Source: Candidatus Heimdallarchaeota archaeon (GTDB taxonomy: Archaea; Asgardarchaeota; Heimdallarchaeia; Heimdallarchaeales; Heimdallarchaeaceae). Taken from it: a stretch of DNA of 46,766 nucleotides. Of this stretch, positions 1 to 46,766 are shown piece after piece. A model generated the notes under the pieces. That model searched no databases. It was given only the letters and a program-made list of their open reading frames with translations, and had not been told where the DNA came from. Made by a program: the position numbers and the translations under genes. Numbering within the stretch: position 1 is the first letter of the stretch; every line of letters begins with the position of its first letter. Location of the stretch: contig JAEOTE010000033.1 in the NCBI GenBank assembly GCA_016839945.1, positions 1 to 46,766 of the forward strand, in the 5' to 3' direction.

Positions 1-1266
1 CCAGATGATGGTTTTGTCAATCTACACTCTTTAATTTTGATTGTTAGTTTGATGTTTATAGTACAAATATCAGATGAAGCAGGAGTTTTTCAATTTCTAG
101 GTGTTCTAGCTATAAAACTATCAAGAGGAAAACCACTATTTCTTATGTCAATACTTTGCATAATTTCTGTTATTTTTTCTTCTTTAATTAACAACATACT
201 TACTGTAATGATACTGATTCCTTTAACAATAACTATTTCGCGAATTCTAAATATTGATCCTACACCATATATTCTGACAGAAGCCATTATGGTAAATGTT
301 GGAGGAACATTCTTCTCTATTTCATCAATCCCAAACATATTAATTGTTACAGAAACTAATATAGGTTTTAATGAATTTTTTATAAATGTTGGCTTATTTT
401 CATTGGTTACTGCAGGCATTACTATTGGTTTCTTCATATTTCTTTACTCTCGAGAATTAAGGGAACCAGGAAAACGATGGATTTCAACATTAGAGGAATT
501 CAATGTGTGGAACTTTGTTCAAAGTAGGAGATTATTATATGCCTCAATAAGTTCTTTAGTAATTTTAATGCTAGCATTTATTGTGATCCCTTCTAACATT
601 ATTCCTCCTAGCATAATTGCTCTTTCAATAGCTATGATTTTGACAATTTTCAGTTCTTTTAGTGGTTTAAAACCAAAAGAAATAATGCAAAAATTTGATA
701 TAGAGCTTCTGCTCTATCTGTTAGGTATCTTTGTAATAGCTGGTGCTTTAGAGGTAGTAGGGATTATTGAAATTATAGGTAACATTCTCAAAAATATTGG
801 AGCTAATAATCCTATATTTCAATTAATTCTTATTGTCTGGGTTTCTGCATTTCTTAGTTCTTTGATTGATAATATTCCAATTACTAAAGTGCTAATTCCT
901 ATCGTGGGAATTATGTCAACAGATAACAGCTATTTCTATGCTTTATCAATTGGAGCAAATTGGGGTGATAATTTGACTCCTTTGGGAGATAATATCTTGG
1001 TTTTGAATATTGCTGAACAAAATAAAAGACCGATAAAAATCAAAACATTTTGGAAAATAGGTTTTACAACAACCATAATTCAATTAATTTTTGGAACACT
1101 TTACTTTACACTATTTTCCACAGACACCTATTTGATTGGTTTAATCATTCTATCAGCTATTTTGCTGATACTTGGAATAGTTTTTATATTTTCAAAGTAT
1201 GGTACTGAACAGATAAAATCATATTTGAATAAATCAATAAATAAGTTTAGATCTTTAATTATATAA
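1..1266 (+). CDS. ArsB/NhaD (ion transporter superfamily, P-protein/SLC13-like) membrane permease, 5'-truncated by the window
   Basis: Frame is open from base 1 (ORF track starts at 37). About 11-12 hydrophobic segments. Family motifs SSLINNILTV / NVGGTFFSISSIPNIL and their repeats SSLIDNIP / ANWGDNLTPLGDN. Confidence 0.85.
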   Translation, partial: PDDGFVNLHSLILIVSLMFIVQISDEAGVFQFLGVLAIKLSRGKPLFLMSILCIISVIFSSLINNILTVMILIPLTITISRILNIDPTPYILTEAIMVNVGGTFFSISSIPNILIVTETNIGFNEFFINVGLFSLVTAGITIGFFIFLYSRELREPGKRWISTLEEFNVWNFVQSRRLLYASISSLVILMLAFIVIPSNIIPPSIIALSIAMILTIFSSFSGLKPKEIMQKFDIELLLYLLGIFVIAGALEVVGIIEIIGNILKNIGANNPIFQLILIVWVSAFLSSLIDNIPITKVLIPIVGIMSTDNSYFYALSIGANWGDNLTPLGDNILVLNIAEQNKRPIKIKTFWKIGFTTTIIQLIFGTLYFTLFSTDTYLIGLIILSAILLILGIVFIFSKYGTEQIKSYLNKSINKFRSLII

Positions 1267-1280
1267 CAATGTGAGTAAAA

Positions 1281-2966
1281 ATGGTATTAAAAACAATAGA
1301 AAGAATTAAACGAGCACTTCCAGAGGTTGAACATATAGTTATGTTCTATAACGATGGAACAGTTTATCAAACAACTTTCGAACAATTTGAGGAATCAGTG
1401 AATATCCCAAAAGTTGGAGATAATCTTTCAGAAATTCTTTCAGACTTCAGAGAATTGTATGATTTATCTAATTATAAATTTCAAAAGTATAATCAAATTC
1501 TTTTTGATACAGATGATATTGATATTCTTATACTTAAGATAGGGGAAAATACCAATTTAGCATTATTCTTCAGAAAAACAAAAGAAGAAGGAGAATTACA
1601 CATAGATTCTATACAAAGATACATAGCTAAGATTGGAAGATTAATTGATATTGGTAGAATTGATTTAATAGAAAAAGAAATCAAAAGTAAAGAAAAGACA
1701 CTAAAAGAATTATATGTGCAGATACAAGAAAAATTGGAAAAACAGAAAGAGCTCAACGTACTTTTAGGCGCTTCCTTTGATGAATTCAGGAGTTTAGAAA
1801 AAATTGAAAATGAAATTGAAGAGATAACATCCAACATAGATAAGACAGAACTAGAGTTCAAGCAAAAGGAAGATGAAATCTCAAAACTTGAAGAAAAAAC
1901 TTCTTCAGAAGAAGAGAGAAAGAATCTTGTTAATAAAGAACTTAGATTAAAAAGAGAGAATGAAAAAGAATTTGCGAAAAGGCTTAAAGAGAAATATGGA
2001 AAGAAAGAAGAATTAGAAAGTGTTGTTGAAGAAGAGAAAGAAGAAGAGAAACTTACTGAAATAGCAAATGAAATAGAAGAATTAGAAAGAGATATAGAAA
2101 TTGCTAAACAAAAAGTTATCGAAAAGGAAGAAGAACGTGAGAATTTAAAGAAAAAACTAGAAGAGGATAGAAATAGGGTCATTTCAGCAAATGAGGAGAA
2201 AGAGAGGAAGAAAAAAACTATTCAAGAATTATACAAAGAATTAGAAGAGAAACTAGAAAAACAGAAGAATCTAAAGGATGAAGTTCACATAAGAGAACAT
2301 GTAGACAAAATAGCTGAAGTAGAAAAAGAAATTCATGATTTGAAAGAGCAAATTAAACAATTTGAGCAGAAGGTCGATGAAAATAAACAAGAAATAAAAG
2401 AGATAGAATCAAAAATTGAAGATATAGAGAAACAGATTAGCAAATATGAGAAAAATAGAAGAGACATAGAAAGTGACTTTGAAGATTTAAGATGTACAGA
2501 CGATGAGAATCAAGAAAAACTGGATGAATTGCAGATTGAATTAAAACAAGAGACAGATGAGAAAAAGAGAAAAAAAATAGAAAAAGAAATTGAAAAATTA
2601 GAAAGTGAAATTAACCAATGTAAAGATATTATGGATAAATATCTTGACGAGATCGAGAAGAGTAAAGAAACATTATTAGATTTGAATAATAAGATGGAAA
2701 GCGAGAAAAACAGATTAGAAAGAGCTCAGAAAGAGCTTGATTTAAAGAATAAACAATTAGAAACAATGCATAAAGAATTAGAGGTTGAGGTAGAAATTCT
2801 AAAAACATTGACTTCTTATATTGAAAAAGATGATGATTTTAAGAAAGCAGCTAAAATTTCAAGAGAAACTGAAGAATTAGATTCTGAGATTAAGAAAGTA
2901 AAAGCTGAAATTAACAAGAAAACTAAGGAATTGGATGAGTTAAAGGAAAAAATAGATGAAACATAA
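1281..2966 (+). CDS. Roadblock/LC7-like N-terminal domain fused to a long Glu/Lys-rich coiled-coil repeat region
   Basis: First ~130 aa show the helix / IVMFYNDGTVY / helix / ILFDTDDIDILILKIGENTNLALFF / helix pattern of roadblock- or profilin-like folds. The remaining ~430 aa are E/K-rich heptads with ~86-aa repeats. Confidence 0.65.
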   Translation: MVLKTIERIKRALPEVEHIVMFYNDGTVYQTTFEQFEESVNIPKVGDNLSEILSDFRELYDLSNYKFQKYNQILFDTDDIDILILKIGENTNLALFFRKTKEEGELHIDSIQRYIAKIGRLIDIGRIDLIEKEIKSKEKTLKELYVQIQEKLEKQKELNVLLGASFDEFRSLEKIENEIEEITSNIDKTELEFKQKEDEISKLEEKTSSEEERKNLVNKELRLKRENEKEFAKRLKEKYGKKEELESVVEEEKEEEKLTEIANEIEELERDIEIAKQKVIEKEEERENLKKKLEEDRNRVISANEEKERKKKTIQELYKELEEKLEKQKNLKDEVHIREHVDKIAEVEKEIHDLKEQIKQFEQKVDENKQEIKEIESKIEDIEKQISKYEKNRRDIESDFEDLRCTDDENQEKLDELQIELKQETDEKKRKKIEKEIEKLESEINQCKDIMDKYLDEIEKSKETLLDLNNKMESEKNRLERAQKELDLKNKQLETMHKELEVEVEILKTLTSYIEKDDDFKKAAKISRETEELDSEIKKVKAEINKKTKELDELKEKIDET

Positions 2967-3040
2967 CTATTGAACATAAGAATAAAAAAGCATTTATTCT
3001 TTTATTAATAAAAGGAAAAATACAATTAAAACTAAAGAGA

Positions 3041-3060
3041 AATTTTTTTTATTTTTTTTC
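3041..3060 (+). terminator. Oligo-T archaeal-type terminator
   Basis: aatttttttt attttttttc downstream of the 1281-2966 CDS. Confidence 0.4.
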
Positions 3061-3074
3061 ATAAATACACATTC

Positions 3075-3165
3075 CTTAAAATGATATTTGTAATCATTTA
3101 AGATTCAAATTACTTGGGATTCTCCGGATTCATAATAAGATTTTCGTATCAGATTGTAATCATTT
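3075..3165. promoter_or_regulatory. Putative operator upstream of the MttB-family gene: palindrome plus direct repeat
   Basis: AAATGAT-N7-ATCATTT at 3079-3099. The 12-bp TTGTAATCATTT occurs at both 3088-3099 and 3154-3165. Confidence 0.3.
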
Positions 3166-3230
3166 TTTAGGGAAATTATTATATTTAAGATAATTATTTA
3201 AAGCTAAAATAGAGAATTGAGTGTTATCTA

Positions 3231-4679
3231 ATGAGACCAATTATCACCATACTTGAAGAAGATTTGAAAGAAAAAGTTGTTGCAGAAGCTATAGAAATAC
3301 TAGAGGAGATAGGTTTTTTTGTTGAAAATCAAGAAGCTGTTGAAATTCTACAAAAAGAGGGGATCAGTGTAGATATTGAAAAAAGAAGAGCTAAACTACC
3401 AGCTGATCTTATTAAAAAGTCACTCAAAACAGCTCCTTCTTCAATTTCCTTGTATAATAGAGAAGGAGTGCAGGTTGCTCAACTAGAGGGAAATAACGTT
3501 TGTTTTGATCCTGGCTCAGCTGCTCTGAATGTATTGGATCCGGATACAAATGAAATACGAACTGCAGTTACAAAGGATTTTATCGATTTTACAAAAGTTG
3601 TTGAGCAGTTAGAATACATACATGCTCAAAGTACGGCTATTATTTGTTCTGACGTTCCTGAAGAGGTTGGTGACAGATATCGTCTTTATCTAGCTCTTAT
3701 CTATTCTAAGAAACCCATAGTTACTGGTACTTTTGCAAAAGAATCTTTTGATGTTATGAAAGATATGCTTGTTGCAATTAGAGGTAGTGAAGATGAATTA
3801 AGAAAGAAACCACTGGCTATTTTCGATGCATGTCCTTCTCCTCCTTTGAAGTGGAGTGATCTTACTTGTCAGAGTATTATTGATTGTGCAAAATATGGGA
3901 TACCTTCAGAGTTTGTTTCAATGCCTATGACTGGGGCAAATGCTCCTGTTACAATTCTTGGAGCAATTGTTCAACATGCAGCTGAAACATTAGCAGGCTT
4001 AGTTATTACACAACTCGTTTCACCAAGTGCACCAGTAATCTGGGGAGGTTCTCCCGCAGCTTTTGATATGAGAAAAGGAACAACTCCAATGGGTTCTATT
4101 GGAACAATGATGATTGACATTGGTTATGCTGAAATTGGGAAATATCTGAACCTACCAACACATGCATATTTGGGTATGTCAGACACTAAAATCCTTGATA
4201 CTCAGACTGGATTTGAATCTGGTATGGGGGCATTACTTGCAGGTGTTAAAGGGATAAATATGATTTCTGGAGCAGGTATGATCGATTTCGAAACTACACA
4301 AAGTATCCAGAAGGTAGTGATAGATAACGAGATCTGTGGAATGATTTACAAATTCTTAGAAGGGATTAACCAAAGAGATGATCCTATTGCAAAAAATCTC
4401 TTAATTGATTTGGAAGAAAAGACACATTTGTTATCACATGATCATACACTGAAATGGTTTAGAGAAGAACATTATATTCCAAGTATGGTTGTAGACAGAG
4501 CTACTACAGAGGAATGGATTAACAAAGGTAGGAAATCAATTGGAGATAGAGCAAAAGAAAGAGCTCAAAAACTATTAGAAAAATATCCTGGAGTAACACT
4601 TGACAAAGATATTATCGATAATCTGTCAGATATAATGAAATACGGAAACATAGATTTCAAGACAAAATTGGATCTTTAA
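3231..4679 (+). CDS. Trimethylamine methyltransferase (MttB) superfamily protein, non-pyrrolysine type
   Basis: Motifs LEEIG, LKTAPSSISLYNR, SPPLKW, PMTGANAPVT, GMSDTKILDTQTGFE, GINMISGAGMID, VIDNEI. No in-frame amber codon. Confidence 0.9.
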   Translation: MRPIITILEEDLKEKVVAEAIEILEEIGFFVENQEAVEILQKEGISVDIEKRRAKLPADLIKKSLKTAPSSISLYNREGVQVAQLEGNNVCFDPGSAALNVLDPDTNEIRTAVTKDFIDFTKVVEQLEYIHAQSTAIICSDVPEEVGDRYRLYLALIYSKKPIVTGTFAKESFDVMKDMLVAIRGSEDELRKKPLAIFDACPSPPLKWSDLTCQSIIDCAKYGIPSEFVSMPMTGANAPVTILGAIVQHAAETLAGLVITQLVSPSAPVIWGGSPAAFDMRKGTTPMGSIGTMMIDIGYAEIGKYLNLPTHAYLGMSDTKILDTQTGFESGMGALLAGVKGINMISGAGMIDFETTQSIQKVVIDNEICGMIYKFLEGINQRDDPIAKNLLIDLEEKTHLLSHDHTLKWFREEHYIPSMVVDRATTEEWINKGRKSIGDRAKERAQKLLEKYPGVTLDKDIIDNLSDIMKYGNIDFKTKLDL

Positions 4680-4746
4680 GATTTCTATAACAATTGGTAA
4701 TGCAAAGGGTAAGAATTTTATATAATATGACCATAAGAGTATTCTT

Positions 4747-6639
4747 GTGGAAATTATGAATTATAAAAATAACAAAAACAGACTATTATCATTTTTACAC
4801 CTATTCTTGATAATTACAGCTCTATTGATTTTCAGTTTTCAGTCCACTGCTAAACTAGACTCAGGAGCGGTGTATAATCTTCCTAACTATACTACAAGTG
4901 TTCCCTTGTATATAGATAATGATAGCGATCTTGCTGGAAACAGTTCAAGTGGTGCTGGTACTCCAAGCGATCCTTATGTAATTGAAGATCTAAGTATAAT
5001 AACTGCCGAGGATCATGGAATTTACATCAGTGGCACTACAAAGAATTTCATCATAAAAGATTGTTACATAGACGCTAACCTCTTTGGTATTTACATTTAT
5101 CAGGTAGCACAAAATACTGTTGAGATAGACAACAATATTCTCAACAGCAATTCTGGAGGACTTGCTCTTTTTGAAAATAACTATGCTAACATCACAAACA
5201 ATCTCTGCGAAAACAATACAGTTGTTGGAATTTATATTAATGAAGCTCACTATACTACTGTTAAAAACAATACTTGCAGAAATAATCCTGGAGTAGGAAT
5301 TTTTGGTGCTTACTGTGATCATAGCAATTTTATTGATAACATCAACTATAACAATGATCAGTATGGACTAAATCTCGATCATTCTGATGATTGTAATGTA
5401 ACAGAAAATACTTTCTATGATAATGGCTATTCAGGTATGTACTTACAATTTACAGTTTCATGTTCTATTTGGGACAATGAGTGTTACAATAATGGTTACC
5501 ATGGAATTTATGCAGATTCAGATGGAGGAACATCTATTACACTGAATAATATTCATGACAATACATTCAATGGTATTTTTGTTCGATCCTCAGATAGTAC
5601 TACAATTTCAAGCAACACAGTTAATGTAAATGGTGGAACTGGAATCTATCTTGATAGAGCTACTAATGCCATAGTTCAGAACAATATTGTTACAAACGAT
5701 GGTTTTCGTTTTTCAATGTCAGGTCTTGCTGATTATAGTGCATTGACTATTTCAAATAACATTGTTAATGGAAAACTACTAGGATTTAATTATGGTTTGA
5801 CTGGAACAACTATATCCAACAATTTCTTTGGTCAGTTGATTTTAGTTGATTGTGATGGGACTATAGTGAAGGATCTAACTATTCGAGACACTGATTATCC
5901 TCTATTTCTAATTGGATGTGATTCTGTTATTGTTGATAATTGTGATTTCAATTACAATATAGGGGGGAGTATAACAATTGAAGGAACAATGAATTGTACA
6001 ATTATGAATACAAAATGCAGTCATAATCAAGCAAAAGCAGGAATTTTTGCTGGTGGAGTAATGGATACTGTGTTCAAAAATGTTACAGCAAGTCACAATG
6101 ATTATGGGATGCAACTTGTTTCGAGTACAAACTTCACTATTCTTGATTGTACATTCAATATGAATAATTTTGCAGGTGCATTTCTTTCTGAAGGTGCATT
6201 TGGAAACATCATACATAATGGTTTTACCAATGGTGGCTCTGTAGGGCTTCACTTTATGAATTATGATGTTGTGAATATTACTCACAATCTTTTTGAAGGG
6301 AATACAGGTTATGCAATATTTCTAGACTCCTTATCCACTAATAGCTGGATACATCATAATGCCTTTATTTCCAACAATCTTGCAGGAACATCACAAGCAA
6401 GAGATGACACTGCAAATCTAAACATGTGGGATGATCCTTGGAGTATGGAAGGGAACTATTGGAATGACCATGTTAGCGGAAATTATACTCTTGATGGTAC
6501 ATGGAAAGTTAATGATACATATCCATTAGGTAGTATCCCTCCAGGTGTAAGTGAATTCAAGCAATACTCACTATATTTTGTACTTCTCCTTCCTGTCATT
6601 TTAATTTCTGCAGGTATCTACAGAAAGAGGAAGAAATAA
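4747..6639 (+). CDS. Secreted/surface right-handed parallel beta-helix (NosD/CASH-like) protein with C-terminal sorting signal
   Basis: N-terminal signal/TM segment, GAGTPSDPYVIE motif, many GIY..N..I.NN repeats, GNYWNDH...DTYPL near the C-terminus, and a VSEF + hydrophobic helix + RKRKK tail. ATG at 4756 is an alternative start. Confidence 0.85.
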   Translation: MEIMNYKNNKNRLLSFLHLFLIITALLIFSFQSTAKLDSGAVYNLPNYTTSVPLYIDNDSDLAGNSSSGAGTPSDPYVIEDLSIITAEDHGIYISGTTKNFIIKDCYIDANLFGIYIYQVAQNTVEIDNNILNSNSGGLALFENNYANITNNLCENNTVVGIYINEAHYTTVKNNTCRNNPGVGIFGAYCDHSNFIDNINYNNDQYGLNLDHSDDCNVTENTFYDNGYSGMYLQFTVSCSIWDNECYNNGYHGIYADSDGGTSITLNNIHDNTFNGIFVRSSDSTTISSNTVNVNGGTGIYLDRATNAIVQNNIVTNDGFRFSMSGLADYSALTISNNIVNGKLLGFNYGLTGTTISNNFFGQLILVDCDGTIVKDLTIRDTDYPLFLIGCDSVIVDNCDFNYNIGGSITIEGTMNCTIMNTKCSHNQAKAGIFAGGVMDTVFKNVTASHNDYGMQLVSSTNFTILDCTFNMNNFAGAFLSEGAFGNIIHNGFTNGGSVGLHFMNYDVVNITHNLFEGNTGYAIFLDSLSTNSWIHHNAFISNNLAGTSQARDDTANLNMWDDPWSMEGNYWNDHVSGNYTLDGTWKVNDTYPLGSIPPGVSEFKQYSLYFVLLLPVILISAGIYRKRKK

Positions 6640-6640
6640 T

Positions 6641-6678
6641 CTCTTTCTATTTTTCTTTTTTCTCCCTGATTTTTTTTC
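6641..6678 (+). terminator. Pyrimidine/oligo-T terminator
   Basis: ctctttctatttttcttttttctccctgattttttttc directly after the stop codon. Confidence 0.45.
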
Positions 6679-6735
6679 ATAGTATAATCGCAATTTACAT
6701 AAATAGATGAAATTTCTACTTACTGGGAACTGCTA

Positions 6736-7737
6736 ATGGATCAAGAGTATGTAACTAACAATATGCACCCTTTCTTTAAGACTATTCAAAGAAAGTATAC
6801 CGGACCAGTTTTTGATGCTCACACACATCTTGGTTCAGTCAAAGAAGTCAGAACAATGGTAAAATACGAGAAAAGATTCAATGTTAAGAAGATCTTTGGC
6901 ATAGTAAGAGATTATGAAAACAGAAAGAAACTAGAGAAAGCATTCCCAGATTTGTTTGTTTATGCCACTTTCTTATCAATCAGAGAAGCTTTACAAGGAG
7001 ATACGAAAAGTTCTCTTGATTTCTTAGAAAAAGCATATGAACAAGGTTTTACTATAGGAAAACTTTGGTTCTCTCCAAGATGGGTGAACTACTTTAAATC
7101 GGAAAATTTCAAGATTAAATTCCGTCCTCAAGATGTTCATTTAAATGACCCCCAACTTGAACCACTTTTTTCAATGTTGGAGGACTTACGATTTACATTA
7201 CTTATTCATGTAAGCGATCCTGATATTCTCTATGAGAAAAATTACCAACCCCCTAGTAAATATGGTGTAAAGAAGGATCATATTGATGCTTTTAAAAATA
7301 TATTAGAAACATACCCAAAACTCAAAATCATTGGAGCTCATATGGCAAGTCAACCAGAAAATCTCAAACAATTGGATAAATGGTTGGATAAATATCCTAA
7401 TCTTCATGTGGACACAGGTTCTGCAAAATGGATGGTGAGGGAATTTGCTTACAAAAAAGAAGAAGTAATTAAATTCTTTAAAAAACACAAAAATCGTATT
7501 TTATTTGGTACTGATTTTGTTGCAGGAAGAAAAGATAGGGAACCTATTCCTGGTTATTATGTTAACCGTTTTCTTAGTTTTCAAGCTTTATTTGAAACAG
7601 ATGTAGAATCACTCCAGTTACCAATACCAGACCCTGAAAACGACAATAACACAAAAATAAATGGACTTGACTTATCATTAGATATTCTATCAAAAATATA
7701 TTGGGAAAATAGTGAGAAACTATTTCTATCAAAATAA
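6736..7737 (+). CDS. Amidohydrolase_2 family metal-dependent hydrolase
   Basis: Metal-binding motifs DAHTH, LIHVSDP, GAHMA, HVDTG and RILFGTD. Confidence 0.85.
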   Translation: MDQEYVTNNMHPFFKTIQRKYTGPVFDAHTHLGSVKEVRTMVKYEKRFNVKKIFGIVRDYENRKKLEKAFPDLFVYATFLSIREALQGDTKSSLDFLEKAYEQGFTIGKLWFSPRWVNYFKSENFKIKFRPQDVHLNDPQLEPLFSMLEDLRFTLLIHVSDPDILYEKNYQPPSKYGVKKDHIDAFKNILETYPKLKIIGAHMASQPENLKQLDKWLDKYPNLHVDTGSAKWMVREFAYKKEEVIKFFKKHKNRILFGTDFVAGRKDREPIPGYYVNRFLSFQALFETDVESLQLPIPDPENDNNTKINGLDLSLDILSKIYWENSEKLFLSK

Positions 7738-7780
7738 ATACACCTAATACCTTTTTATATGTAAAATTAGAGATATTATA

Positions 7781-7966
7781 TTGAGTGATTTTATGCCAGT
7801 TGGAGAATTTCGAGAAGATAAGTATGAGCTAACTGATTTAAGCTCTGCAAATATTGAGGGAATAGGGTTATACATAAATTTCATTGTACAGAAATTAGAT
7901 GAGCTAATTGTGGCTTTCAATGACTTAGAGAGAAAAGTTATAGAGATGGAAAAGAGTATAAAATAG
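7781..7966 (+). CDS. Small hypothetical protein with C-terminal coiled coil
   Basis: Fills the gap between the amidohydrolase and the convergent ABC gene. Natural-looking composition and a heptad tail (LDELIVAFNDLERKVIEMEKSIK). Confidence 0.5.
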   Translation: MSDFMPVGEFREDKYELTDLSSANIEGIGLYINFIVQKLDELIVAFNDLERKVIEMEKSIK

Positions 7967-8010
7967 CTCATCATTATTTCTTAAGATGAAAACTTTTTTC
8001 CTTATTTTTC

Positions 8011-9828
8011 TTACACTAATTTCGCAGCTTGTTCTACATATTCTAATGACTGATGTCTAAAGTACATATCAAAGAGCTGCCAGTATTTGCCTTTCTTTTC
8101 CATTAATTCTGCATGAGTCCCCTCTTCTTGAATTTGAGCATCATCTATTACTATTATACGGTCAGCATTTTCAACAGTTGTTAATCTATGGGCAATGATA
8201 ATCGCTGTTCTATCTTTTAAAAGAACCTTCAATGCTTCCTGAATTAATGATTCAGTATATGCATCTATAGCAGCTGTTGCTTCATCTAAAATTAATATTT
8301 TAGGATCAGATAACAATGCACGTGCAAATGCTACAAGTTGCTTTTGTCCTGCTGAAAGTTTGGTCCCTTTTTCACCAACCTCTGTATCCATCCCATTCGG
8401 TAGACTCTGGATGAACTCCCAAGCATAGACATTCTTTGCAGCTAACTCTATTTCTTCTCTAGTAGCATCTAGATTTCCGTATCTGATGTTCTCTTCTATT
8501 GAACCACTGAAGAGAATGTTATCTTGAAGAACAATACCTATTTGATCTCTATATTCTTGTATAACAAATTTTCTTATATCAGATTCATCAACAATAATAG
8601 AACCATCAACTACATCATAAAAACGGGCAAGTAAAGAGACTAAGGTACTCTTACCAGCTCCCGTTCTCCCAACTATTGCAACAGTTTGACCAGCTGGAAT
8701 TGAAAGAGTAAATTCTTTGAATAGAGGTTCAGAAGGATTATAGTAGAAAGTCATATTTGAGAAATCTATTTTTCCAGAAAAATCTGTGACTGTGAGTGGA
8801 TTTGAATCTTCAACTACAGATGGTTTACTATCCATCAAACTGAATATTCTTTCAACAGCTGCTAATCCTGCTTCGAATTGATTAAAGAATCTTGTAATTT
8901 CTAACAATGGCATGAAAAATCTATTTAACATTAAGATGAAGAAATATAGTGTTGCAACGCTTAAACCTCCAACTTGAAAAGTTATTTTTCCACCATAAAA
9001 GAGCACAAGAAAAGTTCCCACACCAAATAGTGTTTCTATTATTGGGAAGAATATACTCATACCCCATGCCCTTACATAAGCGGCTCGATAGTTTCTCATG
9101 TTGATTCCTTTGAATCTCTCAAAAGCTTCTTTCTCTTGATTGAAGCTTTTTGTTACTTCAATACCTGAAATTGATTCAGCAACATTAGCGTTTAATATTG
9201 CTATAGTCTTTCTCCAATTTTTAGAAGTTCTCCTAGAGAATAATCGAATTCCAATTCCTAGACCAAAAAGAATGGGGACTACAGCTAGAGTTATTCCTGC
9301 TAGTCTGACATCAGTAATGAAAAGTATGATAATAACTATGAGCATAACAAAAATGTTAATCATAAAAGAAGTTGTAAGTTGAACCATCTGAGATATAGTG
9401 TCAGAATCACTAGTTACTCGACTGACTAACTTTCCACTTTTATTCTCATCATAAAACTTCATATCGTTTCGTAATAATGTTTCGAAACTATCCTTTCTAA
9501 CTCTTCTTAACATTTCTCCTGTAAGAATTGCACTGTTATAGAGAGCTCGATACTGAGCAAACCAGAACATTCCATATAGAACGATAACAGCTGCTGCTTC
9601 AACATAGAATACAGCGTTAAAAACTCCATTTTGTACTCCTGTAATAACGAATTTAATGAAGAAGGGAATTCCAATGTTAGCACCTGTTTGAATTATCATC
9701 CATGAAAGAACCTTGAAGAAAGTCTTCATATCATGTTTAGCTATGTAACCAAATAATCTTTTGAAGAGATATATATCACCATATTTTCGGTCATATTTTT
9801 CATCTGGAAGCTCTTGTATGAAACCCAT
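8011..9828 (-). CDS. ABC exporter half-transporter (TMD+NBD), TM288/TmrA-like subunit
   Basis: Six-TM domain, Walker A GRTGAGKS, signature LSAGQKQ, Walker B LILDEAT, switch IAHRL. Confidence 0.93.
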   Translation of the reverse strand: MGFIQELPDEKYDRKYGDIYLFKRLFGYIAKHDMKTFFKVLSWMIIQTGANIGIPFFIKFVITGVQNGVFNAVFYVEAAAVIVLYGMFWFAQYRALYNSAILTGEMLRRVRKDSFETLLRNDMKFYDENKSGKLVSRVTSDSDTISQMVQLTTSFMINIFVMLIVIIILFITDVRLAGITLAVVPILFGLGIGIRLFSRRTSKNWRKTIAILNANVAESISGIEVTKSFNQEKEAFERFKGINMRNYRAAYVRAWGMSIFFPIIETLFGVGTFLVLFYGGKITFQVGGLSVATLYFFILMLNRFFMPLLEITRFFNQFEAGLAAVERIFSLMDSKPSVVEDSNPLTVTDFSGKIDFSNMTFYYNPSEPLFKEFTLSIPAGQTVAIVGRTGAGKSTLVSLLARFYDVVDGSIIVDESDIRKFVIQEYRDQIGIVLQDNILFSGSIEENIRYGNLDATREEIELAAKNVYAWEFIQSLPNGMDTEVGEKGTKLSAGQKQLVAFARALLSDPKILILDEATAAIDAYTESLIQEALKVLLKDRTAIIIAHRLTTVENADRIIVIDDAQIQEEGTHAELMEKKGKYWQLFDMYFRHQSLEYVEQAAKLV

Positions 9829-9833
9829 TTTTA

Positions 9834-11759
9834 TTACTCTCCTGGATGTAATTCTGATAATAGCTGATCTGGCATCATTTTCTTTATTTCAGAAAATCTT
9901 GCAAAAACTCTCCAATAATCCACAGATTCTTTTAAGAGTTCATCGTGAGAACCTATCGCTTTTACTTCTCCTTGCTTCAAAACTACAATAATATCTGAAT
10001 GTCTGATTGTAGACAATCGGTGAGTTATAATGAAACTTGTTCTATCTTTTAAAACTCTATTAATTGCAGTATTTATTTTATCTTCAGTTTCTGAATCAAC
10101 AGCTGAACTAGCATCATCAAAAACTAAGATTTTTGGATTTGCAAGTAACATTCTAGCAATTGCAATTCTTTGTTTTTGTCCTCCACTTAAAGTTGTTCCC
10201 CTCTCTCCTACAATTGTCTCATAACCTTTATCGAATTTATCAATAAATTCATCTGCTTGCGCCATCTTTGCAGCTTCTATAATTTCTTCCTCTGTGGCTT
10301 CAGGTTTACCATACGAGATGTTTTCTTTAATTGTTGCAGAAAAAAGAACAATGTCTTGTTCAATAACACCAATGTTGCGTCGAATAGTATCTAGTGAAAG
10401 TTTCCTTACATCAGTACCATCAATATGAATTGATCCATCTGTTACATCATATAGTCTTGTTAAGAGTTTCATTAAAGTTGTTTTTCCACAACCTGCTGGA
10501 CCAACTAATGCTACTCTACTTCCTGCTGGAATCGAGAAATTCACATCTTTCAGTACATTCGTTTTACCATCATAGGAGAATACTGTATGATTGAATTCTA
10601 CATCACCCTTTATACTATCAAGTAGTATTGGTTCTTTAGGTGCTGGAATTATAGTTTGTTTTGTTAATATACTTACGATTCGGTTAGCTCCTGCAAAACC
10701 CATTTGTGTAAGAACTAACATCCACGACATTACCCAGACAGGGAAAAAGAGGTTACCAGCTAGTAATGAATATGTGATTAAGTCTCCTATACCAAATCCT
10801 GATACTGCTATTCCACCAATAGCTAGAGATTGTGTGTTCCATAGAACATAGGTTACAGGATTCCCTATACCCCAATCAATAAGCAAGCTTCCCCAAACGA
10901 TTGATGCACCAACGCCTAATCCTACAAACAACACGGGATAATATTTAGATCTTAATTTACCTCTTGTAATTATCTCATCGGAGAGTTTAACATTTTTATC
11001 TCTAAATGAAACTCTTTCAAAAGGTTCTCGAGCAAAAGTTTTGATTACACTGATTCCTAGAAGTTTTTCTTGTAAATAAGCTGAAAGATTTGAGTAGGAT
11101 GTTTGTATTTGCATTGATATAGGTCCAACTGATTTGTAGAATCTTCTTGAGAAAAAGAAGATAGGAATTGTAATGATTAATGGAATTAGCAGTAAAACAG
11201 GAAGACTATTCCAATAAGGTGAGATAGCTATCATAGTCCCAATAGCGAATAAGACGCCAAAAGTTGCTGCATACGCTAAATGAATTACAGGATTCACAAA
11301 GAAGTTTACCATTCGTGTATCAAATGTAGCACGTGCCATCACATCACCTGCTTTAACTTCATCATGAAATGTCATTGATTTTGATAGCATTGAAGCATAA
11401 TACTCATCTCTAATATCGCGTTCTACTCTTTGAGAAGTTACTTCAATTATCAAACCTGAAGCAAAACTAGCTATTCCACTTACTATAGTCAAAATCAAAA
11501 TGATAAATGCAAAATTTGTTATTTTCTCCCATGTTCCTGAAGGAGCTAATATTTCATTAATTAGGTTTCCTAATATAAGCGGAGTTATCGCACCTATTGC
11601 AGCACTGATTGTAGCAAAAATGAAGAACAAACCAATCAAGCCTTTATGAGCTAAAACATGACTGAATACCCACTTAAGATGACTTTTTTTACTAAATTTA
11701 TCCATAATCTGATCATAAAATTCTCCTGTTTGAGGTATTGAGGGAGTAACTGAAGTCAT
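9834..11759 (-). CDS. ABC exporter half-transporter (TMD+NBD), TM287/TmrB-like subunit
   Basis: Walker A GPAGCGKT, signature LSGGQKQR, degenerate Walker B LVFDDAS, ITHRL. Lies 5 bp from its partner gene. Confidence 0.93.
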   Translation of the reverse strand: MTSVTPSIPQTGEFYDQIMDKFSKKSHLKWVFSHVLAHKGLIGLFFIFATISAAIGAITPLILGNLINEILAPSGTWEKITNFAFIILILTIVSGIASFASGLIIEVTSQRVERDIRDEYYASMLSKSMTFHDEVKAGDVMARATFDTRMVNFFVNPVIHLAYAATFGVLFAIGTMIAISPYWNSLPVLLLIPLIITIPIFFFSRRFYKSVGPISMQIQTSYSNLSAYLQEKLLGISVIKTFAREPFERVSFRDKNVKLSDEIITRGKLRSKYYPVLFVGLGVGASIVWGSLLIDWGIGNPVTYVLWNTQSLAIGGIAVSGFGIGDLITYSLLAGNLFFPVWVMSWMLVLTQMGFAGANRIVSILTKQTIIPAPKEPILLDSIKGDVEFNHTVFSYDGKTNVLKDVNFSIPAGSRVALVGPAGCGKTTLMKLLTRLYDVTDGSIHIDGTDVRKLSLDTIRRNIGVIEQDIVLFSATIKENISYGKPEATEEEIIEAAKMAQADEFIDKFDKGYETIVGERGTTLSGGQKQRIAIARMLLANPKILVFDDASSAVDSETEDKINTAINRVLKDRTSFIITHRLSTIRHSDIIVVLKQGEVKAIGSHDELLKESVDYWRVFARFSEIKKMMPDQLLSELHPGE

Positions 11760-11911
11760 CTTTATTCAAACCTTTATTCGATATCAATAGATAGTTATTG
11801 ATTAAGTATAGATTGCTTTTACTAAATTTTGTTAAATTTTTTTCTAATGAAATATTAACTTTCCTTTTACATAGATATATTATTTCGATATTAAAATAAA
11901 AAGAAAAAAAA

Positions 11912-12931
11912 TTAGTCGAGAACCAACCATATTTCTACAATGTTATTAATCATTTGTAGAGGATCTATAGATGGTCCTACTAGCATCAAAGGAGCATCAC
12001 TGCTCTTGAGGAATGCTGAGTTTTTCATTGCTGCTAAAATGTAACTATCGTTTCTTGCAATATCCTCACTTCTTAGAGTTATTTCTTCCTCTGCAAAATT
12101 TTTCAAAATAACGTCATATCCCGATGCAGCTAGAGAATCATTAAAAGTTGTATAAAGACTTCCTTCTAGTTCTCCATCAAATAGAGATATTATTCTCCAG
12201 ACAGCTACTCCTTCAAAAGTATTTATTCTATCTCCATCTTCAAACTGATAATTTAATCGAAGATCTGAATCATTTATATGCATTAATGCCTCGAAAGTTG
12301 GTTTATCTATACTATCATTATTAATCCCATAGAGATAAACTATCCAAGAACTTTCGGAAGTGAGTTTTATTTTAACAACATCTCTTACCCAAAAAGAACT
12401 ATCAGAGTAATAATCTTCACCTTCAACTGGGATTGCAGCGATTCTTAAAACTCCTGCACCTGATGTATCTATCACACCATCAATTTCATAAGCTAGTATA
12501 ATACGGAATTCCCCAATTCCCACATATTCTCCTGTTTCATTATCATAAGAGGAAAAATCACCATTTAACATTTCACTTGTAAAGGTTATTGTATAGTTGT
12601 CAGCAGCTATAACTTCAAGCTCTTCTCCAGAAGCTAAACCACCCACTTCATCTAGAAGAACATTCAATTCAACACCTTTGTAAAAACTAGGTCCTACAAG
12701 TGTTCCGGTTGATTTTCTGTAACCTGCATAACCAGTTATATTTGGAAAACTCATAATGTCAGATAATGTATAATTTTTGGTTGAAGTACCCCCTTCAAGA
12801 GTAAGAACAATTTCTTTATCATCTCCATTTTCTTTTTCAAAAAAAACACCAAAATAAACTCCTAAACCTATACTGGAAATTGCTATAATTGAAATTAATC
12901 CATAGAGAATAAATCTGTTGCTTAAATTCAT
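11912..12931 (-). CDS. Membrane-anchored protein with tandem molybdopterin-oxidoreductase-like (Oxidored_molyb-like) domains
   Basis: N-terminal TM helix, then two repeats: YKGVELNVLL...IAADNY...ILAYEIDG...LRI...WVRDVVKI and FEGVAVWRII...ILAAMKNS...PLMLV...INNIVEI. Confidence 0.6.
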   Translation of the reverse strand: MNLSNRFILYGLISIIAISSIGLGVYFGVFFEKENGDDKEIVLTLEGGTSTKNYTLSDIMSFPNITGYAGYRKSTGTLVGPSFYKGVELNVLLDEVGGLASGEELEVIAADNYTITFTSEMLNGDFSSYDNETGEYVGIGEFRIILAYEIDGVIDTSGAGVLRIAAIPVEGEDYYSDSSFWVRDVVKIKLTSESSWIVYLYGINNDSIDKPTFEALMHINDSDLRLNYQFEDGDRINTFEGVAVWRIISLFDGELEGSLYTTFNDSLAASGYDVILKNFAEEEITLRSEDIARNDSYILAAMKNSAFLKSSDAPLMLVGPSIDPLQMINNIVEIWLVLD

Positions 12932-13070
12932 GCTTGGAAATCATTTATTGTAATTATAAATTTTCTTAAATGTAGAGTTTAAAGTAAAAAATAATAAAAC
13001 AATGTGCTTCCCTTTATGCCAAAGGGATATATACAAATAAATTAGATATCGTTTAAAAGCGGTTGCACAA

Positions 13071-14327
13071 ATGGTTTCCAAGTACTTCAAAATTATCATT
13101 ATATCCATATTATTACTTGGGGTACTAGTTCCTGTAATTTTCTTTAGTTTTTATAACCAAACTGAAAGAGAAAAAGAAATTGACTTGTGGTACACTTACG
13201 AAGGAGGGGATGTGATTGAAGAAGCTATTGAAGAGTATGAGCTATTAAATCCATCTGTAAAAATTAATTTTATAGAACAACCATCATCAGGATGGTTAGA
13301 CAAATTTATCAGCGTTGCTCAGACTGGAAATGCACCTGATATATTCCTTGCTAAAGGTTCTTGGTTTGGAGAATTAGCTGACTTAGAATATATTCAACCT
13401 TTAACAAATTTCCTCTTACCAACAGAAGAAACGAAATTTCTTCCAGCAGCAATAAATGGTCTAAGTTATAGAAACGAGCTTTGGGGGTTACCACTTTGGT
13501 TTGATTCTATTCTTTTGTTTTACAATAAAGATTTATTCGATACCAATGGACAGTCCTATCCCCAAGAGAATTGGACAAATGTAGAGTTCTTAGAAGCAGC
13601 GCTTAATATTACAGATAGATCAAAACCAGTCGAAGATCAAATTTATGGTCTTGTTTGGGGTACTATTTCTCCTTATATGTGGCCAGCTTTTCAATATGGT
13701 TTTGACCATGGTCCTTTATACCAAGGAGGTTCCATAATTGTAAATGATTCAGCTTCTGTTTCTGCCATAGAATACATTTATGATCTCAAGTATATCCACA
13801 GATGCGTCAAATATGATGATAGTAGTAGTTCTGCAACACAGGCTTTTATCACAAACAAGGGTGCAATGTTAATTTATGGGGGATGGTATATTCCAGAACT
13901 AAACGAACTAGGAGTGAATTATGGGGTGCAGGTTCTCCCTAAGATTTCTTCAACAAATCAGAGAATTACACCAATGGTAGAAGTAAAAGGTTGGGGTATG
14001 TCAAAAGACAATCAACATTTGGACATTAGCTATGATATCATTAAATTCTTATCATCCAAAACAGTGCAAGAAAATCTACTAATTGAAGAATATAAAGTCC
14101 CAACTTTGAAAGAAATCACAAATTCACCTCTTGTGCAAAATGAACCATCAATACTTACTCAAATCAAACAAATAGAATTCAGCCAATACTACCCACTTGA
14201 TCCAATATACAACATCTATTCAGATTTTATGAGAGCAGCTCTTATTTTCACTCTCTTGAATCATGAGGATATTCAAACAACTTTAGATGAAGCTCAATAC
14301 AATATTGAAGCTAATCGAGATGATTGA
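13071..14327 (+). CDS. Carbohydrate ABC transporter substrate-binding protein (SBP_bac_1/MalE-like)
   Basis: N-terminal anchor, then GNAPDIF, LWGLP, LFYNKDLF, F..NKGAMLIYGGW. First gene of the ABC importer operon. Confidence 0.9.
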   Translation: MVSKYFKIIIISILLLGVLVPVIFFSFYNQTEREKEIDLWYTYEGGDVIEEAIEEYELLNPSVKINFIEQPSSGWLDKFISVAQTGNAPDIFLAKGSWFGELADLEYIQPLTNFLLPTEETKFLPAAINGLSYRNELWGLPLWFDSILLFYNKDLFDTNGQSYPQENWTNVEFLEAALNITDRSKPVEDQIYGLVWGTISPYMWPAFQYGFDHGPLYQGGSIIVNDSASVSAIEYIYDLKYIHRCVKYDDSSSSATQAFITNKGAMLIYGGWYIPELNELGVNYGVQVLPKISSTNQRITPMVEVKGWGMSKDNQHLDISYDIIKFLSSKTVQENLLIEEYKVPTLKEITNSPLVQNEPSILTQIKQIEFSQYYPLDPIYNIYSDFMRAALIFTLLNHEDIQTTLDEAQYNIEANRDD

Positions 14328-17300
14328 AATGAATAAAAGAAGAAGAAGAAGAAGTATAGGAAAGAAATTACTTCTGTTTATTTTTTTAGGAGGATTCTTA
14401 TTCTTCTCATTATTATTCAATACAGGAGAATTTACGGTTGCTCAAAATGAAGATGTTGTTTTAACTTATATAGGTGATAGATATATCGTAGTCAACTGGA
14501 CAGTACCAACTTCTTCAATCTATGATGGATTTAGAATCGATTATTATGATTTCAATCTGAATAAGAGTTTTACATGGTCTATAGTATTATTAAATGAATC
14601 TGAAGAGACCACTTATGAATACTTTTCCCAAGTAAACTACTCAATTAGTGAGGAGCTGTATTTATCACAGAAACTTCAAACAATCAACTTTACTGTGTAT
14701 TTAGTAGACATTACCTCAGAAACCATTCAAGCAAAGATTACAGGATTTCAGCCTGTTCAAATTTATTCAATTTCAATATATTTGGTAAATACATCATTAG
14801 TTTTAGATGATGGCAATTATAAAATACACACCATCTCAGAAGAGCTTTTTTGGGAATCAAATCAAATAGAAACTCTTCAAAGTTCAGAAGATCAATTGGA
14901 ATATTCAAAATTAGCAACTTCTCTTTCAATTTTAGTAATAGCAATCATCTTCATCGCACTTTTCGTTTATTTTGCTAAGAAAGATGTTCCATTCAACAAA
15001 ATTGCATATGTCTTTATTTTCCCAGCACTTCTTGCTTTAGTACTTCTAGAAGTCTATCCAATACTTTATGGTATTTTTCTTTCATTCACTTCCTATAACC
15101 TGCAAAGAGGAGAAAATCCCATTTTTAATGGGATAAAAAACTATGCACATATCACAGAAAATCCACAGCTTCCCATAGCTTTTACAACTACTTTAGTTTG
15201 GAGTACGCTGATAATTATTGCTAAAATTGTGATAGGATTCATTCTTGCTTATATTATTCAATTCAAAGTGAAAAGGAAGAAGCTTTGGTATTTGGTTTTG
15301 TACATTCCTTGGGCAATTCCTTCTTACATAAAGATTCTTTCTTGGAGAACTTTTGTACACGGTAATGGTGGAAGCTCTTTCTTCAATTTACTTTTTGGAA
15401 CGAATGTTAACATGCTAACTCAGCCATATGTAACGTTGATAATAGCTTGTTTTGTGGAAGTTTGGGATTCTATACCTTTGATAACAACACTCTTCTTAGG
15501 AGGATTAAGTACAATTCCTAATGAATTAAACGATATAGCAGATATTGATCAAATTCGTGAGGGAACTAGAATAAGAAAAGTAGTTATTCCTTTAGTCAAA
15601 CCAATAATTCTGCCAGCAATTATTCTTGAAATTATCAAAACTTTTGGGAGTTTTAATGTTGCATTTTTGTTAACAAAAGGATATCCTCTTTTATCATATG
15701 GTACGAGTGAAGTTGGAGTAATAGGTGCTACTGACCTGTTTAGTACATTCACTTTCTATATGTTTTATCAAAAAAGGGACATTGGTATAGCAGCTGCTTA
15801 TTCAACCATAATGAGTATTCTGACTTTGTTCTTTGTATTGATTTGGATGAAAATGTCAAGAGGAACTCAAAGCACATTTCGACCTGAAGAAAAGAAAAGA
15901 CTGCCAAAAAGTCGTATCACACTTATTATTCTCTTCGCCTTGCAAGCAACAGGATATCTTGCTGCTGGAATAACCGATTTTAGATATTTTGGAATTCATT
16001 GGAATCCTTACCTTAGTTTTGTTTTTTCAGCTGCTTATTTTTTGATGGCATTCCTATGTCTGAGATATCCAAATAACTTTCTTAAGATAATCAAATACAC
16101 AATACTTCTTGATCTTATTTTATCACTTGTGCAATTCTTCTTTTATCAAATGTGGTATGCTTTCAATTGGAATATTTTTGTTATTGCAACAGAGTTATAC
16201 ATCCTTTCTAATATTCAAAGTTCAGACTTATCTATCATAAAACTGAGAATTCTCGAAGAAATAAAAAGCACATATACTCGATTATTTACAAAAATAAAAG
16301 ATATTGCTTTTCGAATTGATGAGAACATCATTCTGTTAAATCCTCTTCATGGAATTATGTTAGTTCAAATTTTAGTTACATTCCTCTCAGCTTTTACGAT
16401 ACAAGTAAATATCTGGCTTCCTTGGCTTGTTTTCAGTATTTTTACTTGTATATTGATAGGTAGTCTATTTTCTGAAATAGTACTGAAAGTATCCATATTT
16501 CTACAACCTTTACTCTGGTTAGCTTTAATTTTTTCAAAATATTCATCAGGATGGATATTTATTCTTGGATTTATTTCGTTGTTGTATATTCTAGGTTCAA
16601 TTAAATTGCATTTTAATGAGAGTTCTTTCAAATCAACTAAAGTTCAAAAGATTTTAGATATTATTTCAGAACCTCGCAATAATTCTGCATTCTTACTTTC
16701 CATACTGCTTGTTGCACTTATACCTCTTTGGAATATATTTTGGATAGCATTTTCCAAAGGAGATAGTACAGTTCCCACATCCTTCTTCCCAGTTAATCCA
16801 ACTGTGGAAAATTTCACTCTTTTATTCACTCAAGAACAGATTCATTTCAATTTTCTTAATTCCCTACTTATCTCAATGGGATCAGCAGCTATTTGCGTAA
16901 TATTAACAACTTTAGCAGCTTATGCATTTTCTAGATATTATTTTACAGGGAAGAGAGAGGTAATGGTAGGAGTTTTTACATTAAAGATGTTTACAGGAAT
17001 TTTAACACTTATTCCTTTTTATCTAATAATGTATAATTTTGGATTAATTGATTCATATTTTGGAGTAATATTAGCGTATAGTACTCATACAATTCCTTTA
17101 GCTCTATGGTTAATTAAAGGATATATGGATTCTATTCCAAAGGAGTTGGATGAATCAGCATCACTAATGGGAAACTCAAAGTTGAGAGTTCTAAGAAAAA
17201 TTATTCTCCCATTAGCTGGTCCTGCAATAGCAATTACATTTTTGTTAAATTTCTTAAGAGCTTGGAACGGTTTTTTGTTAGCATTTGTGCTTCTACAAAC

Positions 17301-17490
17301 ACCTAGCAAATATACTCTACCAATAAAGCTGTATACTTTTATAGGATCAATAGAAGCGAGTGCACCGCAATGGGGATTATTTGCAGCTGCTTCAATATTG
17401 GTAATAATTCCATTGCTCATAGTATTTGTGTTTCTTAGGAATTATATTCTAAGTGGATTTGATAGTTCAACAAGTTTCAGGGAGATATAA
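14320..17490 (+). CDS. Fused sugar ABC permease: FN3-like ectodomain + MalF-like + extra TM linker + MalG-like
   Basis: Two BPD_transp_1 modules with EAA loops IPNELNDIADID and IPKELDESASLMG. Likely start is ATG 14320 or 14329 (ORF track gives 14287). Confidence 0.85.
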   Translation: MIEMNKRRRRRSIGKKLLLFIFLGGFLFFSLLFNTGEFTVAQNEDVVLTYIGDRYIVVNWTVPTSSIYDGFRIDYYDFNLNKSFTWSIVLLNESEETTYEYFSQVNYSISEELYLSQKLQTINFTVYLVDITSETIQAKITGFQPVQIYSISIYLVNTSLVLDDGNYKIHTISEELFWESNQIETLQSSEDQLEYSKLATSLSILVIAIIFIALFVYFAKKDVPFNKIAYVFIFPALLALVLLEVYPILYGIFLSFTSYNLQRGENPIFNGIKNYAHITENPQLPIAFTTTLVWSTLIIIAKIVIGFILAYIIQFKVKRKKLWYLVLYIPWAIPSYIKILSWRTFVHGNGGSSFFNLLFGTNVNMLTQPYVTLIIACFVEVWDSIPLITTLFLGGLSTIPNELNDIADIDQIREGTRIRKVVIPLVKPIILPAIILEIIKTFGSFNVAFLLTKGYPLLSYGTSEVGVIGATDLFSTFTFYMFYQKRDIGIAAAYSTIMSILTLFFVLIWMKMSRGTQSTFRPEEKKRLPKSRITLIILFALQATGYLAAGITDFRYFGIHWNPYLSFVFSAAYFLMAFLCLRYPNNFLKIIKYTILLDLILSLVQFFFYQMWYAFNWNIFVIATELYILSNIQSSDLSIIKLRILEEIKSTYTRLFTKIKDIAFRIDENIILLNPLHGIMLVQILVTFLSAFTIQVNIWLPWLVFSIFTCILIGSLFSEIVLKVSIFLQPLLWLALIFSKYSSGWIFILGFISLLYILGSIKLHFNESSFKSTKVQKILDIISEPRNNSAFLLSILLVALIPLWNIFWIAFSKGDSTVPTSFFPVNPTVENFTLLFTQEQIHFNFLNSLLISMGSAAICVILTTLAAYAFSRYYFTGKREVMVGVFTLKMFTGILTLIPFYLIMYNFGLIDSYFGVILAYSTHTIPLALWLIKGYMDSIPKELDESASLMGNSKLRVLRKIILPLAGPAIAITFLLNFLRAWNGFLLAFVLLQTPSKYTLPIKLYTFIGSIEASAPQWGLFAAASILVIIPLLIVFVFLRNYILSGFDSSTSFREI

Positions 17491-18612
17491 ATGAAGGTAA
17501 AGATAGAAAATCTAACTAAAAAATATGGAGAAAAAAGTGCTTTAAAAGAAGTGAACCTAGATGTTCCAGATGGAAGTTTCATAGTGATTTTAGGTCCTTC
17601 AGGGAGTGGAAAAACCACATTACTGCGATTATTAGCTGGATTATTATATCCCTCAGAAGGTGAGATATTCTTCAATGATGTCAATATAACAGGGAAACCA
17701 GCTAACAAAAGAAATGTAGCTATGGTATTCCAGAATTATCCTTTATTCCCACACATGACTGTTCTTGAAAATCTTAAATTCCCATTAGAGAGTCAAAGAG
17801 AAGGTAAAATTTTCAAAAGAAGATTAAATAGTGATGAAGATATTCAAAAGAAGGTAGAGGAAACAATGAAACTGCTTCATATTGAAGAACATAGTGAAAA
17901 ATACCCCTCTCAACTTTCTGGTGGGGAGCAACAACGAACAGCAATTGGTCGAGAACTAATCAGAGATCCTGTTCTCTTTTTATTTGATGAACCCTTATCT
18001 CATATTGATGCAAGGTTACGTCATGAAATGAGATCTTGGATTAGAAGATTGCATAGTATAATAAAGAAAACGATGATTTATGTAACACATGATCAGTCAG
18101 AAGCTAGTTCTCTGGGAGATTTAATAGTTCTACTAAATGAAGGAGAGATTGTACAAATTGGATCTCCAGAAGAATTATACAACAATCCAGTCAGTAAATT
18201 TGTTGCACAATTCATTGGTAACTATCCGATGAATTTTCTTCCATTTACAGCCAAAAAAGGAAAAGTATTATTGAACGAAAAGGAAATTTCTGTTCCAAAG
18301 AATATCTCATCAATTATAAAAGAGAAAAAAATCGAAAATGGTGACTTTGGATTCAGAGCTGAATCTATAAGAGAATTTGATCCTAAGAAACCAAAAGAAA
18401 AAGATATGTTAAGTTTGGAGTGTACTGTTGAATATAGCGAAAAGATTTTGGATCAACAAATATTAAGTTTGAAGTTTGATGATAGAAAAATTTTCTACTT
18501 AACAAAGACTAAGAAGACGTTCAAAGAAAACGATCTAGTTACTATTTTAGTTCATTTCGAGAACATACATATCTTTAATGAAACAGGTGAAAAATTGTCT
18601 TTAAACGTCTAA
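17491..18612 (+). CDS. Sugar ABC transporter ATP-binding protein (MalK/SugC family)
   Basis: GPSGSGKT, VAMVFQNYPLFPHMTV, LSGGEQQR, LFDEPL, YVTHDQ and a C-terminal TOBE-like region. Abuts the permease stop codon. Confidence 0.93.
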   Translation: MKVKIENLTKKYGEKSALKEVNLDVPDGSFIVILGPSGSGKTTLLRLLAGLLYPSEGEIFFNDVNITGKPANKRNVAMVFQNYPLFPHMTVLENLKFPLESQREGKIFKRRLNSDEDIQKKVEETMKLLHIEEHSEKYPSQLSGGEQQRTAIGRELIRDPVLFLFDEPLSHIDARLRHEMRSWIRRLHSIIKKTMIYVTHDQSEASSLGDLIVLLNEGEIVQIGSPEELYNNPVSKFVAQFIGNYPMNFLPFTAKKGKVLLNEKEISVPKNISSIIKEKKIENGDFGFRAESIREFDPKKPKEKDMLSLECTVEYSEKILDQQILSLKFDDRKIFYLTKTKKTFKENDLVTILVHFENIHIFNETGEKLSLNV

Positions 18613-18787
18613 ACCTTGCATTCTTAATCCATTGAGATTATAACAACTTATTAATATATATTAGCTTATTATTACGTGAGAATACAAGTATTGATGCACA
18701 ATAGTTTGTGCTTTCCTAACTTTGTGTTCTTCAATCCAGATTTGTTTGGTTGAAATCTGTGGGGTAATTCATCAATCTAAAGTGGAA

Positions 18788-21700
18788 ATGATGTCAGAGA
18801 ATGAAATTAAGGGGGTATTAGATGACCTTCTCTATGGTGTTACTATTGTAAAAGATAACAAACTAGTTTATGTTAACAATACTTTGAAAGATATTTTTGG
18901 TGCAACAGAAGAAGAAATTAGAGAAGGAACTATGTCTAAATTTATAGCTCCAGAAGAAAAGGAAAGAATGGAAAGAATTATACATGAAATAGAGACTTCT
19001 GCGAGTTCCCCTCAAGTATTAGAATATTGGATTTTAAAGAAAGATGGTACTAAAAGATTCTTAAGAGATAATTTCTTTGAATTAAAGGATAACAGCAAAA
19101 TTGTTGGAAAAATTACCTTTACTCAAGATATAACTGATGAGATACAAGTTGAGTCTAAGATGCTTGCATCAGAGATGAAAAAATCAAGGTTTCTAGATTA
19201 TCTAAATGAGCACATAATCTTTCATGATACAAATTTGAAAATGATTTGGGCAAATAAAGCAGCAAGTGATTCTGTAAACTTAACACCAGAGCAATTAGTT
19301 GGTAAAAGTTGTTATGAAGTCTGGCATGAGAGTGATACTCCTTGTACTGATTGTCCAGTTATTAAAGCAAAAGAAACTGGAGAAGCTCATGAAGCAGAAT
19401 TAACAACTCCTGATAAAAGAGTATGGTATGTTAGAGGTTATCCAGTATATGGTGAGAATGATGAGCTAATTGGAATGGCAGAGTTAACTCAAGAAATAAC
19501 CGAAAAAAAAGCAGCTGAAAAAAAACTGAAGGAAAGTGAAAAAAATTATCGTCAACTTTTCCATAATGCAAATGATATGATAGCTGTAATAGAATTATTT
19601 GGTGAGGGGAGTGAGGACATTATTGGAAATTTCATTGAAATTAATAATATTGCTTTAGAAGAAAGTGGTTATTCAAGAGAAGAAGCATTATCTATGCATC
19701 CAAAAGAAGTCATAGAGGATCTAACTGATGAATTGATAATCGATTATTATGATGAAGTTATGGAAAAACAATTCATAATTTTTGAGCGAAATCTACTCAC
19801 AAAGAGTGGGAAAAAAATTCCTATTGAAGTAAAAGCAACCTTTGTTACCATAAAAGGAGAATTATCGGTTTTAGTTACTGCGAGAGATTTATCAGAGAGA
19901 AAAGAAGCAGCTGAAAAACTAAAAGAAAGCGAAGAAAAATATAAACAATTACTTGAAATTTCTCCTGATGCTATCGTTGCTTCTGACATAAATGGAGAAA
20001 TAACCTTTGCAAATCAACAAGCTGCATTAATGTATGGAACACCAAATCTTGATGAACTAATAGGGAGAAACACGTTTGAATTTATTGCTCAAGATGATGT
20101 CATAAGAGCTCAAAGAGGTTTTCAGAATATATTGACTGATGGCTTTGTTAGAAACAAACAATTCAAAATAATAAGGGAGGATGGAAATCTACTATATGTG
20201 GAAACAAATGCAACAGTAACGTATGATTCTAAGGGAAAGCCTAGTGGATTTATTGCAGTAACAAGAGATATTTCAGAACATAAGAAAGCTGAAAAAACCA
20301 TTTTAGAAAGTGAAGAAAAATTCAGACAAATTTTCAATAACGCAAATGATGCAATTTTCCTTACAAACTTATCTGAAGATTACACTAATGATTTTATTGA
20401 AATTAATGATGTAGCATGTAAAACATTAGGTTACACAAAAGAGGAGTTTCTTAAATTAAAGACGATTCATATAATAGCTCCAGAAGCAAGAGAAGTTCAA
20501 CCAGAATTAATGAAAGCTCTGAAGATAAATGGTTATATTACATATGAAACAATTTATTTGACTAAAGAAGGAAAAACTTCTCCTGTTGAAGTAAATTCTC
20601 ACATTTTTAAACTCAGAGAGGAGGAAGTTGTTCTTTCAATTGCAAGAGATATAACTGTAAGAAAGCAAATGGAAAAAGATTATCTAGAGAGTGAAGAAAG
20701 GTATAGAAAACTGATCGAAACTTCTCCTGACTCCATCATTCTTACAGATCTTAAAGGAAACATCACTTTAGCAAATCAAAAAGCAGCATCGATGTATGGT
20801 GTAGAAAATGCAGAAGATTTAATCGCTTTAAATATGATGGATTTCACTTCTCATGAGGATCGGAAAAGAGTTTTTGAGAGTTTAGGGAGAGTTTTTACTG
20901 ACGCTAAGTTTGAAACATTAGAATATACTATGCTAACCAAAGATGGATCTCGTTATCCTGCTGAATTAAGTGCTTCTGTAGTTGTAGATAAAAATGGTAA
21001 ACCAATTGCTTTAATGGTTGTTAGTAGAAATATTGCAGAAAGAAAGAAAGCAGAAAAAACAATAAGAGATAGTGAAGAAAAATTCAGACAAATCTTCAAC
21101 AATGCAAACGATGCAATCTTTATTCATAAATTAACAAAAGAGGGTAAATTAGGGGAGTTCATTGAAGTTAATAACGTTGCAAGTGAATGGACAGGATACA
21201 CAAGGGACGAATTATTAGAGTTAACACCTACAGATATTGATCGACCAGAATTAGTTAATCAAACTATAGATATAGGGAAAGAGCTTAAATCTTCAGGATT
21301 TGCCACATTTGAAGGAGTTATAGCTCATAAAGATGGAATGGTTAAAGCTGTTGAATTTAGCTCTCATTTATTCTTACTTTATGATGAAGTTGTTATTTTA
21401 TCAGTAGCAAGAGACATAACTGACAGAAAGAAAGCTAGAGAGGAACTCATAGAAAGTGAAGAAAAATTCAGGCAAATTTTCCATAATGCGAATGATGGAA
21501 TTTTTCTAACAAGAATAGTTAGGGAGGATAAAACTAGTCCTTTCATCGAGGTAAATGAAGTTACTTGTAATTGGTTAGGTTATTCTAAAGAAGAATTGCT
21601 TAAAATGAGATCAGTTGAAATTACTGCTCCAGAAGAGAAAGAATACAATGCAGAAATCATTAAAGAGATTTACAATAAGGGTCATGGTACATTTGAAACA

Positions 21701-22852
21701 GTACTTATATCAAAAGATCAAAGGAGAATTCCTATTGAACTTAGCTCACACCTCTTTACATTAAAAGATGAGAAAGTAGTCTTATCTATTGCAAGAGATA
21801 TTACTGAAAGAAAGAAGGCAGAAAGCGCTATTCAGGAAAGCGAGGAGAGGTATAGAAAGCTAGTTGAGACTTCACCAGATGGTATTGTTGTTGCAGATAT
21901 TTCGGGGGATATCATTATGACTAATCTTCAAGGAGCTAAATATTATGGTACTGATGATGTTAATGAGATAATTGGTCTTAATGCATTTGATTTAATCGAT
22001 GCTGGTGATCATGCTCTGGCAGCTGCAAATCTAGAAAAAACACTGGAAGAAGGAAAAGTAGGTCCAGTGGAATACACTTTCTTAAGAAAGAATGGTGAAA
22101 CATATCCTGCAGAATTAAGTGCATCAGTATTGGTTGATGAAGAAGAGAAACCTTTTGCATTCGTAGCAACTGTAAGAGATATAACGGAAAGGAAGAAAGT
22201 AGAAGCCCAGATATTAGAAAGTGAAGAAAAATATAGACAGCTTTTCCATAATGCACAAGATATTATTGCAGTTGTTGATGTTCCTCGAGATGGTTCGGTT
22301 GGTAATATTATAGATGTTAATGATGTTACATGCAGTAAAACCAATTATTTAAGAGATGAAATTATTGGTTTAGATATTAGAGAAATTGTGAAAGGTCTAA
22401 CTGCAGAAGAAATTACTTCCTACTTTAAAGAGATGCTAGATGTAGATTTCATAACTTTCGAAAGAGATTTTGTTAAAAAGAATAAGGAAACTTTCCCAGT
22501 TGAAATTCAAGCAGCTCCTTTCACATTAAGAGATGAGGTATCGGTTTTGATTACTGCTAGAGACATCACAGAAAGAAAAAGAGACGAAGAATTAAAAAAG
22601 AGAGCTTATGCACAAATAGAACAGAATATAGATAATTTTGATATTTTAGTAGATAGAATAAGAAATCCACTAACAAGTATAATCGGATATTCTGAATTAG
22701 CTGATTCAATGCATTCCGAAATTATTATAGAAGAAGCAAGGAAAATAGAGGAAATTGCTCAACAGATGTCAGACAGTTGGGTTGATTCAGAAGAATTCAG
22801 AGAAATACTTAGGAAGCATATGTTGGATAATGCTGAAAAGGTTGAAGAATAA
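18788..22852 (+). CDS. Multi-PAS (10 PAS/PAC) sensor protein with degenerate HisKA-like C-terminus and no HATPase domain
   Basis: Ten units ending in (A/T/V/S)RDI(T/S)ERK-like motifs joined by ESEE(K/R)(Y/F)R linkers. Tail reads LVDRIRNPLTSIIGYSEL. Likely start ATG 18788/18791 (ORF track gives TTG 18722). Confidence 0.88.
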   Translation: MMSENEIKGVLDDLLYGVTIVKDNKLVYVNNTLKDIFGATEEEIREGTMSKFIAPEEKERMERIIHEIETSASSPQVLEYWILKKDGTKRFLRDNFFELKDNSKIVGKITFTQDITDEIQVESKMLASEMKKSRFLDYLNEHIIFHDTNLKMIWANKAASDSVNLTPEQLVGKSCYEVWHESDTPCTDCPVIKAKETGEAHEAELTTPDKRVWYVRGYPVYGENDELIGMAELTQEITEKKAAEKKLKESEKNYRQLFHNANDMIAVIELFGEGSEDIIGNFIEINNIALEESGYSREEALSMHPKEVIEDLTDELIIDYYDEVMEKQFIIFERNLLTKSGKKIPIEVKATFVTIKGELSVLVTARDLSERKEAAEKLKESEEKYKQLLEISPDAIVASDINGEITFANQQAALMYGTPNLDELIGRNTFEFIAQDDVIRAQRGFQNILTDGFVRNKQFKIIREDGNLLYVETNATVTYDSKGKPSGFIAVTRDISEHKKAEKTILESEEKFRQIFNNANDAIFLTNLSEDYTNDFIEINDVACKTLGYTKEEFLKLKTIHIIAPEAREVQPELMKALKINGYITYETIYLTKEGKTSPVEVNSHIFKLREEEVVLSIARDITVRKQMEKDYLESEERYRKLIETSPDSIILTDLKGNITLANQKAASMYGVENAEDLIALNMMDFTSHEDRKRVFESLGRVFTDAKFETLEYTMLTKDGSRYPAELSASVVVDKNGKPIALMVVSRNIAERKKAEKTIRDSEEKFRQIFNNANDAIFIHKLTKEGKLGEFIEVNNVASEWTGYTRDELLELTPTDIDRPELVNQTIDIGKELKSSGFATFEGVIAHKDGMVKAVEFSSHLFLLYDEVVILSVARDITDRKKAREELIESEEKFRQIFHNANDGIFLTRIVREDKTSPFIEVNEVTCNWLGYSKEELLKMRSVEITAPEEKEYNAEIIKEIYNKGHGTFETVLISKDQRRIPIELSSHLFTLKDEKVVLSIARDITERKKAESAIQESEERYRKLVETSPDGIVVADISGDIIMTNLQGAKYYGTDDVNEIIGLNAFDLIDAGDHALAAANLEKTLEEGKVGPVEYTFLRKNGETYPAELSASVLVDEEEKPFAFVATVRDITERKKVEAQILESEEKYRQLFHNAQDIIAVVDVPRDGSVGNIIDVNDVTCSKTNYLRDEIIGLDIREIVKGLTAEEITSYFKEMLDVDFITFERDFVKKNKETFPVEIQAAPFTLRDEVSVLITARDITERKRDEELKKRAYAQIEQNIDNFDILVDRIRNPLTSIIGYSELADSMHSEIIIEEARKIEEIAQQMSDSWVDSEEFREILRKHMLDNAEKVEE

Positions 22853-22911
22853 GAAATTCTTTATCCTTTTATTGCATATATTTTATATACTTCTCTTCTA
22901 AAATATCGAAT

Positions 22912-24108
22912 ATGCGTTTCGCGAAGAAATTCAAGAAGATGTTTCATATAACTATTTGGGAAACTCTCATTGCTTTAGCTGCAATTATCACTTATTTTGT
23001 ACTCAAAGCAACCTTACATCATATTCCACTTGGATTCATCATTTTTGGTTTTGTAGTTGGGACTTGGCTAGCTTTCAGACCTTCAGAATGGGCTGTTTTA
23101 GGATTGGGTTCTGGATCGAAATACGTTGGGCTATCTGATTATGTAGCAGGAATTTTATCAAGTCTTGCATCAAATCTTCCTGAAGCTGTAATAGCAATCA
23201 TTTTGATAGTAAAATTCGATAAAGTTCTCGTTGCAGTTATTACAGTCCTATCTGCTGCAGGTTTTAATGCAATAATTCTTGGAATTGCAATTCTTTTATC
23301 AACTTTGAAGAAAGGAGGTCATATTGCAGTACCCAAAGAATTAGAAAAGAGAGAAGCTCCAATCATTAGATGGGCTATAGTTGCGTTACTTATGACAGTT
23401 GTTTTTGGATTTGTTCAATATGCATACTATGGAAAAGATAACTTAGAGAGTGCTGTACTAACAAAACCAGTTGCAGCTCTTTTAGCTGCTAGTTACCTAT
23501 TCTACCTAATTTACATTATAGCTGTTAAAGAAAATGATGATAGATTGCCAAAAACTCCAGAAGAAAATGAGATTCATAAAACAAATGAAATTGAAGAAGA
23601 AACAAGTAAAGAAGAAAAACATGATGATCATGAGAAATTACCAATATGGTTAACAATATTATTGTTAGTTCTTGGTTTTGTAGGAATTTATTTTGGAGGT
23701 GAAACTTTAACAGAAAGCGTGAATCACCTCATTGAAGACATTCCATTTTTCTTTACCTCTAAAGGTCAAATTACAGCTGCATTAATTCTTGGTGCCGCAG
23801 GAGCAGTACCAGAACATGGAATAGCAATAATATCAGCAGCAAAGGATGAGATAGAGGTTGGTATAGGTAATGCAATGGGAGGAATCCTTCAATCAGCATT
23901 GTTAATCTTTGGTATTTTAGGTATTATTGTTTCTGTTACAATACACCCATTTATTTTACTACAACTAACATCTATTGCTGTAACGCTTTGGTTTGTAAAA
24001 CGGTGTATACATGACGGAAAGTTCGATACGTTTGAAGGGATAATGATTATTATTCTACAAATCTTCATATTCATAATTCTATATGAAGATATAGCGTTCT
24101 TCGGGTGA
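22912..24108 (+). CDS. Ca2+/cation antiporter (CaCA, Na_Ca_ex) family protein
   Basis: Two inverted repeats with alpha motifs SLASNLPE and GAAGAVPE...IGNAMGG, and an acidic/His-rich central loop. Confidence 0.82.
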   Translation: MRFAKKFKKMFHITIWETLIALAAIITYFVLKATLHHIPLGFIIFGFVVGTWLAFRPSEWAVLGLGSGSKYVGLSDYVAGILSSLASNLPEAVIAIILIVKFDKVLVAVITVLSAAGFNAIILGIAILLSTLKKGGHIAVPKELEKREAPIIRWAIVALLMTVVFGFVQYAYYGKDNLESAVLTKPVAALLAASYLFYLIYIIAVKENDDRLPKTPEENEIHKTNEIEEETSKEEKHDDHEKLPIWLTILLLVLGFVGIYFGGETLTESVNHLIEDIPFFFTSKGQITAALILGAAGAVPEHGIAIISAAKDEIEVGIGNAMGGILQSALLIFGILGIIVSVTIHPFILLQLTSIAVTLWFVKRCIHDGKFDTFEGIMIIILQIFIFIILYEDIAFFG

Positions 24109-24191
24109 TTTATTTTGCTTTCATTTTTTTCTTTTTTTCAATAAATGGACAATGAAACACAGGTTCACTTTTTTCTTTCTAGGTTTTTATA

Positions 24192-24437
24192 ATGAATAAT
24201 TTAGTAAAGTACATGGGAATTCAGGAAGTACTGTCTTCTGCAGTTAATGAAGAGGAAATTGTCTTAATTCACAAAAATGGTACAATAATTGCAATAAATG
24301 ATTCGGTTTATCAAGTTAAAATCTACAGAGACCCTGAAAGAAAGATTTTCACTACTTCAATAGAAAATGCATATCGTTTTTTACAAGCAGATGAGAAAAA
24401 ATTTAATGATTTTGAAGACTATTATTTTGAGAAATAG
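24192..24437 (+). CDS. Hypothetical protein (81 aa)
   Basis: Non-overlapping ORF with natural composition, convergent with rocD. Confidence 0.55.
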   Translation: MNNLVKYMGIQEVLSSAVNEEEIVLIHKNGTIIAINDSVYQVKIYRDPERKIFTTSIENAYRFLQADEKKFNDFEDYYFEK

Positions 24438-24450
24438 AAAAGAAGATTAA

Positions 24451-25683
24451 TTAGCTTGTTTCATCAAACACCTTTTCTATCACTTCTAATGCCCATTCAA
24501 GTTCTTTCTTAGTTACAACTAACGGAGGAGCGAATCTTATAGAAAATTCATGTGTTTCCTTTGCTAATAAGCCTATAGGTTTATTTTTCATCATAGCTTC
24601 AGTATAAGGTCTAGCTTTTCCTTGGAGTTCAATAGCTACAAGTAATCCCTTTCCTCTTACTTCTTTAATTTTATCTGGATATTTTCTCTTGATTCTATTG
24701 AGTCCATCTATAAAGAATCTTCCTAGCTCATTTGATCTCTTAGAAAAATCTTCCTCTTTCAAGAGATCACAAACAGCTTCTAGAACAGCCATCCCAAGGC
24801 TGTTACCACCCCATGTTGAACCATGACTTCCAGGTGTTAAAACACCCATCACATCCCAATTAGCCAAAACTCCAGAAACAGGAAATACACCCCCACCTAC
24901 TGCTTTAGCTACAAGTGTCATATCTGGTTTAGTATTCTCGTGGTTGCATGCTAACATTGCTCCTGTTCTACAAAAACCTGTTTGAATTTCATCTGCAATC
25001 ATCAATATGTTGTTCTCTTTACATATTCCTTGAGCTTCCTTTAGATATCCTTTTGGAGGTAAGAGTACTCCTGCTTCTCCTTGAATTGGTTCAAATAGAA
25101 AAGCAACTGTATTTTTATTTATTGCTTTTTTCAAAGCATCAGTATCCCCATAAGGGATAACTTTGAAACCAGGAGTTTTTGGTCCAAATCCGTCATAAGA
25201 ATCAGGATCTGTTGAAAATCCTACGATGGTTATTGTTCTCCCATGAAAATTATTTTCGCAAACAATAATTTCTGCTTTATTGCTATCCACTCCTTTTTTT
25301 TCGTATCCCCATTTTCTAGCTATCTTCAATGCTGACTCAACAGCTTCTGCTCCAGTATTCATTGGTAAGAATACTTCATAATTTGTCAATTCACATAATT
25401 TTTTTGCAGCAGATCCCATTGAATCATTGCAAAAAGCTCTAGAAGTAAGAATAACTTTGTTAGCTTGTTTCTTTAAAGCTTTTACTAACTTTGGATTTCT
25501 ATGACCGAAATTCTGACTTGAGTATGCACTTAAGCAATCCATATATTTTTTACCATCTACATCCCACACCCAGATACCTTTAGCTTTCTTAATAACAACA
25601 GGTATGGGTTTGTAATTATGAGCAGTCCATTTCTTATCAAGTTCTAGATAAAACTGAGATAAATTTTTACTCTCCTTTGACAT
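24451..25683 (-). CDS. rocD: Ornithine aminotransferase (class III PLP-dependent)
   Basis: AHNYKPIPVV, DCLSAYS..NFGH, LTSRAF, MNTGAEAVESALK, EPIQGEAG, DEIQTG, catalytic Lys in AKAVGGG, HGSTWGGN. Likely ATG 25683 (ORF track gives 25704). Confidence 0.92.
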   Translation of the reverse strand: MSKESKNLSQFYLELDKKWTAHNYKPIPVVIKKAKGIWVWDVDGKKYMDCLSAYSSQNFGHRNPKLVKALKKQANKVILTSRAFCNDSMGSAAKKLCELTNYEVFLPMNTGAEAVESALKIARKWGYEKKGVDSNKAEIIVCENNFHGRTITIVGFSTDPDSYDGFGPKTPGFKVIPYGDTDALKKAINKNTVAFLFEPIQGEAGVLLPPKGYLKEAQGICKENNILMIADEIQTGFCRTGAMLACNHENTKPDMTLVAKAVGGGVFPVSGVLANWDVMGVLTPGSHGSTWGGNSLGMAVLEAVCDLLKEEDFSKRSNELGRFFIDGLNRIKRKYPDKIKEVRGKGLLVAIELQGKARPYTEAMMKNKPIGLLAKETHEFSIRFAPPLVVTKKELEWALEVIEKVFDETS

Positions 25684-25752
25684 GAGAATCACCAATAGCT
25701 TCAATTTCTTCTTAATCTGTAAGCTTTTAAAATTTTAGATGAAAAAGAAAAA

Positions 25753-26802
25753 TTATCTCTTTCTTAATCGTTTTAGAGAAATAAAGACTAAAGGTATTAT
25801 TAACACCATTAAAACACCTGAAATAGGAAAACTAGCTTTATCTATCACTATTAGGAATGCTTGATCTTCGATATCAAAAAGAGCATCTAAAAGAAAAACT
25901 ACAAACTCGCCTGCTAGTTGCGCGCCTTCTTCCCATTCAACACTTTCTAAATCAATTATGAAATGTTGTTTGATTGTCCCTAATGTTGTTACAAAACTTA
26001 TAGTAGTAAGAAAAGATGAAATTCGTAGATATACATCTTGGAAATTTAGAGAGATGTCTTCAATATAAACCAGAAAATCACTCATATTTTTGAAAACAGA
26101 TACATCATCAAAATAAATATCATCTCCTGAAACCCATTCTAATTGTTCATCAAAAATCATTGCTGATAGTGTAATTGTTCCTTCCAGACGTGTTATAGGT
26201 GTTATTGCTACTGATATGGAATCCACATCTTCTATCAATTGCTCTTCTACTGAAATGATAATTGGATTGAAATTAATTGGTACAGATAAATTTTCTCCTA
26301 TTATAGAATCATAGCTTGCAATACTGTTACTTACTCCTTCAGTAATATTAATCATGAAATAATCTGAAGTAAGAACTTTAGCTATAATTGATCCATTTAT
26401 GCCTAATGTGATGTTACCAGAGTTACTATCCAATTGGATTCCAAATTCAGCTACTTCTTTCTTGATTTTTCTACTTAGATATCCTGTTAAATTTAAAGGA
26501 GAATTAAACTCAGTATGAAGAGTTAATCGAGGATAGAATTCTATTCCAAGACTTTCATTTACATAATTGAAAAACATATTTGCTCTGAAATCTTGAGAAA
26601 AATCCACTATTTGTGAATTCACAAACCAATCGTCAACTAATTCAATACTACCTTTTTCAAAATTCGCTAATAGATTTGGAGTGTCTAGAGCCGGGAATAG
26701 TATTAAAATTACTATCAAACTTAAAGGAAATAATGTTCTATTCAGTTTCATAAGTGCATCTCTATGTAAAAGAAGCACAAAAACACTATTTAACCTTTTC
26801 AT
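25753..26802 (-). CDS. Hypothetical secreted/surface protein with C-terminal TM anchor and basic tail
   Basis: Signal-like segment after M18 (ATG 26751), beta-rich body, C-terminal KASFP + hydrophobic helix + KRLRKR. Confidence 0.65.
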   Translation of the reverse strand: MKRLNSVFVLLLHRDALMKLNRTLFPLSLIVILILFPALDTPNLLANFEKGSIELVDDWFVNSQIVDFSQDFRANMFFNYVNESLGIEFYPRLTLHTEFNSPLNLTGYLSRKIKKEVAEFGIQLDSNSGNITLGINGSIIAKVLTSDYFMINITEGVSNSIASYDSIIGENLSVPINFNPIIISVEEQLIEDVDSISVAITPITRLEGTITLSAMIFDEQLEWVSGDDIYFDDVSVFKNMSDFLVYIEDISLNFQDVYLRISSFLTTISFVTTLGTIKQHFIIDLESVEWEEGAQLAGEFVVFLLDALFDIEDQAFLIVIDKASFPISGVLMVLIIPLVFISLKRLRKR

Positions 26803-26852
26803 TTTTCGATTTTAGCAAAAATATTTAAGAATCCATTTGTATATTTAGACCT

Positions 26853-27836
26853 ATGTCTGAAGATTCTAACGACACCAAAGTAAAAACTAAAAAAGAGAAA
26901 AAGAGGAGAGAAAAGAAAGAAAAACCACCCAAAGTTAAAAAAGAAGGTACTTTTGGACAAAAAATCGGAAGAGGATTTGTTGTTTTCTTTAAAGGCGTTG
27001 GTAAAGTTATCAAGGGTTTCTTCAAATACTGTCTATTTCCATTCTGGTATACAGGTGTCTTATTTGAAAAAACATTCAGATTTCTGAAAACACGAAGTGA
27101 CGAACCACTTACAGAAGATGATAAGAATTACTTGTCTTTAATACCAACACTGTTTTTCATGTTTGGTCTTTGTATTCTAATTCTATATCTGTTATTTGCT
27201 ACACCTGTTTTTGAAGAAACTAAAGAGTTGATTGAAAATGAAAGCTTTTGGCAATCTGTTGGACAATTCTTTGTGGACCTTTGGAATGGTTTTGTAAATC
27301 TTCTTGAAATTGTCTTTGTAGATTTCTTCTGGAATATGATTGTTATTCCTTTTGCTGACCTTCTAAGTTCTCATCACTGGGTTTCAGCGTTTGTATTATT
27401 GTTTGCTGTTATACTAGTTATTGGTCTTAGTATTTTAATTATCAATATCGCTAAGAAAGGCAAACTCTTCATTTTCCTAGGAAACTTTTTCGGTAAAATT
27501 GGCAGAGGAATCAAGAAAGGTCATGAAGCAATAAAGAGGTTTGTTCTAAAGTATCTCATAGGAGAGAGATATATTACTACAAGAACAAAAAACTTCTTCT
27601 GGACCAATGTACTTCTACAATTCTTATTAACTATAATATTCATTGTATTCTCCATTTATTTGGTAGTAGAACAATACCAAGCTGGAGTCTGGGATAGTAT
27701 AGCAATAATGAATTTCGCAATTGTAGCTGCAGGAATGTTGTTCCTCCTAGTAGGTGTTTTTGCTACATGGTTCTTTAGTCTAGTTCATGGAGTATCCTCT
27801 TCACCTTCAAAGGATCTGAAAGCTGCAAAAGAGTAA
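26853..27836 (+). CDS. Hypothetical integral membrane protein with Lys-rich N-terminus
   Basis: Charged N-terminus, about 4-5 hydrophobic helices, and amphipathic Gly/Phe/Lys helices. Confidence 0.7.
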   Translation: MSEDSNDTKVKTKKEKKRREKKEKPPKVKKEGTFGQKIGRGFVVFFKGVGKVIKGFFKYCLFPFWYTGVLFEKTFRFLKTRSDEPLTEDDKNYLSLIPTLFFMFGLCILILYLLFATPVFEETKELIENESFWQSVGQFFVDLWNGFVNLLEIVFVDFFWNMIVIPFADLLSSHHWVSAFVLLFAVILVIGLSILIINIAKKGKLFIFLGNFFGKIGRGIKKGHEAIKRFVLKYLIGERYITTRTKNFFWTNVLLQFLLTIIFIVFSIYLVVEQYQAGVWDSIAIMNFAIVAAGMLFLLVGVFATWFFSLVHGVSSSPSKDLKAAKE

Positions 27837-27949
27837 GATATCTAAAGAAGGAAGAACAAAATCCTTCATCCAATTTTTTTTTTGTTTTAAAATGCGTAAG
27901 TAAAATTTAATATATAGCTTTTAATCAGTACTTCGTATTAGTGATTGTT

Positions 27950-28963
27950 ATGAAAATAAGAATAGGAATAAATGGATTTGGAAGAATAGGACGAGGAATT
28001 TTTCACGCAGGATTTAACAATGAGAATCTTGAATTTGTGGGCATTAATGACATCACTGACGCTAAAACTCTAGCACATATGTTAAAGTATGATAGCGTGC
28101 ATGGACGATTTTCACAGGATGTAGAGTACACAGAGAATTCTCTAATCATTAATGGAAAGGAGATACCAATTTCCAAGGAGAGAGATCCAGCAGATATACC
28201 ATGGGATAAATGGGAAGTTGATTTAGTTTTTGAATGTGTAGGAATATTTAGAACTTATGAGTTAGCTTCAAAACATCTAAAGGGAGGAGTTAAAGGAGTC
28301 TTACTCTCTGCACCAGATAAAGGAAAAGTCACTCCAATTCCAACATTTGTTATGGGAGTTAACGAAGAATCTTATGAACCTGAACAACATAAAGTAATTT
28401 CTAATGCAAGCTGCACCACTAACTGTTATGCTCCAGTTACAAAAGTTATCGATGATAATTTTGGGATAGAATCAGGTTATATGACAACCGTTCATTCTTA
28501 TACAACAGATCAAAAAATCCTTGACTTACCTCACAGTGATTTAAGACGTGCAAGAGCTGCAGCTTTGTCAATGATACCAACATCAACAGGAGCTGCTACT
28601 GCTGTAGGAAAAGTCCTTCCCCATTTGGAAGGAAAACTACAAGCAATTTCAATAAGAGTACCCACACCTAATGTTTCATTAATAGATTCTATTTACAGTT
28701 TAGAAAAAGAAGTCACAAAAGAGGAAGTGAATAATGCATTTATTGATGCGTCTAAAACCAAATTAAAAGGCATACTAGACGTATCTAAAGAGCCACTAGT
28801 TTCATATGATTATAATGGAAATCCATATTCTGCAACCGTTGATTTACCTTTGACTATGTCTTATAAGAATCAAATTAAGATTGTTGCATGGTATGATAAT
28901 GAGACAGGTTATTCACACAGAATGATTGATTTAGCAAAATATGTAATGAGTAAAGTAAGTTAA
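27950..28963 (+). CDS. gap: Glyceraldehyde-3-phosphate dehydrogenase, type I (bacterial/eukaryotic class)
   Basis: GINGFGRIGR, YDSVHGRF, SNASCTTNC, MTTVHSYT, DLRRARAA, IPTSTGAA, AWYDNE. ATG 27950 is preceded by GTGA (ORF track gives GTG 27941). Confidence 0.96.
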   Translation: MKIRIGINGFGRIGRGIFHAGFNNENLEFVGINDITDAKTLAHMLKYDSVHGRFSQDVEYTENSLIINGKEIPISKERDPADIPWDKWEVDLVFECVGIFRTYELASKHLKGGVKGVLLSAPDKGKVTPIPTFVMGVNEESYEPEQHKVISNASCTTNCYAPVTKVIDDNFGIESGYMTTVHSYTTDQKILDLPHSDLRRARAAALSMIPTSTGAATAVGKVLPHLEGKLQAISIRVPTPNVSLIDSIYSLEKEVTKEEVNNAFIDASKTKLKGILDVSKEPLVSYDYNGNPYSATVDLPLTMSYKNQIKIVAWYDNETGYSHRMIDLAKYVMSKVS

Positions 28964-28965
28964 TC

Positions 28966-29331
28966 TCACTCCTCTTTTACACTTTTTATTAATCCTACAA
29001 ACGCCTTATATAGACACTCAGGACATCCTTGTGCATTTGGATCCATAAAAAGTAACACTTCTCTTGTTTTTTCATAAAATTCTCTTTGTATTAGCGTGTC
29101 GTTTATTTTTACTACCATTTGCTTTGTAGGGCAAAATATGTTTTCATCACTATTTGTGGTTACAGCATTTAGACAAAATAATGGATTCTTGAATTCCTCT
29201 AAATCTGCAACAAAAAGTTCTTCAGGATCATAGAAAGATATAAGCAATATTTGTTCAAACTCATCCTCCAATATACAGTATGTTACATTCTCCATTTCTC
29301 TATACATTGGACACGGTTGCATGATCCACAA
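28966..29331 (-). CDS. Small Cys-rich hypothetical protein
   Basis: 121 aa with six Cys, including two CP motifs and a terminal GCPEC. Convergent with gap. ATG at 29322 is an alternative start. Confidence 0.6.
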   Translation of the reverse strand: MWIMQPCPMYREMENVTYCILEDEFEQILLISFYDPEELFVADLEEFKNPLFCLNAVTTNSDENIFCPTKQMVVKINDTLIQREFYEKTREVLLFMDPNAQGCPECLYKAFVGLIKSVKEE

Positions 29332-29391
29332 ATACTTCGCCCTATAATATATAAGAATCTACTACATAAAAATTTTACAATACTTCTCAAT

Positions 29392-29407
29392 CAAAAAAAG
29401 AAAAAAA
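29392..29407 (-). terminator. Oligo-T terminator of the 29432-36467 operon
   Basis: Plus-strand caaaaaaagaaaaaaa reads as a T-tract on the minus strand about 25 bp after the stop codon. Confidence 0.4.
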
Positions 29408-29431
29408 CAGAGGGTTGGGTTTTTCAATTCT

Positions 29432-32400
29432 TTAACCAGCTCTCATAGGAGCTCTACTTCTAAATTCATAGTAGATTTTGGTTATTTCTCTTACCATTTC
29501 CTCATTGAATGTAACTATTAGTACAGGTTCTCCGCTAGGAGCTTTATGTCCAAGAAAACCTTCTTCAATTCCATCTCTTGTTCCTAACATTACTGTTAAT
29601 TGTGGATCGTCCTTTACTGTAACATTTCCCATACTTAGCAGTTTATTTAACACAGCTTTATCTGCATCAGAATGAGATCCAGTATTAGTAACTATTTCCA
29701 GTTTTCTACCAAACTCATCAAGAAAGTCTGCATCTATCCAGTGTAATAAGGGAGATATGACAGTCGCTGAAGATTTAGTATGTCTTAATAATGACATCAT
29801 TGCTCCATAAACCTGTTCATTACCTGAAATTAACCAAATGTCTTCGATAGGGCTTGGTTCAATTCCTTTTCCTAGAGACAGAACATTCTTGAGTAATTTC
29901 ATTGATTCTCCTGTTGCCGCTAAAACCACATCAATCTTACTTGGGATAGCATTTAATATTCCTGTGATGTTTGCATCGACGTTTTCTATGTCGTTTTGTG
30001 TTCCTTTAATGATTTCTTCCTTGAAGGCCATTATTTGTGAGTTGTATTGTTCTCTTTGAGTGTCTGCTATTTGTGAATCTTGCAAAGCTTTATCCAATTT
30101 CTCTTTTAGAGAATTCAAAAATGAGCTAAACAGATCATCAATAGCTTTTTCTAGATTCTTAAGATCAGTTCCTATAGTTTCATTACCAGAAGTTATAGCT
30201 TCTGTAAGAGTGTCCCTTGTTCCTTGAATGCTTGTTACTAGTGCTGAAGAATTTGCATCTGAATTTGTAATAAAACTGTTAATCTGATGTGTAATGTTCA
30301 GTTCATAATCGTTCTTCTCCTTCTCAAACTCTTCTTGAATTGAAGTTACATTATTACTAAATTCAGTGGCCATTTGTTCATGTGTGTTTTCTAAATCCTT
30401 ATGGACACCAGCATACATGTTGTCTATTTCGCTTTGAGTTTTCTCTTGAAATTCCTTAATAGAAGTTGTAAGTTTATTACCAAAAGCTTTGGAATCAGTA
30501 TTAACCCACTTTGGATAATCTTTGGATAATTTCTGTAATTCTCCTTTTGTTTGAGTTATAGCTTCATCCAACAGTGAGGATTTTTCAGGAGATACAGTTA
30601 ATTCTGCCATTAATCCTTCAGTACTTTCCAAAAATTGTTGAACTTCTTGTTCAATTAAGCTGTCAATTTCATTTTCTACTGCTGCTGTTTGAGTACTATA
30701 ATTTGCTGCAGCTTCATCCAAAGTAACTGAAACATCAGTATCAAGTGCATTTTTTGCGGAATCAAATTCACCTTGTAATGATTCCATTGTTCCATCCATC
30801 GATGAAATAACACTTTTCACTAATTTTGAATGTTCATCAATATTTGTTTTAAGAGTATCTTGAAGGTTGGTCATAACATCTTTATTATTGTTAGTCATCA
30901 AGGACAATATTTCTTCTTTTGAAGCTTGTAATGCAGCTAAGCCTTCTTCAATATGCAAGTGCATACTTGTTTTTTCTCCCTCTTCTAAATCTTCCCCTGC
31001 AGTTTCAGGGGCACTTATTAGACCTTCTAAGGAGTTTTTGATTGAATTTGTAACACCAGAAAATGCTTCAGATTCTGTTCCAACGACATCTTTTAGTTTT
31101 TTAGTACTTGTGTTTTGAATTTCATTAAATTGTTCTTCATAGGTTCCATATGTATCTACAATTGTATTCTTCATTTCGTTTAATGAAGTTGCAAATTGAT
31201 TACTTATTTCCTTCCTGGAGCCTTCTAATGTTTGACTCATTGATTGAAGAGTTCTATCTTTAAACTGTACCAAATCATCTAATCTCGAATTTATTTTCTC
31301 AAAAATATCAGTAGATAAGTTAGTCATAGAGCTTGAAAAAGTATTTATCATTTCTTCAATTTTCGATCCGACATTTTCTTTAATCAGTTGAATGTCTCTA
31401 TACATACTACCTATCTGATTCGCCATTCTAGGACCTTCATCCTTGCCAAAAACTCTCTGAAGCTGTTTAGTATCTAATCCCTGGAAAGAACTGTTTATTT
31501 CTTCCATTGTTGCTATAGCTGATTTGAATTGATCCTCAAGCTCCTTCAATCTTTCAAGACTTGCTTGATAGTTAATTTGAACAAGATTTGGAACTTGATC
31601 TCTGATATCTCGTCCTTTTTTTGAGAAATCATCAGTGAATACTTCTACATCATTCCTAAATTGTTCTTCTTTCTCGCTTACTAGGCTTTTGATGGATTCA
31701 TCATTGGTTTTTACATTATCTTCAATGTTTTTAATTACAGAACTTTTCAGCTCTTTCAAATGAGAAGTAAAACCTGTATTATATTCATCATTGGTTGTAG
31801 TGAATTGATTTATTCTGTTTTCTAGAGACTTTTGATATTTGTTAGTTTTTTTAGTTAAATCGCTTATAATGACATTTGTAGATTCTTCAAAAGCTGCCAT
31901 TATCTCTGAGATAAACAATTTAATTTGGTCACTCACTTTTTCAATAGAAGAAGACAAACTCTCTTCGAATAAATTAAATCCATTATCTATTCCTTTCTTA
32001 AGTAAAGCTAAAAGATTATCACTATTCTTCTTAAAATCACTAAGATAAGTAGTCAAATCTTTTCCAAGATTGATTTTCATTTCTTCTGTTTTTGCTTCAG
32101 TTTGGGTTATTAATTCTCCCAATTTCTCAACAGAATCAACCTTGGTTTTATTGAGTAGCTCAACAAACTGGTTTTCATTATTCTTTAGAATATTAACTGC
32201 TGTTTCCTTGGATTTATCTATGGATGTTCTAATTCTGTTTGTTGTTGCTTCTTCCAATTTCTTTAATTCTTCATTAAGGGATGTTAGAATCTGTTTTACT
32301 TTCTCTTGGTATTCATCTAATTTAGTATTATAGTTTTCAACTATTTTGTTCACAGTACCTGATAATTTCTTAGATGAATCATGTGATATTGTATTGGCAT

Positions 32401-33226
32401 CAGAAGATAATTTAACAACAGAATCATTTGTTATTTTATCTATAGTATTTTTTCTAGCTTCTGCAGCTTCTAAGAATTGTTGGCTTTGAATTGATAAACT
32501 CTCTTTTATGCCTTCCACTTTTTCCAAAACTGCATTAAGCTGAATATCTGTTCTATTATTGTGTTCTGCTTGTAGAGAACCTAATGTTTCCTCAATTTTA
32601 ATCTTGAAGTTTTCATGATGCTCTCCAATTTTATGAATTGTTGTATCAAAGGATGAAAGTACATTTTCTTTTACTCTCTGAGCAGCTTTAGCGATTACAT
32701 CACTATTTGATTCTGCCAGTGTTGAAGTTTCAGTATTTACTTTTCCTACAATTTCAGATACTTCTTTTTTACTTGAAGAAATAACTTCTGCTAAAGAGTC
32801 TAAAAATTGTTTGGATGTACTAGTTACATCTGCAGCATGACTATCTGCATTTTGAGTGATAGTATCATGAAAAGAAGCTAATTGGGATCTTAAATTTTGC
32901 ATAGTTTTGTTCCAATCAGCTTTAACATCATCACTCAAAGCTTTCAATTCATTTTCTAAACGTTGTGATACATCTTCAGTTAGTTTAATTTGTGGAGGTA
33001 AGGGGATGAAATAGGGAGTTCCTTCTTCATTCTTTGCTTTAATTTCTTTGACATATCCTTTACCTACTAACTTGTTAAGAGCACCCCTTATTGAATCAAC
33101 AGGTTGTTTGTAATATGATTGTATTTGACCCATTGTTCTAGAGCCAAACTGAACAATTGTTGCATAAACCTGTATTTCATCTTCGGTTAAACCAATTTTT
33201 TCTAATGTTCCTTCCATTTTAATCAC
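29432..33226 (-). CDS. TrmB-like protein: N-terminal wHTH, ~1040-aa helical/coiled-coil insert, C-terminal PLD-fold (TrmB effector-like) domain
   Basis: N-terminus LEKIGLTEDEIQVY...ALNKLVGKGYV...YFIPLPP matches the TrmB HTH. C-terminus IWLISGNEQV...TKSSATVISP...MLGTRDGIEEGFL matches the TrmB C-domain pattern. The middle is amphipathic helix. Confidence 0.75.
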   Translation of the reverse strand: MIKMEGTLEKIGLTEDEIQVYATIVQFGSRTMGQIQSYYKQPVDSIRGALNKLVGKGYVKEIKAKNEEGTPYFIPLPPQIKLTEDVSQRLENELKALSDDVKADWNKTMQNLRSQLASFHDTITQNADSHAADVTSTSKQFLDSLAEVISSSKKEVSEIVGKVNTETSTLAESNSDVIAKAAQRVKENVLSSFDTTIHKIGEHHENFKIKIEETLGSLQAEHNNRTDIQLNAVLEKVEGIKESLSIQSQQFLEAAEARKNTIDKITNDSVVKLSSDANTISHDSSKKLSGTVNKIVENYNTKLDEYQEKVKQILTSLNEELKKLEEATTNRIRTSIDKSKETAVNILKNNENQFVELLNKTKVDSVEKLGELITQTEAKTEEMKINLGKDLTTYLSDFKKNSDNLLALLKKGIDNGFNLFEESLSSSIEKVSDQIKLFISEIMAAFEESTNVIISDLTKKTNKYQKSLENRINQFTTTNDEYNTGFTSHLKELKSSVIKNIEDNVKTNDESIKSLVSEKEEQFRNDVEVFTDDFSKKGRDIRDQVPNLVQINYQASLERLKELEDQFKSAIATMEEINSSFQGLDTKQLQRVFGKDEGPRMANQIGSMYRDIQLIKENVGSKIEEMINTFSSSMTNLSTDIFEKINSRLDDLVQFKDRTLQSMSQTLEGSRKEISNQFATSLNEMKNTIVDTYGTYEEQFNEIQNTSTKKLKDVVGTESEAFSGVTNSIKNSLEGLISAPETAGEDLEEGEKTSMHLHIEEGLAALQASKEEILSLMTNNNKDVMTNLQDTLKTNIDEHSKLVKSVISSMDGTMESLQGEFDSAKNALDTDVSVTLDEAAANYSTQTAAVENEIDSLIEQEVQQFLESTEGLMAELTVSPEKSSLLDEAITQTKGELQKLSKDYPKWVNTDSKAFGNKLTTSIKEFQEKTQSEIDNMYAGVHKDLENTHEQMATEFSNNVTSIQEEFEKEKNDYELNITHQINSFITNSDANSSALVTSIQGTRDTLTEAITSGNETIGTDLKNLEKAIDDLFSSFLNSLKEKLDKALQDSQIADTQREQYNSQIMAFKEEIIKGTQNDIENVDANITGILNAIPSKIDVVLAATGESMKLLKNVLSLGKGIEPSPIEDIWLISGNEQVYGAMMSLLRHTKSSATVISPLLHWIDADFLDEFGRKLEIVTNTGSHSDADKAVLNKLLSMGNVTVKDDPQLTVMLGTRDGIEEGFLGHKAPSGEPVLIVTFNEEMVREITKIYYEFRSRAPMRAG

Positions 33227-34680
33227 TAATCATATAATTCGTTTTTAATAGATTCTATATTTCTTTCTAATTTTTCTAATCTACTTATTATGTCCTTACG
33301 TATTTTTTCTGATTGTTCTGCAAGTCTAAATTGTTCTTTTGCTTCTGCTTCTAAGTCAGAAATAGTGGTTTCTTGTGTGCTTGCTATCTGACCTTTAGCT
33401 GTGGAAGCAAGTGTTGAAATTTCTGCAGTACTATCTTTTTGAACTGATTCTACTCTGGCTTTAATTTGATTGCTTGTTCTTTCTATAGATGATAGTAATT
33501 CTTGAGCTTCTGCTTCTAATTCAGAAACATTTTTCTCTAAAGTTGAAGTAGATTGTTTTTCCAAAGAGGAAACTTGATTTGTAAATTTATTCATCATATC
33601 TGACATATTAGTTGATAATTCATCTTGTTCTTTAGCCAAAATTGTTTTTGATTCGTCCTTTACAGCATCTGATTGACTTGAGAATGAATTCAATATGTCA
33701 TCTACATCTTTTCCAAATTTGTTTTCGAAACCATTTAGGTCTGTTTTGTACTCCTCAAGTTGTTTGCTTGTTAGAGCTTCATAAGCTTCTATCATTGATT
33801 GTTTTGAAGTATTAAAATTAGTCATAGCTACTTCGTTAACATCAATCATACCTTTTTCATATTCAGCTAGTACTGTTTGTATCTTTGCTATTTCGTCAAC
33901 AAGATACTTATCCATTGTATCTGAAACACCTGAAAGCTCTGTTTGAATTCTTTGAACAGCATTAGTAACAAGCTGTCCTAGTTCATTTTTAATTCTGTTA
34001 AAACTTTCAAAGATAGATTCCATGTTTTCTGTGAGTTTGTCACCATACTCCGCTCGAAGATGTTCTATTGATTCTAACATAATATTTTCAGTTATGTTGA
34101 TATTACCCTCGAGCTCCTTTTTCATGTCATCAATGTTTTTGGAAAATGAAGAAATTTTATTTTCCTTTATCTCTCCAACATTAGATTTGACACTAGTTAT
34201 ATTTTTCCTGAATGTGTTTACTTGATCATTAGCAAGACGTTCAATATCTAGATTGTGAGAACTTAAAATTGAAGCTATATTTTCTTCAAAGGTTGAAGAG
34301 TAATTATCAAATTTTGTTTTATAATCAGTTAATAACGAGACTATTGATTCTTTAAGATTTGAAATACTCTCTGTTGTTTTGTTGAATTCTACTTGAACAG
34401 ACTCATTTTGTGAACTTGTCCATTCCTCTATTAGATTCACATCTTCTGAAGTATTTTTGTTAATGATATTATCTAACGTTGTTTTATTTTCTTCAATTAA
34501 ATTTCTAAGGTTCTCATTTAATGTAATAAACTTATTTTGTATTAGTGTTGAAAGTGTTTGATAATATTGTTGTAATTCTTGTAGATTCTCTAAAGATTCC
34601 TTGAAAGAAGTTATCTCACTCTCAAAATTTTCAATTTCTTTTCTTATCTTTTCTAAATCTTTTGTTACTCTCTCTGACAT
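33226..34680 (-). CDS. All-helical coiled-coil/apolipoprotein-like rod protein (484 aa)
   Basis: No Pro, no Cys, no TM segment, continuous amphipathic pattern. Preceded by SD AGGTGAGG. Its TAG stop overlaps the next GTG start. Confidence 0.75.
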   Translation of the reverse strand: MSERVTKDLEKIRKEIENFESEITSFKESLENLQELQQYYQTLSTLIQNKFITLNENLRNLIEENKTTLDNIINKNTSEDVNLIEEWTSSQNESVQVEFNKTTESISNLKESIVSLLTDYKTKFDNYSSTFEENIASILSSHNLDIERLANDQVNTFRKNITSVKSNVGEIKENKISSFSKNIDDMKKELEGNINITENIMLESIEHLRAEYGDKLTENMESIFESFNRIKNELGQLVTNAVQRIQTELSGVSDTMDKYLVDEIAKIQTVLAEYEKGMIDVNEVAMTNFNTSKQSMIEAYEALTSKQLEEYKTDLNGFENKFGKDVDDILNSFSSQSDAVKDESKTILAKEQDELSTNMSDMMNKFTNQVSSLEKQSTSTLEKNVSELEAEAQELLSSIERTSNQIKARVESVQKDSTAEISTLASTAKGQIASTQETTISDLEAEAKEQFRLAEQSEKIRKDIISRLEKLERNIESIKNELYD

Positions 34681-34688
34681 TTCCTCAC

Positions 34689-36455
34689 CTATATTTCTTC
34701 TAATTCTTTTTCTATATTCTCCATAGATACATCCTCAACCTCTGGTGGTTCAGGAGCTATTTCTTCAATTATTACCTCTTTTTCTTTTTCATATTTCATT
34801 GAGTTGAAGTAATTATGATGAATACTCTCTGCATCATACAGACTTATTGCTTTTTTGCGTATTCTTTCAAAATTGCTCTTATCCCCTACATTCGTATAAC
34901 AATCTAAACACCATTTGAGATAACCTCTAACTGCATACTCACTTTTTTCTACAGGGAGAGATGCAGCTAATTTCTCAAATTGGTCAGCTGCTCGTGTAAA
35001 GGATCTTTTAGCTTTCAATTCTTCTTCTACTGCGTCATAATACGAAGCAGATTTTAAATAAAGACGAGCTGCGAAATAATAGTTTTTCTCTTCAAATTCT
35101 CGAGCAATTTTTTCGCAAAATCCTCCTGCTTGTTCTAGTTCATTTATATGTTCAAACTGTTCAGCATTAATAATGGAAAAATCATAAGCTCTTTGAAACA
35201 TTTCTTTTTGTATGCATAAATTAGCAACTGCTTGTATTTTTGAAGCTACTGCAAAATATGAAAGTCTGTCTCTAATTTTGAAAGCTAATTGTTTTGCAGC
35301 TTCTATGAATTTAGTTGAAGGTGCAATATTGTTTTCTAGATTCTCCAATGTTGAATCTAATTTTACCATAAGTGTTGTTAAAGGACCAAACAACTTTAAT
35401 CTAAATTTAAGTGTTGATAATAATGATTCTTGAACTAAGCGTGCATTGTTTTCTCCTAACCATAGAAAGCCTTTTTCTTCTAGAAGCTTTAAAGTAGCTA
35501 AATTCACATAGGCAGTCAATTGTTCGATTGGAAAGAGATTTTCATTATATGAAGCCATTTCATAAAGAGCTTCTTCTTCTTCATCAGTCAAATCAAACAA
35601 AGATTTTAGATCTCTTTCAACAAAATTATCTAATCCCAAATCTGAGTTAATAAATGAGACACCCAGATTTAAATCAAAAAATGTTCTTTGACTATTTGTC
35701 ACTAAATCCAATACACCTTTGTTTAATAATTGAGGAGCTACCCTACGAAGATAAATTTCAGTTTCTGATACTGTTAAGGGTTCAACTCTAAGTATATTAG
35801 AATAAGTAGTTAGGTATTTTTCATAATCGAAATCAAAAAGATATTCCTCATTGAAAGCAAATACGACGAACATGTTATATCCTCTTTGATTTAATTCTTT
35901 GATAATAGAAGCAAAGATTGGGTAGAATTCATGGTAGTCAATAAATTTGAAATAATGAAGATTATCAAAGAAAAAGTATAATGTTGTATCAGTCTCTTGC
36001 AATTTCTGATTGATTTTGTCCAGATTTTCAAGGAAACGATTCACATAATATTCTGTATATGATTGACCTGAAGGCAATTTCACTTGCTCTTTTAATATTG
36101 GAAGATCATCTCCTAGTTTCTTTTTTCCAACTTTTTCAAGTAAGGATCTCCATTCAGGAGAACTATCATCGATGGCATTCTTCCATTCTTGAAAGAATTT
36201 TGCGAGTGAATCTTCTTCTGGTATTATATTCATAATCTGTGCTACGTCTTTTCTTCCAGTTACTGTTGTTGACAACTTCTGTAGCAATGAGCTTTTTCCT
36301 GTTCCTTCATCGCCAACAATTAAAATTGAGCCAATTTGAGTTTCTCCCCTCTTCTTTTTATCTACTAGGTCACTGAAAGTTTTTATGTGATCTCTTAATC
36401 CATAAAAATCATGAGGTTGACATGGTTGGAATAGCTTATTTATATCTAGACTCAT
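34689..36455 (-). CDS. STAND/AAA_16-like P-loop NTPase with wHTH and C-terminal SNAP/TPR-like helical repeats
   Basis: FYGLRDHI pre-P-loop, Walker A GDEGTGKS, Walker B FFFDNLH, LRVEPLT..ET..YL, wHTH-like LKLLEEKGFL, and C-terminal AARLYLKSASYY / FTRAADQFEK repeats. Likely ATG 36455 after SD GTGAGGA (ORF track gives 36467). Confidence 0.75.
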   Translation of the reverse strand: MSLDINKLFQPCQPHDFYGLRDHIKTFSDLVDKKKRGETQIGSILIVGDEGTGKSSLLQKLSTTVTGRKDVAQIMNIIPEEDSLAKFFQEWKNAIDDSSPEWRSLLEKVGKKKLGDDLPILKEQVKLPSGQSYTEYYVNRFLENLDKINQKLQETDTTLYFFFDNLHYFKFIDYHEFYPIFASIIKELNQRGYNMFVVFAFNEEYLFDFDYEKYLTTYSNILRVEPLTVSETEIYLRRVAPQLLNKGVLDLVTNSQRTFFDLNLGVSFINSDLGLDNFVERDLKSLFDLTDEEEEALYEMASYNENLFPIEQLTAYVNLATLKLLEEKGFLWLGENNARLVQESLLSTLKFRLKLFGPLTTLMVKLDSTLENLENNIAPSTKFIEAAKQLAFKIRDRLSYFAVASKIQAVANLCIQKEMFQRAYDFSIINAEQFEHINELEQAGGFCEKIAREFEEKNYYFAARLYLKSASYYDAVEEELKAKRSFTRAADQFEKLAASLPVEKSEYAVRGYLKWCLDCYTNVGDKSNFERIRKKAISLYDAESIHHNYFNSMKYEKEKEVIIEEIAPEPPEVEDVSMENIEKELEEI

Positions 36456-36656
36456 TATAATCCTCACACAATACTAATTCTGTAATTGGTTTTTTCCCCT
36501 TATAAAAGATACGAATGTTTATTTTTGATAAAATTATCTATAATGCTCAAAATCAAAAATAGCATTTTTTTAGTAATCTCGAATGTCGAAAAAGATAAAA
36601 GGATTTAAACTAAGAAATTTATTAACTCAAATGCAGAGGTGTATGAATGACAATAG

Positions 36657-37088
36657 GTGAACATTTTGTTGTTTCCAGCAAGTTTGATAACCAGACAGTT
36701 GGAAGAAGACTATTCAGAAGAAGGGATCATCTTTGCGCAGAGGAGAATAATAGAGCTTGAAAATAATCTACTTTTTATTCAAGACATCCTGAATCAGAGT
36801 TTGCTTATCATATATAATCAGCTTAAAGATAAACAAAAGTCAATTTTCTATATAGCATCTAAATTACTGAAAAAGGACATTACTTCAATCAACAGACTTT
36901 CAGAGAAAATTGCAGAAAAAATGAATTTATCTTTTTCAACTGCAAAATGGAACATAACTAAACTCAGAGATTTAGGACTACTTGAAACAAATGGACAAAG
37001 AGGAAATATAAAAACTACAATTTCTTTAACTCAACTTGGATTCTCACTCTATTTAGCTCTCTCGCAAAGCAAAGAAAGAACCTTGTAA
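36657..37088 (+). CDS. Winged-helix DNA-binding protein, putative transcriptional regulator
   Basis: SINRLSEKIAEKMNLSFSTAKWNITKLRDLGLLE...ISLTQLG is a typical wHTH pattern. Confidence 0.72.
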   Translation: MNILLFPASLITRQLEEDYSEEGIIFAQRRIIELENNLLFIQDILNQSLLIIYNQLKDKQKSIFYIASKLLKKDITSINRLSEKIAEKMNLSFSTAKWNITKLRDLGLLETNGQRGNIKTTISLTQLGFSLYLALSQSKERTL

Positions 37089-37140
37089 AAACACAAATAA
37101 TATATGAACAGAAAAATATCTTCAAGCATAGGTATAAAAA

Positions 37141-38067
37141 ATGAAGGAAAAGCTAATTAGCTACAAAAAATCAGGAGAAATACTATCAAAAGCACTTGAT
37201 CATGCTGTATCTATAACAAAACCTGGGAAAAAATTTCTAGACATAGCTGAAGAAGTAGAAAATTTCATTCGAAAACATTCAGCTCAACCAGCTTTTCCTC
37301 TAAATATTTCTATTAATGAAGTTGCAGCTCATTACTCTCCTAAAATAGAGGATAGTAGTTTAATACCTGAAAAATCTATAGTAAAACTTGATATTGGGGT
37401 TTCAGTAAATGGATACCTAACTGATGCAGCAAGAACTGTTATTTTTGATAAGAAATGGAAGAAAATGAAAGATGCTGCAAAAGATGCTTTTGATATAGCT
37501 GTGATTGATATTAAACCTAATTCAAGTGTTTATACCATTGGAGAAACTGTAGAAAGCACATTGAAGAATAGAGGTTTCAAACCTATCGTAAATCTGAGTG
37601 GTCATCTTATGTTAAAATACAATCTTCATGGTGGAGTATCAATACCGAATTATAAAGTTCCAAAAAAGGCTAGAATGGATAATCATAAATTTATTTCAGG
37701 GAATGCATATGCAATAGAACCTTTTGCTACAACTGGAATGGGGAAAGTGTATGATGATGAAGAAGAAACAATTTTTCGTCAATTTAGAAATTTTAGAGAA
37801 GGATCTATTCCGAAAAATGTAGAAAATATTTACAATTATATTAGTGATAACTTTCATAAGTTACCCTTTAGTTGGAGATGGGTTTATAATGCAGGCTATT
37901 CAAAAAAAGAGATTTCTGATGCAAAACGAATTCTGATGGATAACCAAATTGTTCATGGTTATCCTGTTTTGATTGAGACGAAAAAAGCTCCTGTTACACA
38001 ATATGAAGATACTATTTTTGTTGGAAAGAATAAAATCTATCTCTTAACAAGATTAAAATCAAAATAA
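37141..38067 (+). CDS. map: Methionine aminopeptidase, type II (archaeal/eukaryotic)
   Basis: PAFPLNISINEVAAHYSP, VKLDIGV..NGYLTDAART, NLSGH, YAIEPFATTG, type II helical insert, YPVL, QYEDT. Confidence 0.94.
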   Translation: MKEKLISYKKSGEILSKALDHAVSITKPGKKFLDIAEEVENFIRKHSAQPAFPLNISINEVAAHYSPKIEDSSLIPEKSIVKLDIGVSVNGYLTDAARTVIFDKKWKKMKDAAKDAFDIAVIDIKPNSSVYTIGETVESTLKNRGFKPIVNLSGHLMLKYNLHGGVSIPNYKVPKKARMDNHKFISGNAYAIEPFATTGMGKVYDDEEETIFRQFRNFREGSIPKNVENIYNYISDNFHKLPFSWRWVYNAGYSKKEISDAKRILMDNQIVHGYPVLIETKKAPVTQYEDTIFVGKNKIYLLTRLKSK

Positions 38068-38958
38068 CTATTTAGAATCTATTTCTTCTATTAAATTCCC
38101 TAACATCTCTGTAAACTCAGCTACACCAGGTTTTGTATGAATGAAATTATAATCAGGAATATCAATAAGACGACTATTTTGTACTAATTGCCCTACTAGT
38201 TTTGCAGCTTGTATGTTATGATATCTGTCCTCAGTAGCTGAAAAAATGAAAACTAGGCATTCTATTTTCTTTAAATTATCAGAACTATTCCAGTAACGTA
38301 CTTTGGAGCATTGTTTCCACCTTCGCACATCTATTTTATCTATACGATCATTGTATACTTTCTCTTGAAAGACATTTTCAATTTTATTTCTCAGATATCT
38401 TCTTGCGATAGATTTTCCAACTTTCTCTAATAGAAAAGCAGGCAAAGAAAAGGCAATTTTTGTAGAGATTTTAGGATAATTTGGTGCAACTGAAGGTCCT
38501 ACAAAAAAACATCCTTTAGCTTTTATCCATCCTTGTCCGATACAATGAGCTATATAATGAACACCAATGCTTGATCCAAAAAAAACGACATTGTCTTCTT
38601 TTATTTTCAAATGATGCATTATTTCTAATATATCTAAAGACATTCTTTTTACGCTGCACTCTCCTTTCTTCTTTAGATTAACAGTAGGTTTTTCTCTAGA
38701 ATCTATAACAACGAGATCATATTTTTTGAATAATTCATCCCAGAAATCTGTCCACGAACAAACACCAGGCCCAACACCTTGTATGAAAAGAAAAGTTGTT
38801 TTTTCAAAGTTTCCTTGCTTCTTAGAATAATAACAAGGTATTTCTTGTCCATCTGACATCAGAACATTTTCTTTTACTGATTCTTTGAGAAAAATCATGT
38901 CTTGTGGATATTCTTCTTCTAGTGTTTTGGTTTTCATTTTATTACATCTATATTGCAA
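38068..38958 (-). CDS. Alpha/beta-fold hydrolase
   Basis: FLFIQG oxyanion region, GSSIG nucleophile elbow, ATEDR Asp and a late His. Probable start ATG 38937. Confidence 0.78.
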   Translation of the reverse strand: MQYRCNKMKTKTLEEEYPQDMIFLKESVKENVLMSDGQEIPCYYSKKQGNFEKTTFLFIQGVGPGVCSWTDFWDELFKKYDLVVIDSREKPTVNLKKKGECSVKRMSLDILEIMHHLKIKEDNVVFFGSSIGVHYIAHCIGQGWIKAKGCFFVGPSVAPNYPKISTKIAFSLPAFLLEKVGKSIARRYLRNKIENVFQEKVYNDRIDKIDVRRWKQCSKVRYWNSSDNLKKIECLVFIFSATEDRYHNIQAAKLVGQLVQNSRLIDIPDYNFIHTKPGVAEFTEMLGNLIEEIDSK

Positions 38959-39015
38959 TTAAACTCGTTCATTGTGTATCATCTAAATTTAAACTATGTG
39001 AAAGGTATATGAGAT

Positions 39016-40200
39016 TTAGATGATTAAATCTTCTAAATCTCTTGGATATGGAGTTATTCTTTCATTACCATCTTCTGTTATTATCACCGTATCAGAGTGT
39101 CTGAATCCTCCAAATTTATATTCATAGATACCAGGTTCACATGTAAACACCATACCAGGAAGCATAATTTCATCGACACCAATATCTAGAAATGGTGCTT
39201 CATGTCCCTCCATTCCTATAGCGTGACCTGTATGATGTTGAGTTAGATGCTTCAATCCAGCTTCTTTTATCACTTTTATTGCTGCATTGTCAACTTCACT
39301 GCAGGGAACATGAGGTTTAAACGCTTCTAACGCTGCATCTTGAGCTTTTTTCATTACATCAAAATATCTTCTTTGTTTTTCATTGGGTTCTCCAATAAAC
39401 ATTGTTCTTTCCAATTCAGAAAGATATCCTGAAACATTTGCTCCAGCACCAGTAACAAGAACGTCTCCTTTCTTAAACACAGTCTTCTCAATAACAGAAT
39501 GTGGTATAGCTGACCATTTACCTATTTGTCCTCTATAACCAGCACCTGCAGGTAAAATTCCTCTAGGTACAAAACCTTCTAAATCATCTAACATTTTTTT
39601 AGATGCATCAATGCAAGCTTTTAGAGATACTTCTACTTCATTCTTACCTTCAGCTGTATACTCCTGTAAATATCTGTGTGCTAAATCACCATATTTAGCA
39701 GAAATTTTAATTAAACGCAACTCTTCTTCATCTTTTATCTTTCTTATTTCTTGAATCAAAGTTGAATGAAGCTCAGTTTCTACCTTGTTTTCCAATAGTT
39801 CTGTTAGCTTAGGTCCACTATATCCCCAATAACTTGAGAAAGAAGGAGCTTCCATACCTATTTTCTTCTTTGTAATTTTCCTTTCTTCTAACCTTTCAAT
39901 GAAAATCTTAGCAGGATGTTTCAAATCAGGATATTCGAAATATATTTCTCTTTCTACCCAAGGAATTTTTTCGATTAGATGCTCTTGTTCTAATCTTGGA
40001 ACATAAAACCAAGGCTCATCTGAAACAGGGAGTACAAATGCTATAGGTCTCTCTGTAGGAATAAAATGGTAACCAGTCAGGTAGTAAATTGATAAGGGAC
40101 TGAAAAAAACCATTGAGCCAAGTTCTTTTTCTTCAGAAAACTTTCTGATTCTTTCTATTCTCTTAAGATGATTTTCTTTTGAAATTGTATATTTATTCAT
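39016..40200 (-). CDS. Xaa-Pro peptidase family (M24) protein
   Basis: Creatinase-type N-domain IYYLTG, RKIKDEEE, GYLSELERT, HHTGHAIGMEGHE, FTCEPGIY, GGFRHSDTV. Confidence 0.88.
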   Translation of the reverse strand: MNKYTISKENHLKRIERIRKFSEEKELGSMVFFSPLSIYYLTGYHFIPTERPIAFVLPVSDEPWFYVPRLEQEHLIEKIPWVEREIYFEYPDLKHPAKIFIERLEERKITKKKIGMEAPSFSSYWGYSGPKLTELLENKVETELHSTLIQEIRKIKDEEELRLIKISAKYGDLAHRYLQEYTAEGKNEVEVSLKACIDASKKMLDDLEGFVPRGILPAGAGYRGQIGKWSAIPHSVIEKTVFKKGDVLVTGAGANVSGYLSELERTMFIGEPNEKQRRYFDVMKKAQDAALEAFKPHVPCSEVDNAAIKVIKEAGLKHLTQHHTGHAIGMEGHEAPFLDIGVDEIMLPGMVFTCEPGIYEYKFGGFRHSDTVIITEDGNERITPYPRDLEDLII

Positions 40201-40216
40201 TTTGGATCTTTCCTCT

Positions 40217-40666
40217 TCATGTAAAACCGATTACAATACCAGTTGGAAGGGTCTTTCTTATTTCAATTAAATCTGGTTTATATAAAAATAACGCATTTGT
40301 TGGTAAAGGATTCTTTCTGAAATCATCCCACTCTTTGTCATATTTATTCAATGCTTTTAATACTAAATATTGATCTATCAGTTCTCCTGATATAACATAA
40401 ACGCCTTTTCCTAAATCCCTCCTTCTAATAACTAAAATAGGTAAAAAAACATCTTTGTGTTTCTTTTCAGGACAGATTTTTGAAAGAACATCTATCTCTT
40501 TTGCATTAATATGGAGTTCTATGTCTTCTCTACTCATATAGAAATTCTTACCCTTTATCGCGTCTTCTAACGAAACCCTTGTTTTTGGTAAATGGAGGTT
40601 TACTGATTCTATTTCACGTTTTAGGAACTTACTCAGCTTATCATCCAAACTCACACATTTCACCAA
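40217..40666 (-). CDS. DUF61 / UPF0216 family protein
   Basis: VNLHLPKTRVSLED...LPILV......GVYVISG...LYKP pattern typical of this archaeal family. Confidence 0.7.
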   Translation of the reverse strand: MVKCVSLDDKLSKFLKREIESVNLHLPKTRVSLEDAIKGKNFYMSREDIELHINAKEIDVLSKICPEKKHKDVFLPILVIRRRDLGKGVYVISGELIDQYLVLKALNKYDKEWDDFRKNPLPTNALFLYKPDLIEIRKTLPTGIVIGFT

Positions 40667-40669
40667 TTA

Positions 40670-41449
40670 TTACTCAGCATATTTTCTTGGGAAGAAGATT
40701 CGATCTATTTGGGAGAATATAAGAAAAGATCCTGTTAAGATTGGTATAAATACTGTTATTATGCTAAAGAGTAGAAAGATGAAGACTGCTCCAGAAAGGT
40801 AAATGAATAATATATCATTGACAAATGCAGCATTTGTAACAATTATCAAAACTATGGCTGCTGCTATATTAATTATCACATCAATTACTATTGCATAGGT
40901 AACCCAGTACCTTATTCCCTTTTTATCAGAGGTATATCTTCGTACAATTTTTCCGAATAAATATCCTATTAGGATTGCAAATATAATGCCTACTAAGATT
41001 GAAACTGCGTTTATCTCCATTGTATCCTCAAGGTTTATGGGAATTCCAGGATAGAGATTGATATCTGGATCAGAAATTTTAATGGAAAGAAATGATAACA
41101 GAAAATTTATTCCGTAATGGATTATTGAAACACATATTGCAAGAAGAGAAATGAAAATTATTTTTTTACCAATGGAATAATCTAGTTCTACACTTTCTTT
41201 AATTACTTTCTTTTTGGCTTTCTTCTCTTCAACTGGTTTAGCTTCTGGGACTTCAGGCAAAGCCATTTCCTTTTTCTCTTCTGGTTCACTTGGAACCTCA
41301 GGAACACCAAGAGCTTCTGCTGCTTGAACCTCTGGATCCTTTATTTTTTCAGCTGTTTCAGCTATGTCAGTATCACAAAAAACGCACTTCTTTGTTCCAA
41401 CTATATTGAGATTTCCACAGTTTTCACAACGAACAAATTCTTCACTCAT
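40670..41449 (-). CDS. Zinc-ribbon membrane protein (N-terminal C4 finger, Pro/Glu linker, ~4 TM helices)
   Basis: CENC-x3-N-x6-CVFC finger, linker containing VPEVPSEP and LPEVP, hydrophobic C-terminal half. Confidence 0.75.
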   Translation of the reverse strand: MSEEFVRCENCGNLNIVGTKKCVFCDTDIAETAEKIKDPEVQAAEALGVPEVPSEPEEKKEMALPEVPEAKPVEEKKAKKKVIKESVELDYSIGKKIIFISLLAICVSIIHYGINFLLSFLSIKISDPDINLYPGIPINLEDTMEINAVSILVGIIFAILIGYLFGKIVRRYTSDKKGIRYWVTYAIVIDVIINIAAAIVLIIVTNAAFVNDILFIYLSGAVFIFLLFSIITVFIPILTGSFLIFSQIDRIFFPRKYAE

Positions 41450-41502
41450 TACTAATTAATAAGAAGTTTGAAATTAAAAAAGTATCTGATGAATCTTATA
41501 AA

Positions 41503-42684
41503 CTATAGATTCATTTCATAATCTTTCGCTTCACTAATTAATTTATCAAAAAGAACGCTTTGATCTTTTGAGAGTTTCATCTTTTCATTGAGCTTAACAA
41601 GTAATTCTTTTTCTTCTTCAGAAAGTCTCTTTGGAACATCATAATGAACTACAATAAGAAAATCACCATAGTTCATTCCATAAGGAGTTTTGCGCTGTAT
41701 ACCTTTTCTTTGTAAGCGAAGAATATTGCTTTCCTTGGTTTTTGGTGGAATCTTAACTTTTTCTGGACCATAAGGTGTGGGTATTTTGAGTTCTCCCCCT
41801 AATACTGCTAGCGGATAAGGTATAGCAATTTCTACAACGATGTTATCACCTTGTCTATTATAGAAAGGATGTGATTCAACTATTAAACGAATGTAAAGAT
41901 CTCCTCTTCCTCCACCCAATTTTCCTTTTTCACCTTTTCCCTTGATTCTCAACCTAAATCCAGAATCTACTCCAGGAGGAATATCTAACTTTATTTTTTC
42001 ATTTTCTTTAGATCTTCCAGATCCTTTGCATTCCTTACAAGGTTTAGAGATTATCTCTCCTTCACCTCTACATTTAGAGCAAGCTTGTTGAGAAATGTAT
42101 CGTGTGAAACCCATCTGACGAGTGATAGTCTGCATACCTGATCCTTGACAATCAGGACATTTTTTAGGGGAGGATCCAGCTTGAGCACCAGAACCTTCAC
42201 AACTAAGGCAGATTTTTTTGATAGGAACTTCAACAACTTTCTTTCCACCATAAACAGCTTCATAGAAAGAGATTTCAAAGTTCATTAACAAATCAGAACC
42301 TTGTTGAGGTCCAGCAGGACGACGGCTTCTAGCTCTTCCTCCAAAGAAGCTACTAAAAAGATCATCACCAAAAAAATCTTCACTGAAAATAGAGGAAAAT
42401 AAATCTGAAAATGTTGAAAAATCTCGAGCATTGACACCAGCAAAATCTGATTGAACACCTGCAAAACCAAATCTATCATAAGCAGATCTTTTCTGTGAAT
42501 CAGAGAGAATTTCATAAGCTTCGGTTGCTTCTTTAAATTTCACTGCAGCAGCTGGATCATCTGGATTTTGATCTGGATGATACTGCATAGCTTTCTTTCT
42601 ATAAGATTTTTTTATCTCATTTTCAGATGCATCTTTTGAAACACCAAGCACTTCATAGTAATCTCGTTTATCAGACTTCGACAT
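41503..42684 (-). CDS. dnaJ: Molecular chaperone DnaJ (class A)
   Basis: DYYEVLGV, HPD motif, G/F-rich region, four CxxCxGxG motifs, C-terminal domain with GDLY. Confidence 0.97.
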   Translation of the reverse strand: MSKSDKRDYYEVLGVSKDASENEIKKSYRKKAMQYHPDQNPDDPAAAVKFKEATEAYEILSDSQKRSAYDRFGFAGVQSDFAGVNARDFSTFSDLFSSIFSEDFFGDDLFSSFFGGRARSRRPAGPQQGSDLLMNFEISFYEAVYGGKKVVEVPIKKICLSCEGSGAQAGSSPKKCPDCQGSGMQTITRQMGFTRYISQQACSKCRGEGEIISKPCKECKGSGRSKENEKIKLDIPPGVDSGFRLRIKGKGEKGKLGGGRGDLYIRLIVESHPFYNRQGDNIVVEIAIPYPLAVLGGELKIPTPYGPEKVKIPPKTKESNILRLQRKGIQRKTPYGMNYGDFLIVVHYDVPKRLSEEEKELLVKLNEKMKLSKDQSVLFDKLISEAKDYEMNL

Positions 42685-42720
42685 ATATAATCCTCTATGT
42701 GTTATAGTATAGTGCGCAAA

Positions 42721-42772
42721 ATAAAAAAGAAAAAGGGGATAAAAATCTTATCGTTTAGCGAGATAAAGAAGA
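42721..42772 (-). terminator. Putative terminator between dnaK and dnaJ
   Basis: Imperfect hairpin (ttatc...gataa) followed on the minus strand by pyrimidine/T tracts. Confidence 0.3.
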
Positions 42773-44677
42773 TTATTCTTCATCTTCCTCTACAGGTTCA
42801 TAATCCACATCTATAACTTGTTCCTCATCAATATCAGGTTGTTGAGGAGCACTTGGTCCTTCTGGAACACCTGGTCCATATTGGCTTGGGTCAGGCTGAG
42901 TTCCATCTGGTGCTTGTCCAGTTTCTGCATAAATTCTTTGAGATATTTTGTATATTTCTTGCATTAGTTCTTCAGTTGTTGCTTTGATTTTTTCTATATC
43001 ATCGCCTTCTATTATCTTCTTTAGTTCGTCCGATTTTTCTTCTATCTCTTTTTTCTCAGATTCAGTAACTTTGTCACCAAGTTCTTTAAGTGTATTTTCG
43101 ATACTATAGATAGCTTGTTCAGCACTGTTTTTAGCTTCAACAAGTTCTCTTCTTTGTTCATCTTCTTCTTTGTATTTCTCTGCATCTACTTTCATTTTCT
43201 CAATTTCATCATCTGTTAAGTGAGAAGATTGAATCTGGATGCTTTGTTCTTTTCCTGTACCTAAATCTTTTGCAGAAACTTGTGTTATACCATTTGCATC
43301 TATATCAAATTGAACCTCTATCTGTGGAATTCCTCTAGGTGCTGGTGGGATACCCACAAGTTCAAATTTTCCTAGAGTTATGTTATCCGCTGCCATTGTT
43401 CTTTCACCTTGAAGAACATGAATACTCACAGCAGGTTGATTGTGTTCTAGTGTTGTAAATACTTTCTTTCTGGTAACTGGAATTGTAGTATTTCTTTCCA
43501 CTAAAGCTGTTAGAACACCTCCCATAGGAGAGTAAGTTTCTACTCCCAGAGTTAAAGGTGTTACATCAAGAAGGAGAATATCTTTTCTCTCTCCAGCTAG
43601 AACAGCTGCTTGGACTGCAGCACCAAGTGCTACAACTTCTTCAGGAGCTACACCTTTATGAGGTTCTTTTCCGAAAAGTTCTTTAGCCATTTCTCTTATC
43701 ATAGGCATTCTTGTAGCTCCACCAACGAGAATGACTTTGTCTAATTCTCCAGTTTTTACTTTAGCGTCCTGCATAGCTTGTTTTGAAGGTTCTGCACATT
43801 TTTCAACAAGATCTTTAGTCATATCTTCAAATTTTGCTCTAGTAAATTCTAAATCGAGATGCTTTGCTCCAGATGCATCAGCTGTAATATATGGTAAACT
43901 AATTTTTGTTTTTAATTTGGAAGTAAGCTCAATTTTTGCATCTTCAGCAGCGTCTTTCAATCTTTGCATTATTTTTGCATCTTTTGATAAATCGATACCT
44001 TCTTTCTTCTTGAATTCAGCAACAATCCATTCAATAATTCTTTCATCCCAATCATCCCCTCCAAGTAGATTATTTCCAGATGTGGCTATCACCTTGAAAA
44101 GGCCTTCATCAAGTTCTAGGATTGAAATATCAAAAGTTCCTCCTCCCAGATCAAAGACTAAAACTCTTTCAGCTCCTTCTTTATCTAAACCATAAGCTAA
44201 TGCACTAGCTGTTGGTTCATTTACAATTCGTAAAACTTCTAAACCAGCAATTTCACCAGCATCCTTAGTTGCTTGTCTTTGTGTATCACTAAAATATGCC
44301 GGAACAGTGATTACTGCTTTCTCTATCTTTTCTCCTAAATACGCTTCGGCATCTTCTTTCAATTTTGTTAGAATTAGCGCAGAAATTTCTTCAGGTCGAT
44401 AATCCTTTTTTTCAACTGTGAATTTATAATCAGTACCCATTTTTCTTTTAATGCTTCTTACAGTTCTATCATGAAAAGCAACAGCTTGTCTTTTTGCTTG
44501 AATTCCGACTGTACGGGTTCCATCTTCATTAAAAGTAACAACACTTGGAGTAATCCTACCACCCTCAATATTGGGTATAATCTCAGGTTTTCCTGCCACC
44601 ATATGAGCAATACCTGAGTTTGTTGTTCCTAAATCTATACCAACTACAAGTTCTTTCTTTGTCTTTTTTTCACTCAT
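42773..44677 (-). CDS. dnaK: Molecular chaperone DnaK (Hsp70)
   Basis: [61 protein letters not shown] upstream. Confidence 0.98.
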
Positions 44678-44737
44678 TTAATTCACCTTTAAGCTTTGAC
44701 AAATAGGTAGTTTATTTTTGGAAAATTTGCTAATTAC

Positions 44738-44750
44738 TGATATATATATG
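44738..44750 (-). promoter_or_regulatory. TATA-like element upstream of dnaK
   Basis: TATATATAT tract about 65 bp upstream of the start codon. Confidence 0.35.
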
Positions 44751-44805
44751 TTACCATTATTAAAAAATAGAGTTTTTACAAAAAAGAAAGGAGAAGATAT
44801 TGATC

Positions 44806-45828
44806 TTAGGTAAGAGTAGGTTTTCCTCTAGTTTTGTACTTAGTTGCTTTTTTCTTCCTCTTTGTGTAATATGGAGATTTTTCAAGAAGAATTACTCTAA
44901 CAAGAGGTTTGAAAAGACTAATCAAAAATCTTCGGAAGCTAACCTTTTTCTTGTATACCTTCAGAAAATCATCAAATGTATTTTTTTGGAAATTCAATAA
45001 TTTTTGTGCTTCTTTAGTGTTCATCCAATCGCAGTGATAATAATCATTAATGCTATTTACAGGTTTAAATGCTTCATCTGGGAGCATTCCAATACCTAGA
45101 ACTTCTAGCATTTTTGATACAAATTCTCTTTGATATAATTGATTACCCTTTCCTCCTCCAATAAAAAGTGTCTTACCTATTACATCAGCTTCTAGTGTAT
45201 TTACACAAGCTAATGCTGCATCTCTGGAGTCTACCAATTCTATTCTCTGTTCCAAAGGAACCTCATACATTATATCAGGTATCTTCCAAGTCATCTCGAA
45301 TGGAGTTACAGCTGCAAATCGTAGAATAACCCAAGGAATTGCACTTTTCCAAAATTCCTTTTCAACTTCTATCTTATGCTTTGCATAGTTATCATAATCC
45401 AAAGGATCAAAAGGATCATCCACCTTTGTAGGAGGTTCTTTATCCATTCTATTACCATGAACAGCTATAGAAGAGATGTATACAAATCTAGGAGGATTTT
45501 TCATTTTCTCAGCAGCTCTTAACAAATTAATAGAACCCTTTACATTAACATCATAAGCTAGTTTTTGTTTTTCATATGCTAATGGAGGAATAATCGCTGC
45601 TAGATGTATTATAGCATCAACATCTTTCACAATTTTAGTAGTAGTTTTAGAATCTCTAATGTCACCCCAGATTGTTTCAAAAATCCCAATTTTTCTCAAT
45701 CTTGTTTCTAATTGCACATTTCGAGGATTCTTTAAATCAAAACATCTTACAGAATATCCTCTATTTAACAATATTTTTAGAGTTCTCTGACCAACGTTGC
45801 CAAAAGCCCCAGTTAATAAAACTTTCAT
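44806..45828 (-). CDS. NAD-dependent epimerase/dehydratase (extended SDR)
   Basis: VLLTGAFGNVG, GDIRD, IIHLAA, YISS, and YAKHK (YxxxK). Confidence 0.9.
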   Translation of the reverse strand: MKVLLTGAFGNVGQRTLKILLNRGYSVRCFDLKNPRNVQLETRLRKIGIFETIWGDIRDSKTTTKIVKDVDAIIHLAAIIPPLAYEKQKLAYDVNVKGSINLLRAAEKMKNPPRFVYISSIAVHGNRMDKEPPTKVDDPFDPLDYDNYAKHKIEVEKEFWKSAIPWVILRFAAVTPFEMTWKIPDIMYEVPLEQRIELVDSRDAALACVNTLEADVIGKTLFIGGGKGNQLYQREFVSKMLEVLGIGMLPDEAFKPVNSINDYYHCDWMNTKEAQKLLNFQKNTFDDFLKVYKKKVSFRRFLISLFKPLVRVILLEKSPYYTKRKKKATKYKTRGKPTLT

Positions 45829-46006
45829 GAGAAAATAAGCACACGGGCAGATATATAGAGTCCAGTGAAACGGTAATTCTATGAGTTTGGAATTGTAATT
45901 CTGGTTTCGGGAAAACTCGAATTGATATTTCGTACGACTATTTATAAAGGAAATTTTTTTTTCCTTTTTTCATTATTCGTTGTTTTAATGATTATAGAAT
46001 ATCTTG

Positions 46007-46766
46007 CTAGAAGATTAATTCTCCTTTGAGAACCAACATTGCATTACCAGTAATCTCAACTCGGTTATTTTCTAAAATTTTTACCTTAAGTTTTCCCTCT
46101 CTTTCTGACATTTGGAGAGCTAGCATCTCTTCTTTGTTCAGTCTTTTTGACCAATAAGGTGCTAAAATTGTATGAGTTGATCCAGTTACAGGATCTTCAT
46201 TAATGCCTACCCAAGGAGCGAAGAACCTTGATACAAAATCATATTTCTCAGATGCTTTTGCTGTTATCAACACTCCTGTTATAGATAAATCTAAATCCAA
46301 TTCCTTCATTTGTTCGAAATCTGGTTGAATTTCCTTAACTTGTTCTTCATTTTCTAATTCAACTAATATATCATTTACCCCTTCTGAATAGGCAACATTT
46401 TCAGCTTTATCTACACCTAGAGCATTCAATAATCCTTCTGGAGGTTTGATGTTTTCTGGATCATTTAAAGGAAAATCAAGAACAACTCCTTCATCTCTTC
46501 TAAATGCCATTAAATCTCCACTTAAAGTGTGGAAAGTAACCTTATCTGAATAAATGTTAATTTCATAAAATAAAAGAGCTGCAGTTGCTAATGTAGCATG
46601 CCCACAGAGATTTACTTCTACTTTTGGAGTAAACCACCTCAATCTAAAGGAGTTTATTTCTTTTATGTTTCCATCTTCAGGGAGATATAGGAAAGCTGTT
46701 TCAGATAAATTCATTTCAGCTGCAATCTTTTGCAAAATATCATCAGGGAATTCTTTCTCAATAATA
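46007..46766 (-). CDS. PhzF family (phenazine biosynthesis-like) isomerase, 5'-truncated by the window
   Basis: IAAEMNLSETAF, LRWFTP..EVNLCGHATLA, SRFFAP..GINEDPVTGS. Frame is open to the window end. Confidence 0.93.
   Translation of the reverse strand, partial: IIEKEFPDDILQKIAAEMNLSETAFLYLPEDGNIKEINSFRLRWFTPKVEVNLCGHATLATAALLFYEINIYSDKVTFHTLSGDLMAFRRDEGVVLDFPLNDPENIKPPEGLLNALGVDKAENVAYSEGVNDILVELENEEQVKEIQPDFEQMKELDLDLSITGVLITAKASEKYDFVSRFFAPWVGINEDPVTGSTHTILAPYWSKRLNKEEMLALQMSEREGKLKVKILENNRVEITGNAMLVLKGELIF

Follow-up and report, generated by a model that had tools for sequence, protein, structure and literature searches.

A conserved three-gene operon of Asgard archaea that may encode a DNA-anchored, nucleotide-regulated rod assembly

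Overview

The stretch of DNA analyzed here (the window, 46,766 nucleotides of contig JAEOTE010000033.1 from Candidatus Heimdallarchaeota archaeon, GCA_016839945.1) contained a minus-strand operon of three co-oriented genes, which encode an NTPase with a STAND-type fold, a proline-free helical "rod" protein, and a "giant" protein in which a TrmB-type winged helix-turn-helix (wHTH) and a PLD-like domain enclose a helical insert of about 990 residues. The operon is conserved, vertically inherited, and housekeeping-like. We infer that its products form a rod assembly that is anchored to DNA and governed by a nucleotide switch, a tentative reading to which we give slightly less than an even chance.

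Gene Order and Junctions

The operon and its signals were located as follows.

34689-36467, minus strand: gene 1 (NTPase), ORF of 592 aa; effector-less STAND-type P-loop NTPase, assigned from Pfam AAA_16, conserved motifs, the AF2 model, and Foldseek
33226-34680, minus strand: gene 2 (rod), ORF of 484 aa; hendecad helix with 0 Pro and 0 Cys
29432-33226, minus strand: gene 3 (giant), ORF of 1264 aa; TrmBL2-type with the helical insert, probable start ATG 33217
34681-34691, minus strand: NTPase/rod junction, consisting of the NTPase TAG, then GTGAGGAA (Shine-Dalgarno-like), then the rod ATG
36500-36507, minus strand: candidate archaeal TATA box TTTTATAA, about 48 nt upstream of the probable NTPase ATG
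29393-29407, minus strand: T7-C-T7 tract, candidate archaeal terminator, 25 nt past the gene 3 stop

An earlier sequence-only reading had described three genes, apparently translationally coupled, followed by a T-tract, and both the three ORFs and the tract were confirmed, with gaps of 8 nt between genes 1 and 2 and 0-8 nt between genes 2 and 3. The claimed overlap of the NTPase stop with a Shine-Dalgarno box was also found, as AGGTGAGG spans this stop. The rod TAG does share one G with the GTG that had been taken as the start of the giant; however, the ATG at 33217, 9 nt past the GTG, fits the orthologue N-termini better and is the more probable start. Translation of the NTPase probably begins at ATG 36455, giving 588 aa, because this Met is invariant in the NTPase alignment and the GTG of the ORF forms part of a GTGAGGA Shine-Dalgarno-like box. 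TTTTATAA was read from the sequence and is only a candidate TATA box, and a scan for bacterial-type promoters was uninformative for this locus (35 sites vs. 35.5 in shuffles). A divergent neighboring ORF (143 aa) was present as claimed, but its HTH signals were weak (E 0.004-0.014) and under the Pfam cut-offs. The genes flanking the operon in this genome are housekeeping genes.

The NTPase

35778-36407, minus strand: NTPase (NOD) domain, residues ~21-230, P-loop 52-59
34800-35429, minus strand: C-terminal all-helical solenoid, alpha-SNAP/TPR-like, residues ~347-556

Gene 1 matched Pfam AAA_16 (E 3.7e-12), and its AF2 model (pLDDT 85.8) gave as top Foldseek matches Avs3, the STAND-TPR protein 6mfv, SAMD9, Avs5, MalT, NLRs, Apaf-1, the archaeal ATPases 2qen and 2fna, and ORC/Cdc6, together with Avs4. 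The modeled protein combines a P-loop NTPase of STAND fold, a winged helix, and a TPR solenoid of 10 helices that resembles alpha-SNAP; it has no effector domain. In the alignment, Walker A (G52, G55, G57, and K58) and Walker B D168 were conserved, and R241-R242 was invariant within the order. The second Walker B residue varies (DN, DD, or DE); therefore, hydrolysis rates may differ between lineages. Pfam SNAP matched 9 of the 22 family members (best E 4.6e-6) and a search of the solenoid profile against PDB ranked alpha-SNAP/Sec17 first (E 3.8e-4), scores that were weak but repeated and mostly under the Pfam cut-off; together with the STAND fold matches, they bear out the predicted STAND-like NTPase with a SNAP/TPR C-domain. 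SNAP-type TPRs were also found on unrelated prokaryotic STAND proteins (P0092).

The family is small and sharply bounded, comprising about 30 clusters (50% identity) in a set of 1.84 billion representatives, and all of the named homologues were from Asgard archaea. After a sharp drop in score, the next-best matches of the family profile carried AAA_16, nSTAND1, and ATPase_2 domains, and the nearest outgroup NTPases included Mrr-STAND fusions.

Hendecad Helices of the Rod and the Giant

33811-34098, minus strand: conserved central block of the rod, residues ~195-290 (L208, D257, and E275)
31442-32914, minus strand: N-arm of the giant, hendecad helix in one unbroken register, residues 105-595
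31427-31459, minus strand: apex of the giant, conserved loop QRVFGKDEGPR, residues ~590-600
29945-31441, minus strand: C-arm of the giant, hendecad helix, residues 596-1094, with a second discontinuity near 865-900 (P880 and P905)

Long soluble helices had been proposed as coiled coils without transmembrane (TM) segments. No TM segment was found in the proteins (highest 19-aa hydropathy mean 1.28), nor any lipid-anchor signal, but the repeat of both helical proteins was an 11-residue hendecad with an a-d-e-h core and not the ordinary heptad. Power at period 3.67 was 330-770 in all 17 giants and all 15 rods, compared with about 17 in shuffles and about 0-29 at period 3.5. The hydrophobic positions are I/L/V/F in the a-d-e-h pattern, which is typical of a buried bundle core.

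Between residues 83 and 570 the N-arm kept a steady phase of about -1.1 residues, with a-d-e-h occupancies of 0.73/0.66/0.53/0.44. Hendecad power dropped to 5-8 at residues 578-600, where the phase changes at the conserved FGKDEGP loop; K595 in this loop was invariant within the order, and in a 17-sequence alignment 14 of the 16 orthologues from three-gene operons had Lys there. The break of the C-arm near 865-900 had no mirror break in the N-arm. Across 16 orthologues the two arms co-varied 1:1 in length (444-777 aa, r = 0.99; r = 0.993 over 10 length classes), the N-arm/C-arm lengths by lineage being 490/500, 575/587, 597/602, 520/512, 471/471, 637/628, 444/476, 775/777, and 588/591, while the whole protein ranged from 1176 to 1806 aa and the helix reached about 1550 residues. 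This co-variation makes it most likely that the giant folds back at the mid-point loop into a rod of about 75 nm. An extended antiparallel homodimer, with the N-arm of one chain on the C-arm of the other, would likewise account for equal arms, and only the mid-point break favors the hairpin.

Gene 2 proved to be the proline-free helical protein that had been proposed, and its database matches were restricted to low-specificity helical ones. Its hydrophobic period was 3.66-3.67 (power 334), and the repeat held its phase between about residues 50 and 430 without collapsing at the center. The central block was the only conserved stretch in the alignment and was positioned at 0.51-0.56 of chain length in 15 rod orthologues (425-770 aa). 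The rod equals one giant arm in length in this genus only; a simple three-helix bundle of rod on arm is not supported, since rod length does not track arm length across lineages.

End Domains of the Giant

33011-33205, minus strand: TrmB-type wHTH, residues 8-72
29435-29944, minus strand: C-terminal PLD-like domain of TrmBL2/TrmB type, residues 1095-1264

Conservation in the giant was strongest in its two end domains, and the necks that adjoin them are also conserved. The wHTH matched PF01978 (E 1.7e-10, 41 bits vs. a cut-off of 25.6), contained the invariant residues R30, T31, G33, Q34, and Y38, and had a pI of 8.1, whereas the remainder of the protein was acidic. In an AF2 model of the C-terminal domain, pLDDT exceeded 80 over residues 1128-1264. 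Foldseek matched this domain to TrmBL2 (E 1.6e-9) as well as TrmB, Nuc, and Zucchini, and VIA Z scores were 13.3-14.2 to TrmBL2/TrmB over the whole domain and 14.3-14.7 to Nuc/NucT. No match to Pfam PLDc and no sequence-level match to TrmB or TrmBL2 was found for this domain, so that the proposed kinship with TrmBL2 is one of modeled fold and of the N-terminal HTH. K1151, H1185, D1189, R1217, D1218, and E1221 are invariant, and the HKD His and Lys positions are occupied by Thr1211 and Met1213; judged from these residues, the domain is non-catalytic. The suggested succession of TrmB wHTH, very long helix, and PLD-like domain was thus upheld, and the domain check that had been called for recovered the STAND and TrmBL2/PLD folds, the latter without its catalytic His and Lys.

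Distribution and Inheritance

The order NTPase-rod-giant was kept in 24 of 24 genomes of the genus, with one copy in each, in all four families of the window's order, and in five further families of the phylum that lie outside this order; it also held in other Asgard classes. Because the order is kept over such large phylogenetic distances, the arrangement is not due to chance; the loss of synteny elsewhere that the earlier reading had allowed for was not borne out across the Asgard classes. Identity dropped with taxonomic distance, from 61-92% within the genus to about 22% within the order, and the neighboring genes differed between families. The operon is not universal in the phylum, as the two largest Asgard families sampled gave weak partial matches only (1/76 and 2/68). 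No published description of this three-gene operon was found in the literature, in line with the first impression that it matched no named system. The sensor-effector role that had been offered as an alternative is disfavored by the single-copy, vertical, and universal distribution within the order.

Possible Function

In the proposed assembly, the arms of the giant would pair antiparallel, and the wHTH and PLD-like domain would reunite at one end of the rod into a TrmBL2-like head, which would bind DNA with little sequence specificity, by analogy with TrmBL2. The gene 2 helix (about 58-72 nm) would form a symmetric, probably antiparallel bundle through its center, or dock there onto the giant. 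The NTPase solenoid would hold a helical partner, and the NTP state would control assembly or disassembly. Such an assembly would likely serve to tether, space, or bridge chromosomal DNA over long distances. TrmBL2 itself is a chromosomal protein present in large amounts, and it coats dsDNA (PMC3031468, PMC4877046); as a roadblock, it determines where the boundaries of Smc-ScpAB domains lie (PMC11840125).

TrmBL2 also represses genes (PMC3031468), and the giant could instead be an oversized TrmB-family regulator at specific promoters, with helices that only oligomerize or act as a ruler and with the NTPase as a MalT/ORC-type co-regulator. The HTH score above the Pfam cut-off, the TrmB-family fold of the C-domain, in which the invariant polar cluster could be a ligand site, and the presence of MalT among the structural matches of the NTPase are consistent with this reading. 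We know of no regulator that requires a helix of 990 residues, locked in register and with arms of matched length, and here the helix is kept, and even lengthened, across the whole phylogenetic range alongside a second dedicated helical protein. Since the neighboring genes differ between families, there is also no conserved regulon adjoining the operon. A transcription factor therefore seems unlikely.

Slightly less probable still is a cytoskeletal or membrane scaffold, with filaments like those of bacterial coiled-coil-rich proteins or with lipid-surface helices like the 11-mers of apolipoprotein and perilipin, and a minor or non-DNA role for the wHTH. Such 11-residue repeats are typical of lipid-surface helices, and several stretches matched Pfam Apolipoprotein (48 and 79.6 bits), but these scores were below the 90-bit cut-off; Atlas look-alikes carried ApoLp-III or Phasin domains, all with scores < 0.9. 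The I/L/V/F core, the arm matching that points to helix-helix pairing, the absence of TM or lipid-anchor signals, and the strong conservation of the TrmBL2-type end domains all argue against a lipid surface or filament role.

The solenoid might also grip the gene 2 and gene 3 bundles in the way that SNARE bundles are held by alpha-SNAP, with their disassembly then driven by nucleotide turnover. This fits the alpha-SNAP/Sec17 and Pfam SNAP matches and the two long helix-bundle formers encoded alongside. However, those scores are weak, similar TPRs occur on unrelated STAND proteins, and STAND NTPases are switches, not unfoldases, with no AAA+ D1/D2 ring. As a full alternative SNAP/NSF-like remodeling is improbable; it is possible as a sub-mechanism of the DNA-anchored rod.

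Anti-virus defense, in which the NTPase repeats sense an invader and activate a PLD-type nuclease on the giant, would accord with the Avs3, Avs5, and Avs4 matches, the tie of the C-domain fold with Nuc and NucT, the Mrr-STAND outgroups, and weak PADLOC matches to mad8, PtuA, and the ZorA tail, but it is the least likely reading, given a single-copy operon in every searched genome of the genus and order, a fixed gene order and taxonomy-following divergence that are the opposite of patchy, mobile defense islands, housekeeping flanking genes, a replaced HKD His/Lys pair with no PLDc match, an NTPase without an N-terminal effector, and ZorA matches confined to the helical tail, which are therefore probably due to composition.

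Comparison with Known Systems

The giant was compared with Thermococcales TrmBL2 (TK0471/PF0496; PDB 5bpd, 5bpi, 5bqt, and 5box) and TrmB (3qph and 2f5t). It shares with both the N-terminal PF01978 wHTH, the helix that leaves it, and a C-terminal PLD-like domain without HKD residues that aligns over its whole length; like TrmBL2 and unlike TrmB, the chain stops there and carries no sugar-binding barrel. On the other hand, their dimerization helix is of about 30 residues, and in its place the giant has about 990 residues of hendecad helix in two arms of matched length. The C-domain of the giant lacks detectable sequence similarity to theirs, and its gene shares an Asgard-only operon with the genes for a STAND NTPase and another helical protein.

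Gene 1 has the P-loop NTPase, helical domain, winged helix, and C-terminal repeat solenoid of the STAND NTPases (MalT, Avs, and Apaf-1/NLR) and of archaeal ATPase_2/nSTAND1 proteins (2qen, 2fna, and 6mfv), but it lacks an N-terminal effector or signaling domain, its solenoid is alpha-SNAP-like, and its gene keeps a set place in one operon with those of two rod proteins and shows the inheritance of a core gene. Alpha-SNAP/Sec17, the best sequence match of this solenoid, is likewise an all-helical TPR-like sheet, and helical bundles would be the partners in both cases; the similarity is weak, however, and in gene 1 the solenoid and the NTPase are parts of a single chain, with no NSF-type AAA+ ring or SNARE-like proteins.

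In contrast to SMC, Rad50, and MukB, the head of the giant is a wHTH and PLD-like domain rather than an ABC ATPase, and the ATPase is encoded apart from it, as a STAND protein; the arms have hendecads in place of heptads, and there is no hinge domain, zinc hook (0 Cys), or kleisin. Nevertheless, the N- and C-terminal domains of the giant are probably drawn together, as in those proteins, by intramolecular antiparallel long arms with a specialized apex, DNA is the likely substrate, and the arm, at about 75 nm here and as much as about 116 nm in the orthologue of 1806 aa, falls within the SMC/Rad50 range.

Organization and Flanking Genes of the Operon

The NTPase-rod-giant operon was located on contig C185 (31% GC) of a 3.0-Mb genome that consisted of 186 contigs and was 88% complete, and it comprised three open reading frames:

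34689-36467, reverse strand, NTPase (gene 1), 592 aa
33226-34680, reverse strand, rod (gene 2), 484 aa
29432-33226, reverse strand, giant (gene 3), 1264 aa

The TAG of the NTPase was followed by GTGAGGAA and then by the ATG of the rod, and the TAG of the rod had one base in common with a GTG of the giant. The N-termini of the orthologues point to ATG 33217, 9 nt past this GTG, as the probable start of the giant, and to ATG 36455 as the probable start of the NTPase. The Met encoded at position 36455 was invariant among the orthologues, and the upstream GTG was situated within a GTGAGGA box resembling the box that precedes the rod. A TTTTATAA box was located approximately 48 nt upstream of the probable NTPase ATG, and a T7-C-T7 tract was found 3' of the operon. 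A scan of the window for bacterial promoters and terminators was uninformative, the host being an archaeon. All three proteins lacked TM-like segments and the rod lacked Pro, both as proposed in the sequence-only reading; the rod lacked Cys as well.

The operon was flanked by housekeeping genes (class I GAPDH, an aminotransferase, and M24 peptidases), and the following neighbors were identified:

27941-28963, forward strand, class I (bacterial/eukaryote-type) GAPDH just downstream of the operon (Pfam Gp_dh_N, E 3e-38; Gp_dh_C, E 3e-61)
36657-37088, forward strand, divergent ORF of 143 aa
37141-38067, forward strand, M24-family metallopeptidase
39016-40200, reverse strand, M24-family metallopeptidase

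A GAPDH-like gene occupied the equivalent place in a genome of the same family and another genus (locus L038, 9704-10711). ORFs of 309-316 aa that resembled the 308-aa M24 protein of the window by their sequence starts were also found near the operon elsewhere in the order, downstream of the giant at loci L021 and L026 and upstream of the NTPase at L038. The divergent gene that had been read as a wHTH gene was present as a 143-aa ORF, but its wHTH matches (Fe_dep_repress, HTH_24, and HTH_20; E 0.004-0.014) were all sub-threshold. This ORF was not part of the conserved module, because the upstream genes differed in other families.

Distribution Among Asgard Archaea

The expectation that the same gene order would occur in other genomes was borne out, as the NTPase-rod-giant order was found in the genus, in other families of the order, and in five families beyond it. 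The operon was single-copy in the genome of the window. All three genes were present in 24/24 genomes of the genus, adjacent wherever the contigs allowed, and were carried by three further families of the order at approximately 20-25% identity. The ORF maps of eight loci within the order showed a tightly packed succession of NTPase (556-595 aa), rod (427-484 aa), and giant (1241-1480 aa), and in the five outside families the rods measured 425-770 aa and the giants 1176-1806 aa. When 301 genomes of the phylum were searched with a profile, the NTPase was detected in 85, including every genome of several families; there were only weak partial matches in the two largest families (1/76 and 2/68), and none in families f17 (0/19) and f6 (0/11). 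The full-length NTPase family formed about 30 clusters among 1.84 billion representative proteins, beyond which scores dropped sharply to generic AAA_16, nSTAND1, and ATPase_2 proteins. The named members were all Asgard (Heimdall-, Wukong-, Frey-, Hel-, Hermod-, Loki-, or Promethearchaeota), and close homologues were named in the sources as Candidatus Heimdallarchaeaceae or Heimdallarchaeota. Judged from these comparisons, the operon is distributed like a core gene set passed on vertically, and unlike a defence island.

A different arrangement was observed in genus g14 of the same class (loci L032, L035, L041, and L042), where the NTPase adjoined a 718-aa rod and a giant of 1539-1545 aa was located 8-18 kb from this pair on the opposite strand. 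The g14 genomes were larger (approximately 2.4-5.9 Mb; near-complete ones 4-6 Mb). They contained several paralogues (open frames of 727-813 aa and 1405 aa) with the PLD-like C-domain of the giant, for example at 887026-887529 of contig C1 in genome G263, and the rod-head family therefore appears to have expanded in g14.

The NTPase

The NTPase matched Pfam AAA_16 (E 3.7e-12). The glycines of its Walker A motif (GxxGxGKS) and D168 of Walker B were invariant across Asgard lineages, and K58 and R241-R242 were conserved within the order; the residue following D168 was variable (N in the family of the window, D or E elsewhere). In the AF2 model (pLDDT 85.8), the NTPase domain leads into a helical domain, which is succeeded by a small winged helix and then by ten C-terminal helices and an acidic unstructured tail. 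No N-terminal effector was found, the P-loop lying at residues 52-59 with only ~20 residues ahead of the NTPase fold. Foldseek matched the model to Avs3, the STAND-TPR protein 6mfv, SAMD9, Avs5, MalT, NLRs, Apaf-1, 2qen, 2fna, and ORC/Cdc6, and thereby places the predicted structure among the STAND proteins and their archaeal relatives; TM-scores of the full-length alignments (Avs3, 6mfv, SAMD9, MalT, NLRs, and Apaf-1) were low, at about 0.3, as expected for multi-domain proteins.

The C-terminal solenoid gave a Pfam SNAP match in 9/22 family members (best E 4.6e-6), the protein of the window not being among them, and its best sequence relatives in a profile search against the PDB were alpha-SNAP/Sec17 (E 3.8e-4). 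This likeness to SNAP appears to be a weak signal, albeit a repeated one. A complex prediction for the full-length NTPase with rod residues 100-400, run on custom-built alignments, scored 0.00 and is evidence neither way. The acidic tail (residues ~557-592; 34689-34800, reverse strand) was closed by a conserved I-E-K-E-L-(D/E)-(F/I) motif, which was found in the Heimdallarchaeaceae NTPases, was absent from the other families of the order, and could be a short linear docking motif.

Hendecad Repeats of the Rod and the Giant

Fourier analysis of hydropathy gave a single sharp peak at 3.66-3.67 residues for both the rod (power 334) and the giant (power 638), which corresponds to the 11/3 period of a hendecad, an 11-residue helical repeat. 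The long helices proposed in the sequence-only reading were thus confirmed, with a hendecad rather than a heptad repeat, as there was almost no power at 3.5. Across all lineages (17 giants and 15 rods), the power at the best period was about 330-710, compared with about 17 in shuffled sequences. Hydrophobic residues of the giants and rods were located at the a-d-e-h positions, and this I/L/V/F core would fit a helical bundle. The hendecad nature of the helices also accounts for sub-threshold helical matches such as the ZorA tail and Pfam Apolipoprotein (48 and 79.6 bits, below the gathering score of 90).

In the giant, a sliding-window phase track showed an unbroken register over residues 83-570. 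The signal fell to a power of 5-8 at residues 578-600, and a new register extended from residue 611 on. This collapse coincided with a conserved loop (QRVFGKDEGPR), in which K595 was invariant within the order. A hendecad helix of 490 residues in one unbroken register is an unusual protein architecture. When the N-arm was measured between the apex Lys and the conserved Trp that follows the wHTH, and the C-arm between the apex Lys and the conserved Ile-Pro that precedes the C-domain, the two arms were equal in length to within a few residues in every lineage, over giants of 1176-1806 aa in total.

Arm lengths of the giant in the window and at orthologous loci (L numbers) in other genomes
Window: N-arm 490 aa; C-arm 500 aa
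L025: N-arm 471 aa; C-arm 471 aa
L023: N-arm 520 aa; C-arm 512 aa
L038: N-arm 575 aa; C-arm 587 aa
L033: N-arm 588 aa; C-arm 591 aa
L021 and related: N-arm 597 aa; C-arm 602 aa
L029: N-arm 637 aa; C-arm 628 aa
L030: N-arm 444 aa; C-arm 476 aa
L031: N-arm 775 aa; C-arm 777 aa

The lengths of the two arms were correlated at r = 0.993 over ten length classes, in which related lineages are not independent, and at least eight separate length changes affected both arms equally. On the simplest reading, the giant folds into an antiparallel hairpin some 74 nm long (490 x 0.15 nm), in which the wHTH and the PLD-like domain would be reunited. The arms could alternatively belong to an extended antiparallel dimer, but the break at the mid-point speaks against this.

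A second collapse of the hendecad signal was observed in the C-arm (residues ~865-900; 30530-30630, reverse strand), with no mirror break in the N-arm. P880 and P905 at this site were conserved within the genus, and the break may represent an elbow or a looped-out insertion. A two-gene variant was found in family f30 (locus L036, 2087-7349), in which the gene directly after that of a 636-aa NTPase encoded a hendecad protein of 1110 aa whose N-terminus is HTH-like. This locus lacked a separate rod gene, and conservation did not extend to the Ile-Pro neck motif; its arms measured an unmatched 277/564 by an alignment that is unreliable there.

The phase track of the rod showed an unbroken register at residues ~50-430, with the strongest signal at the center, which indicates one long helix of approximately 58-72 nm. 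A hairpin was rejected for the rod, because the hendecad signal peaked at the center, with no collapse there. In 15 orthologues of 425-770 aa, the sole conserved block of the rod (residues ~195-290) lay at 0.51-0.56 of the chain length. Such a conserved center between equally long, variable flanks would be compatible with an antiparallel homo-oligomer or with docking at the center. An equal-length third strand along the giant arm was likewise rejected, since the lengths did not track across lineages (rods 425-505 or 718-770 aa; giant arms 444-777 aa). Rod residues 27-423 aligned with residues 197-463 of the giant N-arm (hhalign probability 98%, E 1.2e-14, identity 8%), which is suggestive only and may reflect common descent or merely a shared repeat type. 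In the ESM Atlas, the rod matched only generic helical clusters, all sub-0.9.

Terminal Domains of the Giant

Residues 8-72 of the giant formed a TrmB wHTH (Pfam PF01978, E 1.7e-10; score 41 bits, cut-off 25.6) with conserved recognition-helix residues and a pI of 8.1. The last 170 residues had no Pfam match (PLDc was absent at E <= 1) and no TrmB or PLD match by sequence in a profile search against the PDB. The C-domain is linked to TrmBL2 by fold comparison only: its AF2 model (pLDDT above 80 from residue 1128) retrieved TrmBL2 first in Foldseek (E 1.6e-9), followed by TrmB and PLD nucleases. VIA-align superposed it on TrmBL2/TrmB with Z 13.3-14.2 (127-133 residues at 2.6-3.0 Å) and on Nuc/NucT with Z 14.3-14.7; the two groups are tied, and both superpositions extend over the whole domain. 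In place of the HKD His and Lys (-7 and -5 relative to D1218), the giant has T1211 and M1213, and the orthologues have N/V and similar residues; the invariant polar set of the domain was K1151, H1185, D1189, R1217, D1218, and E1221. Together, the wHTH and the TrmBL2-like C-domain indicate that the giant is a TrmBL2-type protein with an inter-domain helix grown to approximately 990 residues.

Possible Function of the Operon

The chromosomal protein TrmBL2 is abundant and coats DNA (PMC3031468, PMC4877046), and it acts as a roadblock for Smc-ScpAB (PMC11840125). These properties, together with the core-like inheritance of the operon and the lack of catalytic residues in the PLD-like domain, favor the tentative reading that the operon encodes a DNA-anchored rod assembly, the state of which would be set by a STAND-type switch. 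A rod of 75-116 nm would be comparable in scale to the cell body and to SMC/Rad50 arms, and this size makes it a candidate for tethering or spacing DNA over a long range, or for attaching the nucleoid to the periphery. A more specific version, possible though doubtful, is an SMC-independent machine that organizes or tethers the Asgard chromosome. In such a machine, TrmBL2-type heads on DNA would each bear a fold-back rod of 75-116 nm, the second hendecad helix would link these rods or heads, and the structure would be assembled or released by a STAND-type switch that grips in the manner of alpha-SNAP.

It is unlikely that the giant is instead an oversized regulator, and a scaffold that does not involve DNA is less likely again. 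Within the DNA-anchored rod assembly, a SNAP-like step that grips helical bundles is a quite improbable sub-mechanism. A defence system is the least probable explanation, given the core-like and vertical distribution, with a single copy in every searched genome of the genus and the order, and the PLD-like domain without catalytic residues.

Asgard archaea are central to the debate on the origin of eukaryotes, and to our knowledge almost nothing is known of their chromosome organization besides histones and SMC. The operon is apparently inherited as a core gene set in the Heimdall group, at the center of that debate. If such a chromosome-organizing machine exists, it would provide the closest archaeal relatives of eukaryotes with a prokaryotic counterpart to the long coiled-coil tethers and nucleoskeletal elements found in eukaryotic cells.

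Comparison with Known Systems

TrmB and TrmBL2 are compact proteins of about 260-340 aa, in which one short dimerization helix joins two domains, and TrmBL2 coats dsDNA non-specifically. The giant resembles them in its N-terminal TrmB-type wHTH and its C-terminal PLD-like domain without catalytic HKD residues, but differs in its length of 1264 aa, with approximately 990 helical residues between the domains. A recent preprint on Asgard chromatin counted "TrmBL" proteins as a family only. The C-domain also shares its fold with the PLD nucleases (Nuc, NucT, and Zucchini), although it lacks their HxK(x)4D catalytic motif.

STAND NTPases undergo ligand-induced oligomerization. The NTPase of the operon resembles them in its Walker A and B motifs and in the succession of helical domain, winged helix, and C-terminal repeat domain behind the NTPase fold, whereas an N-terminal or other effector/signaling domain is missing. 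In PADLOC, there was a match to mad8 (E 1.9e-6, 25.6 bits), and the NTPase matched PtuA more weakly (E 2.7e-4 to 4.4e-4). There was no significant PADLOC match of the operon to a known defence system, and a patchy accessory distribution was not seen.

The N- and C-termini of SMC and Rad50 form an ABC-type ATPase head, and their apex carries a hinge or a CxxC zinc hook. In contrast, the giant begins with a TrmB wHTH and ends with a PLD-like domain, without an ABC-type ATPase head, and its apex is a short FGKDEGP loop in a protein without cysteine, with neither hinge nor zinc hook. SMC and Rad50 carry length-matched coiled-coil arms that pair antiparallel within one molecule. The arms of the giant co-varied in length (r = 0.99) and were separated by a mid-point break, and they may pair within one chain or in an antiparallel dimer. 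The NCBIfam SMC/Rad50 matches were confined to the rod helix (15-17 bits, cut-offs 567-1000). The likenesses to SMC, Rad50, the ZorA tail, JetC, LmuB, and LeoB were rejected, as they were restricted to helical regions, seemed compositional, and were far below the NCBIfam cut-offs where these exist.

A full-text literature search found no description of the operon, and the claim that no named system matches it was upheld in Pfam, NCBIfam, PADLOC, and the searched literature. The parts come from known superfamilies (STAND and TrmB/TrmBL2), and it is their combination that matches no described system in these sources. It joins a DNA-binding head that is split by two length-matched hendecad arms to a switch ATPase that lacks an effector and to a second, dedicated helix.

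Follow-up and report, generated by a model that had tools for sequence, protein, structure and literature searches.

A TrmB-headed hendecad protein of Asgard archaea that probably folds back into a long rod

Introduction

In the solved structures of the TrmB family, the helix that follows the N-terminal winged helix-turn-helix (wHTH) is a parallel dimerisation helix. The window analysed here (the whole stretch of 46,766 nucleotides, contig JAEOTE010000033.1 of a Candidatus Heimdallarchaeota archaeon) holds a gene, P0001, whose product was originally predicted to be a TrmB protein split by a helical insert of about 1,040 residues that folds back on itself. Here, we asked whether both ends of this protein belong to the TrmB family and how so long an insert is arranged between them. 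A literature search found no paper describing this family, which we refer to as the rod family.

The two end domains

The frame of P0001 translates without a stop (Table 1). Since the rod homologues of 1,256-1,261 aa share the N-terminus MESTLEK, the protein probably starts at ATG 33217 (M4 of the listed frame), which gives 1,261 aa and leaves an 8-nt gap to the upstream gene instead of a 1-nt overlap. The N-terminus is of the TrmB family: PF01978 (TrmB) matched the protein with an E value of 1.7e-10 (41 bits, cut-off 25.6), and aa 1-110 alone scored 43.9 bits. The wHTH had been predicted to end near aa 80 in YFIPLPPQ, and this motif indeed lies at aa 72-79.

For the C-terminal domain, Pfam gave no match of its own on aa 1100-1264, even at E 10, Regulator_TrmB (PF11495) included, and a direct sequence search of PDB and Pfam returned nothing, so that the domain had to be approached by profile and by fold. 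Against PDB sequences, the C-domain profile matched the TrmB and TrmBL2 chains 3qph, 2f5t and 5box at E 3-5e-3, and the alignments fell only on the domain after the helix (3qph residues 108-203, 2f5t residues 2-94). The AF2 model of aa 1085-1264 (pLDDT 85.6) retrieved the TrmBL2 entries 5bpd, 5bpi, 5box and 5bqt first in Foldseek (E 3e-9 to 3e-7), followed by TrmB (3qph and 2f5t, E 2e-6) and then by PLD/Nuc enzymes; TM was 0.56-0.62 by query for TrmBL2/TrmB, at 11-19% sequence identity. Since TrmB and TrmBL2 come first for this model, the description of the protein as a TrmB split by an insert is correct, and the Pfam wHTH and the fold of the C-domain together establish the identity of both ends. 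PF11495 was reached by distant C-domain relatives only (P0115, 29.6 bits against a cut-off of 22.2; P0131, 21.9 bits), and the link of the C-domain to Regulator_TrmB is transitive and structural.

The C-domain begins at G1119, the first residue of GKGIEPSP, where it had been expected, and its family hallmark is R-D-G-x-E-E-G at aa 1217-1223, which holds invariant residues. The H-x-K-x4-D (HKD) motif is not conserved in the C-domain of the rod family; a PLD-like domain without HKD, placed after the post-wHTH helix, is the architecture of TrmB and TrmBL2. The second, sugar-binding C-terminal subdomain of TrmB is absent, and the chain stops about 146 residues past the start of the PLD-like domain. 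A word-based search for short proteins sharing the C-domain found only contig-end fragments of the rod family. Instead of a short connecting helix of about 30 residues, about 1,037 residues separate the wHTH from the PLD-like domain.

Table 1. Positions of the rod gene, its parts and its neighbours in the window
Feature	Position (nt)	Strand	Basis or remark
Rod protein gene P0001	29432..33226	(-)	Open frame; 1,264 aa listed, 1,261 aa from probable start
TrmB-type wHTH, aa 8-72	33011..33205	(-)	Pfam PF01978
Arm 1, aa 82-582	31481..32983	(-)	Helix; hydrophobic phase scan, AF2 secondary structure
Conserved central module, aa 530-599	31430..31639	(-)	Module HMM, Gly/Pro conservation, AF2
Arm 2, aa 600-1118	29873..31429	(-)	Hendecad helix; phase scan, prolines, AF2 breaks
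C-terminal PLD-like domain, TrmB/TrmBL2 type, aa 1119-1264	29435..29872	(-)	AF2, Foldseek and profile
Upstream operon gene P0002, 484-aa proline-free hendecad helical protein	33226..34680	(-)	Translation
First operon gene P0003, STAND-type P-loop ATPase (AAA_16)	34689..36467	(-)	Pfam AAA_16, E 3.7e-12
TATA-like box TTTTATAA	36500..36507	(-)	About 45 nt upstream of the ATPase ATG; read from sequence only
GAGGA ribosome-binding-like site	36461-36465		Upstream of the ATPase ATG; likewise read from the letters alone
Two oligo-T runs (T7, T7)	29393..29410	(-)	Directly past the rod stop codon

The helical insert and its midpoint

Arm 1 consists of 46 consecutive hendecads in a single register with an a-d-e-h core; its hydrophobic period is 3.66 (power 54), and the phase stays within 130-180 degrees over aa 82-587. 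Of the two periodicities to be distinguished, the hendecad (3.66) was therefore found and the heptad was not. As a natural, very long and nearly untwisted helical pair, this unbroken helix is of interest for coiled-coil structure. In arm 2, the register is constant over aa 588-873, jumps near P880/P905 and is constant again over aa 896-1050. AF2 breaks the helix of arm 2 at aa 738-753, 808-812, 876-880 and 989-993, and aa 738-753 are probably a loop. The 1,040 residues hold only six prolines (546, 599, 740, 880, 905 and 1095); the kink predicted at 546 was placed exactly, and those predicted at 739, 879 and 904 were each off by one. Self-BLAST of the protein found no internal repeats, and Pfam and NCBIfam scans of P0001 found no SMC, Rad50 or ABC domains. 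Apolipoprotein A1/A4/E (PF01442) stayed below threshold (79.6 bits, cut-off 90), as did a match to ApoLp-III; the apolipoprotein resemblance resides in the common 11-residue amphipathic periodicity.

At the centre of the insert lies a conserved module, in which R542-D543-x-V545-P546 is followed by about 52 residues and then by the tip proper (aa 583-599), made up of G583, the short helix DTKQLQRV, G594 and G598-P599. The segment that had been noted as breaking the helix, FQGLDTKQLQRVFGKDEGPR, is aa 581-600, and the codon of G598 is at nt 31435-31433, as claimed. G598-P599 does sit at the middle: counted from where the wHTH ends (80-82) to where the C-domain starts (1119), the midpoint is 599.5-600.5. 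Of 23 homologues, at least 90% keep G594, G598 and P599, 87% keep G606 and 65% keep G583, so that four Gly and one Pro fall inside 24 residues at the centre of the protein, and a basic Gly motif is found in the midpoint windows of the majority of distant family members. AF2 breaks the helix at the tip at aa 583-585 and 594-596, and its pLDDT peaks (70-83) around the tip, over aa 464-704. The tip is not the hinge that had been proposed: it is a Gly/Pro motif of about 17 residues that ends the conserved 70-residue module, with one 8-residue helix, and it contains no CxxC and no globular domain.

Arm lengths across the family

In order to place the midpoint in other members, the central module was located by an HMM, independently of its position. 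Since this HMM drifted into generic hendecad matches past four rounds, only the best, full-length matches were used. In every member with a full-length module match, the module lies 0.489-0.509 of the way along the helical region. These members have arms of 247-805 residues, in no fewer than a dozen length classes, and total lengths of 714-1,812 aa; for the 63 full-length members, the range is 0.489-0.506. The single exception is one rearranged ORF, L080. The expectation that the break would be central in homologues is thus borne out with that exception. The arm pairs are 247/248, 437/435, 485/479, 517/517, 575/569, 587/581 and 605/603, and in the longer classes 623/623, 656/656, 757/742 and 805/797; genome loci added 605/603, 663/645, 488/476, 474/493 and 662/655. 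A dozen or more length classes have two arms that agree in length to about 2%, and the arms change in step.

The 23 close homologues fall into two length classes with arms of 518/521 and 624/626, the first of which agrees with the two arms of about 520 residues that had been predicted. The 1,471-aa Heimdall class differs by 106 aa added at position 443 and 104 aa added at position 732, one insert per arm, and these are duplicates neither of each other nor of flanking sequence. Their positions add up to 1175, not 1192, and the 17-residue mismatch is explained only if the arm-2 insert sits in the adjacent loop, aa 738-753. In the subfamily with an SKRVSLGKSG tip, inserts lie at -201 to -401 versus +191 to +389 from the tip. 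By arithmetic on the length classes, the differences in arm length are not multiples of 11.

Structure prediction and mirror symmetry

For aa 65-1264, AF2 returned a model that is an antiparallel hairpin from end to end, at low confidence (mean pLDDT 60.7, pTM 0.28), with helices that run 80-200 residues. Its geometry was read indirectly, from aligned ranges; VIA Z-scores (up to 13.7) are normal for any long helical model, so only the aligned ranges of these alignments were used. Numbered as in the model, the paired residues give i+j of about 1054-1111; converted to protein numbering, this becomes 1182-1239, and this low-confidence model thereby agrees with the predicted contacts at about 1200. 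Full-length matches were obtained with the Smc fragments 5nnv (233/233) and 5xg2 (237/237) and with the chemoreceptor hairpins 2ch7 and 3g67; the model aligned to helical hairpins and Smc coiled-coil fragments and showed no other arrangement.

The AF2 helix breaks and the invariant patches are mirrored about residue 596: G201 (aa 200-204) lies opposite S989-D990-x-N992-S993, and the breaks at aa 376-381 lie opposite those at aa 808-812. When smoothed conservation of arm 1 was compared with that of reversed arm 2, the global maximum among 400 offsets was at i+j = 1192, for smoothing windows of 11-22 residues. Detrending at 55-77 residues removed this peak and moved the maximum to i+j = 1311 (z about 2.2), and a parallel control gave a similar r; the conservation mirror is therefore counted as weak support only. 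Complex prediction of the two head halves, aa 1-230 and aa 970-1264, run on 22-row alignments without controls, gave 0.08 and 0.12 against a mark of 0.32 and counts neither for nor against contact between them.

Arrangement of the insert

We consider it probable that the protein as a whole is a TrmB-headed rod built by fold-back of a hendecad helix. In this reading, a DNA-binding protein of the TrmBL2/TrmB type has had its single wHTH-PLD helix lengthened into a hendecad (11/3) helix of about 1,040 residues. The chain would run out for about 518 residues, reverse at the Gly/Pro tip (aa 583-599) and return antiparallel for about 520 residues. Such a return would bring the wHTH and the PLD-like domain together as one head, carried on a nearly straight rod of about 75 nm (518 x 0.15 nm). 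Two chains may pair via the head, as in TrmB proteins, giving a four-helix rod, and the conserved basic tip could engage a partner, be it an operon product (the MalT-like STAND ATPase or the second hendecad protein), the membrane or other DNA. That the arms are folded back or otherwise paired antiparallel is very probable, and that they pair within one chain is likely. Against fold-back, single-chain prediction can spuriously fold back a long amphipathic helix, and the register jump of arm 2 near aa 880-905 is without a clear counterpart in arm 1.

An antiparallel dimer of two extended chains would make a rod of about 150 nm in which the central modules meet on a two-fold axis and each end holds the wHTH of one chain beside the PLD-like domain of the other. 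It requires a midpoint module just as much, so that equal arms and mirrored conserved patches are explained, TrmB-family proteins are obligate oligomers in PDB entries, and the a-d-e-h core has room for more than two helices. However, the near-invariant central breakers would be without a role in a straight dimer, AF2 turns the chain at the centre with its highest confidence there, and a fixed centre is needed only on the additional assumption that the modules have to touch. We regard this dimer as improbable. A parallel homodimeric coil, with a lengthened TrmB pairing helix holding the wHTH pair and the PLD-like pair about 150 nm apart, sets no constraint on the position of the module or on the pairing of inserts, leaves the central breakers unexplained and would separate two domains that are packed together in TrmB and TrmBL2; although it keeps the parallel pairing of the post-wHTH helix in the solved structures, it is barely credible. 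Very improbable, too, is a series of small helical bundles, as in spectrin or apolipophorin, or a helix lying on lipid in the manner of apolipoproteins, LEA proteins or perilipins. The sub-threshold apolipoprotein and ApoLp-III matches, an 11-residue periodicity typical of lipid-surface helices and a step of 104-106 aa between length classes, the size of one spectrin repeat, favour such readings, but the insert has no internal repeats and few prolines, arm 1 keeps one register through all its hendecads without bundle-forming loops, and the AF2 helices are long; tandem bundles would also fail to explain why inserts come in pairs and why a dozen length classes all hold the module at the midpoint.

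Relation to known proteins

TrmBL2, a chromatin protein of the Thermococcales, and TrmB have the same domain order as the rod protein (a TrmB-type wHTH, a helix and a PLD-like domain without the catalytic HKD), and TrmBL2 likewise is without the second sugar-binding subdomain of TrmB. In contrast, their connecting helix has about 30 residues, not about 1,040 that are predicted to fold back, and the rod family has its own conserved central module, with the present member lying in an operon.

With SMC, Rad50 and MukB, the rod protein shares a long antiparallel coil with length-matched arms, as seen in the arm classes and the AF2 hairpin, and N- and C-terminal parts in one head, if, as we infer, the pairing is within one chain. 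The tip region of the AF2 model superposes on Smc fragments 5nnv and 5xg2 and on Rad50 6zff. Unlike those proteins, it lacks the two halves of an ABC ATPase head, and it has neither a hinge nor a zinc-hook at the tip and no kleisin; their coil is heptad-based, whereas that of the rod protein is hendecad and its head is a predicted sequence-type DNA binder, and there is no sequence relationship. The cytoplasmic hairpins of MCPs (2ch7, 3g67 and 1qu7) are structural matches to aa 422-763. In MCP length classes, indels are placed symmetrically in both hairpin arms around a conserved tip, so the likeness extends from the predicted helical hairpin to the symmetric arm indels and, if two rod chains pair, to a dimer forming a four-helix rod. 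However, MCP hairpins have about 130-200 residues per arm in heptads, compared to 250-800 in hendecads for the rod family, and MCPs are membrane receptors whose tip binds CheA and CheW, whereas the rod head is predicted to bind DNA. RacA of Bacillus subtilis, in which a coiled coil carries a DNA-binding HTH head, links chromosomal DNA to a distant partner at the membrane. It is a functional analogy only: the HTH of RacA is of the MerR type and its coil is short and parallel, with no fold-back and no PLD-like domain, and the two are not homologous.

Operon and possible function

The rod gene is the last of a three-gene operon, in the order STAND-type ATPase, second hendecad protein and rod. The absence of an SMC ATPase holds for the protein itself, but the conserved operon does supply a P-loop ATPase of the STAND type, from the gene two places upstream. 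This ATPase, P0003, has a helical-repeat C-terminal half and probably starts at ATG 36455; Atlas features pointed to WHD_MalT, TPR and SNAP clusters (scores 0.84-0.90), as leads only. Orthologues of P0002 at the same position have a local hendecad power of 7-11 versus about 1.5 for heptads. The oligo-T runs are probably an archaeal terminator that closes the three-gene unit. The operon recurs in Heimdall-group loci, Freyarchaeota, Promethearchaeota and other Asgard genomes, and the flanking genes differ. A length match of the 484-aa neighbour to one arm was considered and rejected: partners of about 770 aa are found with rods of 1,176, 1,392, 1,532 and 1,812 aa, and those of 425-485 aa with rods of 1,256-1,489 aa.

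As to function, we tentatively suggest a DNA-anchored tether or spacer of fixed length. A rather unlikely extension of this is a machine particular to Asgard archaea, built from the rod, the second hendecad protein and the MalT-like STAND ATPase, that keeps chromosomal DNA at a fixed distance from another structure, with the ATPase as the switch. If true, each paralogue would dictate its own spacing, within 35-120 nm, between the DNA and the membrane, cytoskeleton or other DNA, and Asgard archaea, as the closest relatives of eukaryotes, would have prokaryotic, length-coded chromatin tethers with a logic like that of lamina or LINC tethering. As a nucleoid protein, a rigid rod of coded length that carries a DNA-binding head would be a new design, and at 35-120 nm such rods are sizeable relative to Asgard cells. 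Nucleoid organisation in archaeal relatives of eukaryotes thereby becomes testable by EM, ChIP and localisation and with cultured Asgard strains.

The C-domain profile matched 388 of 400 Asgard genomes, including 89 of the 90 of high quality, usually several times per genome, in frames of about 670 to about 1,800 aa; ordinary TrmB proteins may be among the weaker matches. Named members of the rod family come from Heimdall-, Thor-, Loki/Promethe-, Hel-, Hod-, Kari- and Freyarchaeota. A separate alignment search for related loci returned mostly Heimdall-labelled loci.

A split TrmBL2-like head

The rod gene, the last of three co-directional and closely spaced genes, is a single open frame in a window with ~31% G+C throughout. 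Since the homologues begin with MESTLEK, translation probably starts at M4 of the ORF as listed (ATG at 33217; the listed numbering is used here), 8 nt past the stop codon of the upstream gene. At the N-terminus, the Pfam TrmB model PF01978 matched residues 8-72 with 41 bits against a curated cut-off of 25.6. The final 146 residues gave no match in Pfam or in direct PDB sequence searches, and a C-domain profile was built from 75 family members. When compared with PDB sequences, this profile matched TrmB (3qph, 2f5t) and TrmBL2 (5box and others) with E-values of 3-5e-3, and the alignment covers the domain after their connecting helix. The AlphaFold2 (AF2) model of residues 1085-1264 had a mean pLDDT of 85.6 (core >95), and Foldseek with the C-domain model returned TrmBL2 chains as the best eight hits (E 3e-9 to 3e-7), followed by one phospholipase D entry, then TrmB and then other PLD/Nuc-type enzymes. 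No HKD motif is conserved in the family C-domain, of which R-D-G-x-E-E-G (residues 1217-1223) is the hallmark. In contrast to TrmB, the rod protein lacks the sugar-binding second subdomain. Taken together, these results show that the rod protein is a TrmBL2-like head whose two parts are separated by ~1,037 residues. The original prediction of a TrmB protein split by a long insert is thus borne out, and all of its sequence particulars hold except three proline positions, each of which was off by one.

Coordinates of the rod operon, neighbouring genes and related loci
Feature	Location	Strand	Length	Description
P0003			592 aa	First operon gene; P-loop protein, Pfam AAA_16 (E 3.7e-12)
P0002	window 33226-34680	-	484 aa	Second operon gene; proline-free hendecad protein
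P0001 (rod)	window 29432-33226	-	1,264 codons	Rod protein
Downstream ORF	window 28966-29331	-	121 aa	Cys-containing; downstream of the rod gene
GAPDH gene	window 27941-28963	+		Convergent to the rod operon
GTPase genes (Freyarchaeota)	L004 589-2708			Two Arf/Ras/Roc-type small GTPase genes
L080 ORF	G064:C1:663654-674058, ORF 6041-9811	-	1,256 aa	Unequal arms
C-domain match, same genome	G000:C43:18606-19106	-		E ~1e-26
C-domain match, same genome	G000:C34:17917-18420	+		E ~1e-26

Periodicity and arm symmetry of the insert

In the alignment-averaged profile, the hydrophobic period was 3.66 (11/3), with a normalised power of 54-56 over each arm (the helical stretches on either side of the central tip, G598-P599) and essentially none at period 3.50. 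The phase of arm 1 stayed within 128-184 degrees (+178 to -176 across the wrap) over residues 82-587, giving 46 hendecads with no stutter. Arm 2 kept a single phase over residues 588-873, jumped near P880/P905 and then held a different, constant phase from residue 896 to ~1050. An a-d-e-h core pattern appeared when the sequence was folded on 11, and no internal sequence repeats were found in the rod protein. Judged by its periodicity, the insert is a hendecad helix and not a heptad coil, and this register would imply little supercoiling of the rod. The common periodicity also explains sub-threshold matches to apolipoproteins (Pfam) and to the ZorA tail (NCBIfam), and kinship with either was rejected.

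A word-based search found 22 homologues in two classes of ~1,257 and ~1,471 aa, which differ when aligned by a 106-aa insert at position 443 and a 104-aa one at position 732. Each arm carries one of them, at distances of 155 and 134 residues from G598, and the arms are 518/521 in the shorter class versus 624/626 in the longer; the paired inserts are not duplicates of each other. Across the family, the C-domain profile searched against 1.84 billion cluster representatives returned 105 proteins of 86 to 1,812 aa, in which the C-domain is always C-terminal, and 63 of these are full-length members with an N-terminal wHTH. The midpoint windows of the 63 mostly hold a basic Gly-containing motif (e.g. 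SKRVSLGKSG, NTKGLFGKKD, KKKFSLGTDE), with a conserved [RK]-[DE]-x-[VIL]-P ~52 residues upstream. When an HMM of the 70-residue central module was searched without reference to the midpoint, every member that gave a full-length match had the module 0.489-0.506 of the way along the helical region. The arm pairs of the cluster representatives were 247/248, 437/435, 485/479, 517/517-520, 575/569, 587/581, 592/589, 615/607, 622-624/620-625, 656/656, 660/657, 757/742 and 805/797, and whole-genome loci added 605/603, 663/645, 488/476, 474/493 and 662/655. In the SKRVSLGKSG subfamily (714, 1,091 and 1,534 aa), the additional residues are found about equally far from the tip on both sides. These equal pairs across classes show that at least a dozen length changes were matched in both arms, a known signature of SMC-type arms and of chemoreceptor hairpins that the rod family shares. 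The sole exception is the L080 ORF from another genome (arms 382/656), in which an aldo-keto-reductase-like N-terminus (MKYRNVGNTGLKISEISLGSW...) replaces the wHTH and which is probably a rearrangement or chimaeric assembly.

Structural models and proposed function

AF2 was run on residues 65-1264 with a 23-row alignment. The model was weak (mean pLDDT 60.7, pTM 0.28) and nearly all helix, with the best confidence (70-83) over residues 464-704 and helix breaks at 583-585 and 594-596 flanking an 8-residue tip helix. Its geometry was read from the aligned ranges of an all-against-PDB structural alignment; the Z-scores, unremarkable for helical models, were set aside. The Smc coiled-coil fragments 5nnv (233/233 residues) and 5xg2 (237/237), the chemoreceptor hairpins 2ch7 and 3g67 and a Rad50 rod aligned across the tip, and the model ranges of the tip-spanning alignments sum to ~1054-1063. 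Small helical bundles (130-140 residues) aligned with an rmsd of 2.5-3.2, for example to 90..978, 108..965 and 141..969. Since the aligned ranges span the tip as well as the head-ward arms, the predicted structure is an antiparallel hairpin all the way between tip and head. The antiparallel contacts anticipated at i+j ~1200 fall at ~1182-1239 in protein numbering in this low-confidence model. In addition, invariant patches mirror about residue 596 (arm 1 residues 184-225, 314-406, 416-442 and 530-556 versus arm 2 residues 973-1007, 766-894 and 629-652), and the AF2 breaks at 200-204 and 376-381 face those at 989-993 and 808-812. The cross-correlation of smoothed conservation had its global maximum at i+j = 1192, which was lost on detrending.

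The chain very probably folds back, so that the head would sit on a nearly straight rod of ~75 nm. If two hairpins paired as TrmB-family proteins do when they dimerise, they would give a rod of four helices. Extended chains that dimerise in antiparallel fashion would be expected to show the same arm symmetry, but we consider this arrangement improbable because the conserved Gly and Pro residues clustered exactly at the midpoint would have no role in a straight helix.

The rod protein combines a sequence-type, TrmBL2-like DNA-binding head with a conserved distal module and a hendecad helix whose length is fixed and evolutionarily coded, and its gene shares a conserved operon with that of a switch-type ATPase. 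The head would bind DNA in the manner of TrmBL2, and the basic, Gly-rich tip may be the site of partner contact. Tentatively, the rod could be a DNA-anchored spacer or tether whose assembly or engagement is controlled by the STAND ATPase and the second hendecad protein. Alternatively, it could act as a regulator in which the rod relays a signal along its length, in the way of chemoreceptors, or as a scaffold for DNA-DNA bridging.

Distribution and operon context

The C-domain profile matched 388 of 400 Asgard genomes, including 89 of the 90 high-quality ones, typically with 1-8 matches in each, and some of the weaker matches may be ordinary TrmB proteins. All named homologues are from Asgard archaea, the closest from Heimdallarchaeota MAGs, and in the full-text literature searched, no archaeal TrmB-type protein carrying a long coiled coil was described. 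The two further matches in the same genome sit in open frames of ~809 and ~747 aa. Shorter paralogues mostly stand alone, and an 801-aa ORF of this genome is preceded by neither an ATPase nor a hendecad partner.

The three-gene set recurs with different neighbours in Freyarchaeota, Promethearchaeota and other Asgard genomes of the same phylum. In a two-gene variant (L070 in G126:C3 and L078 in G127:C5), the intervening hendecad partner is missing and a 622-627-aa ATPase related to P0003 directly precedes a 1,048-1,123-aa rod. The C-terminal half of P0003 resembles MalT-type winged-helix and TPR/SNAP clusters in its language-model features, which serve as leads only (scores 0.84-0.90). The partner is 425-773 aa long and does not track rod arm length, so the similarity of the 484-aa P0002 to one arm is coincidental. 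P0002 may itself be a fold-back hairpin. Its comparison with the partner ORFs in L005, L007, L065, L076 and L089 rests on unreliable alignments at 12-17% identity; against the 717-773-aa orthologues, the extra residues fall close to the two ends (positions 0-150 and 431-454 of 484), and against the 436-aa form they fall at positions 41 and 408-436.

Read from the nucleotide sequence only, a TATA-like TTTTATAA lies ~45 nt upstream of the ATG of the first operon gene, and two T7 runs follow the rod stop codon. The 121-aa ORF lies beyond these oligo-T runs and is therefore probably a separate transcription unit; it had no match in Pfam or NCBIfam. Its position is kept in the Heimdall relatives L001-L003 (121-124 aa), but the operons of other Asgard lineages lack it. 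The neighbouring GAPDH gene has Gp_dh_N and Gp_dh_C matches in the syntenic loci L001-L003, and in the Freyarchaeota locus the ATPase-partner-rod operon is immediately preceded by the two small GTPase genes, which share its strand.
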